Assembly (NCBI GenBank): GCA_045537315.1
Contig: JAZSPF010000042.1
Coordinates: forward strand, 1-44,054
DNA: 44,054 nt
Source: Acutalibacteraceae bacterium
GTDB lineage: Bacteria; Bacillota; Clostridia; Oscillospirales; Acutalibacteraceae
Reading direction: 5' to 3'
The translations under genes were made by a program, and so were the position numbers. Shown here in pieces: positions 1 to 44,054 of the stretch. Within the stretch, counting starts at the first letter, position 1. The number at the start of each line of letters is the position of its first letter. The notes below the pieces were generated by a model, which made no database searches, had not been told where the DNA came from, and saw only the letters and a program-made list of their open reading frames with translations.

Positions 1-108
1 CAGATTTTAATGACTTTTAAAGTTATTTACTATAAAATGAAATCAAGGAGGTGAGAATTATGTAAGTGCATAACAAACAAAGCCACATTGATTTAAGGAG
101 TTGAAAAA

Positions 109-654
109 ATGAAAACTATTGAAATTAAAATAAAAGAACGAGAATTTAAGTTCAAAGAAAGTGATTTCACTTTTATCGGTATAGCCGTAACGGTTATTCT
201 CTATGTTATGAATGTTATCGGCACCGGCGTAATTGTCGGCGGCGACATAGGACATATTGGCACGGGGCTTCCTTTTTACGGCTTTGTTGCACCCATTCTG
301 TTTATAGCTTTTGCCGCATTTGTCGGTTATTATACAAAACGAAATGCAATGAAAAAGGCTTTCATTGCATTATATGTGACATTGATTTTGCCGTTTGTAG
401 CAGAGGCGGTACTTATACCGGTGGCTTCCGGACCTGTCAGTACACCTTTAATTATTATACCGATGTTTTTAGCTATGCCCCTGAATTCTTTAGCTACCTA
501 TCTTTTTGATGCTATAGAGGAACTGGCACGTACTCTGCATGTAAACAGTGACTTTTTGGCCGGAGCAATTATCCCTGCTTCATTACTTCTGCCTTTAGCA
601 ACGGCTCCTATTGTCTACAGGTTTATACCGGAAAAAGGAGATGAAAAAATATGA
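109..654 (+). CDS. multi-pass membrane protein, tandem paralog 1 of 3 (family not recognised)
   Basis: 181-aa ORF with AGGAG 8 nt upstream of the ATG. Several hydrophobic segments. Roughly four-fifths identical by eye to the next ORF. Its stop overlaps the next start (ATGA). Confidence 0.75.
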   Translation: MKTIEIKIKEREFKFKESDFTFIGIAVTVILYVMNVIGTGVIVGGDIGHIGTGLPFYGFVAPILFIAFAAFVGYYTKRNAMKKAFIALYVTLILPFVAEAVLIPVASGPVSTPLIIIPMFLAMPLNSLATYLFDAIEELARTLHVNSDFLAGAIIPASLLLPLATAPIVYRFIPEKGDEKI

Positions 655-1193
655 AAAATATTAATATCAATAAAAACATTAATATCAATATTAAACTCAA
701 AGAAAGCGACTTTGCTTTTATCGGTGTAGCCGTAACGGTTATTCTTTATGTTATGAATGTTTTAGGTACAGGTATAATTGTGGGCGGCGATGTGGGTCGC
801 ATTGGAAGGGGACTTCCTTTTTACGGTTTTGTTGCTCCCGTGCTGTTTATAGCTTTAGCCGCCTTTGTCGGATATTATACAAAACGAAATGCAATGAAAA
901 ATGCTTTCATCGCAATATATGTGACTTTGCTTTTGCCGTTTGTAGCAGAGGCGCTACTTATACCGGTGGCTTCCGGACCTGTCAGTACACCTTTAATTGT
1001 TATACCGATGTTTTTAGCTATGCCACTGAATTCTTTAGCTACCTATCTTTTTGATGTTATAGGAGAAGTAGGAAGGCTGTTGCATTTAAACGATGATTTT
1101 TTAGCCGGAGCAATAGTACCCTTTTCACTGCTCCTACCTTTAGCAACAGCACCGATTGTTTACAGAGTCACAAGGATAAAAGGAGATGAATAA
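651..1193 (+). CDS. multi-pass membrane protein, tandem paralog 2 of 3
   Basis: 180-aa ORF with AGGAG upstream. N-terminus is MKNININKNININIK followed by a conserved hydrophobic core shared with paralog 1. Confidence 0.75.
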   Translation: MKNININKNININIKLKESDFAFIGVAVTVILYVMNVLGTGIIVGGDVGRIGRGLPFYGFVAPVLFIALAAFVGYYTKRNAMKNAFIAIYVTLLLPFVAEALLIPVASGPVSTPLIVIPMFLAMPLNSLATYLFDVIGEVGRLLHLNDDFLAGAIVPFSLLLPLATAPIVYRVTRIKGDE

Positions 1194-1194
1194 A

Positions 1195-1722
1195 ATGAAA
1201 AATATTAACATTAACAAAAACATCAATATCAATATTAAGCTCAAAGAAAGCGACTTTGCTTTTATCGGAGTAGCCGTAACGGTTATACTTTATGTTATGA
1301 ATGTTATCGGCACCGGCTTAATCGTCGGCGGCGATATAGGATACATGGATACAGAAATTCCTTTTTACGGCTTTGTCGCTCCCGTGCTGTTTATAGCTTT
1401 AGCCGCATTTGTCGGTTATTATACAAAGAAACATTCAATGAAAAATGCTTTTAAAGCAACATATATAACATTAGCTTTGCCTTTTGCTGCTTATCCGTTT
1501 GTGTTTCTTTTTACAGGTACGCCTCTTATGTTGCTTCCCATGTATTTATGTATGCCTGTAGGGTCTTTGTTCTATTATCTTCAGGAAGAAATATGTGAGC
1601 TTATGGATGTTCCGACTTATGAGGCTACATGGCTGATGTTTCTTATCATAGCAGTTATGCTTATACCGCTGATAGTTGCACCTGTGGTTTATCGATTTAC
1701 CTCCAAAAGAGAAGAAGCATAA
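1195..1722 (+). CDS. multi-pass membrane protein, tandem paralog 3 of 3 (C-terminal half diverged)
   Basis: Start moved from 1186 to the ATG at 1195, which aligns with the paralog 2 N-terminus (MKNININKN) and lies 9 nt after AGGAG. The first ~85 aa are near-identical to paralog 2 and the remainder has diverged. Confidence 0.7.
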   Translation: MKNININKNININIKLKESDFAFIGVAVTVILYVMNVIGTGLIVGGDIGYMDTEIPFYGFVAPVLFIALAAFVGYYTKKHSMKNAFKATYITLALPFAAYPFVFLFTGTPLMLLPMYLCMPVGSLFYYLQEEICELMDVPTYEATWLMFLIIAVMLIPLIVAPVVYRFTSKREEA

Positions 1723-1762
1723 AAACATACGCAGTCGTCCTCGGACGGCTGCGTATGTTTTT
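1723..1762. terminator. bidirectional rho-independent terminator between convergent genes
   Basis: Hairpin AAAAACATACGCAGTCGTCC / GGACGGCTGCGTATGTTTTT with an A-run and a T-run flanking it. Confidence 0.8.
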
Positions 1763-2408
1763 AACTGTATATAATTTCTTTTACTTCATCACAGGTATGT
1801 GCAATAAAATCACATCCTGCCTCGGTCAGCTCACTTTCCGAGCGGAAACCCCATGTGATACCTATACATTTAAGATTTGCATTGTGTGCTGTCTGCACAT
1901 CAACCTCGCTGTCGCCGATATATACGGCAGAGTACCTGTCGGCACCGAAATGCTCTAAAGCTTTAATGACATTTACGGGGTTCGGCTTTCTTTCACTTTC
2001 AACTGAGACACCTATAGCCTCGTCAATAAGACCGGGGAAATAATCCTCGCATAGCTCTTTCACAGCCTCGTGGAGCTTGTTTGACACAACGGCGATTTTA
2101 ATGCCTTCATCCCTGAGGGTTTTGAGCAAATCTGTCACACCCTCAAAGGGAGCTGTCATATCTCTCATGTGAACGAGATAATATTCTCTGAAAACCGCCA
2201 GACATTCTGCATTGGTTTTCTCGTCGGTACCCTCGGGAGTGGCTCTCTCAATAAGCTTTTTCACACCGTTGCCTATGAAGGCTCTTACTTCATCAAGGCT
2301 TCTTTCGGGGAAGCTGAACTCCCTCATAGCGAAGTTTACCGCCGCGTGAAGGTCGCCCAAGGTGTCAAGGAGTGTGCCGTCCAAATCAAATATTGCTAAT
2401 GAATACAT
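1761..2408 (-). CDS. HAD-superfamily phosphatase (phosphoglycolate phosphatase / PpaX-like)
   Basis: Motif I FDLDGTLLDT near the N-terminus and a later GDSxxD motif (IGDSEVDV). Start trimmed to MYSLAIFDLDG at 2408, which removes the overlap with glgP. Confidence 0.8.
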   Translation of the reverse strand: MYSLAIFDLDGTLLDTLGDLHAAVNFAMREFSFPERSLDEVRAFIGNGVKKLIERATPEGTDEKTNAECLAVFREYYLVHMRDMTAPFEGVTDLLKTLRDEGIKIAVVSNKLHEAVKELCEDYFPGLIDEAIGVSVESERKPNPVNVIKALEHFGADRYSAVYIGDSEVDVQTAHNANLKCIGITWGFRSESELTEAGCDFIAHTCDEVKEIIYS

Positions 2409-2409
2409 A

Positions 2410-4815
2410 TTATCTGACAGGCTTTGTGTTCCAGATGTCTCTTGCATAGTCGCCGATTGCACGGTCAGCGGCAAAGCGGCCTGCACCTGCAATATTCATA
2501 AGGGACATTCTGTTCCATGTTTCTCTGTCTTTCCACACTTCGTCAATCTTCTTCTGAGCTGCTCTGTAATCTGCAAAGTCAGCAAGTACCATATAGGGGT
2601 CGTGGTGGATAATTGTGTTGCCGATTTCGGGGAACTGTTTACCGCCGATACCTGCCTGAATAAACTCGATAACGCGTCTGAGTTCGGCGTTGTTGTTAAA
2701 GTAATTCATCGGCTGATAGCCGCGTCTCTTAAGGTCATTTACTACGGGTGTTGTCATACCGAAGAGGAACATATTGTCATCGCTGACTGCCTCGTGGATT
2801 TCAACGTTAGCACCGTCGAGAGTGCCGAGAGTGAGAGCACCGTTAATCATAAACTTCATGTTACCGGTACCGCTTGCCTCAGTACCTGCAAGAGAAATCT
2901 GCTCACTGACATCGGCAGCGGGCATAAGTCTTTCGGCCATTGTTACGTTGTAATCTTCAAGATAAACAACCTTGAGTCTGCCCTTCATGTCGGGGTCATT
3001 GTTGACAAGCTGTGAAAGAGCGCAGATAAACTCGATAATCTTCTTAGCCATAAAGTAGCCTGAAGCTGCCTTTGCGCCGAAGATATATGTTCTGGGCACA
3101 TAGTCACCGTCGGGGTTATCTTTGATTTCAAGGTACCTTGCCACAATCTGAAGTGCGTTCAGGTGCTGACGCTTGTATTCGTGAAGACGCTTGACCTGTA
3201 CATCAAAAATTGAATTCGGGTCAAGAACAACGCCTGTCTGCTTCTTAACAAGAGCAGCAAAAGCCTTCTTATTGTTTGTCTTGATTTTTTCAATGTTCTT
3301 GAGAACTTTCTTATCCTTTGCAAACTTTCTCAGGTCCTCAAGTTTGTCTGCATTATAGATAAAGTTGTCGCCGATAAGCTCGGTGATGTATGCTGTAAGC
3401 TCAGGGTTAGCCTGACAGAGCCAACGTCTGTGAGCAATACCGTTTGTCACATTCTTGAATTTATCGGGAGTCAGGTTGTAGTAGGAATTGAAAACAGTAT
3501 CCTTGAGAATCTGTGAGTGAAGAGCTGAAACGCCGTTGACACTGTGGCAGGTAGCAACACAGAGGTTAGCCATTCTTACTACACCGCCTGAGATAATTGC
3601 CATTTCTTCAACCTTGCCTGCATCAAAGGTGGTGTTCCAGATGTAGCTGCGATATCTGTTGTCGATTTCCTTGATAATCTGATAAATTCTGGGAAGAAGG
3701 CTTCTTACGAGGTCTTCGCTCCAGCATTCGAGAGCTTCCTTCATAACCGTGTGGTTAGTGTAAGCTGTTGTTTTTGTTACGATATTCCATGCATCATCCC
3801 AGCTGTAGCCGCACTCGTCAAGAAGAATTCTCATAAGCTCGGGGATTGAAAGTGTGGGATGTGTGTCGTTGATGTGGATAGCATTCTTTTCGGGGAGTGA
3901 GTCAACACTGCCGAAGTGACGAAGGTGTCTGTTGACAATATCCTGAATTGAAGCTGAAACAAGGAAGTACTGCTGCTTGAGACGAAGTGACTTGCCTTCG
4001 GGATGATTGTCTGAGGGATAAAGCACCTTGCTGATAACCTCAGCCATAGCCTGCTGCTCAACAGCCTTCATATACTGACCCTGGTCAAAAAGTCTCATAT
4101 CAAGTGAGGGAGCCTTACTCTTCCACAGACGAAGAATTGAGATGCCTCTGCCGTCTTTACCGCTAACAAACATATCATAGGGCACAGCGATAATGTCACT
4201 TGTGTTTCTGTATTCAACACTGTGGTACTGATTATCCCAATTGTCGATTACTTCACCGCCAAAACGTACTGTAAAGGTGTCTTTTTCTCTGGGTGCGAGC
4301 CACACTTCACCGCCGGGAAGCCAGAAGTCGGGAAGCTCAGTCTGCCAACCGTCAATAAGCTTCTGCTTGAAGATGCCGCACTCATAAAGAATACTGTAGC
4401 CCATGCCGTAATAGCCCTGAGTTGCAAGACCGTCGAGATAGCAGGCGGCAAGTCTGCCCAGACCGCCGTTGCCGAGACCTGCATCAGGCTCACAGTCATA
4501 GAGCTTTTCAAGCTTGATGCCGAAATCCTTGAGGGCATCTGTCATTACCTTTGTCAGGTTAAGATTATAAAGGTTGTTCTTGAGTGAACGACCCATAAGG
4601 AATTCCATGCTGAGGTAGTATATTTTCTTTGAGTTAACGTTATTTGCTTCAGCTCTGAATTCACGCACACCCTCGTGCATAAGCTCTCTGACAACAAGAG
4701 CAACTGCCTTGTAGTACTGCTCATCGGTTGCTTCCTGTGTAGAAACACCGAAGTAGTGTGAAAGCTTGCCGGAAATTAAATCCTTTGCTTGCTTCTTTGT
4801 AAGTGAATAATTCAT
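2410..4815 (-). CDS. glgP: glycogen/maltodextrin phosphorylase
   Basis: 801 aa. PLP-lysine signature EASGTGNMKFMINGALTLGTLDGANVE. GGAGG 6 nt upstream of the ATG. Confidence 0.95.
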   Translation of the reverse strand: MNYSLTKKQAKDLISGKLSHYFGVSTQEATDEQYYKAVALVVRELMHEGVREFRAEANNVNSKKIYYLSMEFLMGRSLKNNLYNLNLTKVMTDALKDFGIKLEKLYDCEPDAGLGNGGLGRLAACYLDGLATQGYYGMGYSILYECGIFKQKLIDGWQTELPDFWLPGGEVWLAPREKDTFTVRFGGEVIDNWDNQYHSVEYRNTSDIIAVPYDMFVSGKDGRGISILRLWKSKAPSLDMRLFDQGQYMKAVEQQAMAEVISKVLYPSDNHPEGKSLRLKQQYFLVSASIQDIVNRHLRHFGSVDSLPEKNAIHINDTHPTLSIPELMRILLDECGYSWDDAWNIVTKTTAYTNHTVMKEALECWSEDLVRSLLPRIYQIIKEIDNRYRSYIWNTTFDAGKVEEMAIISGGVVRMANLCVATCHSVNGVSALHSQILKDTVFNSYYNLTPDKFKNVTNGIAHRRWLCQANPELTAYITELIGDNFIYNADKLEDLRKFAKDKKVLKNIEKIKTNNKKAFAALVKKQTGVVLDPNSIFDVQVKRLHEYKRQHLNALQIVARYLEIKDNPDGDYVPRTYIFGAKAASGYFMAKKIIEFICALSQLVNNDPDMKGRLKVVYLEDYNVTMAERLMPAADVSEQISLAGTEASGTGNMKFMINGALTLGTLDGANVEIHEAVSDDNMFLFGMTTPVVNDLKRRGYQPMNYFNNNAELRRVIEFIQAGIGGKQFPEIGNTIIHHDPYMVLADFADYRAAQKKIDEVWKDRETWNRMSLMNIAGAGRFAADRAIGDYARDIWNTKPVR

Positions 4816-4994
4816 ACAAAACCTCCAAAATTATCTATAGAAAACATTAGTTTTTCTTATTTATATGGTTATTTTATACTAAAATTGAGAGAATTTCAAT
4901 AGTAAGAGACAAAAATAGTCAAGTCTGTTATATATGACAGAAAAAAAGGGAGCTTTTAGTGCTATTTAACGATAAAAAGCGGTAAATTTTGCAT

Positions 4995-5110
4995 GGGGGG
5001 CGGCTCCGCTGCCGAAGCGGTGCTTCGGCAAGCGACGCTGTCGCACAAAATCGCAAAGCGATTTTTGCGGAGCCGCCGCCCGCTTCATCACACTGACATA
5101 AATCGTCAGC
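4995..5110 (-). repeat. four-helix-junction repeat, copy A (with 5' CTGAC/GTCAG hairpin module)
   Basis: Read on the minus strand: P1 GGCGGCTCCGC/GCGGAGCCGCC, P2 AAAATCGC-TTT-GCGATTTT, P3 GCGAC-AGC-GTCGC, P4 TGCCGAAGC-ACC-GCTTCGGCA. Same architecture as the copies at 21515 and 43884. Confidence 0.85.
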
Positions 5111-5169
5111 AAGCAAACTGCAAATTTTTGCCATGTTATATAAAGGAACTGTTTTGATTTATATTTTCA

Positions 5170-5198
5170 TTGACAAAACTTAAGATAAATGATATAGT
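5170..5198 (+). promoter_or_regulatory. sigma-A type promoter candidate for glnA
   Basis: TTGACA (5170-5175), 17-nt spacer, TATAGT (5193-5198), about 48 nt upstream of the glnA ATG. Confidence 0.5.
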
Positions 5199-5245
5199 TA
5201 TCTAGAATATAATCAAGTTATTTCCCGAAAGAAAGAGGAGAGATT

Positions 5246-6577
5246 ATGGCAAAATACACCAAAGAGGATATAATCCGTATAACAAAAGAGGAGCAGGTTG
5301 ATTTCATCTGCCTGCAGTTTACCGATATTCTCGGTATGCTCAAAAGTGTGAGCATAACCACAAGCCAGCTTGAAAAGGCTTTGGGTAACGGCTGTATGTT
5401 TGACGGCTCATCAATTGACGGCTTTGTCAGAATTGAAGAAAGCGACATGAGCTTACATCCTGATCTTGACTCTTTTGTAATCCTTCCCTGGGACGAGACA
5501 TCAGGCAAGACTGCAAGACTTATCTGCGATGTTTATAAGGCAGACGGCACACCCTTTGAGGGCGACCCCAGATATGTTTTAAGACGTGCTATCAAGCGTG
5601 CGTCAGATATGGGCTACACCTGCTGTGTGGGCCCCGAGTGTGAGTTTTTCCTTTTCCATCTTGACGAGCAGGGCAAGGCAACCACAAAGACTTATGACCA
5701 CGGCGGATACTTTGATTTAGGTCCCGTTGACAGAGGTGAGAGATGCAGAAAGGATATCTGTCTCTGTCTTGAAAAAATGGGCTTTGAAATTGAGGCATCG
5801 CACCATGAAAATGCTATTGCTCAGCACGAGATTGACTTCAAATATGACGAAGTTCTCAGAACAGCTGACAATGTTATGACTTTCAAATATGTTGTCAAGA
5901 ACCTTGCCAATTCCCACGGTCTTTATGCAACCTTTATGCCCAAGCCCATTTACGGTATCTGCGGCTCAGGTATGCATATAAACATCTCACTTTTCAAAGA
6001 CGGAGTAAATGCTTTCTGTGACAGTGAAGACAATGCAGGTCTGAGCAGTGTTGCATATAACTTCATTGCAGGTGTAATGCATCACATCAAGGCAATCACC
6101 GTTATCACAAACCCTATAGTCAACTCATATAAGAGACTTGTTCCCGGCTATGAGGCACCCGTATATATCGCATGGTCAGCCAAAAACAGAAGTCCCCTTG
6201 TGCGTATCCCCACTGCAAGAGGTGCAGGCACAAGAATTGAGCTTCGCAACCCGGACCCCTCTGCAAACCCCTATCTTGTTATGGCGGCAGTTCTGCAGGC
6301 AGGTCTTGACGGTATAGAAAAGAGTATGACTCCTCCCTCACCTAAGGATTCAAACATTTTCCATCTTACTCCCGATGAGAGAAAAGCAGAGGGTATCCAC
6401 TCACTGCCCAAGACACTCTATGATGCAATAAGAGAATTCAAATACAGCGACTTTGCAAAAATGGCAGTAGGTGAACATGTTTTTGAGAAGTATGTTGAAG
6501 CCAAAGAAGAAGAGTGGAAGGAATACAGCACACGAGTTTCCCAGTGGGAAATCGATAAGTATTTAGGTAAATATTGA
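5246..6577 (+). CDS. glnA: glutamine synthetase, type I
   Basis: 443 aa, the typical Firmicutes GS length. KPIYGICGSGMHINISLF ATP-binding region. GAGGAG RBS. Confidence 0.95.
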   Translation: MAKYTKEDIIRITKEEQVDFICLQFTDILGMLKSVSITTSQLEKALGNGCMFDGSSIDGFVRIEESDMSLHPDLDSFVILPWDETSGKTARLICDVYKADGTPFEGDPRYVLRRAIKRASDMGYTCCVGPECEFFLFHLDEQGKATTKTYDHGGYFDLGPVDRGERCRKDICLCLEKMGFEIEASHHENAIAQHEIDFKYDEVLRTADNVMTFKYVVKNLANSHGLYATFMPKPIYGICGSGMHINISLFKDGVNAFCDSEDNAGLSSVAYNFIAGVMHHIKAITVITNPIVNSYKRLVPGYEAPVYIAWSAKNRSPLVRIPTARGAGTRIELRNPDPSANPYLVMAAVLQAGLDGIEKSMTPPSPKDSNIFHLTPDERKAEGIHSLPKTLYDAIREFKYSDFAKMAVGEHVFEKYVEAKEEEWKEYSTRVSQWEIDKYLGKY

Positions 6578-6583
6578 TATTTC

Positions 6584-6613
6584 ACAGGGCAAGGAAAAAC
6601 TTGCCCTGTTTTA
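6584..6613 (+). terminator. rho-independent terminator after glnA
   Basis: ACAGGGCAAG-gaaaaa-CTTGCCCTGT followed by TTTT. Confidence 0.7.
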
Positions 6614-6644
6614 CCCCAAAAAACAAGGAGAAAACAGGCAAATT

Positions 6645-7691
6645 ATGGATTATAAAATTAACCCCTATGCATATAAAAATATTTTTGCCGTACCTGCCTG
6701 CGTAGTTGACGATAACATACGTCTTGCAAGTGTGTTACAACTGAAAGTAATGCTCTATATGCTTCGCCATGCGGACAGTGACCCCGACTCTGCTGAAATT
6801 GCCTCAGCCTTAGGCTATGACAAAACCGATGTTGAGGATGCAATGATATTCTGGTCAGAAAGAGGCCTTCTGACAAAAGAAAACGAAGAAGCAAAGCCCC
6901 TTTTACATATTGAGAGTGTTGCCGAGGTTAAAATTGAGCCTGTGGCAGTGTCGGAAAAGGAGATTCGCAAGGTAAGCGATATCCCTATTTCAAGACCCAG
7001 CTATGAGCAGATAGCAGTCAGACTTCAGGAATGTAAAGAATTCGCAGATCTTTTTGCCGAGGCTCAGAAAGCTTTGGGCAAAACCATAGGCTACGACGGT
7101 CAGTCGGTGCTTATTATGATGCACGACAGCTACGGCTTACCATTTGAGGTTATACTTATGGCAGTGGAATATGCTGTTTCACAGAAGAAAACAGGCTTTT
7201 CCTCAATTGCAAAAATCGGCAAAAGCTGGAGCGAACTTGGCATCGACACCCTTGAGGGCGCTATGGAGTATATTGAAGAGCACAATGTAGTGAATGAAAC
7301 CTGGAATAAGCTTCGCTCACTGACAGATATAACCAACAGAGTACCCACAGAAAAGCAGAGAAAGCTTCTCACCTGCTGGATAAAGGAATACGGCTATGAC
7401 GCTGATATGATTTATTACGCTTATGAGGAAACTATCAACGCTACGGGCAAAATGAGCCTGCCATATATGGACAAAATAATAAGGAACTGGCACGAAAAAG
7501 GTGTTAAGACACCTATGGATATACAGAAGGAAAAAGCCAAGTGGCTTGAAGCAAGAGAAAGCAAAAAGCCTCAGAAAAAAACTCAGAACAAAAACACTCC
7601 CGACCTTTTAAAGGATGAACCCTCCTATGATATGGATGCATTCACAAAAAAAGCAATCGGTCTCAAGTACACCAAACCAAAGTCAAACTAA
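6645..7691 (+). CDS. DnaD-domain replication initiation/helicase-loading protein (B. subtilis DnaB/DnaD-like)
   Basis: 348 aa with two DnaD/DnaB_2-like segments (YGLPFEVILMAVEYAV..., MIYYAYEETI...IIRNWHEKGVKT). Immediately upstream of a DnaI-like ATPase, as in the dnaB-dnaI operon. Confidence 0.7.
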   Translation: MDYKINPYAYKNIFAVPACVVDDNIRLASVLQLKVMLYMLRHADSDPDSAEIASALGYDKTDVEDAMIFWSERGLLTKENEEAKPLLHIESVAEVKIEPVAVSEKEIRKVSDIPISRPSYEQIAVRLQECKEFADLFAEAQKALGKTIGYDGQSVLIMMHDSYGLPFEVILMAVEYAVSQKKTGFSSIAKIGKSWSELGIDTLEGAMEYIEEHNVVNETWNKLRSLTDITNRVPTEKQRKLLTCWIKEYGYDADMIYYAYEETINATGKMSLPYMDKIIRNWHEKGVKTPMDIQKEKAKWLEARESKKPQKKTQNKNTPDLLKDEPSYDMDAFTKKAIGLKYTKPKSN

Positions 7692-7703
7692 GAAGGTGAA
7701 AAT

Positions 7704-8681
7704 ATGTCTTACAAAAGAAGCGTATATATAAAAGCAAAGGAAATTCTCAGCCAGAGAAAAGCTAAAGCTGAAAGAGAGGCAGATATGCGTCACTCAGCTG
7801 CCGTTGCCGCCTGTCCTGAAATTCTCGCCGTGGAAAGAGAAATGGCTTCACACGGTGCCGATGTTGTCAAAGCTGTTGGTATGGGAGCAAATCTTGATGA
7901 ATACATCATGTCACTTGCAAAGGCTAATCTTAAGGCTCAGGCTAAAAGAAAAGAGCTTCTTGTGGGAGCAGGCTTCCCTGAGGATTATCTTGAGACGAAA
8001 TATAACTGCGAAATCTGCAAAGACACTGGATTCAATAAGGAGTTTTATTGTCAGTGCTACCGCAAGCTCATAAGAGATGTTGCCAGAGAAGAGATGGGTG
8101 CAAACTCACCTCTTAAGACCTGCACCTTCCGGAGCTTCCGTCTTGACAGGTATCCCGATGTAACAGACACCGCAATAGGTGTAAACCAGCGTGAGCATAT
8201 GAAAAACACCTACGAATACCTTAAAGACTACGCGGAAAACTTCACTCCCGATTCACAGGGCCTTTTTATGTACGGCAAAACAGGTCTTGGAAAAACACAC
8301 CTCTCACTTGCTATTGCAAATGTGGTTATTGATAGAGGCTATGATGTTTACTACGGCAGTGTACAGTCAATAATGGATAAGCTTGAGGCTGAGCATTTCG
8401 GCAGACTGCCCAGAGAAGACAGCATCAAAGAGGATATTCTCACATGTGACCTGCTTATTATTGATGACCTTGGCACAGAGTTTTCAACTCAGTATACCAA
8501 TGCAGAGCTTTATAACATAATAAACAGCAGAATTCTCTCTTCACTGCCTACAATTATAAGCACTAACCTTGCCATAAGCGAGATTGCTGACAGATATACC
8601 CAGCGTGTGGCATCAAGAATTATCGGCAGCAGCATGGCGGTATATTTCTGCGGTAAAGACATAAGACAAATTATGAATTAG
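7704..8681 (+). CDS. dnaI: DnaI/DnaC-like helicase loader ATPase
   Basis: Walker A GKTGLGKTHL and Walker B LLIIDDLG. N-terminal Cys cluster CEICKDTGF...CQCY. GAAGGTGA RBS. Confidence 0.8.
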   Translation: MSYKRSVYIKAKEILSQRKAKAEREADMRHSAAVAACPEILAVEREMASHGADVVKAVGMGANLDEYIMSLAKANLKAQAKRKELLVGAGFPEDYLETKYNCEICKDTGFNKEFYCQCYRKLIRDVAREEMGANSPLKTCTFRSFRLDRYPDVTDTAIGVNQREHMKNTYEYLKDYAENFTPDSQGLFMYGKTGLGKTHLSLAIANVVIDRGYDVYYGSVQSIMDKLEAEHFGRLPREDSIKEDILTCDLLIIDDLGTEFSTQYTNAELYNIINSRILSSLPTIISTNLAISEIADRYTQRVASRIIGSSMAVYFCGKDIRQIMN

Positions 8682-8751
8682 GAAATATGAATTATGAATT
8701 GCAGCTCGGTTCGCTTGGGACTGGGCTGCAAAAATAATTTTACGAAACTAC

Positions 8752-8780
8752 TTGATTATAATATAAGTTTTGAGTATAAT
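8752..8780 (+). promoter_or_regulatory. promoter candidate for tRNA-Thr
   Basis: TTGATT, 17 nt, TATAAT (8775-8780), 13 nt before the mature tRNA 5' end. Confidence 0.55.
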
Positions 8781-8793
8781 TAAATTCACATCT

Positions 8794-8869
8794 GCTGGAA
8801 TAGCTCAGTTGGTAGAGCAGCGCATTCGTAATGCGCAGGTCGCGTGTTCGAGTCACGTTTCCAGCTCCA
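8794..8869 (+). tRNA. tRNA-Thr (anticodon CGT), CCA encoded
   Basis: 76 nt. Acceptor GCTGGAA/TTCCAGC, D arm GCTC-AGTTGGTA-GAGC, anticodon stem GCGCA/TGCGC with loop TTCGTAA, T arm GCGTG-TTCGAGT-CACGT, then discriminator T plus CCA. Confidence 0.93.
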
Positions 8870-8871
8870 CG

Positions 8872-8912
8872 AAAAAAGCCACCTTTGTCAGGTAGACAAA
8901 GGTGGCTTTTTT
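8872..8912. terminator. rho-independent terminator after tRNA-Thr (symmetric A/T flanks)
   Basis: AAAAAAGCCACCTTTGTC-aggta-GACAAAGGTGGCTTTTTT. Confidence 0.8.
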
Positions 8913-8914
8913 GA

Positions 8915-9080
8915 ATGATATCCGTTTCTTGGGGAACGGGTGATATATCTTCGATATGATATCGCTCTGCGAGCGATGATATATGCCTGCGGCATATGAA
9001 GGAATGGATATTATATCATATTTGCAGAGCAAATATATCATACAGCTTGCTGTATATCATATCGCGTCAGCGATATATCA
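8915..9080. repeat. array of about 8 short hairpins with conserved (T)ATAT(CA) flanks and variable GC cores, period about 20 nt
   Basis: Examples: ATCGCTC-TGC-GAGCGAT, ATATGCC-TGC-GGCATAT, ATATTTGC-AGA-GCAAATAT, ATACAGC-TT-GCTGTAT, ATATCGC-GTCA-GCGATAT, CCGTT..AACGG. Units are separated by GATAT/ATATCA. Confidence 0.75.
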
Positions 9081-9135
9081 TTGAAAAGTATAAATAAAAG
9101 TATAAATTTTTGTGATATAATGTCGTTGAAAAGGG

Positions 9136-9420
9136 GTGATCCGCTTGAAAATTCACGGTGTAAAAAGAGAATGGTCAAGACCTTTTTGGGTACGGTTCAA
9201 GAAGCACTATTGTCCCTCTTGCAATGGTTTGCTTACAACAATTAAGGTTTCGAAGGTCGTTAATTCAAAATCTGAAGAAGCAAAGAACTTCGATTTTTCA
9301 TCCGGGGATACCTATATGGAGGGAAATATCAAATTTTTCTGGACAGAGTTTCTGTGTTCTGCCTGTGAAAAAACATATTCATTACATGAAATACGAGAGA
9401 GTGAGAAGAAGCATAGATAG
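9136..9420 (+). CDS. small zinc-ribbon protein (hypothetical)
   Basis: 94 aa with CPSC...CSAC cysteine pairs. GTG start preceded by AAAAGGGG. An extended -10 (TGATATAAT, 9114-9121) lies upstream. The start codon is uncertain. Confidence 0.5.
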   Translation: MIRLKIHGVKREWSRPFWVRFKKHYCPSCNGLLTTIKVSKVVNSKSEEAKNFDFSSGDTYMEGNIKFFWTEFLCSACEKTYSLHEIRESEKKHR

Positions 9421-9482
9421 ATTACACTACTTTTAGTCTTTTTTACCTCGGTTTATACTACTTTTGGTCAGTCTTTCGCACG

Positions 9483-9520
9483 AAAAAAGTCACATTTGTC
9501 TGCTTACAAATGTGGCTTTT
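9483..9520 (+). terminator. rho-independent terminator
   Basis: AAAAGTCACATTTGT-ctgctt-ACAAATGTGGCTTTT. Confidence 0.7.
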
Positions 9521-9536
9521 CTGTTAAAACAAACTA

Positions 9537-9565
9537 TTGTAAAGAAAGGAAAACTGTGGTATAAT
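9537..9565 (+). promoter_or_regulatory. promoter candidate (extended -10) for the ABC exporter operon
   Basis: TTGTAA, 17 nt, TATAAT preceded by TGTGG. Confidence 0.5.
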
Positions 9566-9598
9566 AATTTTAATTATAGATTTCGGGAGGCGTAAAGT

Positions 9599-10444
9599 TT
9601 GTCGTCAAAAGCTAAGGTCGGTGCTTACACCGATAAATTTATGAAATACCGCCACCTTTTGCGTGAGCTTGTTATAAAGAAAATAAAACTGCAGTACAGA
9701 AACTCTGTATTGGGCGTTTTCTGGACATTTTTACAGCCTCTGCTTACAATGATAGTTCTTACTATTGTTTTCAGCAATCTTTTCGGCAGAGATTCAAAGG
9801 AAGTAGTCAACTATCCTGTTTATCTGCTTACGGGTCGTCTGCTTTATGAGTTCTTTACTCAAAGCACAAAAAAGGCGATGAAGTCCATAAGAGGCAGTGC
9901 GTCTATTATTAAAAAGGTTTATGTGCCAAAATATATCTATCCCTTATCGGTGGTGCTTTCCACCTTTGTCACATTCCTTATTTCCCTTTCTGTGCTGGTA
10001 CTGGTTATACTTTTCTTTAACCTGACGGGCAGAGACCCCATACCTATGACCGGCTATGTGGCATTTGCCGTGGTACCTATAATAATTTTATTTATAATGT
10101 GCCTTGGCATAGGTATGTTCCTTGCAACTCTCGATGTTTTCTTTAAGGATATAGAAAATCTTTATGATGTTTTTACAATGCTTCTTTTCTATGTTACCCC
10201 CATTGTTTACACTATAGATAAGCTTGGCTTCAGCGAGGGCTCGTGGCAGGCTATGATACTCAGGCTCAATCCCCTTTGCGGCATAATAGATATGTTCCGT
10301 GCGGCAGTGCTTCACAGCGCAGATTTTGCTGCTTACTTCGACCCCTTCTCACTGATTTATTGCGGTGGTTTTGCTGTGGCAATTCTCCTTGTTGGTACAT
10401 TACTTTTCTATAAGCTTCAGGACAAATTTATTCTTCACATTTAA
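9599..10444 (+). CDS. ABC-2 type polysaccharide/teichoic-acid export permease (TagG-like)
   Basis: 281 aa with six hydrophobic segments and an N-terminal YRHLLRELVIKKIKLQYRNSVLGVFW motif typical of ABC-2 permeases. TTG start 8 nt after GGGAGG. Confidence 0.8.
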   Translation: MSSKAKVGAYTDKFMKYRHLLRELVIKKIKLQYRNSVLGVFWTFLQPLLTMIVLTIVFSNLFGRDSKEVVNYPVYLLTGRLLYEFFTQSTKKAMKSIRGSASIIKKVYVPKYIYPLSVVLSTFVTFLISLSVLVLVILFFNLTGRDPIPMTGYVAFAVVPIIILFIMCLGIGMFLATLDVFFKDIENLYDVFTMLLFYVTPIVYTIDKLGFSEGSWQAMILRLNPLCGIIDMFRAAVLHSADFAAYFDPFSLIYCGGFAVAILLVGTLLFYKLQDKFILHI

Positions 10445-10462
10445 GAAAGGCAGGCTGATGTT

Positions 10463-11206
10463 TTGAAAGAATATGCAATTGAAGTAAATCATGTCAGCAT
10501 GCTTTTCCGCCTTAACCGTGAGCGTGTTGACAGTGCAAAGGAATATTTTATAAGGCTCATTACGAGAAAGCTTCACTATACGGAGTTCTGGGCATTGAAG
10601 GATGTTTCCTTTAAAGTTGAAAAAGGCGACCGTGTAGGTGTTATGGGCTTTAACGGTGCAGGTAAAAGTACCCTTCTCAAAACCATTGCCGGGGTGCTCA
10701 AGCCCACAATGGGAAGCGTTAAGGTTGTTGGTACCGTTGCGCCTATGCTTGAGCTTGGTGCAGGCTTTGACCCTAACTATTCAGGCAAGGAAAATATCTA
10801 TCTTTACGGCACCACAATGGGCTTTTCAAGAAAATTTATAGATGAAAAATATGATGAAATTGTAGCATTCTCAGAGCTTGAGGAATTTATCAATGCTCCC
10901 TTAAAAAGCTATTCATCGGGTATGAAATCAAGACTGGGTTTTGCCATTGCTACGGCAGTGAAGCCCGATGTGCTTATTCTCGATGAGGTTCTCAGTGTAG
11001 GCGATGCCGCGTTTAAGGAAAAGAGCGAGCAGAGAATTCTCGACATGATGGACGACGGCGTTACGGTGCTTTTTGTTTCACACAGCACTGACAGAGTAAA
11101 AAAGCTATGCAACAAGGCCATTATCCTGACGAAGGGTCAGGTTGTGGCTCACGGCGAAGTGAACCAGATATGCGATATGTACACCGAAATGGTAAACAGC
11201 AAATAA
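10463..11206 (+). CDS. ABC transporter ATP-binding protein (TagH-like, short form)
   Basis: Walker A GFNGAGKSTL, signature YSSGMKSRLGFA, Walker B VLILDEVLSVGD. TTG start. Confidence 0.85.
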   Translation: MKEYAIEVNHVSMLFRLNRERVDSAKEYFIRLITRKLHYTEFWALKDVSFKVEKGDRVGVMGFNGAGKSTLLKTIAGVLKPTMGSVKVVGTVAPMLELGAGFDPNYSGKENIYLYGTTMGFSRKFIDEKYDEIVAFSELEEFINAPLKSYSSGMKSRLGFAIATAVKPDVLILDEVLSVGDAAFKEKSEQRILDMMDDGVTVLFVSHSTDRVKKLCNKAIILTKGQVVAHGEVNQICDMYTEMVNSK

Positions 11207-11230
11207 AAAAGCCCCATCCGGGGCTTTTTT
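11205..11230. terminator. bidirectional terminator between convergent genes
   Basis: AAAAAAGCCCC-atcc-GGGGCTTTTTT. Confidence 0.85.
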
Positions 11231-13008
11231 CAATTGCTGATTTTCTCAAAGTCTTCCGCACCGTGCTTGCAAAGAGGACAGACGAAATCTGCCGGCAGTT
11301 CTTCGCCCTCATAGATATATCCGCAGATTTTGCAGACATAGCCTTTTTTGCTCTCGGTTTTCGGTTGAGGTTTGACATTTGCGTGATAGTAGCTGTAGGT
11401 CATAGTTTCTTCGCCGCTGACAACCTTAGCCTCTGTCACACGGCAGATAAACATTCCGTGGGTGCCCAGGTCAACATACTGCTCAACTTCAAGTGACATA
11501 TAGCTGTTGATACATTTTGTCAGGTAGTAAAGTCCGTTTTCACTGCGCTTTGCATAGACATTCTCAAACTTATCGCAGTTTATGCCGCTTCTGAAGCCGA
11601 AGTTTTTGAAAAGCTCAAAGGGTGCTTCAGTTGTAAGAGTGCAGACATTCATCTTTTTTGTGTTTTTGATTATGTGGTGTGAATAGTTAGCCTTGTTGAT
11701 TGTTACGCTGACGCGGTTGGGCTGACTTGTAAGCTGTGAAACGGTGTTGACAATAAGGCCGTTATCCTTTTTGCCGTCACGGCAAGTAACTACATAAAGT
11801 CCGTAACCGATTTTGAAAAGAGCTGTCATATCGTCAGCCTCTTTTTTGTCGTACTCTGCCGTAAGCTCATCACTGAGTGCTTCAAGGGTCTTTGCGGAGT
11901 CTGCACTAAGCACGGATTTGAGTGTGACGGTGTTTTCGCAGAAGGTGAGATTTTTGCACACGGAAAGCTTGTCCGTCATTTTCTTTGCCGCAAGACTTGC
12001 CCATGTGCCGTTTTCTATAAGAGCGATTGTTCTGTTTTGGAATCCTCTTTCTGTCAGAGCATCAATAAATCTGTTCATAAAGGGGAAAATAGTGCCGTTA
12101 TAGGTAGTGGTGGCAAGCACAAGCTTATTATAGCGGAAAGCATCGCTGACGGCATAGGACACATCTTCTCTTGCAAGGTCGTGGAGAATAACCTCAGGAG
12201 CGCCCTTAGCTTTTAGCTTTTCTGCAAGTGAAAGCACAGCTGCTTTAGTACCGCCGTAAATTGATGTGTAGGCGATGACCACACCTTCTTTTTCGGGTGT
12301 ATATGATGACCACTTATCATAAAGGTTGATATAATGTCCGAGATTACCCATAAGCATGGGGCCGTGAAGGGGCAGGATTTTTTCTATGGGGAGTTCAGCG
12401 GCTTTTTTGAGCACCGCCTGCACCTGCGCACCGTATTTGCCCACGATGCCGAAATAATATCTTGCACTTTCTGCTTCCCATTCTTCGTCAGCGTCAACAG
12501 TGCCGAATTTACCGAAGCCGTCAGCAGAAAACAGCGCCTTATCTTTGCTGTCATAGGTCATCATAACCTCAGGCCAGTGCACCATAGGCGCGAAAACAAA
12601 TGTAAGCTCATGTTCGCCCAGTGAGAGGGTGTCGCCGTTTGCCACAACAAGGCGTCTGTCTTCATAGCTATCGCCGAAAAACTGTGAAATCATAGTGAAG
12701 GTTTTTGCGTTACCCACGATTTTTGCTTTGGGATATGCGTTCATGAAGTTTTTGATATTAGCCGAATGGTCAGGCTCCATATGCTGAACTATGAGATAAT
12801 CGGGAGCTTTGCCGCCGAGAGCCTTTTGAATGTTGTCAAGCCATTCGTGAGTGAATGAAGCTTCAACTGTATCCATAACTGCAACCTTTTCATCGATAAT
12901 GACATATGAATTATATGCCATGCCTTTTTCTACGGGATACTGCCCCTCAAAAAGAGTTATATTTTTATCGTTTACGCCTACATAAACAATGCTGTCTGTA
13001 AGTTTCAT
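11230..13008 (-). CDS. multidomain flavodiiron protein (MBL-fold diiron + flavodoxin-like + flavin-reductase-like + C-terminal rubredoxin)
   Basis: HMEPDHS diiron ligand motif and C-terminal CKICGYIY...CPLCKHG rubredoxin. Start trimmed to MKLTDSIVYVG at 13008, which has GGAGG 6 nt upstream. Confidence 0.85.
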   Translation of the reverse strand: MKLTDSIVYVGVNDKNITLFEGQYPVEKGMAYNSYVIIDEKVAVMDTVEASFTHEWLDNIQKALGGKAPDYLIVQHMEPDHSANIKNFMNAYPKAKIVGNAKTFTMISQFFGDSYEDRRLVVANGDTLSLGEHELTFVFAPMVHWPEVMMTYDSKDKALFSADGFGKFGTVDADEEWEAESARYYFGIVGKYGAQVQAVLKKAAELPIEKILPLHGPMLMGNLGHYINLYDKWSSYTPEKEGVVIAYTSIYGGTKAAVLSLAEKLKAKGAPEVILHDLAREDVSYAVSDAFRYNKLVLATTTYNGTIFPFMNRFIDALTERGFQNRTIALIENGTWASLAAKKMTDKLSVCKNLTFCENTVTLKSVLSADSAKTLEALSDELTAEYDKKEADDMTALFKIGYGLYVVTCRDGKKDNGLIVNTVSQLTSQPNRVSVTINKANYSHHIIKNTKKMNVCTLTTEAPFELFKNFGFRSGINCDKFENVYAKRSENGLYYLTKCINSYMSLEVEQYVDLGTHGMFICRVTEAKVVSGEETMTYSYYHANVKPQPKTESKKGYVCKICGYIYEGEELPADFVCPLCKHGAEDFEKISN

Positions 13009-13144
13009 TTCAATCCTCCTGAAAGTAAAGTGTAGATATACAGTATAATAAATTATTATTACATTATAAAGATTAACATTTTTCATAAAAAATTGCAACT
13101 AATTTTGAGAAAAATGAGCAAACTACTAAAGATTGAAAAAACTA

Positions 13145-13173
13145 TTGAAATTATCGTAATTTTTTCGTATGAT
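13145..13173 (+). promoter_or_regulatory. promoter candidate for the decarboxylase operon
   Basis: TTGAAA, 17 nt, TATGAT, about 105 nt upstream of the first ATG. Confidence 0.4.
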
Positions 13174-13279
13174 ATATAATAGCAAGAAGTTGGATTATTT
13201 GCTTTTATTTACCGTTATTATGTAAATCAATGCAGAAATTTATTCTCTGCGAAAACAATAAAAACATGGGGTGATTTTT

Positions 13280-14656
13280 ATGAAAGTTCAATTCACAGAA
13301 ACCATTCTGCGTGACGCCAATCAGTCTCTGATTGCAACGAGAATGCCCTTCGAGGCTTTTGAGCCTATCCTCGGAGAACTTGACAAAGCAGGCTACTATT
13401 CACTTGAATGCTGGGGCGGTGCAACCTTCGATTCATGTCTTCGTTATCTTAATGAAGATCCCTGGGAAAGACTCAGAAAAATCCGCAAGGCTTGTCCTAA
13501 CACAAAGCTTCAGATGCTCCTTCGCGGTCAGAACCTTCTCGGCTATAAGCACTATCCCGATGATGTTGTAAGAGCATTCATCAGAAAGTCAGTTGAAAAC
13601 GGCATTGACATTATCCGTATCTTCGACGCTCTCAACGACCTTCGTAATATCGAAGTGGCTGTTGACGAAACTCTTAAATGCGGCGCACATCCCTCAGGTA
13701 CAATCTGCTACACACTTTCACCTATCCATTCACTTGACAACTATGTTAAGCTGGCTAAGGATATGGAAAAGATGGGCGTTAAGTCAATCTGCATCAAGGA
13801 TATGGCAGGCATCATGGGACCCCAGGAAGCATATGACCTTGTTAAGGCTATCAAGGCTGAGGTTAAACTTCCCCTTGTAGTACACACACACTCAACAACA
13901 GGTCTCGGTGCTCTCACACTCCAGAAGGCAGTTGAAGCAGGCGCAGACGTAATTGATACAGCTATCTCATGCTTCTCAGGCGGCACATCACAGCCTCCCA
14001 CGGAAACACTTGTTTACGCTCTCAAGCAGCAGGGCTACGATGTTGACGTAAATATGGATTCACTCAAGAAGATCAATGACTTCTTTAAGCCCGTGAGAGC
14101 AAAGGCTCTCGAAAGCGGTCTTCTCAATCCTGTTGTGCTTGCAACAGATACAGACGCTCTCGTTTATCAGGTACCCGGCGGTATGCTCTCAAACCTTGTT
14201 GCTCAGCTTACAGCTGCCGGCAAGCTTGATAAGTTTGAGGAAGTTCTCGCAGAAGTGCCCAGAGTAAGAGAAGATCTCGGTTATCCTCCTCTTGTTACTC
14301 CCATGAGCCAGATGGTTGGTGTTCAGGCAACATCAAACGTTCTTGCAGGCGAGAGATATAAGAATATTTCAAAGGAAATCAAAAACTACTTCTTCGGCTT
14401 CTACGGCAAAGCGCCCGGTGAAGTTAATGCTGACCTCGCTAAGAAAATTCTCGGCGATGAAGAGCCGGTAACCTGCCGTTTTGCAGACACCCTTGAGCCT
14501 TACTTCGAAAAGGCTAAGGCTGAAATCGGCGACAAGGCTAAGAGCGACGAAGATGTACTTTCATACATCGCATTCCCCACCCAGGCAGAAGCTTTCTTTG
14601 ATAAGCGTGACGAAAAGGCAAGAAACACCTTCAAGTATACTATCAGAGAAGTATAA
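13280..14656 (+). CDS. oxaloacetate decarboxylase alpha-type carboxyltransferase (5S/pyruvate carboxyltransferase fold, no biotinyl domain)
   Basis: ILRDANQS and IKDMAG motifs of the HMGL-like carboxyltransferase family. About 458 aa and ends without an AMKM domain. Start taken at the ATG at 13280. Confidence 0.85.
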   Translation: MKVQFTETILRDANQSLIATRMPFEAFEPILGELDKAGYYSLECWGGATFDSCLRYLNEDPWERLRKIRKACPNTKLQMLLRGQNLLGYKHYPDDVVRAFIRKSVENGIDIIRIFDALNDLRNIEVAVDETLKCGAHPSGTICYTLSPIHSLDNYVKLAKDMEKMGVKSICIKDMAGIMGPQEAYDLVKAIKAEVKLPLVVHTHSTTGLGALTLQKAVEAGADVIDTAISCFSGGTSQPPTETLVYALKQQGYDVDVNMDSLKKINDFFKPVRAKALESGLLNPVVLATDTDALVYQVPGGMLSNLVAQLTAAGKLDKFEEVLAEVPRVREDLGYPPLVTPMSQMVGVQATSNVLAGERYKNISKEIKNYFFGFYGKAPGEVNADLAKKILGDEEPVTCRFADTLEPYFEKAKAEIGDKAKSDEDVLSYIAFPTQAEAFFDKRDEKARNTFKYTIREV

Positions 14657-14668
14657 GGAGGCCGGAAG

Positions 14669-15031
14669 ATGAATTTTATGAATTTATTAGCATCCGTTGC
14701 CATTATCGGCGGTGCTGATGGCCCCACAGCTATTACGGTGGCAGGCGACCTTCCTATTCCTGCAATTACGGTATCGGTTTTTGCGGTAGGTTTCATAGCT
14801 TATGTGTATATCATGAAAGCTATAAACGCAAAGAAGGCTCCCACAGAAATCAAAGCTGCATCCGTTGAAGTTGCACCCGTAGCAGCACCCGTGCAGGTTT
14901 ACACCGGTCCCGTGCTCAGCGGTGTTGAAGAAAAGGAAGCGGCAGTTATTATGGCTATTGTTTCAGATAAAACAGGAATTCCCCTTGAAAGACTTAAATT
15001 TAATTCAATTAAACTTATGGAGGATAAATAA
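14669..15031 (+). CDS. small membrane subunit, OadG/delta-like C-terminus with a beta-subunit-derived N-terminal segment
   Basis: 120 aa with AGGAGG RBS. The C-terminus [34 protein letters not shown] parallels the protein at 16761. The N-terminal [15 protein letters not shown] matches [15 protein letters not shown] in the beta subunit at 17122. Confidence 0.7.
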   Translation: MNFMNLLASVAIIGGADGPTAITVAGDLPIPAITVSVFAVGFIAYVYIMKAINAKKAPTEIKAASVEVAPVAAPVQVYTGPVLSGVEEKEAAVIMAIVSDKTGIPLERLKFNSIKLMEDK

Positions 15032-15033
15032 TC

Positions 15034-15414
15034 ATGAAATATGTTGTTAATTTAAACGGTAAAAATTACGAAGTAGAAGTTACAGAGCAGGAAGCAGTTG
15101 TAACAAACGTAAGTGCCGCAGCCGCAGCACCTGTAGCAGCTCCCGTTGCAGCACCTGCACCTGCAGCAGCTCCCGCACCCGCAGCACAGGCTGTTTCAGC
15201 AGAAGGCACAACAATTCCTTCACCCATGCCCGGCACAATCCTCGCTGTCAGCGTAAGCGTAGGACAGGCTGTCAAGGCAGGCGACGTGCTTATGGTACTC
15301 GAAGCTATGAAAATGGAAAACGATATCGTTGCTCCCTGTGACGGTACTGTAAAGCAGGTTCTTGTTTCCAAGGGTTCAACCGTTAACACAGACGACGTAC
15401 TTGCTGTTATCTGA
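15034..15414 (+). CDS. biotin carboxyl carrier subunit
   Basis: 126 aa with an Ala/Pro linker and the EAMKMEN biotinyl-lysine motif. Confidence 0.9.
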   Translation: MKYVVNLNGKNYEVEVTEQEAVVTNVSAAAAAPVAAPVAAPAPAAAPAPAAQAVSAEGTTIPSPMPGTILAVSVSVGQAVKAGDVLMVLEAMKMENDIVAPCDGTVKQVLVSKGSTVNTDDVLAVI

Positions 15415-15432
15415 GTACGGAGGTGTAATTAA

Positions 15433-16536
15433 ATGGCCGACTTACTCGCGAATTTTGCGACCCTTGAATTCAAGCAGGTTGCTATGTGGATCATAGGTGG
15501 TATTCTCATTTACCTTGCAATTAAAAAGGAAATGGAACCCTCCCTTCTTCTTCCCATGGGCTTCGGTGCAATTCTTATCAACCTTCCCAATTCAGGCGCA
15601 AAGCATATTATTGATGTTCTCTTCCGTTTCGGTATCGACAATGAGTTCGGTGAGCTTATGCCTCTGGTTCTTTTCATCGGTATCGGTGCAATGATTGACT
15701 TCACCCCGCTTCTGACCAATCCGAAGCTTATGCTGTTCGGTGCGGCAGCACAGTTTGGCATTTTCTTCACACTTTGTCTTGCTTCACTTATGGGCTTCGA
15801 CATAAAAGACGCTGCTTCAATCGGTATTATCGGTGCGGCTGACGGCCCCACAGCTATTGCTGTTTCAATGGAACTCGGTTCAAAATATGTGGGTGCAATT
15901 ATGGTTGCTGCTTACTCCTATATGGCTCTCGTGCCCCTGGTTCAGCCGCCAATCATCAAGCTCTGCACCACAAAGAAGGAACGTCTTATCCGTATGGATA
16001 ACACTGCAGGTAAGACTCCTTCAAGGGCAACAAAGATTCTTTTCCCCATAGTTGTTACAATTATTGTAGGTGTTGTAGCTCCCGATGCTGTTGCACTTAT
16101 CGGTTTCCTTATGTTCGGTAACCTTATCCGAGAGTGCGGTGTTCTCAACTCACTTTCAGAAACAGCACAGAAGGTTCTTGCAAACCTTATCACAATTTTC
16201 CTCGGCATCACAATTTCAGCGCGTATGCGTGCAGAGGAATTCCTCACGGTTGACACCTTACTTATTATCGGTCTCGGTCTGTTTGCATTCATTTTCGACA
16301 CCTTCGCAGGTGTTATGCTTGCAAAGCTTATGAACCTCTTTACAAAGAAGAAGATAAACCCCATGATTGGTGCAGCAGGTATTTCTGCATTCCCCATGTC
16401 AGCCCGTGTTGTTCATAAAATGGGTCTTGAGGAAGACAATCAGAACTTCCTTCTTATGCACTCAATCGGTGTTAATGTTTCAGGTCAGATTGCTTCGGTT
16501 ATTGCCGGCGGTCTCATACTTACATTCTTCAGCTGA
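15433..16536 (+). CDS. Na+-transporting decarboxylase beta subunit (OadB/GcdB/MmdB family), copy 1
   Basis: 367 aa polytopic membrane protein. Conserved IIGAADGPTAI and NPMIGAAGISAFPMSARV segments are shared with the paralog at 17122. Confidence 0.85.
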   Translation: MADLLANFATLEFKQVAMWIIGGILIYLAIKKEMEPSLLLPMGFGAILINLPNSGAKHIIDVLFRFGIDNEFGELMPLVLFIGIGAMIDFTPLLTNPKLMLFGAAAQFGIFFTLCLASLMGFDIKDAASIGIIGAADGPTAIAVSMELGSKYVGAIMVAAYSYMALVPLVQPPIIKLCTTKKERLIRMDNTAGKTPSRATKILFPIVVTIIVGVVAPDAVALIGFLMFGNLIRECGVLNSLSETAQKVLANLITIFLGITISARMRAEEFLTVDTLLIIGLGLFAFIFDTFAGVMLAKLMNLFTKKKINPMIGAAGISAFPMSARVVHKMGLEEDNQNFLLMHSIGVNVSGQIASVIAGGLILTFFS

Positions 16537-16553
16537 TAAAGGAGGAAAAGGAT

Positions 16554-16703
16554 ATGAATTTTGCTATTGATTTTGATGCTTTCCTTGCCTCTCTTCCTTA
16601 TATGGGCAAAGGAATGCTCGGCATCTTTGCGGTAACAGCCGTTATCGTACTTTTCGTTAATGCACTCAACAGCTTACCCGAAAAGAAAGACAAAGAAGAC
16701 TAA
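16554..16703 (+). CDS. 49-aa single-TM peptide, OadG N-terminal-like (below the ORF-track size cut-off)
   Basis: My own translation: MNFAIDFDAFLASLPYMGKGMLGIFAVTAVIVLFVNALNSLPEKKDKED. AAGGAGG lies 7-8 nt upstream. It is the last ORF before the terminator. Confidence 0.55.
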   Translation: MNFAIDFDAFLASLPYMGKGMLGIFAVTAVIVLFVNALNSLPEKKDKED

Positions 16704-16710
16704 TTATTTT

Positions 16711-16742
16711 ATGAGGCTGTCGCCCCGATAGCCTCATTTTTC
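16711..16742 (+). terminator. rho-independent terminator after the first decarboxylase module
   Basis: ATGAGGCT-gtcgccccgat-AGCCTCAT followed by TTTTT. Confidence 0.7.
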
Positions 16743-16760
16743 AGAACAGGAGGAACGAAA

Positions 16761-17120
16761 ATGCTTTTATTAAGCAGTTCTTTAAAGATGCCTTTAAGCG
16801 AAGCACTCGCTGTTTCGGCTATAGGCATAGTGACAGTTATGCTTATTCTTGCAATTATTGCAGGTCTTATAATTTTAGTCTCAAAGGCAATAAGAGCAAT
16901 TGAAGCAAAAACTGCCAAGGCTCCCGAAGCCAATGTACCGGCTGCAGCGGCAGAGTCCACTGCACCGTATGTTTCACAGGGTCAGGTGGAGCTTATTGAC
17001 ACAGACGAAAAAACAGCCGCAGTTATTATGGCTATTGTCAGCAAAAAAAGCGGCATCCCTCTTGAAAGACTCAGCTTTAAGTCAATAAGACTTATGGACG
17101 AAAAGAAAGGAGACAAATAA
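16761..17120 (+). CDS. decarboxylase gamma/delta-like small membrane subunit, copy 2
   Basis: 119 aa with an N-terminal TM and an Ala-rich linker. C-terminus is [42 protein letters not shown]. Confidence 0.7.
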
Positions 17121-17121
17121 G

Positions 17122-18309
17122 ATGATTGCAGACGTTCTTACCGGCTTATGGGAATCTTCAGGCTTTGCGGCTCTTTTTGCCGATGGCACATTTCTGTGGC
17201 AGAACCTTGTTATGATTCTCGTTTCATTTGTACTCCTTTATTTTGCAATTGCAAAGAAGTGTGAGCCCCTTCTTCTCGTACCTATTGCTTTCGGTATTTT
17301 ACTTGCCAACCTTCCCGGTGCAGGTCTCATGGATGACCCCACAGGTCTTATGGATACCTCAAACATTGTTGAGGGTGCTCATTGGTACGACACAGGCGTG
17401 TTGAGACTTATATATGCCGGCGTTAAGTCGAGTATTTTCCCATGTCTTATTTTCCTTGGCATTGGATGTATGACAGACTTCGGACCGCTTCTTTCTAACC
17501 CGGTTTCACTTATTCTGGGTGCGGCAGCACAGCTCGGCATCTATGTTGCATTTATTATTGCAATTGTTCTCGGTTTTACTCCCGAGGAAGCTGCATCAAT
17601 AGCTATCATCGGCGGTGCAGACGGCCCCACGGCTATCTTCCTTACAGGCAAGCTTGCCAGCCACCTTTTAGGCCCCATCGCTGTTGCGGCTTATTCTTAC
17701 ATGGCTCTTATTCCTTTCATTCAGCCGCCCATTATGAAGGCTCTGACAACAGAAAAAGAGCGTAAAGTTGAAATGAAACAGCTTCGCAAGGTCAGCAAAA
17801 CAGAAAAGATTATCTTCCCTGTTGTTGTACTGGTAATCTGTGCATTCATTCTTCCCTCAGTTGCACCCCTTCTCGGTATGCTTATGCTGGGTAACCTGTT
17901 TAAGGAATGCGGTGTTGTTGACAGACTTTCAGACACAGCACAGAATGCACTTATGAATATTGTCACCATCCTTCTTGGTGTAACCGTAGGTGCAACAGCA
18001 AACGGACAGACCTTCCTGAGCCTACAGACCATTAAGATTGTTGTGCTTGGTCTTACAGCATTCGCTTTCTCAACAGTAGGCGGTCTGCTTCTTGGCAAGC
18101 TTCTTTACATTATCACCAAAGGCAAGGTTAATCCCCTTATCGGTGCCGCAGGCGTAAGCGCTGTTCCCATGGCGGCTCGTGTATGCCAGAACGAAGGCAG
18201 AAAGTATAACCCCAAAAACTTCCTTCTTATGCATGCTATGGGTCCCAATGTTGCCGGTGTTATCGGCTCGGCAGTTGCCGCAGGCTTCTTGCTGGCAATG
18301 TTCGGATAA
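17122..18309 (+). CDS. Na+-transporting decarboxylase beta subunit, copy 2
   Basis: 395 aa paralog of 15433-16536 ([29 protein letters not shown]). Starts 1 nt after the preceding stop. Confidence 0.85.
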
Positions 18310-18320
18310 ATTTCATATAA

Positions 18321-18351
18321 AACAGTCTTGGTTTTCCAAGGCTGTTTTTTT
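18321..18351 (+). terminator. rho-independent terminator
   Basis: AACAGTCTTGG-tttt-CCAAGGCTGTT followed by TTTTTT. Confidence 0.8.
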
Positions 18352-18355
18352 ATGC

Positions 18356-18384
18356 TTGACGGTTTAAACTGCCAATGATATAAT
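18356..18384 (+). promoter_or_regulatory. promoter candidate
   Basis: TTGACG, 17 nt, TATAAT, 30 nt upstream of the ATG at 18414. Confidence 0.55.
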
Positions 18385-18413
18385 TAGGGTAACATATATT
18401 AAGGAGAAATACC

Positions 18414-18935
18414 ATGGCAAGAGCTTCCGTTAAAGAAAACAAAAACATCTATCACATCACAAGAGAAAATCTTGACCTGACAAGAGAAAGGGCAAGTGAA
18501 ATTCTTGAGGGTATGTCTCCCGAACGCATTGAAAAAATAGAAAACGAAAGAATTATTCCTCACCCTGAGGATATACTTTCTATGGCAAAGGGATACAAAG
18601 CACCCCATCTGTGTAATCACTACTGTTCACGGCAGTGTCCCATAGGACAGCAATATGTGCCTGAAATCAAGGTCTCCGAGCTGTCTCAGATAGTTCTCGA
18701 AATGCTGGCATATCTCAATTCTATGAATAACGAAAAGGACCGCCTTGTGGAAATTACCTATAACGGCAGAATAGACTCTCACGAAATGGATGATTTCATT
18801 CGCATACAGCAGAAGCTGGAGCATATTTCAGTTGCAACGGAATCCTTGCAGCTCTGGTGCGAAAAAATGCTTGCAACAGGTGCAATTGACAAAGAGGAAT
18901 ACGAGGTGCGCAAAAAGAATATTTACTCAAAGTAA
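18414..18935 (+). CDS. putative XRE-like HTH protein with a Cys-containing middle region
   Basis: 173 aa. The N-terminal LTRERASEILEGMSPERIEKIENERIIPHPEDILSMAKGY resembles an XRE HTH and is followed by CNHYCSRQCP. AGGAG RBS. Assignment is by eye only. Confidence 0.45.
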   Translation: MARASVKENKNIYHITRENLDLTRERASEILEGMSPERIEKIENERIIPHPEDILSMAKGYKAPHLCNHYCSRQCPIGQQYVPEIKVSELSQIVLEMLAYLNSMNNEKDRLVEITYNGRIDSHEMDDFIRIQQKLEHISVATESLQLWCEKMLATGAIDKEEYEVRKKNIYSK

Positions 18936-19103
18936 AGATAATTTGCTTTTTCAGTGAAATTAAGGCAGTCTATTTTGCTGAAAATATCATTTACTATATA
19001 TTTTATCTGCGGTATAATTAAGACAATCCAAATAAAAAATAAATCAGATGCATCGGTGTAAATATTTGGAGTGTGTGACAGATGCCAAAATGAGAAAAAC
19101 ATA

Positions 19104-19132
19104 TTGACAAACCGCGTCGCATATCATAATAT
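19104..19132 (+). promoter_or_regulatory. promoter candidate for nfeD-SPFH operon
   Basis: TTGACA, 17 nt, TAATAT. Confidence 0.45.
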
Positions 19133-19181
19133 TAAATTGTATCCGGATAATTTATGTCCGGAAGAAAAGGAGGTAGAAAGA

Positions 19182-19610
19182 GTGAAGGAAATGACAATTT
19201 TTTGGCTCGTTTCAATGATTGCGCTGTTTGTCATTGAAGCGGCAACGGTAAACCTTGTCACAGTCTGGTTTGCCTTCGGTGCTCTTGCGGCTCTTATCAC
19301 ATCTGTTGCAGGCGGTTCTTTATGGTTGCAGATAGTTCTGTTTATTGCAGTTACTATTATTACTCTCATACCGACAAGGGCTCTTGCGAAGAAGTTTTTT
19401 AACAAGAGCAAGCATCAGCCCACAAATGCAGATATGGTCATCGGCAAACCTTGTACCGTAACAGAGGAAATTGATAATCTCTCAGGTACGGGGGCAGTGA
19501 AGTGCCTTGGCAAAGAGTGGTCGGCACGAAGCGAAAGCGGCGAAAAAATAGAAAAAGGTACTGTTACAACAGTTGTCGCCATTGAAGGTGTAAAACTTAT
19601 TGTAAAGTAA
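19182..19610 (+). CDS. NfeD-family membrane protein
   Basis: Hydrophobic N-terminal half plus a C-terminal OB-like segment GKPCTVTEEIDNLSGTGAVKCLGKEWSARS...VKLIV. Start set at the GTG at 19182, 8 nt after AAGGAGG; the ATG at 19191 is an alternative. Confidence 0.8.
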   Translation: MKEMTIFWLVSMIALFVIEAATVNLVTVWFAFGALAALITSVAGGSLWLQIVLFIAVTIITLIPTRALAKKFFNKSKHQPTNADMVIGKPCTVTEEIDNLSGTGAVKCLGKEWSARSESGEKIEKGTVTTVVAIEGVKLIVK

Positions 19611-19641
19611 AAAAAATTATATTTAAAAGGAGATTTTTATT

Positions 19642-20547
19642 ATGGAATTTGGTTTCGGATTTTTAATTTTAGCAGTTCTCACAATTATCGTTGTTGCAAT
19701 TCTTATCAAAAACATCAGAGTTGTTCAGCAGGCAAAGGCATTTGTTATTGAGCGTCTCGGCGCATATCAGACCACATGGACTGTTGGCCTTCACTTTAAA
19801 ATTCCCTTTATCGAGAAGGTTGCAAAGGTTGTTTCACTTAAGGAGCAGGTTGTTGACTTCCCGCCTCAGCCCGTTATCACAAAAGATAACGTTACAATGC
19901 AGATTGACACTGTTATCTATTTCCAAATTACAGACCCGAAGATGTATACCTACGGTGTTGAGCATCCTCTGACAGCTATCGAGAACCTCACGGCAACTAC
20001 ACTTCGTAACATCATCGGTGAACTTGAGCTTGACCAGACTCTTACCTCACGTGACATCATTAACAGCAAGATGCGTGCAATTCTTGACGAAGCAACAGAC
20101 CCCTGGGGTATCAAGGTTAACAGAGTTGAGCTTAAGAACATCATTCCTCCCAGAGAAATTCAGGACGCAATGGAAAAGCAGATGAAGGCTGAGCGTGAAC
20201 GCCGTGAATCAATCCTCAAGGCAGAGGGTGAAAAGAAGAGTGCAATCCTTCTTGCGGAAGGTGAAAGAGAATCAGCTATTCTTCGTGCAGATGCTCAGAA
20301 GCAGTCACATATTCTTGAGGCTGAGGGTCAGGCAGAGGCAATTATCAAGGTTCAGCAGGCTACTGCAGAAGGTATCCGCCTTCTCAATGAGGCAGGCGCA
20401 AGCGAAGAAGTTATCAAGCTTCGTGCTCTTGAAGCATTCCAGGCTGCTGCAGACGGTAAGGCAACAAAGATTATTATCCCTTCAGAGATTCAGGGACTTG
20501 CAGGTCTTGCTTCTTCCTTCAAGGAAGTTATCACGGATGTGAAATAA
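19642..20547 (+). CDS. SPFH/band-7 (stomatin-like) protein
   Basis: 301 aa with an N-terminal TM, an SPFH core and a C-terminal coiled-coil (ERERRESILKAEGEKKSAILLAEGERESAIL). The pairing with NfeD is the classical arrangement. Confidence 0.9.
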   Translation: MEFGFGFLILAVLTIIVVAILIKNIRVVQQAKAFVIERLGAYQTTWTVGLHFKIPFIEKVAKVVSLKEQVVDFPPQPVITKDNVTMQIDTVIYFQITDPKMYTYGVEHPLTAIENLTATTLRNIIGELELDQTLTSRDIINSKMRAILDEATDPWGIKVNRVELKNIIPPREIQDAMEKQMKAERERRESILKAEGEKKSAILLAEGERESAILRADAQKQSHILEAEGQAEAIIKVQQATAEGIRLLNEAGASEEVIKLRALEAFQAAADGKATKIIIPSEIQGLAGLASSFKEVITDVK

Positions 20548-20563
20548 GGAAACTAATATAAAC

Positions 20564-20594
20564 AAAGGCAGAGGAGTTGCTTCCTCTGCCTTTT
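20564..20594 (+). terminator. rho-independent terminator
   Basis: GGCAGAGGA-gttgct-TCCTCTGCC followed by TTTT. Confidence 0.8.
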
Positions 20595-20595
20595 G

Positions 20596-21514
20596 GTTGT
20601 TTTTAGCATTTTTAGATTCTCGATAAAATCGCAGATTTTGTCATATTAAGCCGAAGCCATTTCATTCATGCACCTTCAGGTGCATATTGGGAATTCGGAA
20701 CTATGAATTAAATAGCTGCCCGATAGTGGACAGCTCTTTTTATATTTATCAGGCAAAACTTTCCCGCTTCGGAAACTGCATACAGACGAAGGCGGGATGA
20801 GGCTTTTAAAAAGCATCGTATTATGTAAATTATATAAGCTTATAAAAAAGCACCGACTTTTTCGCTTCGTAGTCTGGCAGTTGAAGGCGGACTACGGCTG
20901 TATTGAAAAAGTACAAGCTACGAAACAGAACGAGAGCGCCTTTGCGTCTCGGCGCCCCTGAAAGGGGAGCTGTCAAAATCATTCTATGATTTTGACTGAG
21001 GGGTTCTTGTCGCTCCGGACAAAGGAAGTGCCATAGCGGCATGAGCGTAAAGAAGCTGACCTTTTGCTGTTTACTGATAAATGTGGAAATCAGTTCAGTT
21101 AAGGTTCCTCTTTCACAAGGCTATAAGTCTCTACTCCGCTCGCCACGGGGGCATTACTTTTGCACAGGCGAGCGCAAAAGTAATCAAAAGCGCCCTTTTT
21201 AGTGGATGTAAGTCGCAGGGCGACTTCGCCGAGGAAGTTTCATCATACTCTTACTAACTGCCTTTTCTGCGCATCTTCTATTTGGGAAGAAGTTATTCCT
21301 TATCGGCAAAGTCACATAGCTACTCTCTTCCTTACAGCTGCTTTTTTCCCAACTGCTCTATTTAAAACGGGTGCTAATAAAGGATACCGCTACTTTATCT
21401 TTTTTATACGCTCTCTACCGTGCGTGTTCTTTTGTTCTGCTTTAATTCATTCACTGCTCGCTCCCGGAGACGCTATGAGATGTTTTTCTTAGTGATTCGG
21501 GGAGGTTTGCTTTA
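20596..21514. other. ORF-free, hairpin-dense intergenic region (about 0.9 kb; 1.1 kb including repeat copy B)
   Basis: No ORF here has an RBS or a plausible composition. There are at least 9 short perfect hairpins (e.g. 20622-20642, 20668-20685, 20868-20896, 20972-20996, 21153-21184, 21211-21225), followed by a pyrimidine-rich tract at about 21240-21480. Confidence 0.7.
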
Positions 21515-21626
21515 CTGACGATTTTGGTTAGTTTGATGAAGAGGTGGCGGCTCCACAAAAATCGCTTTGCGATTTTGGGCGACGGTGTCGCTTGCCGAAT
21601 GAAATTCGGCAGTGGAGCCGCCGCAA
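21515..21626 (+). repeat. four-helix-junction repeat, copy B
   Basis: 5' hairpin CTGAC-gattttg-GTTAG. P1 GGCGGCTCCAC/GTGGAGCCGCC (21546-56/21612-22), P2 AAAATCGC-TTT-GCGATTTT, P3 GCGAC-GGT-GTCGC, P4 TGCCGAAT-GAA-ATTCGGCA. Confidence 0.85.
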
Positions 21627-21667
21627 GCGGTTACCTGCAGTTACTTCCTTGTTACTGATAAGAGAAC

Positions 21668-21701
21668 ATAAAAAAACGGCTCCCCTGTGGAAGCCGTTTG
21701 G
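21668..21701 (-). terminator. rho-independent terminator of fba
   Basis: On the minus strand: AAACGGCTTCC-aca-GGGGAGCCGTTT followed by TTTTTTT. Confidence 0.8.
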
Positions 21702-21710
21702 AATTTTATC

Positions 21711-22646
21711 TTATGCCTTGTCAGCACAGCCGAGAACTGTCTCGATCTTGTGTGATACAACGCCTTCAATAGCATCTCTTGCAGGTGTGAGATACTGTCT
21801 GGGGTCGAAGTGCTTGGGATTTTCGCTGAAGTGCTTACGAACAGCAGCTGTCATAGCGATGCGGATGTCTGAGTCAACATTGATCTTGCAAACAGCCATT
21901 GATGCAGCTTCACGAAGCATATCTTCGGGGATACCGATAGCATCGGGCATTTCGCCGCCGTATGCATTGATTGTCTTAACATCTTCCTGGTTAACTGATG
22001 AAGCACCGTGAAGTACGATGGGGAAACCGGGGAGCTTTTCTTCAACAGCCTTAAGGATATCGAAACGAAGCTGGGGCTTCTGACCGGGCTTGAACTTGTA
22101 AGCGCCGTGGCTTGTACCGATAGCAATAGCAAGTGAGTCAACGCCTGTTCTTGTTACGAAATCGTAAACCTGATCGGGGTCTGTGAAGTTTGCATCTTCT
22201 TCGCTTACGTTAACGTCGTCTTCGATGCCTGCAAGCTGACCGAGTTCGCCTTCAACAACACAGCCGTGTGCGTGAGCGTAGTCAACAACCTGCTTTGTAA
22301 GAGCAACGTTTTCTTCATAGGGAAGGTGTGAGCCGTCGATCATAACTGATGTGAAGCCGCCGTCGATGCAAGCCTTACATGTTTCAAAATCGGGGCCGTG
22401 GTCAAGGTGAAGAGCGATGGGAAGACCTGTTTCTTCTGCAGCAGCCTTAACCATAGCAACAAGATAGCCGTGTGAAGCGTACTTTCTTGCGCCTGCAGAA
22501 ACCTGAAGGATAACGGGTGAGTTGTGCTTCTTAGCAGCTCTTGTGATACCCTGGATGATTTCCATGTTGTTTACGTTGAATGCACCGACAGCATAGCCGC
22601 CTTTGTATGCATCTTCGAACATTTTTTTTGTTGTTACTAATGCCAT
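21711..22646 (-). CDS. fba: class II fructose-1,6-bisphosphate aldolase
   Basis: Motifs LHLDHG and VMIDGSHL, and a length of about 311 aa. Start set to the ATG at 22646, 8 nt after AAAGGAG. Confidence 0.93.
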   Translation of the reverse strand: MALVTTKKMFEDAYKGGYAVGAFNVNNMEIIQGITRAAKKHNSPVILQVSAGARKYASHGYLVAMVKAAAEETGLPIALHLDHGPDFETCKACIDGGFTSVMIDGSHLPYEENVALTKQVVDYAHAHGCVVEGELGQLAGIEDDVNVSEEDANFTDPDQVYDFVTRTGVDSLAIAIGTSHGAYKFKPGQKPQLRFDILKAVEEKLPGFPIVLHGASSVNQEDVKTINAYGGEMPDAIGIPEDMLREAASMAVCKINVDSDIRIAMTAAVRKHFSENPKHFDPRQYLTPARDAIEGVVSHKIETVLGCADKA

Positions 22647-22718
22647 TGTAGACACTCCTTTATAATAAAATGTTTTTTACCTTATTGAGACTTAGTATAC
22701 CCTATTGCTCGCCTGTTG

Positions 22719-24854
22719 TCAAGCAGTGGGAGTATAAACAAGTGCAAAGCAGTGTGAACGGATTCTGCCGCCCATAACCTTGATGCGGAAATCATAACCT
22801 GTGATAACCTTGCCGCCCACATTTATTGTGGAAACATAGCCCACGTCATTTTTGACAGCCTGATCGTGTGTAACGATAGTCAGCCATGTTGAGGGGTCAC
22901 CTGAGAGTGTTACTCCCAGATCAGAATTACCTTCAACAAGTGATTTGAAATCATCGCTTGAAATTGAATATACACTCTTGAAATCCTCGTGAAGATAATC
23001 GCCGTAGCTCTTTCTGGCACCGGTGAGGTAAGGCACTGTTGTGCCGCCGGTATTGCCCCAAACATTATAATATGAGGTTGTTGTACCTGCACTCATTGCG
23101 TGGAAAGGAGTAAGCGCAGTCTGACCGCCGTGAGTGATATAGAAGCCGTTTTCCATAACCTCGTCAACAACGGTGTAAACTACCTGTGAGGGTGTCGAGG
23201 CTGAGAATGCGTGAGCATCCTTGGAAACATTATAGCTGTAATGCTTGGCAAAATTATAAATTGCAACGCACTGAGCTTTAAGTGCTTCCTTGTGGAAAGA
23301 GGAACCCATTTCGCTTTCGAGGGCTCTTGCCAGATACTCTCTTGTTTCATATTCATTACCTGCATAGGTGATCTTCTGGGGGTACGGGTCGCCTGTGACG
23401 ATTGCTGTGTTGGCATCATAGTAATAGTGAGCGAGTATCTGCGCCCATGTCCAGCCCTGATTTGCAAGGTAGTTTGCACCTGTCTGGCTCATGCCTACAC
23501 CGTGTCCGTAGCCGAAAACATAGAAGGTGAAAATACCCTTTGTTGAAGGCTGGGGAGCAACCGTGGGTGTTGCTGAAACATCTGCGGCAGAGGGTTCGGG
23601 AGCAATATTCACAACACCGCCTAAGGTTGTGCCGCCGAAGGGGTCAGTTGTTGAAGGGAAGTTCTGACCAGGGTCAACATCGGGATTATTAACATTGATG
23701 TCGTTTGTGGGAGGTACGTTTGTAGTAGGCTCGTCTTTATCGAGGAAGCCGAAAACTAAAATGATAGGAGCAATAAGTGCAACAAGAATAATTGCCGCTG
23801 CAATGGCTATCATTTTTTTGTCAGGCTTTTTTGCTTCGGGCTTTTTCGGCTCTGCAGGAGCCTTGGCTCTTTTTTCACTTTCGAGCTTTTTGACAACCAT
23901 GTCACAAAGCAGTGTCAGAGCGTGGGGAAGAATAACGCCTAATTTATCGGGGTCACTTATGTTTATCTTTTTTGCTTTAGCTGTTTCGGCGTCAACAAGA
24001 GCAGCATAAACGAAGTACACCGTTTCGCCGTCCTCATTTTCTGTGGAATAAATGTCCGATACGGCACCTCCGAAATCAGTGCCGACGCTGAGCATAGCCT
24101 CTTTTGCATGGCGTATAATAACGGCGCTTTCACTTTCTGCCGTGCTTTCTTCCTCTGAGTCATCGTCACCTATTTCTATAAACTTAACAGAGTCTGTAAG
24201 ATAGTCTATTTTATCATAGAGATTATAGACCCACATTGAAGCTTCGCCTGTTACGAGAGCTATTGATTTTTCCTCTTCTGAGAGAGCCTTAACCATATCG
24301 GAAACGGCAGGTTCAAGGTCATAATCGGGCATAATGATTTCATTTTCAACGCCCTGCTGCTGAAGCTGCTCTTCTCTGCCGATGATTTTATCTTTAAGGG
24401 TGGCGAGAATGCCGTCAACTCTCATAAAGTCAAGGGGCAGACAGGTTAATCTGCCTGAGAGAGCCTGCAGTGAGAAGCCGCTGTAAAGACCGTCTTCACT
24501 TAAAAGAGGCACAGCACCGTGCATTATAAGGCTGTGACCTGAAAGGTCCAGATCTGCAAGCGAGTCGCCTACATTTTTCGCAATAGTTTCTGCAATTTCA
24601 CTCGAAGAGAGTTCACCGTAGCCGATTTTACCTATAACGGCACGCTTTACAAGATTATAATCGTTGTTCTCTGCCGCAACAAGCACATGTTCACCGTCTT
24701 CAAGGGCGGGAATAAGAGCCTCCAGCAAATCGTCATAACTTTCATATCTCGCAATATTTTCTTCTGCAAGACCCTTTTCCTCAAGGGTGAGGCAGATTTT
24801 AAAAACGGTATCCGATGAAAAAGCTGAAAGGTCATTTAAAATAAACAGTTTCAT
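22719..24854 (-). CDS. SpoIID/LytB-domain protein with large N-terminal cytoplasmic domain and one TM
   Basis: 711 aa. TM is IAIAAAIILVALIAPIILVF. The C-terminal domain carries the SpoIID signature GYGHGVGMSQTGANYLA. GGAGG RBS. Confidence 0.8.
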   Translation of the reverse strand: MKLFILNDLSAFSSDTVFKICLTLEEKGLAEENIARYESYDDLLEALIPALEDGEHVLVAAENNDYNLVKRAVIGKIGYGELSSSEIAETIAKNVGDSLADLDLSGHSLIMHGAVPLLSEDGLYSGFSLQALSGRLTCLPLDFMRVDGILATLKDKIIGREEQLQQQGVENEIIMPDYDLEPAVSDMVKALSEEEKSIALVTGEASMWVYNLYDKIDYLTDSVKFIEIGDDDSEEESTAESESAVIIRHAKEAMLSVGTDFGGAVSDIYSTENEDGETVYFVYAALVDAETAKAKKINISDPDKLGVILPHALTLLCDMVVKKLESEKRAKAPAEPKKPEAKKPDKKMIAIAAAIILVALIAPIILVFGFLDKDEPTTNVPPTNDINVNNPDVDPGQNFPSTTDPFGGTTLGGVVNIAPEPSAADVSATPTVAPQPSTKGIFTFYVFGYGHGVGMSQTGANYLANQGWTWAQILAHYYYDANTAIVTGDPYPQKITYAGNEYETREYLARALESEMGSSFHKEALKAQCVAIYNFAKHYSYNVSKDAHAFSASTPSQVVYTVVDEVMENGFYITHGGQTALTPFHAMSAGTTTSYYNVWGNTGGTTVPYLTGARKSYGDYLHEDFKSVYSISSDDFKSLVEGNSDLGVTLSGDPSTWLTIVTHDQAVKNDVGYVSTINVGGKVITGYDFRIKVMGGRIRSHCFALVYTPTA

Positions 24855-24869
24855 TGTTTTTACCTCCGA

Positions 24870-26585
24870 TTATCCTACTTGCCATTGGCTTGCGTTTTTA
24901 TAAGGGTTGGTTTTTATCTTTTTGGCTTTGTAATACGCCTGAGGGTACCTTGGATTTGAATTGACAACTGCCCTTGAGGTGTCAACACTTGTGCTTTCGC
25001 CCGGTCTTACGAGACGGGCAACCACAACAAAACGTGCATCCTCAAACTCGTGTGAGCAGGTGGAAAGAGTGAGAATTCTGTCCGTTGCCACAACATCAAC
25101 ACCTGTGTCATAAAGAGAACGCTGTGAAAGCTCGTTGAGGTAAGCCGAGAAGCGGTCATAGGAACTCAGACTCGTGAAATAATAGGGGAAAATGTAGTTG
25201 TTAATATCATCTTTGCCGTAAGCGTTAGTGATGAAAGCGGCAATTATTTTCCAACTGTAATCCTTATAAAGTGTGTTGAATGTTATTACGGGAGCTTTCT
25301 TAAAGCCGTCGATTTTTTTATAGGCGTCAAGAGTACCGAAAATAGTGTTGTTATTCATATGGTGACCGAAAATCACCGTATTCATATCAAGTGGGTCAAT
25401 ATTGTTAAGGTGTGTCACAAATGGACAGCCGTATTTTGTGCTTTGACCGTAGAAGTTCTTTTTGAGGTACTCCTCATCGTTATTAGACTGCACAACGGGC
25501 AGGTTAAGGCCGACGCCTTCCGCTGAAAGATAGCCTACAAAGTCCTGGTTTTCGGCATAGAGCTTGGCGTACTTGAGCTGGATATTTGCAGGAAAAATAA
25601 CATTGGGATATTCCTGCTTTATCTGCGCCCATTGCTGTTCAGGTGTTAGCTGCACTTCCGGTTCATCGTCGTCTTTATCATCTTTTTTATTCGTTGTGGC
25701 TTCTTCAATAATAAGGTTTGAGGCTTCTTCTTCCACATTTTCATTCTGCTTGGCAAGTCTGTATTCGTTAATGAGCATGCCTGCTGAAATGATTATGAGG
25801 ATAATGGATACTGCGAGCACAACTCTTCTGATTATTTCTTTTTTAGGCAAAGGCACCTTTTCATCATCCCCGGACATAGACATATCTTTTGCATGCTTTT
25901 TTAGCGAAAAAGTTTTTTTCTCAGGATTTTCTTCGTCGCTGAAAGCGCGTTCCTTTTCTCTTATGAGGGTATCAATTTCCGTAGAATCAAAATCCACCTC
26001 GTCAATTTCAATGCTTTCACTTACGGGCATAGCTCTTGCCGCCTTTTGCGCAGGGGTGAGCGAAATCTCTTCCACTTCAAATTCTTCCTGAAACTGAAGC
26101 GGTTCCTGACGGAAGCTGCCCTGAGCAAAGCTTGCTCCCACTTCCGCGCTTTTTGGTGCAGAGGAAGACTCATCAAAATCGGGACTCTGATAGAGGACTC
26201 TTGTGCCGGGATTAGCCTCACCGTTTGCCACTGCAGGCTGTTCGGGTACCTGAGGGACCTGCGGCACAGGGGGCATATATGGAACATAGGGATAGACCGG
26301 CATAGGCTGGGGGTAAGGCATCTGGGGTGCAGGGGCATATACAGGCTGACCGTTTGCGTCGGTGCCGACCTGCACATAGGGGTAAGCCGGTGCGCCGTAG
26401 ACGGGCATAGCGCCGTAAGGGGCAGGTTGCGCCTGAGCCTGCTGCTGACGCTGGAGCTGTTCCTGCTGCATCGGTGTAGGCGTGACCTGTTTTCTTGGTC
26501 TTGTTGGCGGCGGAGCGGTTTGCCGTTTTATCTCCGGAATATCGGGAGCGCCCGGCAAGGTGCCGTCTTCATAAATGTTTTTCAT
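24870..26585 (-). CDS. class B-like sortase with long Pro/Gln-rich N-terminal extension
   Basis: 571 aa. TM at about residues 250-275. Catalytic TLSTC motif (LTLSTCSHEF) and an upstream His (FGHHMNNNTIFG). Confidence 0.8.
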   Translation of the reverse strand: MKNIYEDGTLPGAPDIPEIKRQTAPPPTRPRKQVTPTPMQQEQLQRQQQAQAQPAPYGAMPVYGAPAYPYVQVGTDANGQPVYAPAPQMPYPQPMPVYPYVPYMPPVPQVPQVPEQPAVANGEANPGTRVLYQSPDFDESSSAPKSAEVGASFAQGSFRQEPLQFQEEFEVEEISLTPAQKAARAMPVSESIEIDEVDFDSTEIDTLIREKERAFSDEENPEKKTFSLKKHAKDMSMSGDDEKVPLPKKEIIRRVVLAVSIILIIISAGMLINEYRLAKQNENVEEEASNLIIEEATTNKKDDKDDDEPEVQLTPEQQWAQIKQEYPNVIFPANIQLKYAKLYAENQDFVGYLSAEGVGLNLPVVQSNNDEEYLKKNFYGQSTKYGCPFVTHLNNIDPLDMNTVIFGHHMNNNTIFGTLDAYKKIDGFKKAPVITFNTLYKDYSWKIIAAFITNAYGKDDINNYIFPYYFTSLSSYDRFSAYLNELSQRSLYDTGVDVVATDRILTLSTCSHEFEDARFVVVARLVRPGESTSVDTSRAVVNSNPRYPQAYYKAKKIKTNPYKNASQWQVG

Positions 26586-26627
26586 ATTGCATTTTCCTTT
26601 ATATATAAATTGGGGTAGCGTTCAGTA

Positions 26628-27872
26628 TCAGTGTGAGCTTCTGAGAATACTCATACGAAGCTCATTGAAGGCATTTGAGGCGGCAACGTGACGGTTATAG
26701 TCACGGCAATTACTGCCCCTGTGGCCTGTGAGAAGTTTTTTTACAGAGGTTTCCTTTTCACTTGCTACGGCAATATAGATAAGTCCTACTTCTTGTTCGT
26801 CACCGGGGCCTGCGTAGCCCGTTATGCTCACACCGTAGGTCGCACCTGAAAGTGCTTTTACGCCCTGAGCCATTTCTTTTGCCGTTTCTTCACTTACGGC
26901 AGTGTATTTGTCCAAAGTTTCCTGCTTTACGCCGAGAACTTTGTGTTTGATTTCGTTTGAGTAGGATATAACACCGCAGTGGAATATTTCGGATGCACCG
27001 GAAATATCTGTGATTCTTTTACCGCAAAGTCCGCCCGTACAGCTTTCTGCAAAGGCAACGGTCTCGTGTTTTTCTTTAAGCAGAGCCACAACGGTCTCTT
27101 CAATGCTGTCAGTGTCAATGCCGTAAATGCTTTCGCCGAGCCTTGTTTTGATTTCGTCTATAACGGGTTTCATAAGCTCTTCGGCTTTTTCTTCGTTTTG
27201 TGCCTTTGCAGTCACCCGAAGAAGAGCCTCACCGCTTTTTGCATAGGGAGCAACTGTAGGGTTACTGCCCCGGAGCAAATCCTCCACCTTTTCCGACATA
27301 TAGCTTTCGCCTATGCCGAAGGTGCGTATGTTATGAGAGACGATAACGCTATCGGTGTATGCCATAAGATAAGGCCTCACACTTTCACGGTACATGGGAA
27401 TCATCTCTTTAGGCGGGCCGGGCATGACGATAATTATCTTGCCGTCCTTTTCTAAAATAAAGCCGGGAGCGGTGCCGTTGTTATTGACAAGTACCCTGCC
27501 GACTGTGGGCACGAGTGCCTGTTTTTTATTGCACTCGGGCATAGGGTCTATATTTTTCAGTTTAAAGTAGCTTTCGATTTCCCTTAATATTTCACTGTCC
27601 TCTTTGAGCGGGATGCCGAAATACTTACAGCAGGTCTCTTTGGTCAGGTCGTCGGGAGTAGGACCCAGACCGCCTGTAAGAATAACTGCCTGACAAGACT
27701 CAAAAGCGCTGTCAAGGGCACTCATAAGTCTGCCCTCATTGTCGCCCACGGTGGTGTGGCGCATAACGTTTATGCCAAGTAAAGCAAGCTCCTTTGACAG
27801 AAACTGCACATTGCTGTTGAGAATGTCACCTAAAAGTATTTCAGTGCCTACGCTGATAAGTTCACAGTTCAT
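26628..27872 (-). CDS. cinA: competence/damage-inducible protein CinA (MoCF-like + PncC nicotinamide-nucleotide amidase domains)
   Basis: 414 aa. N-terminus MNCELISVGTEILLGDILNSN and the LTGGLGPTPDD motif. Confidence 0.9.
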   Translation of the reverse strand: MNCELISVGTEILLGDILNSNVQFLSKELALLGINVMRHTTVGDNEGRLMSALDSAFESCQAVILTGGLGPTPDDLTKETCCKYFGIPLKEDSEILREIESYFKLKNIDPMPECNKKQALVPTVGRVLVNNNGTAPGFILEKDGKIIIVMPGPPKEMIPMYRESVRPYLMAYTDSVIVSHNIRTFGIGESYMSEKVEDLLRGSNPTVAPYAKSGEALLRVTAKAQNEEKAEELMKPVIDEIKTRLGESIYGIDTDSIEETVVALLKEKHETVAFAESCTGGLCGKRITDISGASEIFHCGVISYSNEIKHKVLGVKQETLDKYTAVSEETAKEMAQGVKALSGATYGVSITGYAGPGDEQEVGLIYIAVASEKETSVKKLLTGHRGSNCRDYNRHVAASNAFNELRMSILRSSH

Positions 27873-27898
27873 ATGAAACCTCTTTTGTAATTTTTAAG

Positions 27899-29071
27899 TT
27901 AATCGATGCTTTCATAGCGTACAGTGCTGATTGCTTCCTCTATCATTTCACTGAAATCCACTGCACTTTCTGCTTCTTCAATAAGCTCTAAAGTGGGTCT
28001 TGTTCTGGGATGCTTGGGAGTGAAAACAGTGCAGCAGTCCTCATAAGGAAGAATGGATGTTTCGAAGGTGCCTATTTTTCTGGAAATTGTGATAATCTCA
28101 TCCTTATCCATACCGATAAGCGGGCGGAAAACAGGCATATTAGTTGCCGCATCTGTGCAGGCAATAGCACCTAAGGTCTGGGAAGCAACCTGACCGAGAC
28201 TTTCACCTGTTACAAGAGCTCCGCAACCGTCACGCTCTGCAAGTCTTACGGATATTTTCATCATAAGACGGCGCATTATAATGGTGAAGAGTTCTTCGGG
28301 GCAGTTCTCTTTTATTGCCTCCTGAATTTTTGTGAAGTTGACAACGGCGAAGTTTACTCTGCCGCTGTATTTTGCAACAATTGACACAAGGTCACGCACC
28401 TTCATTTCAGCTCTCTGTGAAGTGTAAGGCGGTGCGGCAAAATGTATTGCCGTGAGCTGAAGGCCTCTTTTTGACATCATATAGCCTGCAACAGGGGAGT
28501 CGATGCCACCTGAGACAAGAAGGGCAACTCTGCCTGCGGAGCCTACGGGCATGCCGCCGGCGCCCTTAATCTGATTGCCGTGAATGAAAACGTTGTTGTC
28601 TCTGACTTCGACAGTGACAATAATATCAGGGTTATGCACATCAACGCTTAAAGTATGGATGTTTCTTAAAAGATGCGCACCTACCTCACGGCATATTTCA
28701 GGTGAGGTCATGGGGAAACGCTTGTCGCTTCTCTTTGCGTTGACCTTAAAGGTTTTTACACCGCGAAGCTCGTCACCCAGATATTCCAGAGCAACTCTCT
28801 TTATATCTTCAAAGTCTTTTTCGGCAACAGCGGCTCTTGAAAAAGCTGCGATGCCAAAGACCTTTTTGACTGTTTCTACCGCCTCGTCAAAATCTATATC
28901 ATCACAGGCAGGTGTGGCAATAACCGTAGACTGTGATTTAGTGAAGGTAAACTTGCCTACACTGTTCATAAGGCGTCTTTTCATATTCTTGACAAGTATG
29001 TCTTCAAAGGTGCTTCTGTTGAGACCCTTTAAAGCGAGCTCGCCGTTTTTAATAAGTAATACTTCTTTCAT
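27899..29071 (-). CDS. thiI: tRNA 4-thiouridine(8) synthase ThiI (no rhodanese domain)
   Basis: 390 aa. N-terminal ferredoxin-like/THUMP region and the PP-loop SGGIDSPVA. Confidence 0.9.
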   Translation of the reverse strand: MKEVLLIKNGELALKGLNRSTFEDILVKNMKRRLMNSVGKFTFTKSQSTVIATPACDDIDFDEAVETVKKVFGIAAFSRAAVAEKDFEDIKRVALEYLGDELRGVKTFKVNAKRSDKRFPMTSPEICREVGAHLLRNIHTLSVDVHNPDIIVTVEVRDNNVFIHGNQIKGAGGMPVGSAGRVALLVSGGIDSPVAGYMMSKRGLQLTAIHFAAPPYTSQRAEMKVRDLVSIVAKYSGRVNFAVVNFTKIQEAIKENCPEELFTIIMRRLMMKISVRLAERDGCGALVTGESLGQVASQTLGAIACTDAATNMPVFRPLIGMDKDEIITISRKIGTFETSILPYEDCCTVFTPKHPRTRPTLELIEEAESAVDFSEMIEEAISTVRYESID

Positions 29072-29074
29072 TTC

Positions 29075-30202
29075 TTACCTCTTCATTATGGTGTTCATGG
29101 CTTTTTTGATGCCGCTTATAAAATAGTCGAGTTCTGCTTCGGTTGTAAACCTTGAAAGGCTCACACGAAGTGAGGAGTCAATCTGTCTGTCAGAAAGCCC
29201 CATGGCAGTGAGAACATAGCTTTTGTGTCCCTTTGCACAGGCGGAGCCTGAGGAAACATATATGCCCATTGACGACAGCAGATTAAGCACGGTTTCTGAG
29301 CGAAGCCCCTCAAGGGAAAGGTTGACTATATAGGGTAGGGCGTTTTCCGGACTGTTTATGCTGACACCTTCTGTGGCATTCAGTTTATTTATAAAGCTGT
29401 CACGAAGCTTTGTGACTTCAGCAAGGGATTTGCTTACGTTCAACTCTTCCACAGCGCCGAAGAAGCCTGCGATTGCAACCATTGGCTCTGTGCCGGGGCG
29501 AAGGTCTTTTTCCTGACCGCCGCCAAAAGCGTTGGGAGTAAGCTTAGTGCCGTTTTTGACAAAGAGGGCACCTGCGCCTTTTGGACCGTGTATTTTATGT
29601 GAGCTTATACTCATTAAATCTGCACCAAGCTTTTTGACATTAAGGGGGAGCTTGCCGTAAGCCTGAACAGCGTCAATGTGAAAAACGGCAGGTGAGTTTT
29701 TTCTTTTAATGATGTTTTTGATTTTGTCTACCGGTTGAACGGAGCCAACTTCGTTATTGACAGCCATTATGCTCACGAGAACGGTTTTTTCGTCAACTTC
29801 GTTTTCAAGCGTCTCAAGGTCAATGAGTCCCCATTTATCTGTGGGGATTTTAACTACAGTGAAGCCTTCGCTGTGGAGATGCTCAAAGCACTTAAGCACA
29901 CTGGGATGCTCAACGGCACTTGTTATGACCTTGTTGCCTTTTCTTTTCATAGCGTGAGCCGCACCCAGAATTGCAAGGTTATTGCTTTCTGTGCCGCCGC
30001 TTGTGAAAAGGATTTCCTTTTCATCTGCGCTGAGACTTTTTGCAATGGCTCGTCTTGCCGAGATGAGAAGTGTATCGGCATCGATGCCTTTTTCGTGCAG
30101 AGAGGACGGATTTCCCCAACACTCATCTATTGCAAAAAGCATCTTTTCTCTTGCGCTTTTGCAAGGCTTTGTTGTTGCACTGTTATCAAGATAAGCTGTC
30201 AA
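29075..30202 (-). CDS. cysteine desulfurase (NifS/NifZ/IscS class)
   Basis: PLP-lysine SSHKIHGPKG and active-site Cys in SSGSACA. TTG start 8 nt after GGAGG. Sits directly upstream of thiI, as with B. subtilis nifZ-thiI. Confidence 0.88.
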   Translation of the reverse strand: MTAYLDNSATTKPCKSAREKMLFAIDECWGNPSSLHEKGIDADTLLISARRAIAKSLSADEKEILFTSGGTESNNLAILGAAHAMKRKGNKVITSAVEHPSVLKCFEHLHSEGFTVVKIPTDKWGLIDLETLENEVDEKTVLVSIMAVNNEVGSVQPVDKIKNIIKRKNSPAVFHIDAVQAYGKLPLNVKKLGADLMSISSHKIHGPKGAGALFVKNGTKLTPNAFGGGQEKDLRPGTEPMVAIAGFFGAVEELNVSKSLAEVTKLRDSFINKLNATEGVSINSPENALPYIVNLSLEGLRSETVLNLLSSMGIYVSSGSACAKGHKSYVLTAMGLSDRQIDSSLRVSLSRFTTEAELDYFISGIKKAMNTIMKR

Positions 30203-30351
30203 CGGGCATACCTCCTCATCATAATTAGTTTTATTATACTATAAATAAGTTTTTTATGCAATGAATAGCTAAAAAAATAAGGGATATTTTTTTGAATAAA
30301 TCGTAAAATAATTTTAGCTGATCCCAAAACAATCAATAAGGAGACAGGAAA

Positions 30352-31695
30352 ATGCACAACAAACAAAAAAGAAGATTTATCAGAATTATCAGTTTTCTTT
30401 CGGCGGCGGTTATTCTGCTGAGCTTCAGCACCGCCATATTCGCGTCCAAGGCAAAAAAATATGAATTTGCAAACGAGATAGTCTATCAGCGTTCAATGAA
30501 CGAGCTTTGCGAAAACCTTGATAATATCAGCGTCAGCCTGCAAAAAGGCATTTATTGCGGTACCGGAGAAAAACTGCTGAGTGTAGGCAACGAGCTGACA
30601 AGACAGGCAACCGCGGCAAAAATGTGTCTGTCACAGATAACTGACGAAAACATTGTCAGCGAAGAAATCTACAAATTCCTTTCTCAGATAGGCGCCTACA
30701 CAGTTTCACTTGCCCAAGGTGAAGATAAGCTGAGTATTTCTGAGAAAGATGCAGAAAGTCTTGCGGCTTTGCTTGAATATTCTCAGAAGCTGAGCCAATC
30801 CCTCAGCGAAGTCCTTTCCTCATACAGTGACGGCAGTGTTTCCACACAGAATAAAAAAAGCACTTTATCTCTTAATGTACCCGAGATGCCCAAAAGCCTT
30901 TCATCATCCCTTAACGATGCCGAGCAAAGCCTTACAGATTATCCCACACTTATTTATGACGGACCCTTTGCCGACAGCATTCTCAATAAAAAAGGCGGTC
31001 AAAGCCTTGAGGGGCTTCGTGAAATAACAAAGGAAGAAGCAAAGAAAAAAGCCGCCGAAATTATGAATACTGCCCCCGAAAGTCTCAGACAGGAAGAGGA
31101 CAGCAACTCAAAGATACCGCTTTACTGCTTCTCTAAAGGCGATATGAGTGTGGGCATAACAAAAAAAGGCGGCAAAATCTGCTATCTGATAAATCCCGTG
31201 TCACCTCTTGAAGAAACTATCAGCACACAGGAAGCTGTAAAAAGGGCGGGACAGTTTCTTAAAAAGTATGGTTACGACAATATGAAAGAGAGCTACTATA
31301 GTGTTTATGACGGAATTTGTACCGTTAATTTTGCTTACACCAACGAAGGGATAATTCACTACAGTGACCTTATAAAAGTCAGTGTCGCGCTCGACAGTGG
31401 GGAGGTCACTGCCCTTGATGCCACATCTTATCTTGTCAACCACTGCAAAAGGGATATATACGGCACTGTGGTAACGGAAAAAGAGGCTATAGAAAAAGTT
31501 TCTCCCCTGCTTTCCGTAACAGGCACAAAATCGGCGGTTATCCCTCTTGACACGGGCAAGGAAGCCTATTGCTATGAGTTTCACTGTAAGGACAAGCAGG
31601 GTCAGGAAGTTCTGGTCTATATTGACAAGCAAACAGGCGAAGAAAGAGATATTCTGTTGCTGCTTTATGCTGACGGGGGAACGCTGACAAAATAA
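30352..31695 (+). CDS. ypeB: germination protein YpeB-like (PepSY-domain)
   Basis: 447 aa with an N-terminal TM. The length and overall pattern resemble YpeB. Assigned by eye only. Confidence 0.6.
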   Translation: MHNKQKRRFIRIISFLSAAVILLSFSTAIFASKAKKYEFANEIVYQRSMNELCENLDNISVSLQKGIYCGTGEKLLSVGNELTRQATAAKMCLSQITDENIVSEEIYKFLSQIGAYTVSLAQGEDKLSISEKDAESLAALLEYSQKLSQSLSEVLSSYSDGSVSTQNKKSTLSLNVPEMPKSLSSSLNDAEQSLTDYPTLIYDGPFADSILNKKGGQSLEGLREITKEEAKKKAAEIMNTAPESLRQEEDSNSKIPLYCFSKGDMSVGITKKGGKICYLINPVSPLEETISTQEAVKRAGQFLKKYGYDNMKESYYSVYDGICTVNFAYTNEGIIHYSDLIKVSVALDSGEVTALDATSYLVNHCKRDIYGTVVTEKEAIEKVSPLLSVTGTKSAVIPLDTGKEAYCYEFHCKDKQGQEVLVYIDKQTGEERDILLLLYADGGTLTK

Positions 31696-32021
31696 ATGCA
31701 GAATGCAGAGTGCAGAATGCAGAATTGTGGTCGCGACTTTTAAAGTGCAGAACGCAGAGCGCAGAGTGCAGAACGGTGGTCGCGGACATAGCCTACCGCG
31801 ATCAAAAGTTTTTCTCCGCGGAATGAAAACTCAGAAACGGTAAATTTCATCAATCTTAATATAAGGCAGGTCACTACCAAACTGTAGTGACCTGCTGAAC
31901 TTTTATAATTTACAGAGTCGGTATCTTATGCCAACTCTCTTTGCGGGTAAAAATGTACCTTTTAGTTAAAAGTGATCCCGCGACCACAATTCTGCATTCT
32001 GCACTCTGCACTCTGCATTCA
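31695..32021 (+). repeat. heptad-TIR element, copy E1 (about 327 bp)
   Basis: Left end has two units: (RRYGCAG)x4 + AATTGTGGTCGCGAC, then TTTTAAAG + (RRYGCAG)x4 + AACGGTGGTCGCGG. The right end (31978-32020) is the inverted complement of unit 1 with about 1 mismatch. The core holds the hairpin GCAGGTCACTAC/GTAGTGACCTGC. Confidence 0.85.
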
Positions 32022-32050
32022 AAAAGAGCCGTCTTTAAAGCGGCTCTTTT
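32021..32050 (-). terminator. rho-independent terminator for the Asn-rich peptide gene (symmetric)
   Basis: AAAAGAGCCG-tctttaaag-CGGCTCTTTT. Confidence 0.75.
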
Positions 32051-32064
32051 CAAAGAGAGAATAA

Positions 32065-32247
32065 TCAGTTGTTGATATTGTTGTTATTTTTGTTTTGCTG
32101 ATTGTTGTTACTCTTTCCCTGAGACTGAGGAGGATTGGCAGAATTCTGGGAATTTGATTTTGAGTTCTCTCTTCCGGACTGCTTGTTGTTGATATTGTTG
32201 ATGTTACTGCTGTTGTTATTATTGTTGTTGCTGCTGTTGTTGTTCAT
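32065..32247 (-). CDS. 60-aa Asn/Ser/Gln-rich hydrophilic peptide (hypothetical)
   Basis: AGGAG 9 nt upstream of the ATG and its own terminator. Nearly half the residues are Asn and there is no hydrophobic segment. Confidence 0.55.
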   Translation of the reverse strand: MNNNSSNNNNNNSSNINNINNKQSGRENSKSNSQNSANPPQSQGKSNNNQQNKNNNNINN

Positions 32248-32336
32248 AAAGATTATCTCCTTTGCATATAAATCGGATATCCGATTATAGTTTTAACCGC
32301 AGCAAAAGAAATATTCACTCTGCGGGCATGAATTTT

Positions 32337-32365
32337 TTGACAAAAAAATTAAGCATATGTATAAA
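32337..32365 (+). promoter_or_regulatory. promoter candidate for the alcohol dehydrogenase gene
   Basis: TTGACA, 17 nt, TATAAA. Confidence 0.45.
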
Positions 32366-32452
32366 AAATTCCTTTTTGCACTTGCAATAGAAGAAAAATA
32401 ATAGTAATATATAAGATATGTATTATTTCATTTTGAAAGGAAGAAAATAACT

Positions 32453-33658
32453 ATGTGGCAAGTTAAAAAAGCTTTTTACAGAGTTTATCAGCAGGCCTTC
32501 AGAGTAGGCATGTGTGTCTTTGATTGGTCAGAGCCCACTCTTCTTGAGGGTCCCGGTGCTATCAAAAAGCTCCCCGAATTTATCAAGGGTAAGGGTCTCA
32601 ACAAGGTTCTTGTTGTAACAGATAAGGGTCTTATGGGCATCCACCTTCTTGATTCTCTTTTTGAAGAGCTTGAAAAAGCAGGTGTTGAGTATGTTGTTTA
32701 TGACGGAACTCAGCCCAACCCCTCAATTGAAAATATTGAGGATGCACGTCAGCTTTATGTTGATAACAACTGTGAAGGCGTTATCGCTTTTGGCGGCGGC
32801 TCACCCATGGACTGCGCTAAGGCTGCAGCAGCAAGAGTCACTAACCCGAAAATCCCCGTAAGAAAAATGCGTGGCGTACTGAAGCTTCATCACAAGCTTC
32901 CTCCCTTCTTTGCAGTACCCACAACAGCAGGTACAGGCTCAGAGACTACTCTCGCAGCAGTTGTTACAGACACTGCAACTCACGAAAAGAATGCAATCAA
33001 CGACCCCAGACTCAGACCTAAGTTTGCAGTTCTTGACCCTGAGCTTACAGTAGGTCTTCCCCCTCACATTACCTCAACAACAGGTATGGATGCTCTCACT
33101 CACGCAGTTGAGGCTTACATAGGCAAGAGCAATGTCAAGTCAACAGAGGCTTATGCTGAAAAGGCAACAAAGATGATTTTTGAAAACATCGAAACTGCTT
33201 ATGCTGACGGCAAAAACATTGAAGCAAGAAACAATATGCTCAAGGCTTCCTTCTATGCAGGTCAGGCTTTCACAAGAGCATATGTAGGTTATGTACACGC
33301 TATCGCTCACAATCTTGGCGGTCACTACGGCGTACCTCACGGTCTTGCAAATGCAGTTATCCTTCCTTATGTGCTTGAATATTACGGCGAGAGCGCACAC
33401 AAGCGTCTTGCAAAGCTTGCAGTTATTGCAGGAGTTAAGACAGACGGTACAGATAAGGAAAAGGCAGAGGCATTCATCGAAGCTATCAAGACTCTCAACA
33501 AGAATATGAATATCCCCGACAGCTTTGATATGGTTCAGGAAAAGGATATTCCCGTTATCGTTGAAAGAGCTCTCAAGGAAGGCAATCCTCTTTATCCCGT
33601 ACCTAAGATTATGGATAAGGCAGACTGCGAAGCTGTAATCAGAAGAATGATGAAATAA
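32453..33658 (+). CDS. iron-containing (group III) alcohol dehydrogenase
   Basis: 401 aa. GGGSPMDCAKA motif and His cluster (HAVEAY...HAIAHNLGGHYGVPHG). Confidence 0.9.
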   Translation: MWQVKKAFYRVYQQAFRVGMCVFDWSEPTLLEGPGAIKKLPEFIKGKGLNKVLVVTDKGLMGIHLLDSLFEELEKAGVEYVVYDGTQPNPSIENIEDARQLYVDNNCEGVIAFGGGSPMDCAKAAAARVTNPKIPVRKMRGVLKLHHKLPPFFAVPTTAGTGSETTLAAVVTDTATHEKNAINDPRLRPKFAVLDPELTVGLPPHITSTTGMDALTHAVEAYIGKSNVKSTEAYAEKATKMIFENIETAYADGKNIEARNNMLKASFYAGQAFTRAYVGYVHAIAHNLGGHYGVPHGLANAVILPYVLEYYGESAHKRLAKLAVIAGVKTDGTDKEKAEAFIEAIKTLNKNMNIPDSFDMVQEKDIPVIVERALKEGNPLYPVPKIMDKADCEAVIRRMMK

Positions 33659-33731
33659 GAACCAGACCCGATGAGCAATCGAAGGTTGCGGTCGGGCACC
33701 ACGGAACTTTGTTGTTTCACAATAAAAATTA

Positions 33732-33771
33732 TCGGTGTTCTCTCTCTTGGAGAACACCGATGTTGTTTTTT
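33732..33771. terminator. terminator between convergent genes
   Basis: TCGGTGTTCTC-tctcttg-GAGAACACCGA followed by a T-rich tract. Confidence 0.7.
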
Positions 33772-33776
33772 GTTGC

Positions 33777-34934
33777 TTAATACATAAGATAGCTCACAAG
33801 CATACTCAGTAGAGTTTCGCCGAAATATGCTGCAAATACAAGCAGGAATGAAGCACCGCCGTATTTTGCGAAGACGCTGATTTTTTCCTGAACTGTCTTT
33901 TTGGCAAGACCTTGGTGTATCATTTTAATGCAGTATTTCTTATACATATCGTTGGCGATGAAGCCGCTTATAAGATGCATTATGAATGTTACTGCGGCAA
34001 CAATTGTGAGAGGAAGCATAATATCATTGATTATAAGCATCATCTGCTCTGACAGCTCGTTTACCATTGCCTCGCTCAGTGTCTCAGCATCCAAAGTAAG
34101 CATATATTCATAAAATTCCATGAAGGGAGTGAGAAGCGGCGCCGTAATTATGCTGATTAAAATCTGCACTGTTATAAAAATTATGCCGGGCTTATAAAGC
34201 TTGCGGTAAAAGAACCAGTAAGGCGAGAATAAGAATGCTGCCCAGTTGAAGCTGTTTCTGCCTCTTATTTCACTCCACTTGAATTTGTTGATATATGTCT
34301 GTGCATTGTTTCTGATAAATGAGCCGAGGGTGTTTGTGCGTACTCCTGAGGTGTAATCTTCAACAGGGAAAGGACCCTTAAAGGTGTTGATTTCCTCATA
34401 ATCGGCATAGCCGCCTAAATTCCACGGGTTCGTACCCTCAGGTCTTTCCTGGGCGCTTTCTTCGCTTGCTTCATCTTCGGTGAAGCCTTCACCTTTGCCG
34501 ATTTCAAATGGTGCCTCATATTCGGGGATATCCTGAGAATGAGCAGAGGGCTTTTCGTCAGGCAGATTTTTACTGTTTAATTTAAGCTCTTCTTTCTGTG
34601 CAGCCTCAACAATATTAACACCGAACATGGTGAATTTCATCGAGCAGTTTCTGCATTCCTTGCTGCCTGCAGGATTTGCCTGACCGCAGTGAGGGCAGAT
34701 TATATCTTCAGCCTCGGCCTCATTTACAAGGGTGGAGCTGAAAATTGCCTTTTTTGTGCTGACTTCGCCCTTCCATACAAAATCTGTGCCGTGAAGGTGA
34801 GCGTTGACACATTCGCCTTTTTCATCATAGCATTCTCTGTGCTGAGGCGTTGCGCACTCGGGGCACACTACAATATCTTCATCATCAAGCAGAGGCTTTT
34901 TGCAGCCGTCGCAATTGTTACCTGTATATCGCAT
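33777..34934 (-). CDS. zinc-finger / zinc-ribbon protein with C-terminal DUF2628-like membrane domain
   Basis: 385 aa. N-terminal CDGC...CPEC...H..C cluster, then a second ribbon CPHCG...CRNC. The C-terminal NWAAFLFSPYWFFYRKLY plus TM helices look like DUF2628. Confidence 0.6.
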   Translation of the reverse strand: MRYTGNNCDGCKKPLLDDEDIVVCPECATPQHRECYDEKGECVNAHLHGTDFVWKGEVSTKKAIFSSTLVNEAEAEDIICPHCGQANPAGSKECRNCSMKFTMFGVNIVEAAQKEELKLNSKNLPDEKPSAHSQDIPEYEAPFEIGKGEGFTEDEASEESAQERPEGTNPWNLGGYADYEEINTFKGPFPVEDYTSGVRTNTLGSFIRNNAQTYINKFKWSEIRGRNSFNWAAFLFSPYWFFYRKLYKPGIIFITVQILISIITAPLLTPFMEFYEYMLTLDAETLSEAMVNELSEQMMLIINDIMLPLTIVAAVTFIMHLISGFIANDMYKKYCIKMIHQGLAKKTVQEKISVFAKYGGASFLLVFAAYFGETLLSMLVSYLMY

Positions 34935-35053
34935 AATAACTCCTTTAAAAATTCTTCTGTCTATTTATTTTATATCCTTTTATAAGAAAAATCAATCATT
35001 TCATATAAAATATTATACCCCCGCTACTTTAAAGCAAATAAAAAGGCTTACTC

Positions 35054-35082
35054 TTGCAAATATCGCTGCAATATTGTATAAT
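35054..35082 (+). promoter_or_regulatory. promoter candidate for mnmE
   Basis: TTGCAA, 17 nt, TATAAT. Confidence 0.55.
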
Positions 35083-35108
35083 GCCATTAGATTTTATGAG
35101 GTGATTTT

Positions 35109-36473
35109 ATGTCAGACACAATTGCTGCCGTTTCCACCCCCATAGCTTCGGGCGGTATCGGCGTTATAAGAATATCGGGCGATGATGCAATAGCACTTGC
35201 CGACAAGGTTTTCAGAGCTACCTCAGGCAAGCCTCTTTCAGCTTTAAAGGGGTACTCTGCCGCCCACGGCAGGGTACATATGAAGGGTGAGGATATTGAC
35301 GAGTGTGTTGCTCTTGTTTTTCGTGAGCCTAAAAGCTACACAGGTGAAAACACGGTGGAAATATCCTGTCACGGAGGTATCTATGTAACCAATCAGGTGC
35401 TTCGTGCCGTGCTGTCGGCGGGAGCAAGACCTGCTGAAGCCGGCGAATTCACAAAAAGAGCCTTCCTTAACGGCAAAATGGATTTATCTGAAGCGGAAGC
35501 GGTTATGTCGCTTATTTCTGCACAGGGTCAGCAGGGAATGAAGGCGGCTATGACAGCCCTCGACGGTGCGCTCAGCCGCAAGACAGATGAGCTTTGCTCG
35601 GCCCTCATATCAGCCTCTGCACATATGGCGGCATGGGTAGATTACCCCGATGAGGAAATCCCCGAAATAAGCGACGACACACTCAGAGAAACTCTCAGTG
35701 AGGTTAAGTCACAGCTGACGGCACTGCTGTCAAAATTTGATGCAGGCAAGGCGCTGACAAGCGGTGTTGACACTGCTATTGTGGGCAAGCCCAATGTTGG
35801 CAAGTCTGCACTGATGAATATGCTCTCAGGCTTCAGCCGCTCAATTGTGACGGATATTGCAGGCACAACAAGAGACGTTGTTGAAGAAACCGTACGGGTG
35901 GGCAGTGTTATACTTCGCCTTGCAGACACTGCAGGCATAAGAGAAAGCGCTGATGTGGTTGAGAGCATTGGTGTTGACCTTGCCAAGACTAAAATTGAGA
36001 GAGCAGGACTCATACTTGCAGTTTTTGACGGCTCGGCAGAGCTTGACGAAAGCGATAAAGAAATATTTGAGCTTTGCAAGGGCAGGGATGTTATAGCTAT
36101 CATCAACAAAACCGACCTGCCATCGAAAACAGATATTGACTATATAAAGAGTGCCTTTAGCGAAACGGTGTTTATTTCCGCCAAGTCACATGAGGGCGAA
36201 GATGACCTGACTGCCGCAATTGAAAGGGTACTCGGCACAGATAAAATAGACACATCAAAGGCAATGCTCACAACAGAGAGACAGCGCACAAATGCTCTTG
36301 CCGCCCTCCACAGCATAAACGAAGCCGTTGCGGCAATTGATATGGGCATCACTATGGACGCGATTAACGTGTGCATAGATACAGCTATCGACCGCCTTCT
36401 TGAGCTGACAGGCAAAAAGGCAAAGGAAAGCGTTGTGGATGAAGTCTTCTCACAGTTCTGCGTGGGTAAATAA
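35109..36473 (+). CDS. mnmE: tRNA modification GTPase MnmE
   Basis: 454 aa. G1 motif GKPNVGKSALMN and the C-terminal FCVGK signature. Confidence 0.95.
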   Translation: MSDTIAAVSTPIASGGIGVIRISGDDAIALADKVFRATSGKPLSALKGYSAAHGRVHMKGEDIDECVALVFREPKSYTGENTVEISCHGGIYVTNQVLRAVLSAGARPAEAGEFTKRAFLNGKMDLSEAEAVMSLISAQGQQGMKAAMTALDGALSRKTDELCSALISASAHMAAWVDYPDEEIPEISDDTLRETLSEVKSQLTALLSKFDAGKALTSGVDTAIVGKPNVGKSALMNMLSGFSRSIVTDIAGTTRDVVEETVRVGSVILRLADTAGIRESADVVESIGVDLAKTKIERAGLILAVFDGSAELDESDKEIFELCKGRDVIAIINKTDLPSKTDIDYIKSAFSETVFISAKSHEGEDDLTAAIERVLGTDKIDTSKAMLTTERQRTNALAALHSINEAVAAIDMGITMDAINVCIDTAIDRLLELTGKKAKESVVDEVFSQFCVGK

Positions 36474-36484
36474 GAGGTGAAGCT

Positions 36485-37213
36485 ATGAATAAAACCGTTC
36501 TCATAACAGGAGCTTCAGGTGGAATAGGACAGGCACTTTGCCGCCGCTTTGCAAAGGAAGGCTATGATATAATACTTCACTATTTCAGCAGTGAAGATAA
36601 GGCTCTGTGTCTTAAAGACGAATTGGAAAAGCAGTATAGCGTTAAGGCGACAGCCGTTAAAGCAGACCTGAGAAGCAAAGAAGAAATTAAGCTTCTCGCT
36701 GAAAAAGCAGGCGGGGCAGATGTCCTCGTCAACAATGCAGGCATGGCATATTTCAGCCTTTTTCAGCTTGCGGACGAAGATAAAATCAAAGAATTGTTCG
36801 ACATTAACCTTATGAGTGCTATGTCTGTTACAAAAGAAATCCTGCCCTCAATGATAAAAAAACAAAAGGGCAGAATTATCAACATCTCCTCTATGTGGGG
36901 CATTTCGGGTGCTTCCTGCGAAGTGCATTACTCCGCAAGCAAGGCAGCTCTTATCGGCTTCACAAAGGCTCTGGCAAAGGAAGTGGGCCCAAGCGGAATA
37001 ACCGTCAACTGTATTGCTCCCGGCTTTATTGACACTGAAATGAACAGCCATCTTGACGAAGAAAGTGTGAAAGAAATAGTTAATGCTACTCCTATGGGCA
37101 GAAAAGGCACAGGTGATGATGTGGCATCTCTCGCTCTTTATCTCTCAAAAGATGAAGCAGGCTTTATCACGGGTCAGGTCATAAGCGTTGACGGAGGATA
37201 CTCAGGGAATTAG
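36485..37213 (+). CDS. short-chain dehydrogenase/reductase, FabG-like
   Basis: TGASGGIGQA cofactor motif and the YSASK catalytic motif. 242 aa. Confidence 0.85.
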   Translation: MNKTVLITGASGGIGQALCRRFAKEGYDIILHYFSSEDKALCLKDELEKQYSVKATAVKADLRSKEEIKLLAEKAGGADVLVNNAGMAYFSLFQLADEDKIKELFDINLMSAMSVTKEILPSMIKKQKGRIINISSMWGISGASCEVHYSASKAALIGFTKALAKEVGPSGITVNCIAPGFIDTEMNSHLDEESVKEIVNATPMGRKGTGDDVASLALYLSKDEAGFITGQVISVDGGYSGN

Positions 37214-37224
37214 AAATAAGAAAT

Positions 37225-37248
37225 AAAAAAGCCCTTTCGGGCTTTTTT
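37225..37248. terminator. bidirectional terminator
   Basis: AAAAAAGCCC-tttc-GGGCTTTTTT. Confidence 0.85.
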
Positions 37249-37249
37249 A

Positions 37250-37480
37250 TTATTTGTTTTCGTCGATGTAAGCAACAAGGTCGCCTACGGTTACGAGCTT
37301 CATAAGCTCTCTGTCGGGAATTTCAATGCCGAAGTGATCCTCTACTTCGCAGATAAGACCGAAAATTTCAAAGGAGTTCATAACCATATCGGTTGTGAAA
37401 ACTGTGCTTTCGGTGAATTCAGGTACGGGATTACCTGTGTAATCCTCAAAGATCTTTTTGAGCTGTTCGATTGTACTCAT
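37250..37480 (-). CDS. acyl carrier protein-like
   Basis: 76 aa, acidic. Candidate phosphopantetheine serine in DMVMNSFEIF. AAAGGAAA RBS. Confidence 0.65.
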   Translation of the reverse strand: MSTIEQLKKIFEDYTGNPVPEFTESTVFTTDMVMNSFEIFGLICEVEDHFGIEIPDRELMKLVTVGDLVAYIDENK

Positions 37481-37548
37481 TTTAATTTTCCTTTCTTATT
37501 TAGCTTTTAGATATAGTAGTTACCCCATAAGTGGGTTTTGGTTCTCTC

Positions 37549-38862
37549 TTATTCTTCTGTGTTCTTTTTGGGCTTTCTGCTTTCAGCAAAACGCTTGTTA
37601 TAGATTTCTTCTGTTGCCAGGGCAATCTTTGTTACCTTGATGTTTTTGTCTTCGGGGAAGATATACCATGTGTCATCAAGTGTGTTAAGATTGATGCAGT
37701 CACGGCCCCAGCCGAAGCGGTATTTATATTCAACATGGCAGGCATACTGCTGAAGGGCGGGGATATCCATTCCGAACTTTTCGCCGTCATATTCGCGTAC
37801 ACCCTCAAGCTTAAAGCCGTCATAATCGTGAACGAGATGACCTTCACCCATATAGATGAAGCCTTTTGCGTTGGGCAGGTCATTAACCTTGACATCGCAT
37901 TCAGTGCGGTATGTGCCGGCATAAACTTCTTTTTTAACTTCTTCGCGTTCCCACTTGTACCAATCTGAGGGGAATTTGAATTCGGTTTCGCCCTTGTCAG
38001 CCTCAAGCTCACCGTAGTAGTTGAGAGTCCAGCTCTTGCCGCATTCGCCGCAGAAAAGTTGTGCGCCCTTTGAGCTCATTTTTGTTTCGCAACCGCAGGC
38101 GGGACATTTGTAAAGAATATTATCGAGACCTTCTGCACGGGTCTTTTTCTTAACCTTTACTCTGTTTTCGCTCTGCCATCTCCAGTCGTCGTTCCAGAGA
38201 GCTTCTCTTATTTTTGCATTGATTTCTTCGGGAGTAGCTGCCTTAACCTGCTCAGCAGTCATAAGCTGTGTCTGAACGGCTTCTGTTCTGAGGAACCAAC
38301 GGAAGGATTTCATATTCCAGTAAGGATTATAAATATGGTGACCCATCATCTTGATGGTTACAACAGGTACACCGAGGAATTTGACGAGCTGACCCACGGA
38401 ATCGGGTATAACCTCTGTGATGCCGCACAGTGAGTAACGAGCCTCAGCATAAAGGCCATACATTTCGCCGTTTTTGACAACCTTTCTTCCGATACGGATA
38501 AGGCTGAGGTCTGTTGTGAACTTTCTTGTGGGAATAATGCCTATTCTTCTTGAAACCCATTCTCTGCCGATGAAGTCGTCAACTGCACCGGGGAAGTGAC
38601 CTCTGTGAGGCTTTATAAGTGAACTCATAATATAGAAATCATAGAATGAGTTATGATTGCAAATAAGAATGTAGGGAGGCTTTACACCTTCCATATTATT
38701 TTTTTCAACTTTAACTCTGTGGAGCCACTGTCTTAATGTTGTACCTATCCAGATAATCCAGACAAGGTACCATTTCTGTCCCTTGGGTTCCTGAGTCATA
38801 TCAAACTTTTTTTCTGCCGGCGGACCTTGCCAGATACGCTTGCCGATTTTCTTGTATTTCAT
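37549..38862 (-). CDS. PlsC-family acyltransferase with C-terminal zinc-ribbon-containing extension
   Basis: HX4D motif in ICNHNSFYDF. The later CPACG...CGECG ribbon is followed by about 150 aa I do not recognise. The start is uncertain: 38862 (MKYKK), 38880 (ATG) or 38940 (TTG). A TATAAT lies inside the longest version. Confidence 0.7.
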   Translation of the reverse strand: MKYKKIGKRIWQGPPAEKKFDMTQEPKGQKWYLVWIIWIGTTLRQWLHRVKVEKNNMEGVKPPYILICNHNSFYDFYIMSSLIKPHRGHFPGAVDDFIGREWVSRRIGIIPTRKFTTDLSLIRIGRKVVKNGEMYGLYAEARYSLCGITEVIPDSVGQLVKFLGVPVVTIKMMGHHIYNPYWNMKSFRWFLRTEAVQTQLMTAEQVKAATPEEINAKIREALWNDDWRWQSENRVKVKKKTRAEGLDNILYKCPACGCETKMSSKGAQLFCGECGKSWTLNYYGELEADKGETEFKFPSDWYKWEREEVKKEVYAGTYRTECDVKVNDLPNAKGFIYMGEGHLVHDYDGFKLEGVREYDGEKFGMDIPALQQYACHVEYKYRFGWGRDCINLNTLDDTWYIFPEDKNIKVTKIALATEEIYNKRFAESRKPKKNTEE

Positions 38863-39051
38863 AAATCCATAAACCCCCATTTTATATTGGTTGTAGTAAT
38901 TATAGCAAATTTTCTTCTTTTTTGCAACAAAATCAGACAAAATCGGGATAAAAATGTCACTTTAGACAAAATGTTTTGATCCTACATAGTTTTTTTCAAT
39001 GAAAAGCCTATGGTCAGTGAAAATACTGTTACGAAACAGTAAACGAATATG

Positions 39052-39086
39052 TAAAAACAGAGCTGCCAGCAATGTGACAGCTCTGT
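39052..39086 (-). terminator. rho-independent terminator of the EF-G-like gene
   Basis: On the minus strand: ACAGAGCTG-...-CAGCTCTGT followed by TTTTT. Confidence 0.75.
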
Positions 39087-39103
39087 GAGTGACGAAATTT
39101 TAA

Positions 39104-41173
39104 TTATTCTTCGGCGTCTTTCTTAGCGTCTTCAATAACCTTTTGAGCTACGTTGGCAGGAGCATCCTCATATCTTGCGAATGTAAGGCTGAAATAGCCT
39201 CTGCCTGCTGTTACTGAACGAAGTGTTGTTGAGAAGTCGCCCATTTCTGCCATGGGTACTTCGGCAACGAGTTCCTGCATCATAGGCTCATCTGCTGCAC
39301 CCATACCGAGTACGCGGCCACGGCGCTTTGTGATATCACCCATAATGTCACCCAGGTTGATGTCGGGCATATAAACCTTAAGCTCACCGATGGGTTCAAG
39401 GATAACGGGGCTTGCCTGAGCCATACCATTCTTGAAGGCTATCTTAGCGGCTGTCTTGAATGCCATTTCGTTTGAGTCAACGGGATGGTATGAGCCGTCG
39501 TAAAGCACTGCCTTAAGACCAACAACGGGATAACCTGCAAGGGGACCCTTGAGGATAGCTTCCTGAAGACCTTTTTCAACTGCAGGGAAGAAGTTCTTGG
39601 GTACTGAGCCGCCGACAACTTCTGTTTCGAAGATAAGGTGATCTTCTGTATGGGGTTCGAAGCGTACCCAAACATCACCGAACTGACCTGAACCGCCTGA
39701 CTGCTTCTTGTGACGTCCCTGAACCTGACAGGTCTTGCGGATGGTCTCTCTGTATGCAACCTTGGGAATGCGAAGGTCGATTTCTACGCCGTACTTTGTC
39801 TTGAGCTTTGAAACAACGATATCAAGATGCTGTTCGCCGAGACCTGAAAGTACCATTTCCTTGGTTTCTTCATTTGTTGCAAACTTAACTGTGGGATCTT
39901 CGTCCATAATCTTACGAAGACCTGAAGCAACCTTTTCTTCTTCGCCCTTTTTCTTAACTACAACTGCCATTGAAAGTGAAGCTGCGGGGAAGTCTACGCC
40001 TTCGAGAGTGATGGGCTTTTTAGCTGAGCAGATAGTGTCACCTGTCTGAACATCCTGAAGCTTTGTGATAACGCCGATGTCACCCAGGTCGATAGCTGCT
40101 GTGTCTTCCTGCTTAATACCCTTAACGGTAACGAGCTTACCCATTCTCTGGGTTTCGCCTGTTCTTGCGTTATAGCAGGGTGTGTCGGGAGTAATCTTAC
40201 CTGCAAGCACCTTAACGAAGGACATCTTGCCTACGAAGGGGTCAGAGATTGTCTTGAAGCAAAGAGCTGCAAGGTCTTCCTTGGCTGAGCAAGCAATTTC
40301 AACATCGTTGCCGTCTGCATCCTTAGCGATTTCAGGCTTAGCCTTATCGGGTGAGGGAGCTGAATATACAATAGCGTCAAGGAGCATATCACAGCCGTCA
40401 ACCTTAGTTGCTGAAAGTGCATAAACAGGATAGATTTCGCCTGTTTCAACGCCCTTTGTAAGTCCGTTTATGATTTCTTCTTTTGTGAGAGGTTCGCCTT
40501 CAAAGAATTTTTCCATAAGCTCTTCGTCAACGGTTGCAACAGCTTCTTCAAGAGCTGCTCTCATAGCAAGAATATTCTCATCTGAAGGGATTTCAATTTC
40601 AACGGGTCTGCCGTTGGGATATTTGAAAGCCTTGTTTGAGCAAAGATTTACAAAAGCTTCGCAAACGCCGCCGTTCATATAAGGTACAACAACGGGGCAG
40701 AGCTTTGTGCCGAGATGTGCCTTTAAGGTGTCAAATGTTTTATAGAAATCTCTGTGCTCTGAGTCAACCTTTGTGATTGCAAAGAACTTAGCGATATTTC
40801 TTGCATCTGCTGCCTTTATAGCCTTTTCAAGACCGACGTCGATGCCTGAGCCTGCTGATGTAACGATAAGTGCGCAGTCTGCTGCACGCATAGCTTCAGC
40901 CATTCCGCCGGCGAAGTCGAACTTACCGGGGGCATCAAGAACGTTAATCTTTGTGTCTCTCCACTCTAATGATGCAGTTGCAGCTGAGATTGAGCACTTG
41001 CGCTTCTTTTCTTCTGCATCGTAGTCCATTATTGTATTACCGTCGATTACACGGCCGAGTCTGTCTGTTACACCTGCAACATAGAACATAGCTTCTGCAA
41101 GTGCTGTCTTACCTTTACCTGTATGTCCCGCAATGGCGATGTTTCTGATGTTGTTTACTGAATAAGATTTCAA
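39104..41173 (-). CDS. elongation factor G paralog (EF-G2-like translational GTPase)
   Basis: About 689 aa with five-domain EF-G length. G1 AGHTGKGKT, G3 DAPG, G4 TKVD. Start is probably the TTG at 41173, 8 nt after GGAGG; the ORF-track start at 41179 is only 2 nt from the RBS. Confidence 0.8.
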   Translation of the reverse strand: MKSYSVNNIRNIAIAGHTGKGKTALAEAMFYVAGVTDRLGRVIDGNTIMDYDAEEKKRKCSISAATASLEWRDTKINVLDAPGKFDFAGGMAEAMRAADCALIVTSAGSGIDVGLEKAIKAADARNIAKFFAITKVDSEHRDFYKTFDTLKAHLGTKLCPVVVPYMNGGVCEAFVNLCSNKAFKYPNGRPVEIEIPSDENILAMRAALEEAVATVDEELMEKFFEGEPLTKEEIINGLTKGVETGEIYPVYALSATKVDGCDMLLDAIVYSAPSPDKAKPEIAKDADGNDVEIACSAKEDLAALCFKTISDPFVGKMSFVKVLAGKITPDTPCYNARTGETQRMGKLVTVKGIKQEDTAAIDLGDIGVITKLQDVQTGDTICSAKKPITLEGVDFPAASLSMAVVVKKKGEEEKVASGLRKIMDEDPTVKFATNEETKEMVLSGLGEQHLDIVVSKLKTKYGVEIDLRIPKVAYRETIRKTCQVQGRHKKQSGGSGQFGDVWVRFEPHTEDHLIFETEVVGGSVPKNFFPAVEKGLQEAILKGPLAGYPVVGLKAVLYDGSYHPVDSNEMAFKTAAKIAFKNGMAQASPVILEPIGELKVYMPDINLGDIMGDITKRRGRVLGMGAADEPMMQELVAEVPMAEMGDFSTTLRSVTAGRGYFSLTFARYEDAPANVAQKVIEDAKKDAEE

Positions 41174-41348
41174 TTCCAATACCTCCTAAGACCTCATTTT
41201 TACAAGGTCCCTAATTATTTTAAAACCTCAAAGTTTTCTCCTTTTGAAGTTAACATTAGTTATTTTATCATAAATTAGACAAAAAAACAACGGATTATTG
41301 ACTAATTTTATGCATTATTTTTTGGTCAGTGTGTATAAAAACCTAAAT

Positions 41349-41760
41349 AAATGCAAAATGCAGAGTGTAGAATGCGGAATTGTGGTCGTTACTTTTAAAG
41401 TGCAGAACGCAGAACGCAGAGTGCAGAACGGTGGTCGCGTGTAAAGCTCTGCTTAAGGATAATTCTTACCAGCAAAGGAAATTGGTATCAGATACCGACT
41501 CCCAAGATTATAATCCTTATCCGTCACTGCGTGACACCTTCCCTTGTGTTAAGGGGAAGGCGTAAATAAAGCAAGTCACTACCGATTTGGAAGTGACTTG
41601 CCATCGTTTATTAAGATTGATGAGTTTTGCCGCCTTTGAGCTTCATCTACGCGGAGGGAGACTCAAGGTTAGTCAGTGGTGAAGTCGCGACCACCGTTCT
41701 GCACTCTGCGCTCTGCGTTCTGCACTTTAAAAGTCGCGACCGCAATTTAGCATTTTTAAA
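41349..41760 (-). repeat. heptad-TIR element, copy E2 (about 410 bp, core inverted relative to E1)
   Basis: Two heptad units on the left (41349-41441). On the right, an inverted unit 2 plus a truncated unit 1 (41684-41760). The core aligns to the reverse complement of the E1 core and carries an extra ~60 nt (41510-41570). Confidence 0.85.
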
Positions 41761-42274
41761 TAGCTATCATAATGCTGATAACGAGAATTGCAAGGAAGGT
41801 CAATGAGTACCTCTCAAGATAAGCGCCCACATAAGTTATTGCAACACCCGGAGCGTAAATAATCTTCTGAAGGATGTTGCCATTATGATAAACCTTATCT
41901 ACCATATTCATGGCATCCTCAATAAGAGGGAAGGCGTTGCAGAAAAGTGAAACCGCAAACCAATAGGAAACTGCGCAGGTAGCGACTAAGAATGCACCTT
42001 TGAACTGTAACCACAGAAGCATCATTGCAGGAATAAGACCGAAGATGAAGGCACCCAGCATATTGAAGAAGAAGGGTACAAAGCACATAGCGAAGGCTGA
42101 ACGTGCAGTGGGCATAAGCTCGTGCTCAATGTGGCTTGACATTTCATCGCGTCTGAGGTAACGGTTATCCTCAACAACAACCTTTGAAGCACGGCATACG
42201 GTCTGTTCCCACATGCCTCTGACAAGGGCACCGGGAGCTGTTAAATATTTAAGAAAGATGTAAAGTCCTGTCAT
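41756..42274 (-). CDS. hypothetical polytopic membrane protein
   Basis: 172 aa with 4 hydrophobic segments. Its ATG overlaps the stop of the upstream gene (ATGA at 42274). Confidence 0.6.
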   Translation of the reverse strand: MTGLYIFLKYLTAPGALVRGMWEQTVCRASKVVVEDNRYLRRDEMSSHIEHELMPTARSAFAMCFVPFFFNMLGAFIFGLIPAMMLLWLQFKGAFLVATCAVSYWFAVSLFCNAFPLIEDAMNMVDKVYHNGNILQKIIYAPGVAITYVGAYLERYSLTFLAILVISIMIAI

Positions 42275-43734
42275 CAGATGCTACCTCCCTTGTCTGCTAA
42301 AACTTCCTCGAGTGTCAGCTTGTCTTTCTTGTACTTTTCAACAAGGTCACTGAGTTCATAGCCGCTGTTTTCGAGTATGGATTTCATTTCGTCATAGATA
42401 TCTTCGTTGCCGTTATATGCGGCGCAAAGAGCATAGAGGTTGCAGGTCTGCACCGTGTAAGCACTCTGAGCCATATATTCATCCATTGTTTCAAGAGCTG
42501 TATCACCTTCGCCCTTGAGAAGATATGCTATAGCCATTGTGGGCATATATGAAATATCGCCTGAGGGAAGATTTGCTTTTGCCTCTTCACAGACTTCGAG
42601 CATCTTATCTGTGTCGGGAGTTTCAAGCCAGCGGTAGTAGCTTGCTTTGGCAACATAAGCGTTGGAGTCTTCTTTGTTGATGTTTACGAGTCTCTGATAA
42701 AGTTCTTCTACAAGCTCGCCGTCACCTGCTTTTGCTGCTATTGCACAGTAGTTTGCAAGATAAGCCCATTCCATATTTCTGTCGTTGATTTCGTCAACCT
42801 TTTTCAGCTGAGCAAGCTGTGCGTCAACGCTTTCTTCATGGAAGCTCATAACAACATATTTGTAGTATTCGATGAATAAGGGGTCATAAGCTTCGATGCC
42901 TTCCTCTTCTGAGGGAGTTGTTTCGTAAAGAGCGTCAAGCTGTGCCATTATTTCATCATAGTCATACTCTTCGCCTGTCATTACGGGTTCAATAATTTCT
43001 GCAACCTTATAATATGTTTTGGTCAGTGATGTGGCACTGTCAAGCAAAGCTGCATATTTTTTATTCCAGGGCATTTTAAGCTGTTTTTCACTGTAAAGTC
43101 TCTCAATGAGAGCTGCGGCATCAGTGATATAGCCTGTTTTGCCATAGCCTTCAAGAAGATCTCTGACAGCCTTCATTGAAATTGTTTCATCACTTGCTGA
43201 TGAAACATAGCTGTAATAAGCTGTCATGCCTGTCATAACCTTGCCTGAGTCATAGTTGAGTGACGCATCGGCAACGGTGATAAAGGCCTCAGTGTAGCCT
43301 GCGCTTGCAACGCCTGTGAGTATGAAAACGGCAATCATAACAATTGTCATAAGAACACCGCTCCAGCGAACGGGATATTTCTTCATAAGTTCACGGCATT
43401 CATCACAGTAGGGATAATCCTCTCCGTAGTCTTCACTGCATTCGTTTTCACCGCAACATTCACAGAGTCTTATCTCTTTTTTCTCTTCTTCGGCAGAGTC
43501 CTCTGTATCGGTTTCGTTTATGTCCTCAAGCTCCTGAATGAGGACTTCTTCTTCGCTTGCAGCTTTATCAAGCTCCTGCTGGAACATATCTCTTATGTCT
43601 TCGAGCTCCTTTTCCAATTCGACAGCTTCTTCGGTTGCTTCCTCGGCAACTTCGTCAGCTACGGGTAAATCTGATGCTTCAGGTACCTGAGGGGTGTCCT
43701 GAGCTTCAAGCTCGTCTTTTCTGTTTTCGTCCAA
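42274..43734 (-). CDS. hypothetical protein: acidic N-terminus, Cys-rich zinc-ribbon, one TM, helical-repeat (TPR-like) C-terminal domain
   Basis: 486 aa. CECCGENEC...CDEC cluster and TM VLMTIVMIAVFILTGVASAGY. TTG start 8 nt after GGAGG. Confidence 0.6.
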   Translation of the reverse strand: MDENRKDELEAQDTPQVPEASDLPVADEVAEEATEEAVELEKELEDIRDMFQQELDKAASEEEVLIQELEDINETDTEDSAEEEKKEIRLCECCGENECSEDYGEDYPYCDECRELMKKYPVRWSGVLMTIVMIAVFILTGVASAGYTEAFITVADASLNYDSGKVMTGMTAYYSYVSSASDETISMKAVRDLLEGYGKTGYITDAAALIERLYSEKQLKMPWNKKYAALLDSATSLTKTYYKVAEIIEPVMTGEEYDYDEIMAQLDALYETTPSEEEGIEAYDPLFIEYYKYVVMSFHEESVDAQLAQLKKVDEINDRNMEWAYLANYCAIAAKAGDGELVEELYQRLVNINKEDSNAYVAKASYYRWLETPDTDKMLEVCEEAKANLPSGDISYMPTMAIAYLLKGEGDTALETMDEYMAQSAYTVQTCNLYALCAAYNGNEDIYDEMKSILENSGYELSDLVEKYKKDKLTLEEVLADKGGSI

Positions 43735-43883
43735 GATAAAGACCTCCTTAAAGTAATATTCTTTATTTTAGCATTTATTGAAATAAAATGCAACTGTTTA
43801 GCTGTTTAATTATGGGGATAAAACTTAAGAACAAGTTAAAAATTCAAACTGATAAGGCAGCTTTTAACTTTGCAAGGGGGAGA

Positions 43884-43997
43884 TTTGTCGTCAGTGTGTG
43901 CGGGGCGGCTCCACAAAAATCGCTTTGCGATTTTGGGCGACCTTCGGTCGCTTGCCTGACGCAGTCAGGCAGTGGAGCCGCCCACCGCTATCTGACG
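43884..43997 (+). repeat. four-helix-junction repeat, copy C
   Basis: P1 GGCGGCTCCAC/GTGGAGCCGCC (43904-14/43972-82), P2 AAAATCGC-TTT-GCGATTTT, P3 GCGACC-TTC-GGTCGC, P4 TGCCTGAC-GCA-GTCAGGCA. Outer pairing CGTCAG (43889-94) / CTGACG (43992-97). Confidence 0.85.
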
Positions 43998-44054
43998 GGC
44001 AAAGAACACCCTGCAAGGATAGCCCCTGCAGGGTGTAAGTCAATGAGGATGAAA

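Follow-up and report, generated by a model that had tools for sequence, protein, structure and literature searches.

A probable palindromic DNA repeat with four compensated helices, dispersed in Acutalibacteraceae and related gut Clostridia

We analysed a stretch of 44,054 nucleotides from an Acutalibacteraceae bacterium (called the window below), in which a first-pass annotation had described three intergenic copies, A, B and C, of a repeat built on a four-helix junction. The three copies were found at the places given for them, and their cores could be delimited from P1 to P1'. Copy A (core P1-P2-P3-P4-P1' at 4999-5077, minus strand, 79 nt) lies between the divergent glycogen phosphorylase and glutamine synthetase (glnA) genes. 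It is upstream of both predicted divergent promoters, the promoter-like site TTGACA-17-TATAGT of glnA (5170-5198, plus strand) and the promoter-like site TTGAAA-17-TAAAAT of the glycogen phosphorylase gene (4899-4871, minus strand), and judging from these sites it is probably outside both mRNAs. Copy B (core at 21546-21622, plus strand, 77 nt from P1 to P1') is located in a gene-free mosaic of 1.1 kb and is followed, after its 3' arm, by the terminator (21674-21699, minus strand) that belongs to the convergent aldolase gene. Copy C (core at 43904-43982, plus strand, 79 nt) is upstream of a divergent gene with no assigned function. Two of the three copies of the window are in divergent promoter regions and not at gene 3' ends. 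No member of a transposase, RAYT or recombinase family was found among the 35 ORFs of the window that were scanned.

Several other features of the window were observed. The gene-free 1.1 kb that contains copy B (20548-21710) is built of small modules (approximately 20651-20687, 20755-21032 and 21065-21196), which recur in another order and orientation beside element copies in loci L053 and L010, and GATAAAATCGCAGATTTTGT, at approximately 20623-20642, has the appearance of a solo P2 in decay. No solo half-site of P1 or P2 was otherwise found in the window or in the copy-bearing loci. A tRNA-Thr(CGT) gene at about 8794-8869 is followed by a match to the Gut-1 RNA at 8913-8987 (55.2 bits for a gathering score of 50). 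At 109-1722 there is a tandem array of three paralogous ORFs (181, 180 and 178 amino acids) in repeat units of 545 bp; the units are 75-88% identical, and none of the three ORFs has a Pfam match.

In all three copies, the core consists of an 11-bp closing helix, P1, around three abutting hairpins, for a total of 77-79 nt. The order is GGCGGCTCCRC, A, AAAATCGC-TTT-GCGATTTT, two nucleotides, a hairpin of 5-6 bp, T, a hairpin of 8-9 bp, and GYGGAGCCGCC. In copy B, on the plus strand, the 5' strand of P1, GGCGGCTCCAC (21546-21556), pairs with the 3' strand, GTGGAGCCGCC (21612-21622), as seen in the fold. Between them are the P2 hairpin AAAATCGC-TTT-GCGATTTT (21558-21576), the P3 hairpin GCGAC-GGT-GTCGC (21579-21591) and the P4 hairpin TGCCGAAT-GAA-ATTCGGCA (21593-21611), all present in the fold. 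The helix sequences that had been quoted for the three copies were all correct, with P1 being CAC/GTG in copies B and C and CGC/GCG in copy A, and P4 existing in three variants. The P3 helix GCGAC/GTCGC was likewise found with loops GGT and AGC, the helix of copy C being one pair longer with loop TTC.

The results of our folding analysis showed that the four-way junction is the minimum-energy structure of each copy, with z-scores of -6.8 to -7.4, and that the reverse strands of the three copies fold equally well, with z-scores of -7.5 to -8.9. A covariance model of the family detected exactly three copies in the window, at 90-103 bits (90.1 bits for copy A and 103.4 bits for copy C), the next match being at 13.7 bits. 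The P2 hairpin occurs at three sites in the window when 0.04 are expected by chance.

The repeated unit had been described as 112-116 nt long, which proved too short, particularly on the 3' side: conserved arms are present on both flanks, and the unit is a core flanked by two arms of about 35-45 bp, which form an imperfect inverted repeat. Alignment of the 5' flanks with the reverse-complemented 3' flanks of all 45 copies of the family (described below) showed that one consensus, (T-run)AGTCWGYG..(A)AGAGGGTGGGC, running into P1 GGCGGCTCCRC, fits both flanks, with frequent internal deletions in the arms. The 5' arm of copy B, TTTGCTTTACTGACGATTTTGGTTAGTTTGATGAAGAGGT (21506-21545, plus strand), is common to the 5' arm of copy A and to L053, and carries a small hairpin, CTGAC/GTTAG, at 21515-21531 on the plus strand. 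Its 3' arm (21623-21664, plus strand) has its own small hairpin, CAGTTAC/GTAACTG, and part of this arm, CTGCAGTTACT, is common to the 3' flank of L053. The 5' arm of copy A, TTTGCTTGCTGACGATTTATGTCAGTGTGATGAAGCGGGC (5078-5117, minus strand), is homologous to that of copy B, and the reverse complement of its 3' arm (4955-4998, minus strand, outer limit approximate) has the TTTTAGTGCTAT... arm motif of the other copies. Farther out, copies A and B have another stretch in common, TTTGCTTnCTGACGAtTTnnGTYAGTnTGATGAAG, which forms a small hairpin of its own. The 5' arm of copy C, TTTGTCGTCAGTGTGTGCGG (43884-43903, plus strand), pairs with the 3' arm in the extended fold, and this 3' arm, CACCGCTATCTGACGGGCAAAG (43983-44005, plus strand), is homologous to the L064 arm TCACCGCTGACCCG, which is on the same side of a shared gene.

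Core and arms together measure about 135-170 bp and contain no ORF, and the full element folds as one long interrupted stem with the three hairpins as a cap. The mutual similarity of the window copies stops inside the element and its arms, and the copies therefore do not belong to larger duplicated segments. No direct repeats were seen at the putative ends, which are only approximate, and the all-against-all comparison of the loci gave no clean empty site. In seven loci of three genomes (L009:5899-5927, L017:233-261, L034:5689-5717, L059, L067, L075 and L057), a conserved terminator-like palindrome, GCAGGTCGCTACCnnGGTAGCGACCTGC, followed by a T-run flanks the four-way element, together with further common modules such as AAACGGATACAATCGGAGCGAAGCGACCCG. 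As far as their sequences go, this palindrome and the shared modules suggest larger composite repeat units. The module clusters resemble the mosaic clusters of pneumococcal BOX, RUP and SPRITE (PMC3049150, PMC10969869).

A pattern scan for CAAAAATCGCNNNGCGATTTTG, made on one genome per species, showed many copies in the Acutalibacteraceae MAGs JAZSKE01, JAZTYQ01, JAZNUW01, JAZSGK01 and JAZTWC01, and the presence of the element in Clostridia MAGs from yak caecum, roe-deer caecum and human gut. The covariance model (R1), built from 33 copies in a hand-made alignment (A1), caught copies missed by the exact pattern in the window and in the element-bearing loci that were fetched. A second scan of metagenomes with the two P1 strands only gave four true members (L143, L165, L175 and L185), and P2 stays AAAATCGC-like in these four copies, which were found without using it. 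The remaining P1-only matches were rejected, being mostly chance inverted repeats of GC-rich soil contigs. This pattern also caught an unrelated long-hairpin repeat, GGCGGCTCCGCCCGGCGACCG...CGGTCGCCGGGCGGAGCCGCC, with flanks that are also self-complementary, in loci L087, L093, L099, L105, L139 and L174 (contigs Ga0123337, Ga0123338 and Ga0209724). A total of 45 copies was obtained from the window, five Acutalibacteraceae MAGs, three Clostridia MAGs and four metagenome contigs.

The density of the element is about one copy per 14-15 kb, as calculated from the window (3 copies in 44 kb) and contig JAZSKE010000038.1 (at least 6 copies in 83.7 kb), and extrapolation of this density gives about 150-200 copies per genome. 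The genomes closest to the window are JAZTYQ01 and JAZSKE01, with 81-94% nucleotide identity over 40005-43843. Two more distant relatives (GlnA 85-87% identical, DNA 70-78%) had no copy in 41.5 kb, and the family is therefore confined to one clade. Comparison of the orthologous regions upstream of glnA offered no site comparable to that of copy A, the neighbouring genes being different in the relatives. A gene call for a glutamine synthetase of 661 amino acids with two successive Gln-synt_N/Gln-synt_C domain sets was observed at L207:10001-11986, and represents either two genes fused in tandem or an artefact of gene calling.

Searches for known counterparts agreed with the earlier statement that the element matches no Rfam family and no tRNA. 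Rfam 15 gave nothing at the gathering score at any copy, and at E<=10 copy B had only weak partial matches to unrelated families, the best being RF_site3 with 18.7 bits for a cut-off of 50. ARAGORN detected only the tRNA-Thr of the window and no tRNA at the copies. BLAST searches of plasmids and phages were without a match, and the viral contigs gave a chance match only. Searches of the literature by description returned nothing relevant, while those by sequence string gave no match for the P2 hairpin in the papers searched and, for the P1 string, a few unrelated eukaryotic or viral studies.

The differences between the three window copies had been said to preserve pairing, and alignment of the 45 copies (A4) showed compensated substitutions in each of the four helices, by which the fold is maintained. 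Standard pairs occupied 97.8% of the cells of A4, a percentage inflated by the fitting of this alignment to the model structure; the hand-made alignment A1 gave the same picture, with 95.6% paired. Changes on both sides were seen in 23 of the 33 pairs (117 cells), while about 7 cells were changed on one side only, giving a wobble pair. None of 500 shuffles of A4 reached any of the five measures, and pairing dropped to 31-50% when the 3' partners were slid as a control.

The four helices differ in the part of them that is conserved. P1 and P2 are conserved in sequence, yet compensated swaps are present in both: P1 is 98.4% paired across the 45 copies, with 4 pairs changed on both sides, and P2, which is the most sequence-conserved of the inner helices, exists in compensated variants (GAAATCGC/GCGATTTC, TAAATCGC/GCGATTTA, AAAATTGC/GCAATTTT and AATCGCC/GGCGATT). 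The description of P2 as invariant holds for the three window copies, where it is identical, but not for the family, in which it varies. P3 (6 of 6 pairs changed on both sides) and P4 (7 of 8 pairs) turn over completely in sequence in the divergent members. A subfamily of the form ..CCAT-TAAATCGC..GCGATTTA..ACCCGAAT..ATTCGGGT-ATGG.. (L010:4768, L033:2720, L064:7725 and L020:1479) carries several paired substitutions at once relative to the main type. Copies decaying with mismatches were also found (L014, L029:39, L045, L050 and L059). A LexA (Cheo) box in P4 was considered and rejected by inspection, its spacing being N3 instead of N4 and its sequence not being conserved.

Functional RNAs normally tolerate G-U pairs on the transcribed strand. 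We counted wobble pairs on both strands, and an early impression of a G-U excess on the P2-first strand disappeared on counting, with 17 G-U pairs on one strand and 13 on the other, most of the 17 being one recurrent junction pair; wobble asymmetry was thus rejected as a test of the transcribed strand. The summed folding energies were also close, at -2350 kcal/mol on one strand and -2319 kcal/mol on the other. Pairing that is strictly of the Watson-Crick type and symmetric between the strands, as here, is characteristic of a DNA palindrome.

Comparison of copies with identical stems showed that the loops exist in complementary versions. On identical P2 stems we found the complementary loop pairs TTT/AAA and GAA/TTC, and on identical P4 stems CGGAC-TTC-GTCCG and CGGAC-GAA-GTCCG in one case and CGAAC-TTC-GTTCG and CGAAC-GAA-GTTCG in a second case. 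Judged by their sequences, these complementary pairs are the product expected of hairpin inversion. A larger inversion was seen at the site of copy C, where the core is in the opposite orientation in L020 and L064 while the homologous arm (CACCGCT..TGAC) is on the same side of the shared gene despite the inverted core. The P3 and P4 variants recombine freely between copies, as would be expected from gene conversion.

The occupancy of sites was also compared between species. Several copies are at the same site in two species, with DNA about 80% identical and the pairing intact; their retention could be due to purifying selection, if the element serves the host. Presence differed between species at one shared site, the only such case among all the loci compared: L020 and L064 have another copy between an EF-G-like gene and the next gene, where the window has none. 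At its EF-G-like site the window has a different palindromic repeat instead, at 41371-41456 and 41669-41754. This second repeat (41345-41754), unrelated to the four-way element, has arms that are 84% complementary and contain runs of GCAGAAC-type heptamers, and one of its arms recurs at 31690-31784 with 94% identity.

The copies are always intergenic and are found in either orientation. By counts that rest on crude ORF calls, 9 copies are sense and 8 antisense between co-directional genes, 11 are between convergent genes and 3 are between divergent genes. These counts led us to conclude that the orientation of the element is unrelated to transcription and that it prefers sites beside the 3' ends of genes. 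The element was found to have neither a promoter nor a terminator that is conserved.

The P2 hairpin was also encountered in repeats of other phyla. A separate long-hairpin repeat (L005:6685-6830, L015:4952-5098 and about 30 other loci of Halieaceae, Spongiibacteraceae and other gammaproteobacteria) carries CCAAAAATCGCGNAGCGATTTTGG, the same hairpin as P2, at its tip. Its outer stem of about 20 bp is wholly different between copies and perfectly complementary within each, and it is unusual for a constant core to be surrounded by outer stems that vary in this way while remaining self-complementary. In Marinilabilia sp. UBA5340 (L011, L022, L032, L072 and L082), a multi-copy repeat has the exact CAAAAATCGCTTTGCGATTTTG hairpin in a short imperfect palindrome. 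The sharing of the CAAAAATCGC-NNN-GCGATTTTG hairpin with the Halieaceae, Spongiibacteraceae and Marinilabilia repeats could point to a widely shared hairpin-binding factor instead of a coincidence. The P2 hairpin was rejected as the end of an Endomicrobia transposon, the paired matches flanking housekeeping genes and being plain terminator-like hairpins at gene ends.

Taken together, these results make it probable that the three copies are members of a dispersed palindromic DNA repeat, non-autonomous and present in high copy number, of the Acutalibacteraceae and of gut Clostridia related to them. The compensated changes most likely reflect the maintenance of a DNA palindrome and not of an RNA. 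The near-pure Watson-Crick stems, the folding of both strands, the random orientation and the flipped loops and core agree with the first-pass annotation, which leaned to a REP-like element at the DNA level. A structured RNA with the junction as its functional unit and with selection acting on the transcript is quite unlikely by comparison, whether it came from a small RNA gene in many copies or from a cis-regulatory element in a UTR. Such an RNA would account for a very stable fold (z about -7), for strong covariation in all four helices, for the conservation of P1 and P2 in sequence when P3 and P4 are variable, as in protein- or ligand-binding RNAs, for the co-orientation of copies A and C with the downstream gene or region, and for the retention of copies at orthologous sites. 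However, wobble pairs are nearly absent, no strand is favoured by its folding or by its number of G-U pairs, sense and antisense copies between co-directional genes are balanced, the core is inverted at an orthologous site, and the junction has almost no conserved unpaired nucleotides from which to form a pocket. Copy A moreover lies outside both predicted transcription units, the element has no conserved promoter or terminator of its own, its extrapolated copy number is in the hundreds, and it matches no Rfam family. Nothing was found to favour the tRNA-sized structured RNA that had been kept as an alternative.

Another explanation in terms of DNA is a site domesticated by the host for a chromosomal protein (gyrase, a nucleoid protein or a junction-binding protein) and kept by selection instead of mobility; sites of this type have reportedly been proposed for E. 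coli REP/BIME. Pairing that is symmetric on both strands, with a function independent of orientation, the sequence conservation of P1 and P2, the fairly even density and the retention of copies at sites shared across species would all suit it. We nevertheless consider it unlikely, as it has no known protein partner, as sites turn over and copies decay with mismatches, and as some related genomes are without the family altogether, the element therefore not being essential. Chance similarity, or three recent duplicates inside larger duplicated segments, would be compatible with the small copy number in the window, but the existence of 45 copies in many genomes, the end of similarity at the element arms and the very low chance expectation for P2 leave practically no room for it. 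There is, lastly, a small chance that the junction itself is the substrate of an undescribed structure-specific system, or that the family is a junction RNA of about 100 nt with a trans-acting partner. One possibility for the structure-specific system is an ssDNA transposase or a junction-recognising recombinase that reads P1 and P2 by sequence and P3 and P4 by shape, and flips the core. The hairpin in common with the unrelated repeats of Halieaceae, Spongiibacteraceae and Marinilabilia would be an additional hint in this direction.

If the element is a dispersed DNA palindrome, it would operate as follows. The two imperfect inverted-repeat arms (about 35-45 bp), which end in P1 GGCGGCTCCRC and enclose P2, P3 and P4, allow either single strand to form the four-way junction, and the constraint on pairing would act on DNA. 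The hairpins may form in single-stranded DNA and be needed there by a mobilising enzyme supplied in trans, which would be responsible for the presumed movement of the element. Alternatively or additionally, complementarity may be kept by hairpin-templated correction and by gene conversion between copies. P1 with the arms, and P2, are likely to be protein recognition sites read by their sequence, while P3 and P4 would be conserved in shape only. Any effect on the host would be a by-product: if REP, ERIC and Correia elements are taken as an analogy (PMC10969869, PMC3049150), the very stable fold could, when co-transcribed, affect host transcripts by stopping 3' exonucleases or by inviting cleavage by RNase III.

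The element appears to be abundant in a clade of uncultured Clostridia of the herbivore and human gut. Repeats of this type fragment MAG assemblies, give rise to rearrangements and to spurious ORF calls, and can change the stability of mRNAs; with model R1, annotators can mask the family and avoid mistaking the element for an RNA gene. As a case of a four-way junction with all its helices maintained by two-sided changes and wobble pairs nearly absent, it is also unusually clean, and it can be used in covariation screens for separating the maintenance of DNA palindromes from selection on RNA structure. If a cognate enzyme exists, the reading of two helices by sequence and of two by shape would make a tractable recognition problem.

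We then compared the element with known repeat systems. BOX of S. pneumoniae and S. suis (boxA-boxB(n)-boxC) is, like the element, an intergenic dispersed repeat of Bacillota of about 100-200 bp. In BOX as in the element, the outer modules pair together and the inner modules are independent hairpins, the modules are combined as mosaics and lie in clusters with repeats of other families, no gene is encoded, and it is uncertain which enzyme mobilises the repeat (PMC3049150). However, in BOX a single boxB unit is repeated in tandem a variable number of times, whereas the element shows no tandem variation and has three different perfect hairpins in fixed number, an 11-bp GC-rich closing helix and almost no junction nucleotides. 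The element is also GC-rich and its host clade is the Acutalibacteraceae; BOX is set apart by its architecture and is analogous only.

REP/REPIN sequences are, like the element, short GC-rich extragenic palindromes in hundreds of copies, a number that is an extrapolation for the element. In both, the hairpin is kept by compensated changes, either orientation occurs, and gene 3' ends are often the location. REP sequences have no target-site duplication, and for the element no direct repeat was seen at its approximately placed ends. REP is a single imperfect hairpin of 20-40 nt with a conserved 5' GTAG, often in inverted pairs, whereas the element is a four-helix unit with a core of 77-79 nt and long arms and has no GTAG at a conserved position. 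REP/REPIN sequences are mobilised by RAYTs (Y1 HUH transposases), and no RAYT is present among the window ORFs. REP/RAYT systems are mostly proteobacterial.

MITEs (Correia/NEMIS, ERIC, RUP and bcr1) share with the element a small size (<500 bp), the lack of coding capacity, multiple intergenic copies, highly base-paired transcripts and terminal inverted repeats, the outer ends of which are placed only approximately in the element. In-place inversion has been reported for Correia elements (PMC10969869). MITEs are typically AT-rich, with target-site duplications and with ends like those of a resident IS (PMC10969869, PMC3049150). In contrast, the element has a GC content of about 60% (56-72% across copies), no duplication seen at its approximate ends and no transposase among the window ORFs scanned. 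In addition, compensated evolution of internal hairpins would not be expected for MITEs if only their double-stranded ends are recognised.

An analogy in form only was found with the T-shaped inverted terminal repeat of parvoviruses such as AAV, which exists in flip and flop versions. The two have in common a closing stem, small internal palindromes with 3-nt loops and two orientations of the inner arms, and in the AAV repeat one structural part is read by sequence and the others by shape. However, the AAV repeat is a three-way junction that ends a linear ssDNA genome and serves rolling-hairpin replication, whereas the element is a four-way junction located at many chromosomal sites, with no Rep-like gene in sight and no true match in viral contigs. 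The four-way element appears to be undescribed, as a new family of the general kind of small dispersed palindromic repeats, and it is nearest to the streptococcal BOX in architecture, to REP/REPIN in behaviour and to MITEs in formal features.

Follow-up and report, generated by a model that had tools for sequence, protein, structure and literature searches.

What is the 327-bp sequence that follows the stop codon of ypeB in this genome, and how did it come to lie there? The DNA analyzed (hereafter the window) is a stretch of 44,054 nucleotides from an Acutalibacteraceae bacterium. The sequence in question, which we call E1, occupies positions 31695–32021, directly 3' of a gene whose Pfam domains and named homologues identify it as ypeB. 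The initial annotation, which was made from the sequence alone, had proposed that E1 is either a non-autonomous mobile element or a long stem that contains a small-RNA gene. As detailed below, E1 is one copy of an apparently undescribed repeat family of gut Clostridia, whose members are small, palindromic and non-coding, and most likely it moves, or once moved, as a mobile element served by an enzyme from another locus.

The left (B-side) arm of E1 opens with an outer array of four heptads, AATGCAG AATGCAG AGTGCAG AATGCAG (31695–31722, plus strand). The first base of this array is also the final A of the TAA stop codon of ypeB (31693–31695, plus strand), which gives the element a T-R-A terminus at this end. 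The array is followed by the box AATTGTGGTCGCGAC (31723–31737, plus strand), in which GGTCGCG is invariant, and by the linker TTTTAAAG with a second unit, consisting of TGCAGAA CGCAGAG CGCAGAG TGCAGAA and then CGGTGGTCGCGG (31738–31785, plus strand). The right (A-side) arm lies on the minus strand (31979–32019) and contains CGCGACCACAATT followed by CTGCATT CTGCACT CTGCACT CTGCATT. It ends in TCA (32019–32021, minus strand), which reads TGA in the inward direction and mirrors, in inverted form, the TAA of the left end. Tandem Repeats Finder detected period-7 arrays at 31695–31725 (AATGCAG, 4.4 copies), 31747–31772 and 31989–32020, and the two arms (31695–31735 and 31979–32019; 41 nt) are complementary at 40 of 41 positions (98%). 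The window contains five occurrences of GTGGTCGCG (0.09 expected), all of them within E1 or a second copy, E2. The initial annotation had described heptad arrays and GTGGTCGCG boxes at both ends, as well as a far end that is the reverse complement of the first unit with about one mismatch; both descriptions were accurate, with an extra unit on the left. The extent that it had assigned to E1 also held, with the adjustments that the first A of the first heptad belongs to the ypeB stop codon and that the right end runs on as TCA. Outside the element, a bidirectional host terminator hairpin (32022–32052) abuts the A-side end and is conserved in another species (locus L118). The stem of this hairpin contains one bulge.

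Between the arms lie two modules and a central hairpin. The B-module (31786–31864, plus strand) comprises a CCGCGGA box, a hairpin of the form ATGAAA...TTTCAT (31823–31850) and AATCTTAATA. A profile of the A-module identified the B-module as its diverged, inverted paralogue (E = 3.5e-8). The A-module interior itself (31902–31978, minus strand) is the best-conserved part of the family, has variable spacers, and contains an ATTATAA box (at about 31903–31910) and a CCGCAAAG box (31939–31946), both on the minus strand. The central GC-rich hairpin, GGCAGGTCACTAC..GTAGTGACCTGC (31865–31896), has 12–13 pairs and was scored as resembling a terminator whichever strand is read. The hairpin of 12 bp that had been noted before was thus recovered, but the U-rich tract said to follow it corresponds to a weak T tail (GAACTTTTAT). 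The second hairpin, ATGAAA...TTTCAT, had been called conserved, and its pairing is indeed kept in related copies, partly by way of G-U pairs. No real ORF was found in the core, as had been stated, since the overlapping ORFs encode just 46–47 aa.

The second copy in the window, E2, is about 410 bp long (approximately 41350–41757, plus strand). Each of its arms has two units, with inner units at 41399–41439 and 41686–41726 and degenerate outer units at 41350–41392 and 41735–41757, and it contains an 86-nt inverted repeat at 84%. The core of E2 (41440–41685) is homologous to that of E1 in the opposite orientation, and the right end abuts the stop codon of a 172-aa gene (41756–41758). The two elements together have no coding capacity beyond ORFs of 46–61 aa. 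Both arms of E2 also have the inner (second) unit of E1, and the positional counterparts L118 and L121 lack it.

An exact scan of one genome per species with the 18-mer TGCAGAAYNGTGGTCGCG returned at least 112 stretches, which were mostly chance matches in GC-rich genomes. True copies were present in at least 21 stretches from at least 11 MAGs labeled 'Acutalibacteraceae' or 'Clostridia bacterium', largely from the ruminant hindgut. In single MAGs, at least five (JAZPYL) or at least three (JAFQLV and JAZUOC) contigs were matched. When loci reached via neighboring proteins were included, the family was found in at least 15 species-level genomes, with several copies each, and a search with the A-module profile yielded 28 strong copies in the DNA examined. 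The possibility raised by the initial annotation that only the two copies in the window exist was therefore not borne out; the repeats constitute a multi-copy family across these gut genomes. The window and 13 related loci gave no Rfam match at the gathering score, and nothing meaningful was seen over E1 and E2 even at E ≤ 10. Plasmid and phage collections likewise contained no match to the element. The element thus matched no annotated repeat or RNA family; the initial annotation had been unable to name a MITE or IS family with such heptad-built ends. Among viral contigs, a 20-mer had no matches and a 17-mer had two chance matches in a phage coding region. A metagenome scan returned two short contigs and no more, and a full-text literature search found no description of the element family.

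Members of this family are non-coding and range from about 150 to 450 bp. Each end begins with two to six (mode four) units of seven bases, which are anchored on AAT and lead to a GC-rich box. The commonest inner part is the A-module, which in E1 is on the minus strand. Its elements are ordered as heptads-AAYNGTGGTCGCGG, about 40 nt, CCGCA(A/G)AG, about 38 nt, and (A/G)ATTATAA, with intervening spacers that are not conserved. The opposite end carries B (the inverted A-module paralogue, as in E1 and E2), C (GGGCGGGAAAGGCTTC...) or D/E (GGGTCGCTTTGCTCCGATTATATCCG). The ends are modular: behind one type of heptad array, boxes of type A, B, C or D/E are found. Tandem duplication of a unit was observed in the left arm of E1, in both arms of E2, and in L001, L008 and L033.

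The flank upstream of the arrays is T-rich, with T at position −2 in 39 of 58 cases and A or G at position −1 in 50 of 58. Complete elements read TRA-heptads...heptads-TYA, and the flanking triplets are inverted, not direct. The target-site duplications that the initial annotation had suggested looking for did not materialize, as no consistent direct repeat was present at 18 complete copies. Seventeen arrays adjoin an ORF (90 codons or more) that reads inward, and in 10 of these cases the last base of the stop codon coincides with array position +1; these 10 arrays represent six or seven independent sites. The element fills the entire gap between convergent stop codons in L015, L028, L120 and L126. 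A terminator hairpin with a T-tract is located directly upstream of 11 of 61 arrays, compared with 19 of 5000 random positions (0.4%), and the right end of E1 likewise directly abuts a terminator hairpin.

The ypeB stop codon provided a view of the same site with and without an element. It is filled in three species groups by different members of the family and is empty in four. An A/B-type element is present in the window and in three strains of one other species (L117, L118 and L120). L126 carries a different member with AATTATG heptads, C-type boxes and an unrelated GC-rich repeat as cargo. At the empty sites in L115, L116 and L127 the stop codon is followed by a terminator, and in nine assemblies of one species (L129–L137), which have the synteny seen in L126, the stop codons of ypeB and a convergent adh_short gene are 2 nt apart (TGAGCTTA). 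Because the site is filled by different members or is empty across species, the ypeB stop is a preferred landing place, at which insertion is exact relative to the reading frames. The empty sites that the initial annotation had suggested looking for thus exist, with the polymorphism lying between species only. Within species none was seen, and the element is present in each of the three strains examined from the L117 species.

The heptads vary by lineage. The variant in the window is AATGCAG, that of the L117 species is AATGCAA, and L121 and L126 have AATTAGC and AATTATG, respectively; arrays of AACTCCT and of the CAATGCA type were also found beside GGTCGCG boxes. Both arms of each element have the identical variant and the identical number of units. 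Hence, while the heptad sequence differs between species, the period of seven, the number of about four units and the complementarity of the arms are kept. Across eight copies of the E1 type, 92.9% of the cells in the arms and hairpin are paired, and changes on both sides of a pair were counted in 16 cells (reached in 0 of 500 shuffles) and 9 pairs (3 of 500). E1 and E2 are 94–96% identical in their arms and 66% identical in their cores. The matched arm variants, the paired changes and the disparity between arms and cores thus indicate that arms are homogenized within and between copies, or are selected for pairing, as the cores drift.

Comparison of cores also bears on the age of the copies. 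The E1 and E2 cores are the most diverged of the set (66–76%), and the two elements may be old relics. The core of E2 is 70% identical to that of its positional counterpart in L121, and third codon positions of the neighboring genes are 64–80% identical. Judged by this yardstick, long residence at the E2 site is plausible and fits better than a recent move. We had considered turnover at this site, given 99% identity in the flank and 70% in the core, and dropped the idea since the third-codon yardstick of 64–80% marks the flank as unusually conserved and the divergence of the core as ordinary. E1 is 66–70% identical to the rest of the family, whereas third codon positions of ypeB are 54% identical between the window and L118, which suggests constraint, conversion or a younger age. 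Copies evidently also take part in rearrangements, judging from L090 and L120: the 3' end of a single gene precedes the element in both loci, but the cores have opposite orientations and the far flanks differ. Downstream of the ypeB site, synteny is different in almost every genome.

Taken together, we consider it somewhat more probable than otherwise that E1 is a non-autonomous interspersed repeat of the foldback type (MITE/REPIN-like), served by an enzyme in trans and probably mobilized in a non-duplicative manner. The heptad arrays and boxes would be bound by a recombinase or transposase whose gene lies at another place in the genome. Integration would proceed without duplication of the target, and the T-R-A termini would be set exactly at a stop codon or where the T-tract of a terminator ends, such that genes are left undisrupted. 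Because duplications are missing and the T-R-A ends lie at stop codons and T-tracts, a hairpin- or structure-dependent, non-duplicative route, as for REPIN/RAYT, IS200-type elements or site-specific recombinases, is preferred over DDE cut-and-paste. After insertion, exchange within and between elements could maintain the complementarity of the arms, and the copies could serve as substrates for recombination that flips cores and breaks synteny. Such a foldback mobile repeat fits the data better than a small-RNA gene does. The mobile-element reading of the initial annotation is accordingly upheld by the multi-copy family and by the filled and empty ypeB sites, whereas neither a partner, nor a target duplication, nor polymorphism within a species was found. 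With respect to the partner, no transposase or recombinase gene was linked to any copy, and no autonomous form adjoined one, in about 30 loci. An all-against-all comparison of ORFs from 25 loci yielded no recurrent ORF adjoining the elements; the neighbors that do recur are an MFS transporter, a PBP and an ABC transporter. One IS, in L117 (ORF beginning MKSYTHFTLSER), was considered as the autonomous form and rejected, because the element into which it is inserted is uninterrupted in L118 and L120; the IS is thus a secondary insertion.

Among the closest known systems are the REPINs and BIMEs of enterobacteria and Pseudomonas, inverted doublets of REP sequences that are mobilized by RAYT, an HUH Y1 transposase. 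Like these, the elements described here are non-coding, extragenic and mostly found at gene 3' ends; their inverted halves form a long hairpin, they show paired halves and mosaic modules, and they lack a target duplication. The REPIN/BIME enzyme is encoded by a single-copy gene elsewhere in the genome, and by analogy an enzyme acting in trans may be proposed here. REP sequences, however, are GC-rich imperfect palindromes of 20–40 nt with a 5' GTAG, in contrast to a 7-nt array joined to a module of about 100 nt in elements of 150–450 bp, and no RAYT transposase was found among the flanking ORFs examined at the element loci. Elements derived from IS200/IS605 (PATE) are built differently. PATE has no terminal inverted repeats, two differing subterminal hairpins and a left end at a fixed tetra- or pentanucleotide, whereas the present elements have long inverted arms and abut T-R-A symmetrically at both ends. 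The modular build, variable tandem subunits, pairing ends and lack of a known transposase are reminiscent of the BOX elements of Streptococcus pneumoniae (boxA-boxB(n)-boxC), but the BOX subunit is 45 nt and internal and the heptads are terminal and inverted on both arms. Inverted repeats made of short tandem subrepeats in variable number, with like arms in each copy, are known from eukaryotic Foldback (FB) transposons. FB elements have 9-bp target duplications and kilobase arms, and the analogy is one of architecture, with no homology implied. A precedent for protein binding to contiguous 7-bp repeats is the omega repressor of pSM19035, a ribbon-helix-helix protein that binds WATCACW heptads, present in direct or inverted orientation at 2–10 per site. 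One dimer per heptad might be imagined here by analogy, although the omega iterons have another sequence and are promoter and centromere sites of plasmids rather than the ends of dispersed repeats.

A related possibility is that E1 is an ordinary MITE of a DDE transposase, an internal-deletion derivative of an IS with the same inverted repeats, the target duplications being too short or too AT-rich (T-runs) to be recognized. This explanation accounts for the small size, long inverted repeats, many copies and AT/T-rich flanks; about half of the ends are TG...CA (TGAATGCAG...CTGCATTCA), and a run of 4–5 T could be present on both sides at the junctions of E1, L118 and L121. Bacterial MITEs such as Correia elements of Neisseria, RUP and bcr1 are similarly small, non-coding and intergenic, with inverted-repeat ends and many copies. 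They may contain terminators, and once transcribed they fold into long stems. The features by which such elements are recognized, namely a length below about 600 bp, lack of coding capacity, terminal inverted repeats and dispersed copies (two in the 44-kb window), were all observed, as was insertion polymorphism between species; a target-site duplication was not. Correia, RUP and bcr1 elements have fixed short inverted repeats, a defined duplication (e.g. TA) and usually a parent IS, none of which was found here. The 18 complete copies without consistent direct repeats, together with inverted flanking trinucleotides (TRA/TYA), argue against a plain DDE MITE, as does the co-variation of the arms. 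A variable number of heptads and a change of heptad in both arms would be unexpected for an end recognized by a sequence-specific transposase, and the variable distance from box to tip points in the same direction. This distance changes with heptad number, which is awkward for any enzyme that measures from a fixed binding site and counts against the favored foldback reading too. An IS with such ends was also not found among the viral contigs or in about 30 loci. The contig of L045 (JAZSAM010000038) breaks off inside an element, shortly after a possible ATG. We therefore regard a DDE MITE as unlikely.

Whatever their origin, the repeats could be kept because they are useful to the host in cis, as a 3' UTR stem and hairpin that terminates or insulates between convergent genes or stabilizes mRNA. 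Roles in mRNA stabilization or termination have been proposed for REP/BIME and Correia elements. The placement is suggestive, as the repeats lie between a stop codon and a terminator, or between convergent stops that have no terminator when the site is empty. The central hairpin, which E1-type copies have in common, is terminator-like on both strands and is kept by compensatory changes between copies. Family-invariant columns are retained at 85–87% in positional counterparts compared with 45–58% for other columns (p ≤ 1e-5), in a test that is biased by shared ancestry and thus carries little weight, and the identity of E1 to its family exceeds that of ypeB third positions, as described above. 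However, a good host terminator already follows E1, E2 scores no terminator, and the central hairpin is missing from the short members of the family. The two strands also fold equally, with G-U-only pairs in both orientations. A terminator or insulator role between convergent genes would be compatible with a mobile repeat, but as an explanation of the family we find it distinctly unlikely.

An extended version of the foldback repeat reading was given a similarly low standing. In this scenario, which is speculative and rather improbable, the enzyme would read structure and periodicity, integration would be non-duplicative and exact at stops and terminators, and the arms would be renewed by hairpin-templated (single-strand or fold-back) copying, making the repeats a new kind of prokaryotic element. 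Hairpin-templated renewal would explain why period, number and complementarity are kept despite replacement of the heptad between species.

The other proposal of the initial annotation, a small-RNA gene in a long stem, with a dedicated promoter and with the central hairpin as its end, fared poorly. The predicted fold of E1 is very stable (−149.8 and −149.9 kcal/mol on the two strands; z of −15 and −13), but this stability stems from the inverted arms and is equal on either strand. When G-U pairs were used to distinguish the strands, orientation A folded slightly better, with more predicted pairs (81 versus 61) and lower energy in 13 of 18 copies, yet pairs that rely on G-U alone occurred in both orientations. 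The minus strand of E1 contains one weak resemblance to a promoter, which E2 does not retain, and Rfam contains no relative. Furthermore, an alignment of 27 A-module copies did not reveal a conserved secondary structure (−1.4 kcal/mol). Given that the module has no common fold, its conservation resides in primary sequence at fixed spacing, as would be expected of DNA bound by protein and not of RNA. A small-RNA gene is therefore very improbable. The weakest reading, to which we attach practically no weight, is that the heptads are coding, as small peptides (MQNAECR repeats) whose translation would be coupled to that of the preceding gene by TAA-ATG or TGA-ATG; T(A/G)A-ATG is indeed found at most ends, with an ATG in every AATGCAG unit, but variation from 2 to 6 heptads shifts the frame through the conserved box and would give wholly different peptides between copies, the variants AATTAGC and AACTCCT have no ATG, and no ribosome-binding site was seen.

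For a foldback mobile repeat of the MITE/REPIN kind, the period-7 arms that evolve in concert and the stop-codon-exact junctions are unusual. If this reading is true, uncultured gut Clostridia carry foldback repeats with short-period ends that evolve in concert, and these repeats land exactly at the ends of genes without damage and mark breakpoints of synteny. They would help to account for genome rearrangement in the Acutalibacteraceae-like clade. For annotation, they are a cause of breaks in MAG assemblies, as contigs end within them. The heptads and the GGTCGCG box provide a sequence handle for finding the enzyme that moves the repeats, which may be non-duplicative and structure-reading, and the stop-codon-exact junctions at independent sites pose a concrete question of how such an enzyme would choose its target.

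The ypeB and adh_short genes are convergent in the nine assemblies of one species in which the ypeB site is empty (L129-L137), with 2 nt between the stop codons, and this junction is without a terminator. In these assemblies and in L126, which carries a different family member at the ypeB stop, the adh_short C-terminus is variable downstream of VDGG (LV, FNI or YLGN); its shortest form occurs where the gene adjoins the element. In one strain, L117, an insertion sequence (11540-11681) lies inside the ypeB element and the contig terminates there, whereas the element is uninterrupted in other strains. The ORF of this insertion sequence starts with MKSYTHFTLSER, which we take to be reminiscent of IS30-family N-termini.

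GC-rich mini-hairpins are variably present in otherwise homologous cores, the element interiors between the inverted heptad arms. They were found in E2, the second copy in the window (41520-41570), in the cores of L036, L090, L117, L120 and L121, and in L001 (6700-6990); examples are CCTTCCCCTT..AAGGGGAAGG, GGCACCTGACGGTGCC and CTCCCCTTTCAGGGGAG. In L090 a heptad array is itself interrupted by them. These mini-hairpins are additional small insertions.

The window also holds a separate, second repeat family with a unit of ~110 nt, with copies at 5001-5082 (minus strand), 21543-21625 and 43903-43985 (both plus strand). Further copies were located in L123 (4610-4690) and, within the foldback element, in L126 (3955-4050). 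A closing stem, GGCGGCTCC/GGAGCCGCC, encloses three hairpins whose stems are conserved and whose loops vary among copies. The repeat had no match in Rfam; in appearance it resembles a structured RNA or else a unit of REP-like type.

Several other features were noted in the window. At 146-1534, a 545-bp unit occurs in three tandem copies, which appear to be small paralogous genes and share 75-88% identity across the 300 nt that were compared. A tRNA (8794-8866) is followed after 47 nt by a Gut-1 RNA (RF01706, 8913-8987, 55 bits). A 60-amino acid ORF on the minus strand (32065-32247), mainly Asn, Ser and Gln (MNNNSSNNNNNN...), matched no Pfam family; its position is kept in L118, its sequence partly.

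The segment separating E2 from the EF-G-like gene (41180-41337) is identical at 157 of 158 positions to that of the related genome L121, while third codon positions of the adjoining genes share only 64-80% identity. It contains two hairpins, found no match in Rfam, and is a candidate regulatory leader.

Follow-up and report, generated by a model that had tools for sequence, protein, structure and literature searches.

The 23S rRNA intervening sequence of Coxiella burnetii is bounded by a 28-bp terminal inverted-repeat stem, contains tandem heptameric repeats upstream of the S23p ORF, is excised by RNase III and has been described as a selfish element whose mobility is unexplained (PMC4990558). 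This intervening sequence is the closest described relative of the cassette family to which E2, a repeat found in a 44,054-nucleotide stretch of DNA (hereafter the window) from an Acutalibacteraceae bacterium, probably belongs. The ORF-bearing 23S intervening sequences, as known in helix 45 of C. burnetii and in Leptospira (PMC4990558), resemble the cassette family in having a long inverted-repeat stem, tandem heptameric repeats in the stem region and a PF05635 four-helix-bundle cargo, in the existence of gene-less or decaying forms and in being regarded as selfish. E2 differs from these sequences in that it lies between two protein genes and not in helix 25 or 45 of a 23S rRNA gene, lacks an ORF, has its arms doubled, contains extra modules in a conserved hairpin core, and occurs in ~50 copies per genome. 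Bacterial MITEs such as Correia and RUP are, like E2, short, non-coding, multi-copy and intergenic, with terminal inverted repeats that give a hairpin when transcribed. Correia and RUP have TA duplications and known transposase partners, whereas E2 has neither a TA duplication nor a transposase partner. With the REPIN and BIME elements that go with RAYT, E2 shares the inverted doublet and the formation of a long hairpin after genes without target duplication. REP units are palindromic themselves and flanked by a conserved tetranucleotide, whereas the arms of E2 consist of direct heptad arrays without an associated RAYT. The pneumococcal BOX element is also modular, with a variable number of internal hairpin modules between fixed ends, but it has no sequence relation to E2 and is without heptad arms or a coding partner.

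The features of E2 and of its surroundings are given in Table 1. With a length of 86 nt and a complementarity of 84%, the arms form the closing stem on each strand, and the fold of E2 departed from that of shuffled sequences with z = −16 and −17 on the two strands; for these reasons a structure arising by chance is excluded. The heptads of an arm unit form a set of four that is fixed, not an array that varies freely, and three types of heptads were found in the family. The sequence-only reading had placed units 1 and 2 on the left of E2 and, on its right, an inverted unit 2 together with a truncated unit 1, and this layout was recovered, with the left unit 2 pairing with its inverted counterpart at one mismatch in 47 positions. 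The left arm of E2 was 94% identical to the left arm of E1 over 95 nt (repeat D2). The coding content of E2 was limited to chance ORFs of 59–61 aa, and the PF05635 ORF was absent. When searched against Rfam, E2 stayed below the gathering score everywhere, and the best match (E 0.66) was to unrelated eukaryotic families. In addition, no direct repeat indicative of a target-site duplication was found at the ends of E1, E2 or the copies on contigs C47, C62, C123 and C187.

Table 1. Position and description of E2, its parts and its neighbours, in coordinates of the window.
Feature	Position	Strand	Description
E2	41345-41760	.	Heptad-armed repeat, hairpin-rich
Left outer arm (unit 1)	41345-41392	.	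A-rich end; four heptads at 41352-41379; degenerate anchor at 41380-41392
Left inner arm (unit 2)	41393-41439	.	Linker; four heptads at 41401-41428; anchor at 41429-41439
Core segment	41440-41516	.	Reverse complement of the right sub-terminal half of E1 and of loaded cassettes; small hairpin at 41484-41496
Two-hairpin insert	41517-41570 (~55 nt)	.	Marker of the long form; hairpins at 41523-41535 and 41537-41560
Central hairpin	41571-41601	.	Double change of G-C to A-T; T-rich runs after the stem on both strands
Core segment	41602-41685	.	Reverse complement of the left sub-terminal half
Right inner arm (inverted unit 2)	41686-41732	.	Identical to unit 2 of E1
Right outer arm (inverted unit 1)	41733-41755	.	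Truncated, most heptads absent
172-aa ORF	41756-42274	-	Stop codon adjoins the right end of E2
Region upstream of elongation-factor-like gene	41180-41344	-	Gene itself at 39104-41179
E1	31690-32026	.	Short-form sister copy used as comparison

E1, the sister copy, has the layout of unit 1, unit 2, core and inverted unit 1. E2 in reverse complement aligned with E1 from end to end at 73% identity, as compared with 65% in the same orientation, and the three blocks that had been named as shared between the two cores were located in E2 at 41611-41622, 41490-41501 and 41469-41478. The core of E2 had been described as inverted, which holds for its reverse-complement match to E1; an inversion of the core inside E2, however, need not be assumed, because E2 turned round reads as truncated unit 1, unit 2, core, inverted unit 2 and inverted unit 1. 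Compared with E1, the central hairpin carries a paired substitution, G-to-A matched by C-to-T, and the extra segment with two hairpins is present at a length slightly below the ~60 nt first estimated, both as the sequence-only reading had it. These distinguishing features of E2, i.e. the insert, the orientation and the hairpin, all recur across the family.

The core matched ~50 loci in the source genome, which is an incomplete MAG of 1.9 Mb in 202 contigs, and at many of these loci both strands matched. Many of the core matches were at contig ends, as expected because a repeat breaks assemblies. An exact scan for the arms in data holding one genome per species returned 89 stretches, all from ruminant-gut MAGs assigned to Acutalibacteraceae or named “Clostridia bacterium”. 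On this evidence the family is confined to a single genus. The same scan gave no match among viral contigs and one short contig among JGI metagenomes, and nothing was found when metagenomes were scanned with the left flank of E2. A query spanning E2 found matches in 22 of 24 genomes of the genus, with arm-only matches included for most of them. The neighbouring genes were convergent at ~20 copies, tandem at 17 and divergent at two, which places the copies at gene 3′ ends. Two contigs were found to begin with the element (C75:59-383 and C116:27-322), and in each of them the two flanks of the element are exact reverse complements of each other, an assembly artefact of the long inverted arms; the two copies were left out of the analysis of ends for this reason.

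A gene-carrying counterpart of these elements was found at C187:2998-3638, where a direct array of unit-2-type heptads and its inverted copy flank an ORF of 120 aa. The profile matches of this ORF were to PF05635 (23S rRNA intervening-sequence protein, E 9e-30) and TIGR02436 (four-helix-bundle protein, E 4e-33). Its homologues in other species comprised eight genes at seven loci with 67–78% amino-acid identity, and heptad arrays formed an inverted pair around seven of the eight, the gene at L071 showing, at the threshold of the scan, no array but the upstream one. The arrays were located ~90–130 nt upstream and ~80–100 nt downstream of the homologous genes. We refer to this arrangement as the heptad-armed four-helix-bundle cassette, a name coined here and not found in the literature searched, and to its gene-carrying copies as loaded. 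The segments between arm and gene in the loaded copies of relatives matched the two core halves of E1 and E2 (nhmmer E 1e-7 to 2e-4), and the anchor was present in them. Thus, in the empty core the central hairpin stands between the left and right sub-terminal segments, in the place that the gene has in loaded copies. The counterpart of the second core segment of E2 lies immediately upstream of the four-helix-bundle gene in loaded cassettes. E2 therefore shows inverted arms of at least about four 7-base units, and has both arms and sub-terminal segments in common with gene-carrying copies; the loaded copy on C187 shares heptads alone with E2, the anchor being common only to the loaded copies of relatives.

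Because most loaded copies came from loci picked for holding an arm, the bracketing of these genes by arms is partly biased. In G003, G005, G012 and G020, arm matches were located ~100 nt from PF05635 genes by two independent searches, which eases this bias but does not remove it. PF05635 genes were present in 20 of the 24 sampled genomes of the genus. No 23S rRNA was found assembled in 41 MAGs of the genus, the source genome included, so that the link of the cassettes to true rRNA intervening sequences is drawn from the protein family and the architecture only.

Some neighbouring observations concern the places where such genes occur. In a sheep-rectum MAG (L069:5000-7100), two loaded cassettes stand 1.3 kb apart, in both spacers beside one short gene and immediately upstream of gpmI; the genes around them resemble a glycolytic operon, and the insertions would thus be between genes of a housekeeping operon. 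An apparent link of the arms to contig C66 was rejected, as it corresponded to the housekeeping gene gpmI, beside which cassettes sit in relatives. Downstream of gpmI on that contig (C66:1480-2271, locus L154) lies the region of a Y1 transposase gene with several short GC-rich hairpins around it, unrelated to the heptad arms. Separately, at 8913-9080 of the window, the Gut-1 RNA motif of Rfam matched the start of an array that closely follows a tRNA and in which short motifs, direct at first and inverted later, alternate with hairpins. The same motif was found at C14:2534-2607 (locus L158:1935-2008), with a tRNA on one side and a PF05635 four-helix-bundle gene on the other, and three further paralogues (on C58, C176 and C188) lie behind similar arrays, each with its own motif of 7–9 nt. 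Gut-1 may belong to the same cassette world as the heptad-armed elements.

The pairing of the central hairpin was examined in 72 distinct copies, and the hairpin was nearly invariant, with 91.8% of the cells able to pair. Double changes were found at six of its 14 pairs (27 cells), the observed covariation was not reached in any of 500 shuffles, and sliding the partner columns abolished the pairing. The A-U pair of E2 at the changed position was present in this one copy out of 72, the other 71 having G-C; other double changes exist, along with single-sided intermediates. The single-sided changes in these 72 copies were not skewed to wobble pairs on either strand. These results together show that the central hairpin keeps its base pairing, and maintenance at the RNA or at the DNA level is alike compatible with the data. 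The paired changes in a DNA palindrome could also arise by templated repair within the hairpin, without selection at the RNA level. The alignment fold also proposed an outer helix and a second hairpin for the core, but both were rejected since their support was inconsistent; this second hairpin is broken in the dominant long form.

Solo copies of the central hairpin followed by T runs were located directly 3′ of genes (C54:14914-14967, C39:1731-1818, C127:214-293 and C118:8084-8160), and at these four sites the hairpin resembles an ordinary intrinsic terminator. Judged from these solo hairpins and from the T-rich runs on both strands, the central hairpin of E2 therefore looks like a two-way terminator.

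The sequence-only reading had taken the core as a functional folded unit. The maintained pairing of the central hairpin and the modular nature of the insert agree with this view, but that the core is a functional unit in its own right is unsupported, because the conserved unpaired blocks are sub-terminal segments of a gene-carrying cassette. The stronger version, in which the core is the gene of a structured non-coding RNA and the arms are only a clamp, could draw on the covariation of the central hairpin, on the conservation of the unpaired blocks and on loops that vary while stems hold. We nevertheless consider it improbable, since Rfam gave no match, the core had no orientation bias relative to neighbouring genes (10 copies in the same and six in the opposite direction to transcription in tandem contexts), no strand bias of wobble pairs was seen, the orientation flips at orthologous sites, the same conserved blocks flank a protein gene in loaded copies, and in the dominant long form the second core hairpin is broken. 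E2 is probably not a stand-alone RNA gene.

The insert of E2 was found to be one form of a variable module whose site is fixed: it separates the central hairpin from the next conserved block. Its variants are discrete and nested, with lengths of about 26, 33, 55–58, 68 and 114–129 nt, and a matching module at the matching site was present in more than 20 copies in relatives. The variant of 55–58 nt, which is that of E2, is the commonest form in the goat-caecum MAG RGIG1937; in this genome the first stem of the insert is constant with a variable loop, and the second hairpin occurs as two alternative whole hairpins. In E2 itself, one stem is without one G of the consensus, which leaves a bulge. 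Whether the insert also occurs as an independent repeat had been raised by the sequence-only reading, and related two-hairpin modules indeed stand alone without arms, as at C10:15194, C141:238 and L134:4413; such an armless module is probably a small palindromic repeat of its own, which nests in other elements. A different, four-hairpin repeat, present in the window at 21543-21622, 43904-43982 and 5024-5080, was also seen nested in some heptad-armed elements, e.g. on C28, C185, C87 and C54.

The turnover of the elements between species was followed mainly in RGIG1937, which is collinear with the window over 30196-43841 and carries one element at the E1 site and another at the E2 site. The left flank at the latter site was identical at 165 of 165 positions up to the first bases of E2, whereas the element itself was only 73% identical in the left arms, 69% in the core and 57% in the right arms, and the ORF beyond it 86%. 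The RGIG1937 element at this site has A-type heptads in its arms and additional hairpins between the units of its right arm. Its counterpart at the E1 site shares the ends of E1 but has a long-form core in the opposite orientation. An identical flank beside a strongly diverged element indicated that the element at the E2 site turns over faster than its surroundings. The 165 identical nucleotides (41180-41344) were seen in a relative whose nearby genes are 86–97% identical, and point to either a strongly constrained leader or a recent exchange.

Across 13 orthologous sites, all compared between species, the core orientation was the same at eight and flipped at five. Furthermore, E2 was found to be a mosaic, its arms being nearest to E1 and to the copy on C123 of its own genome, and its core nearest to the copy on C19 and to the RGIG1937 element at the E1 site, not to its positional orthologue. 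The prevailing type of heptads also differed, with 23 G-type and 19 A-type arms in the source genome and two G-type and 43 A-type arms in RGIG1937, and in both genomes the loaded copy has the type that prevails in its own genome. At several sites, elements were present in one species and absent in another. No target duplication was seen in such filled and empty pairs, which at ~80% identity are too diverged to define the ends. A clean empty E2 site was not readable in any of the same-genus genomes, where the left flank is kept and followed by unrelated DNA, with the right-flank gene on other contigs. As judged from these comparisons, copies appear to be replaced, flipped or overwritten faster than their flanks change, and recombination through the arms would account for the flips as well as the mosaics.

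The same comparisons bear on the ways in which E2 could have arrived at its site. That E2 is a classical MITE, cut and pasted by a DDE transposase recognising the arms, is suggested by its small size, the absence of coding capacity, its many copies with long terminal inverted repeats and a presence that varies between species. This origin is as improbable as that of an RNA gene, because no well-flanked copy showed a target-site duplication, no arm pair encloses a transposase-sized segment in the source genome (as an incomplete MAG, it could leave such a partner unassembled), and the sole coding partner with these arms carries the four-helix-bundle gene. Lower still we rate an invertible DNA switch with the arms as recombination sites, for which the orientation differences at five of 13 orthologous sites and between E1 and E2 could be taken as signs. 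Most copies, however, lie between convergent genes, where the output of a promoter would be useless, no promoter-like site was called inside the core, and the flips are accompanied by changes of form and arm type, which indicated that copies had been replaced and not simply inverted. A REPIN- or BIME-like doublet moved on single-stranded hairpins by a RAYT-type HUH enzyme is the least credible of these origins, since, although the whole of E2 folds as a long hairpin, is intergenic and has no target-site duplication, its single arms are direct heptad arrays and not palindromes, the only Y1 gene of the genome (C66:1715-2131) is IS200-like, with stop codons and without heptad arms, and a Y1 match is absent in eight of 24 genomes of the genus, whereas 22 of the 24 match the E2-spanning query.

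We consider E2 to be, with good probability, a gene-less, long-form copy of a cassette with heptad arms, of the kind that ORF-bearing 23S rRNA intervening sequences represent. The loaded form of this cassette comprises two inverted arms, each with four 7-base units and a short anchor, the sub-terminal segments and a 120-aa PF05635 four-helix-bundle gene. In E2 and its ~50 sisters, the conserved terminator-like hairpin stands in for the gene, and the long form adds two small hairpins. The descent may have been in either direction, the empty copy arising from a loaded one or an empty copy having captured the gene. E2 is probably transcribed as the 3′ tail of the 172-aa ORF on the minus strand, because it follows the stop codon of this ORF and no terminator was called between them. 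In such a transcript, the arm stem of 45–90 bp may be cut by RNase III, by analogy with the rRNA intervening sequences, and the central hairpin would stop read-through in both directions. Copies could spread or be overwritten by way of their arms, through an activity linked to the four-helix-bundle protein or through recombination between copies.

A more specific possibility, which we put forward tentatively and hold to be rather unlikely as it stands, is that the heptad arms are binding arrays for a ring-forming four-helix-bundle protein, which mobilises or overwrites loaded and empty copies without a canonical transposase. The family of four-helix-bundle proteins also includes an accessory factor of diversity-generating retroelements; no match to a reverse transcriptase was found in the source genome. 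To our knowledge, the origin and movement of rRNA intervening sequences and the role of their four-helix-bundle protein have stayed unexplained for some thirty years. If mobilisation by the protein were true, E2 and the C187 element would be, respectively, the non-autonomous and the autonomous partner in a new class of mobile elements, which would also explain the rRNA intervening sequences, and the agreement between the heptad type of the loaded copy and that of its genome would reflect co-evolution of the protein and its sites. The genus is a natural test bed for these ideas, with arms shared by loaded and empty copies, dozens of empty copies having a conserved core, and orthologous sites that differ in content, orientation and arm type; E2 is particularly useful among them, having an orthologue with a perfectly conserved flank beside a strongly diverged element.
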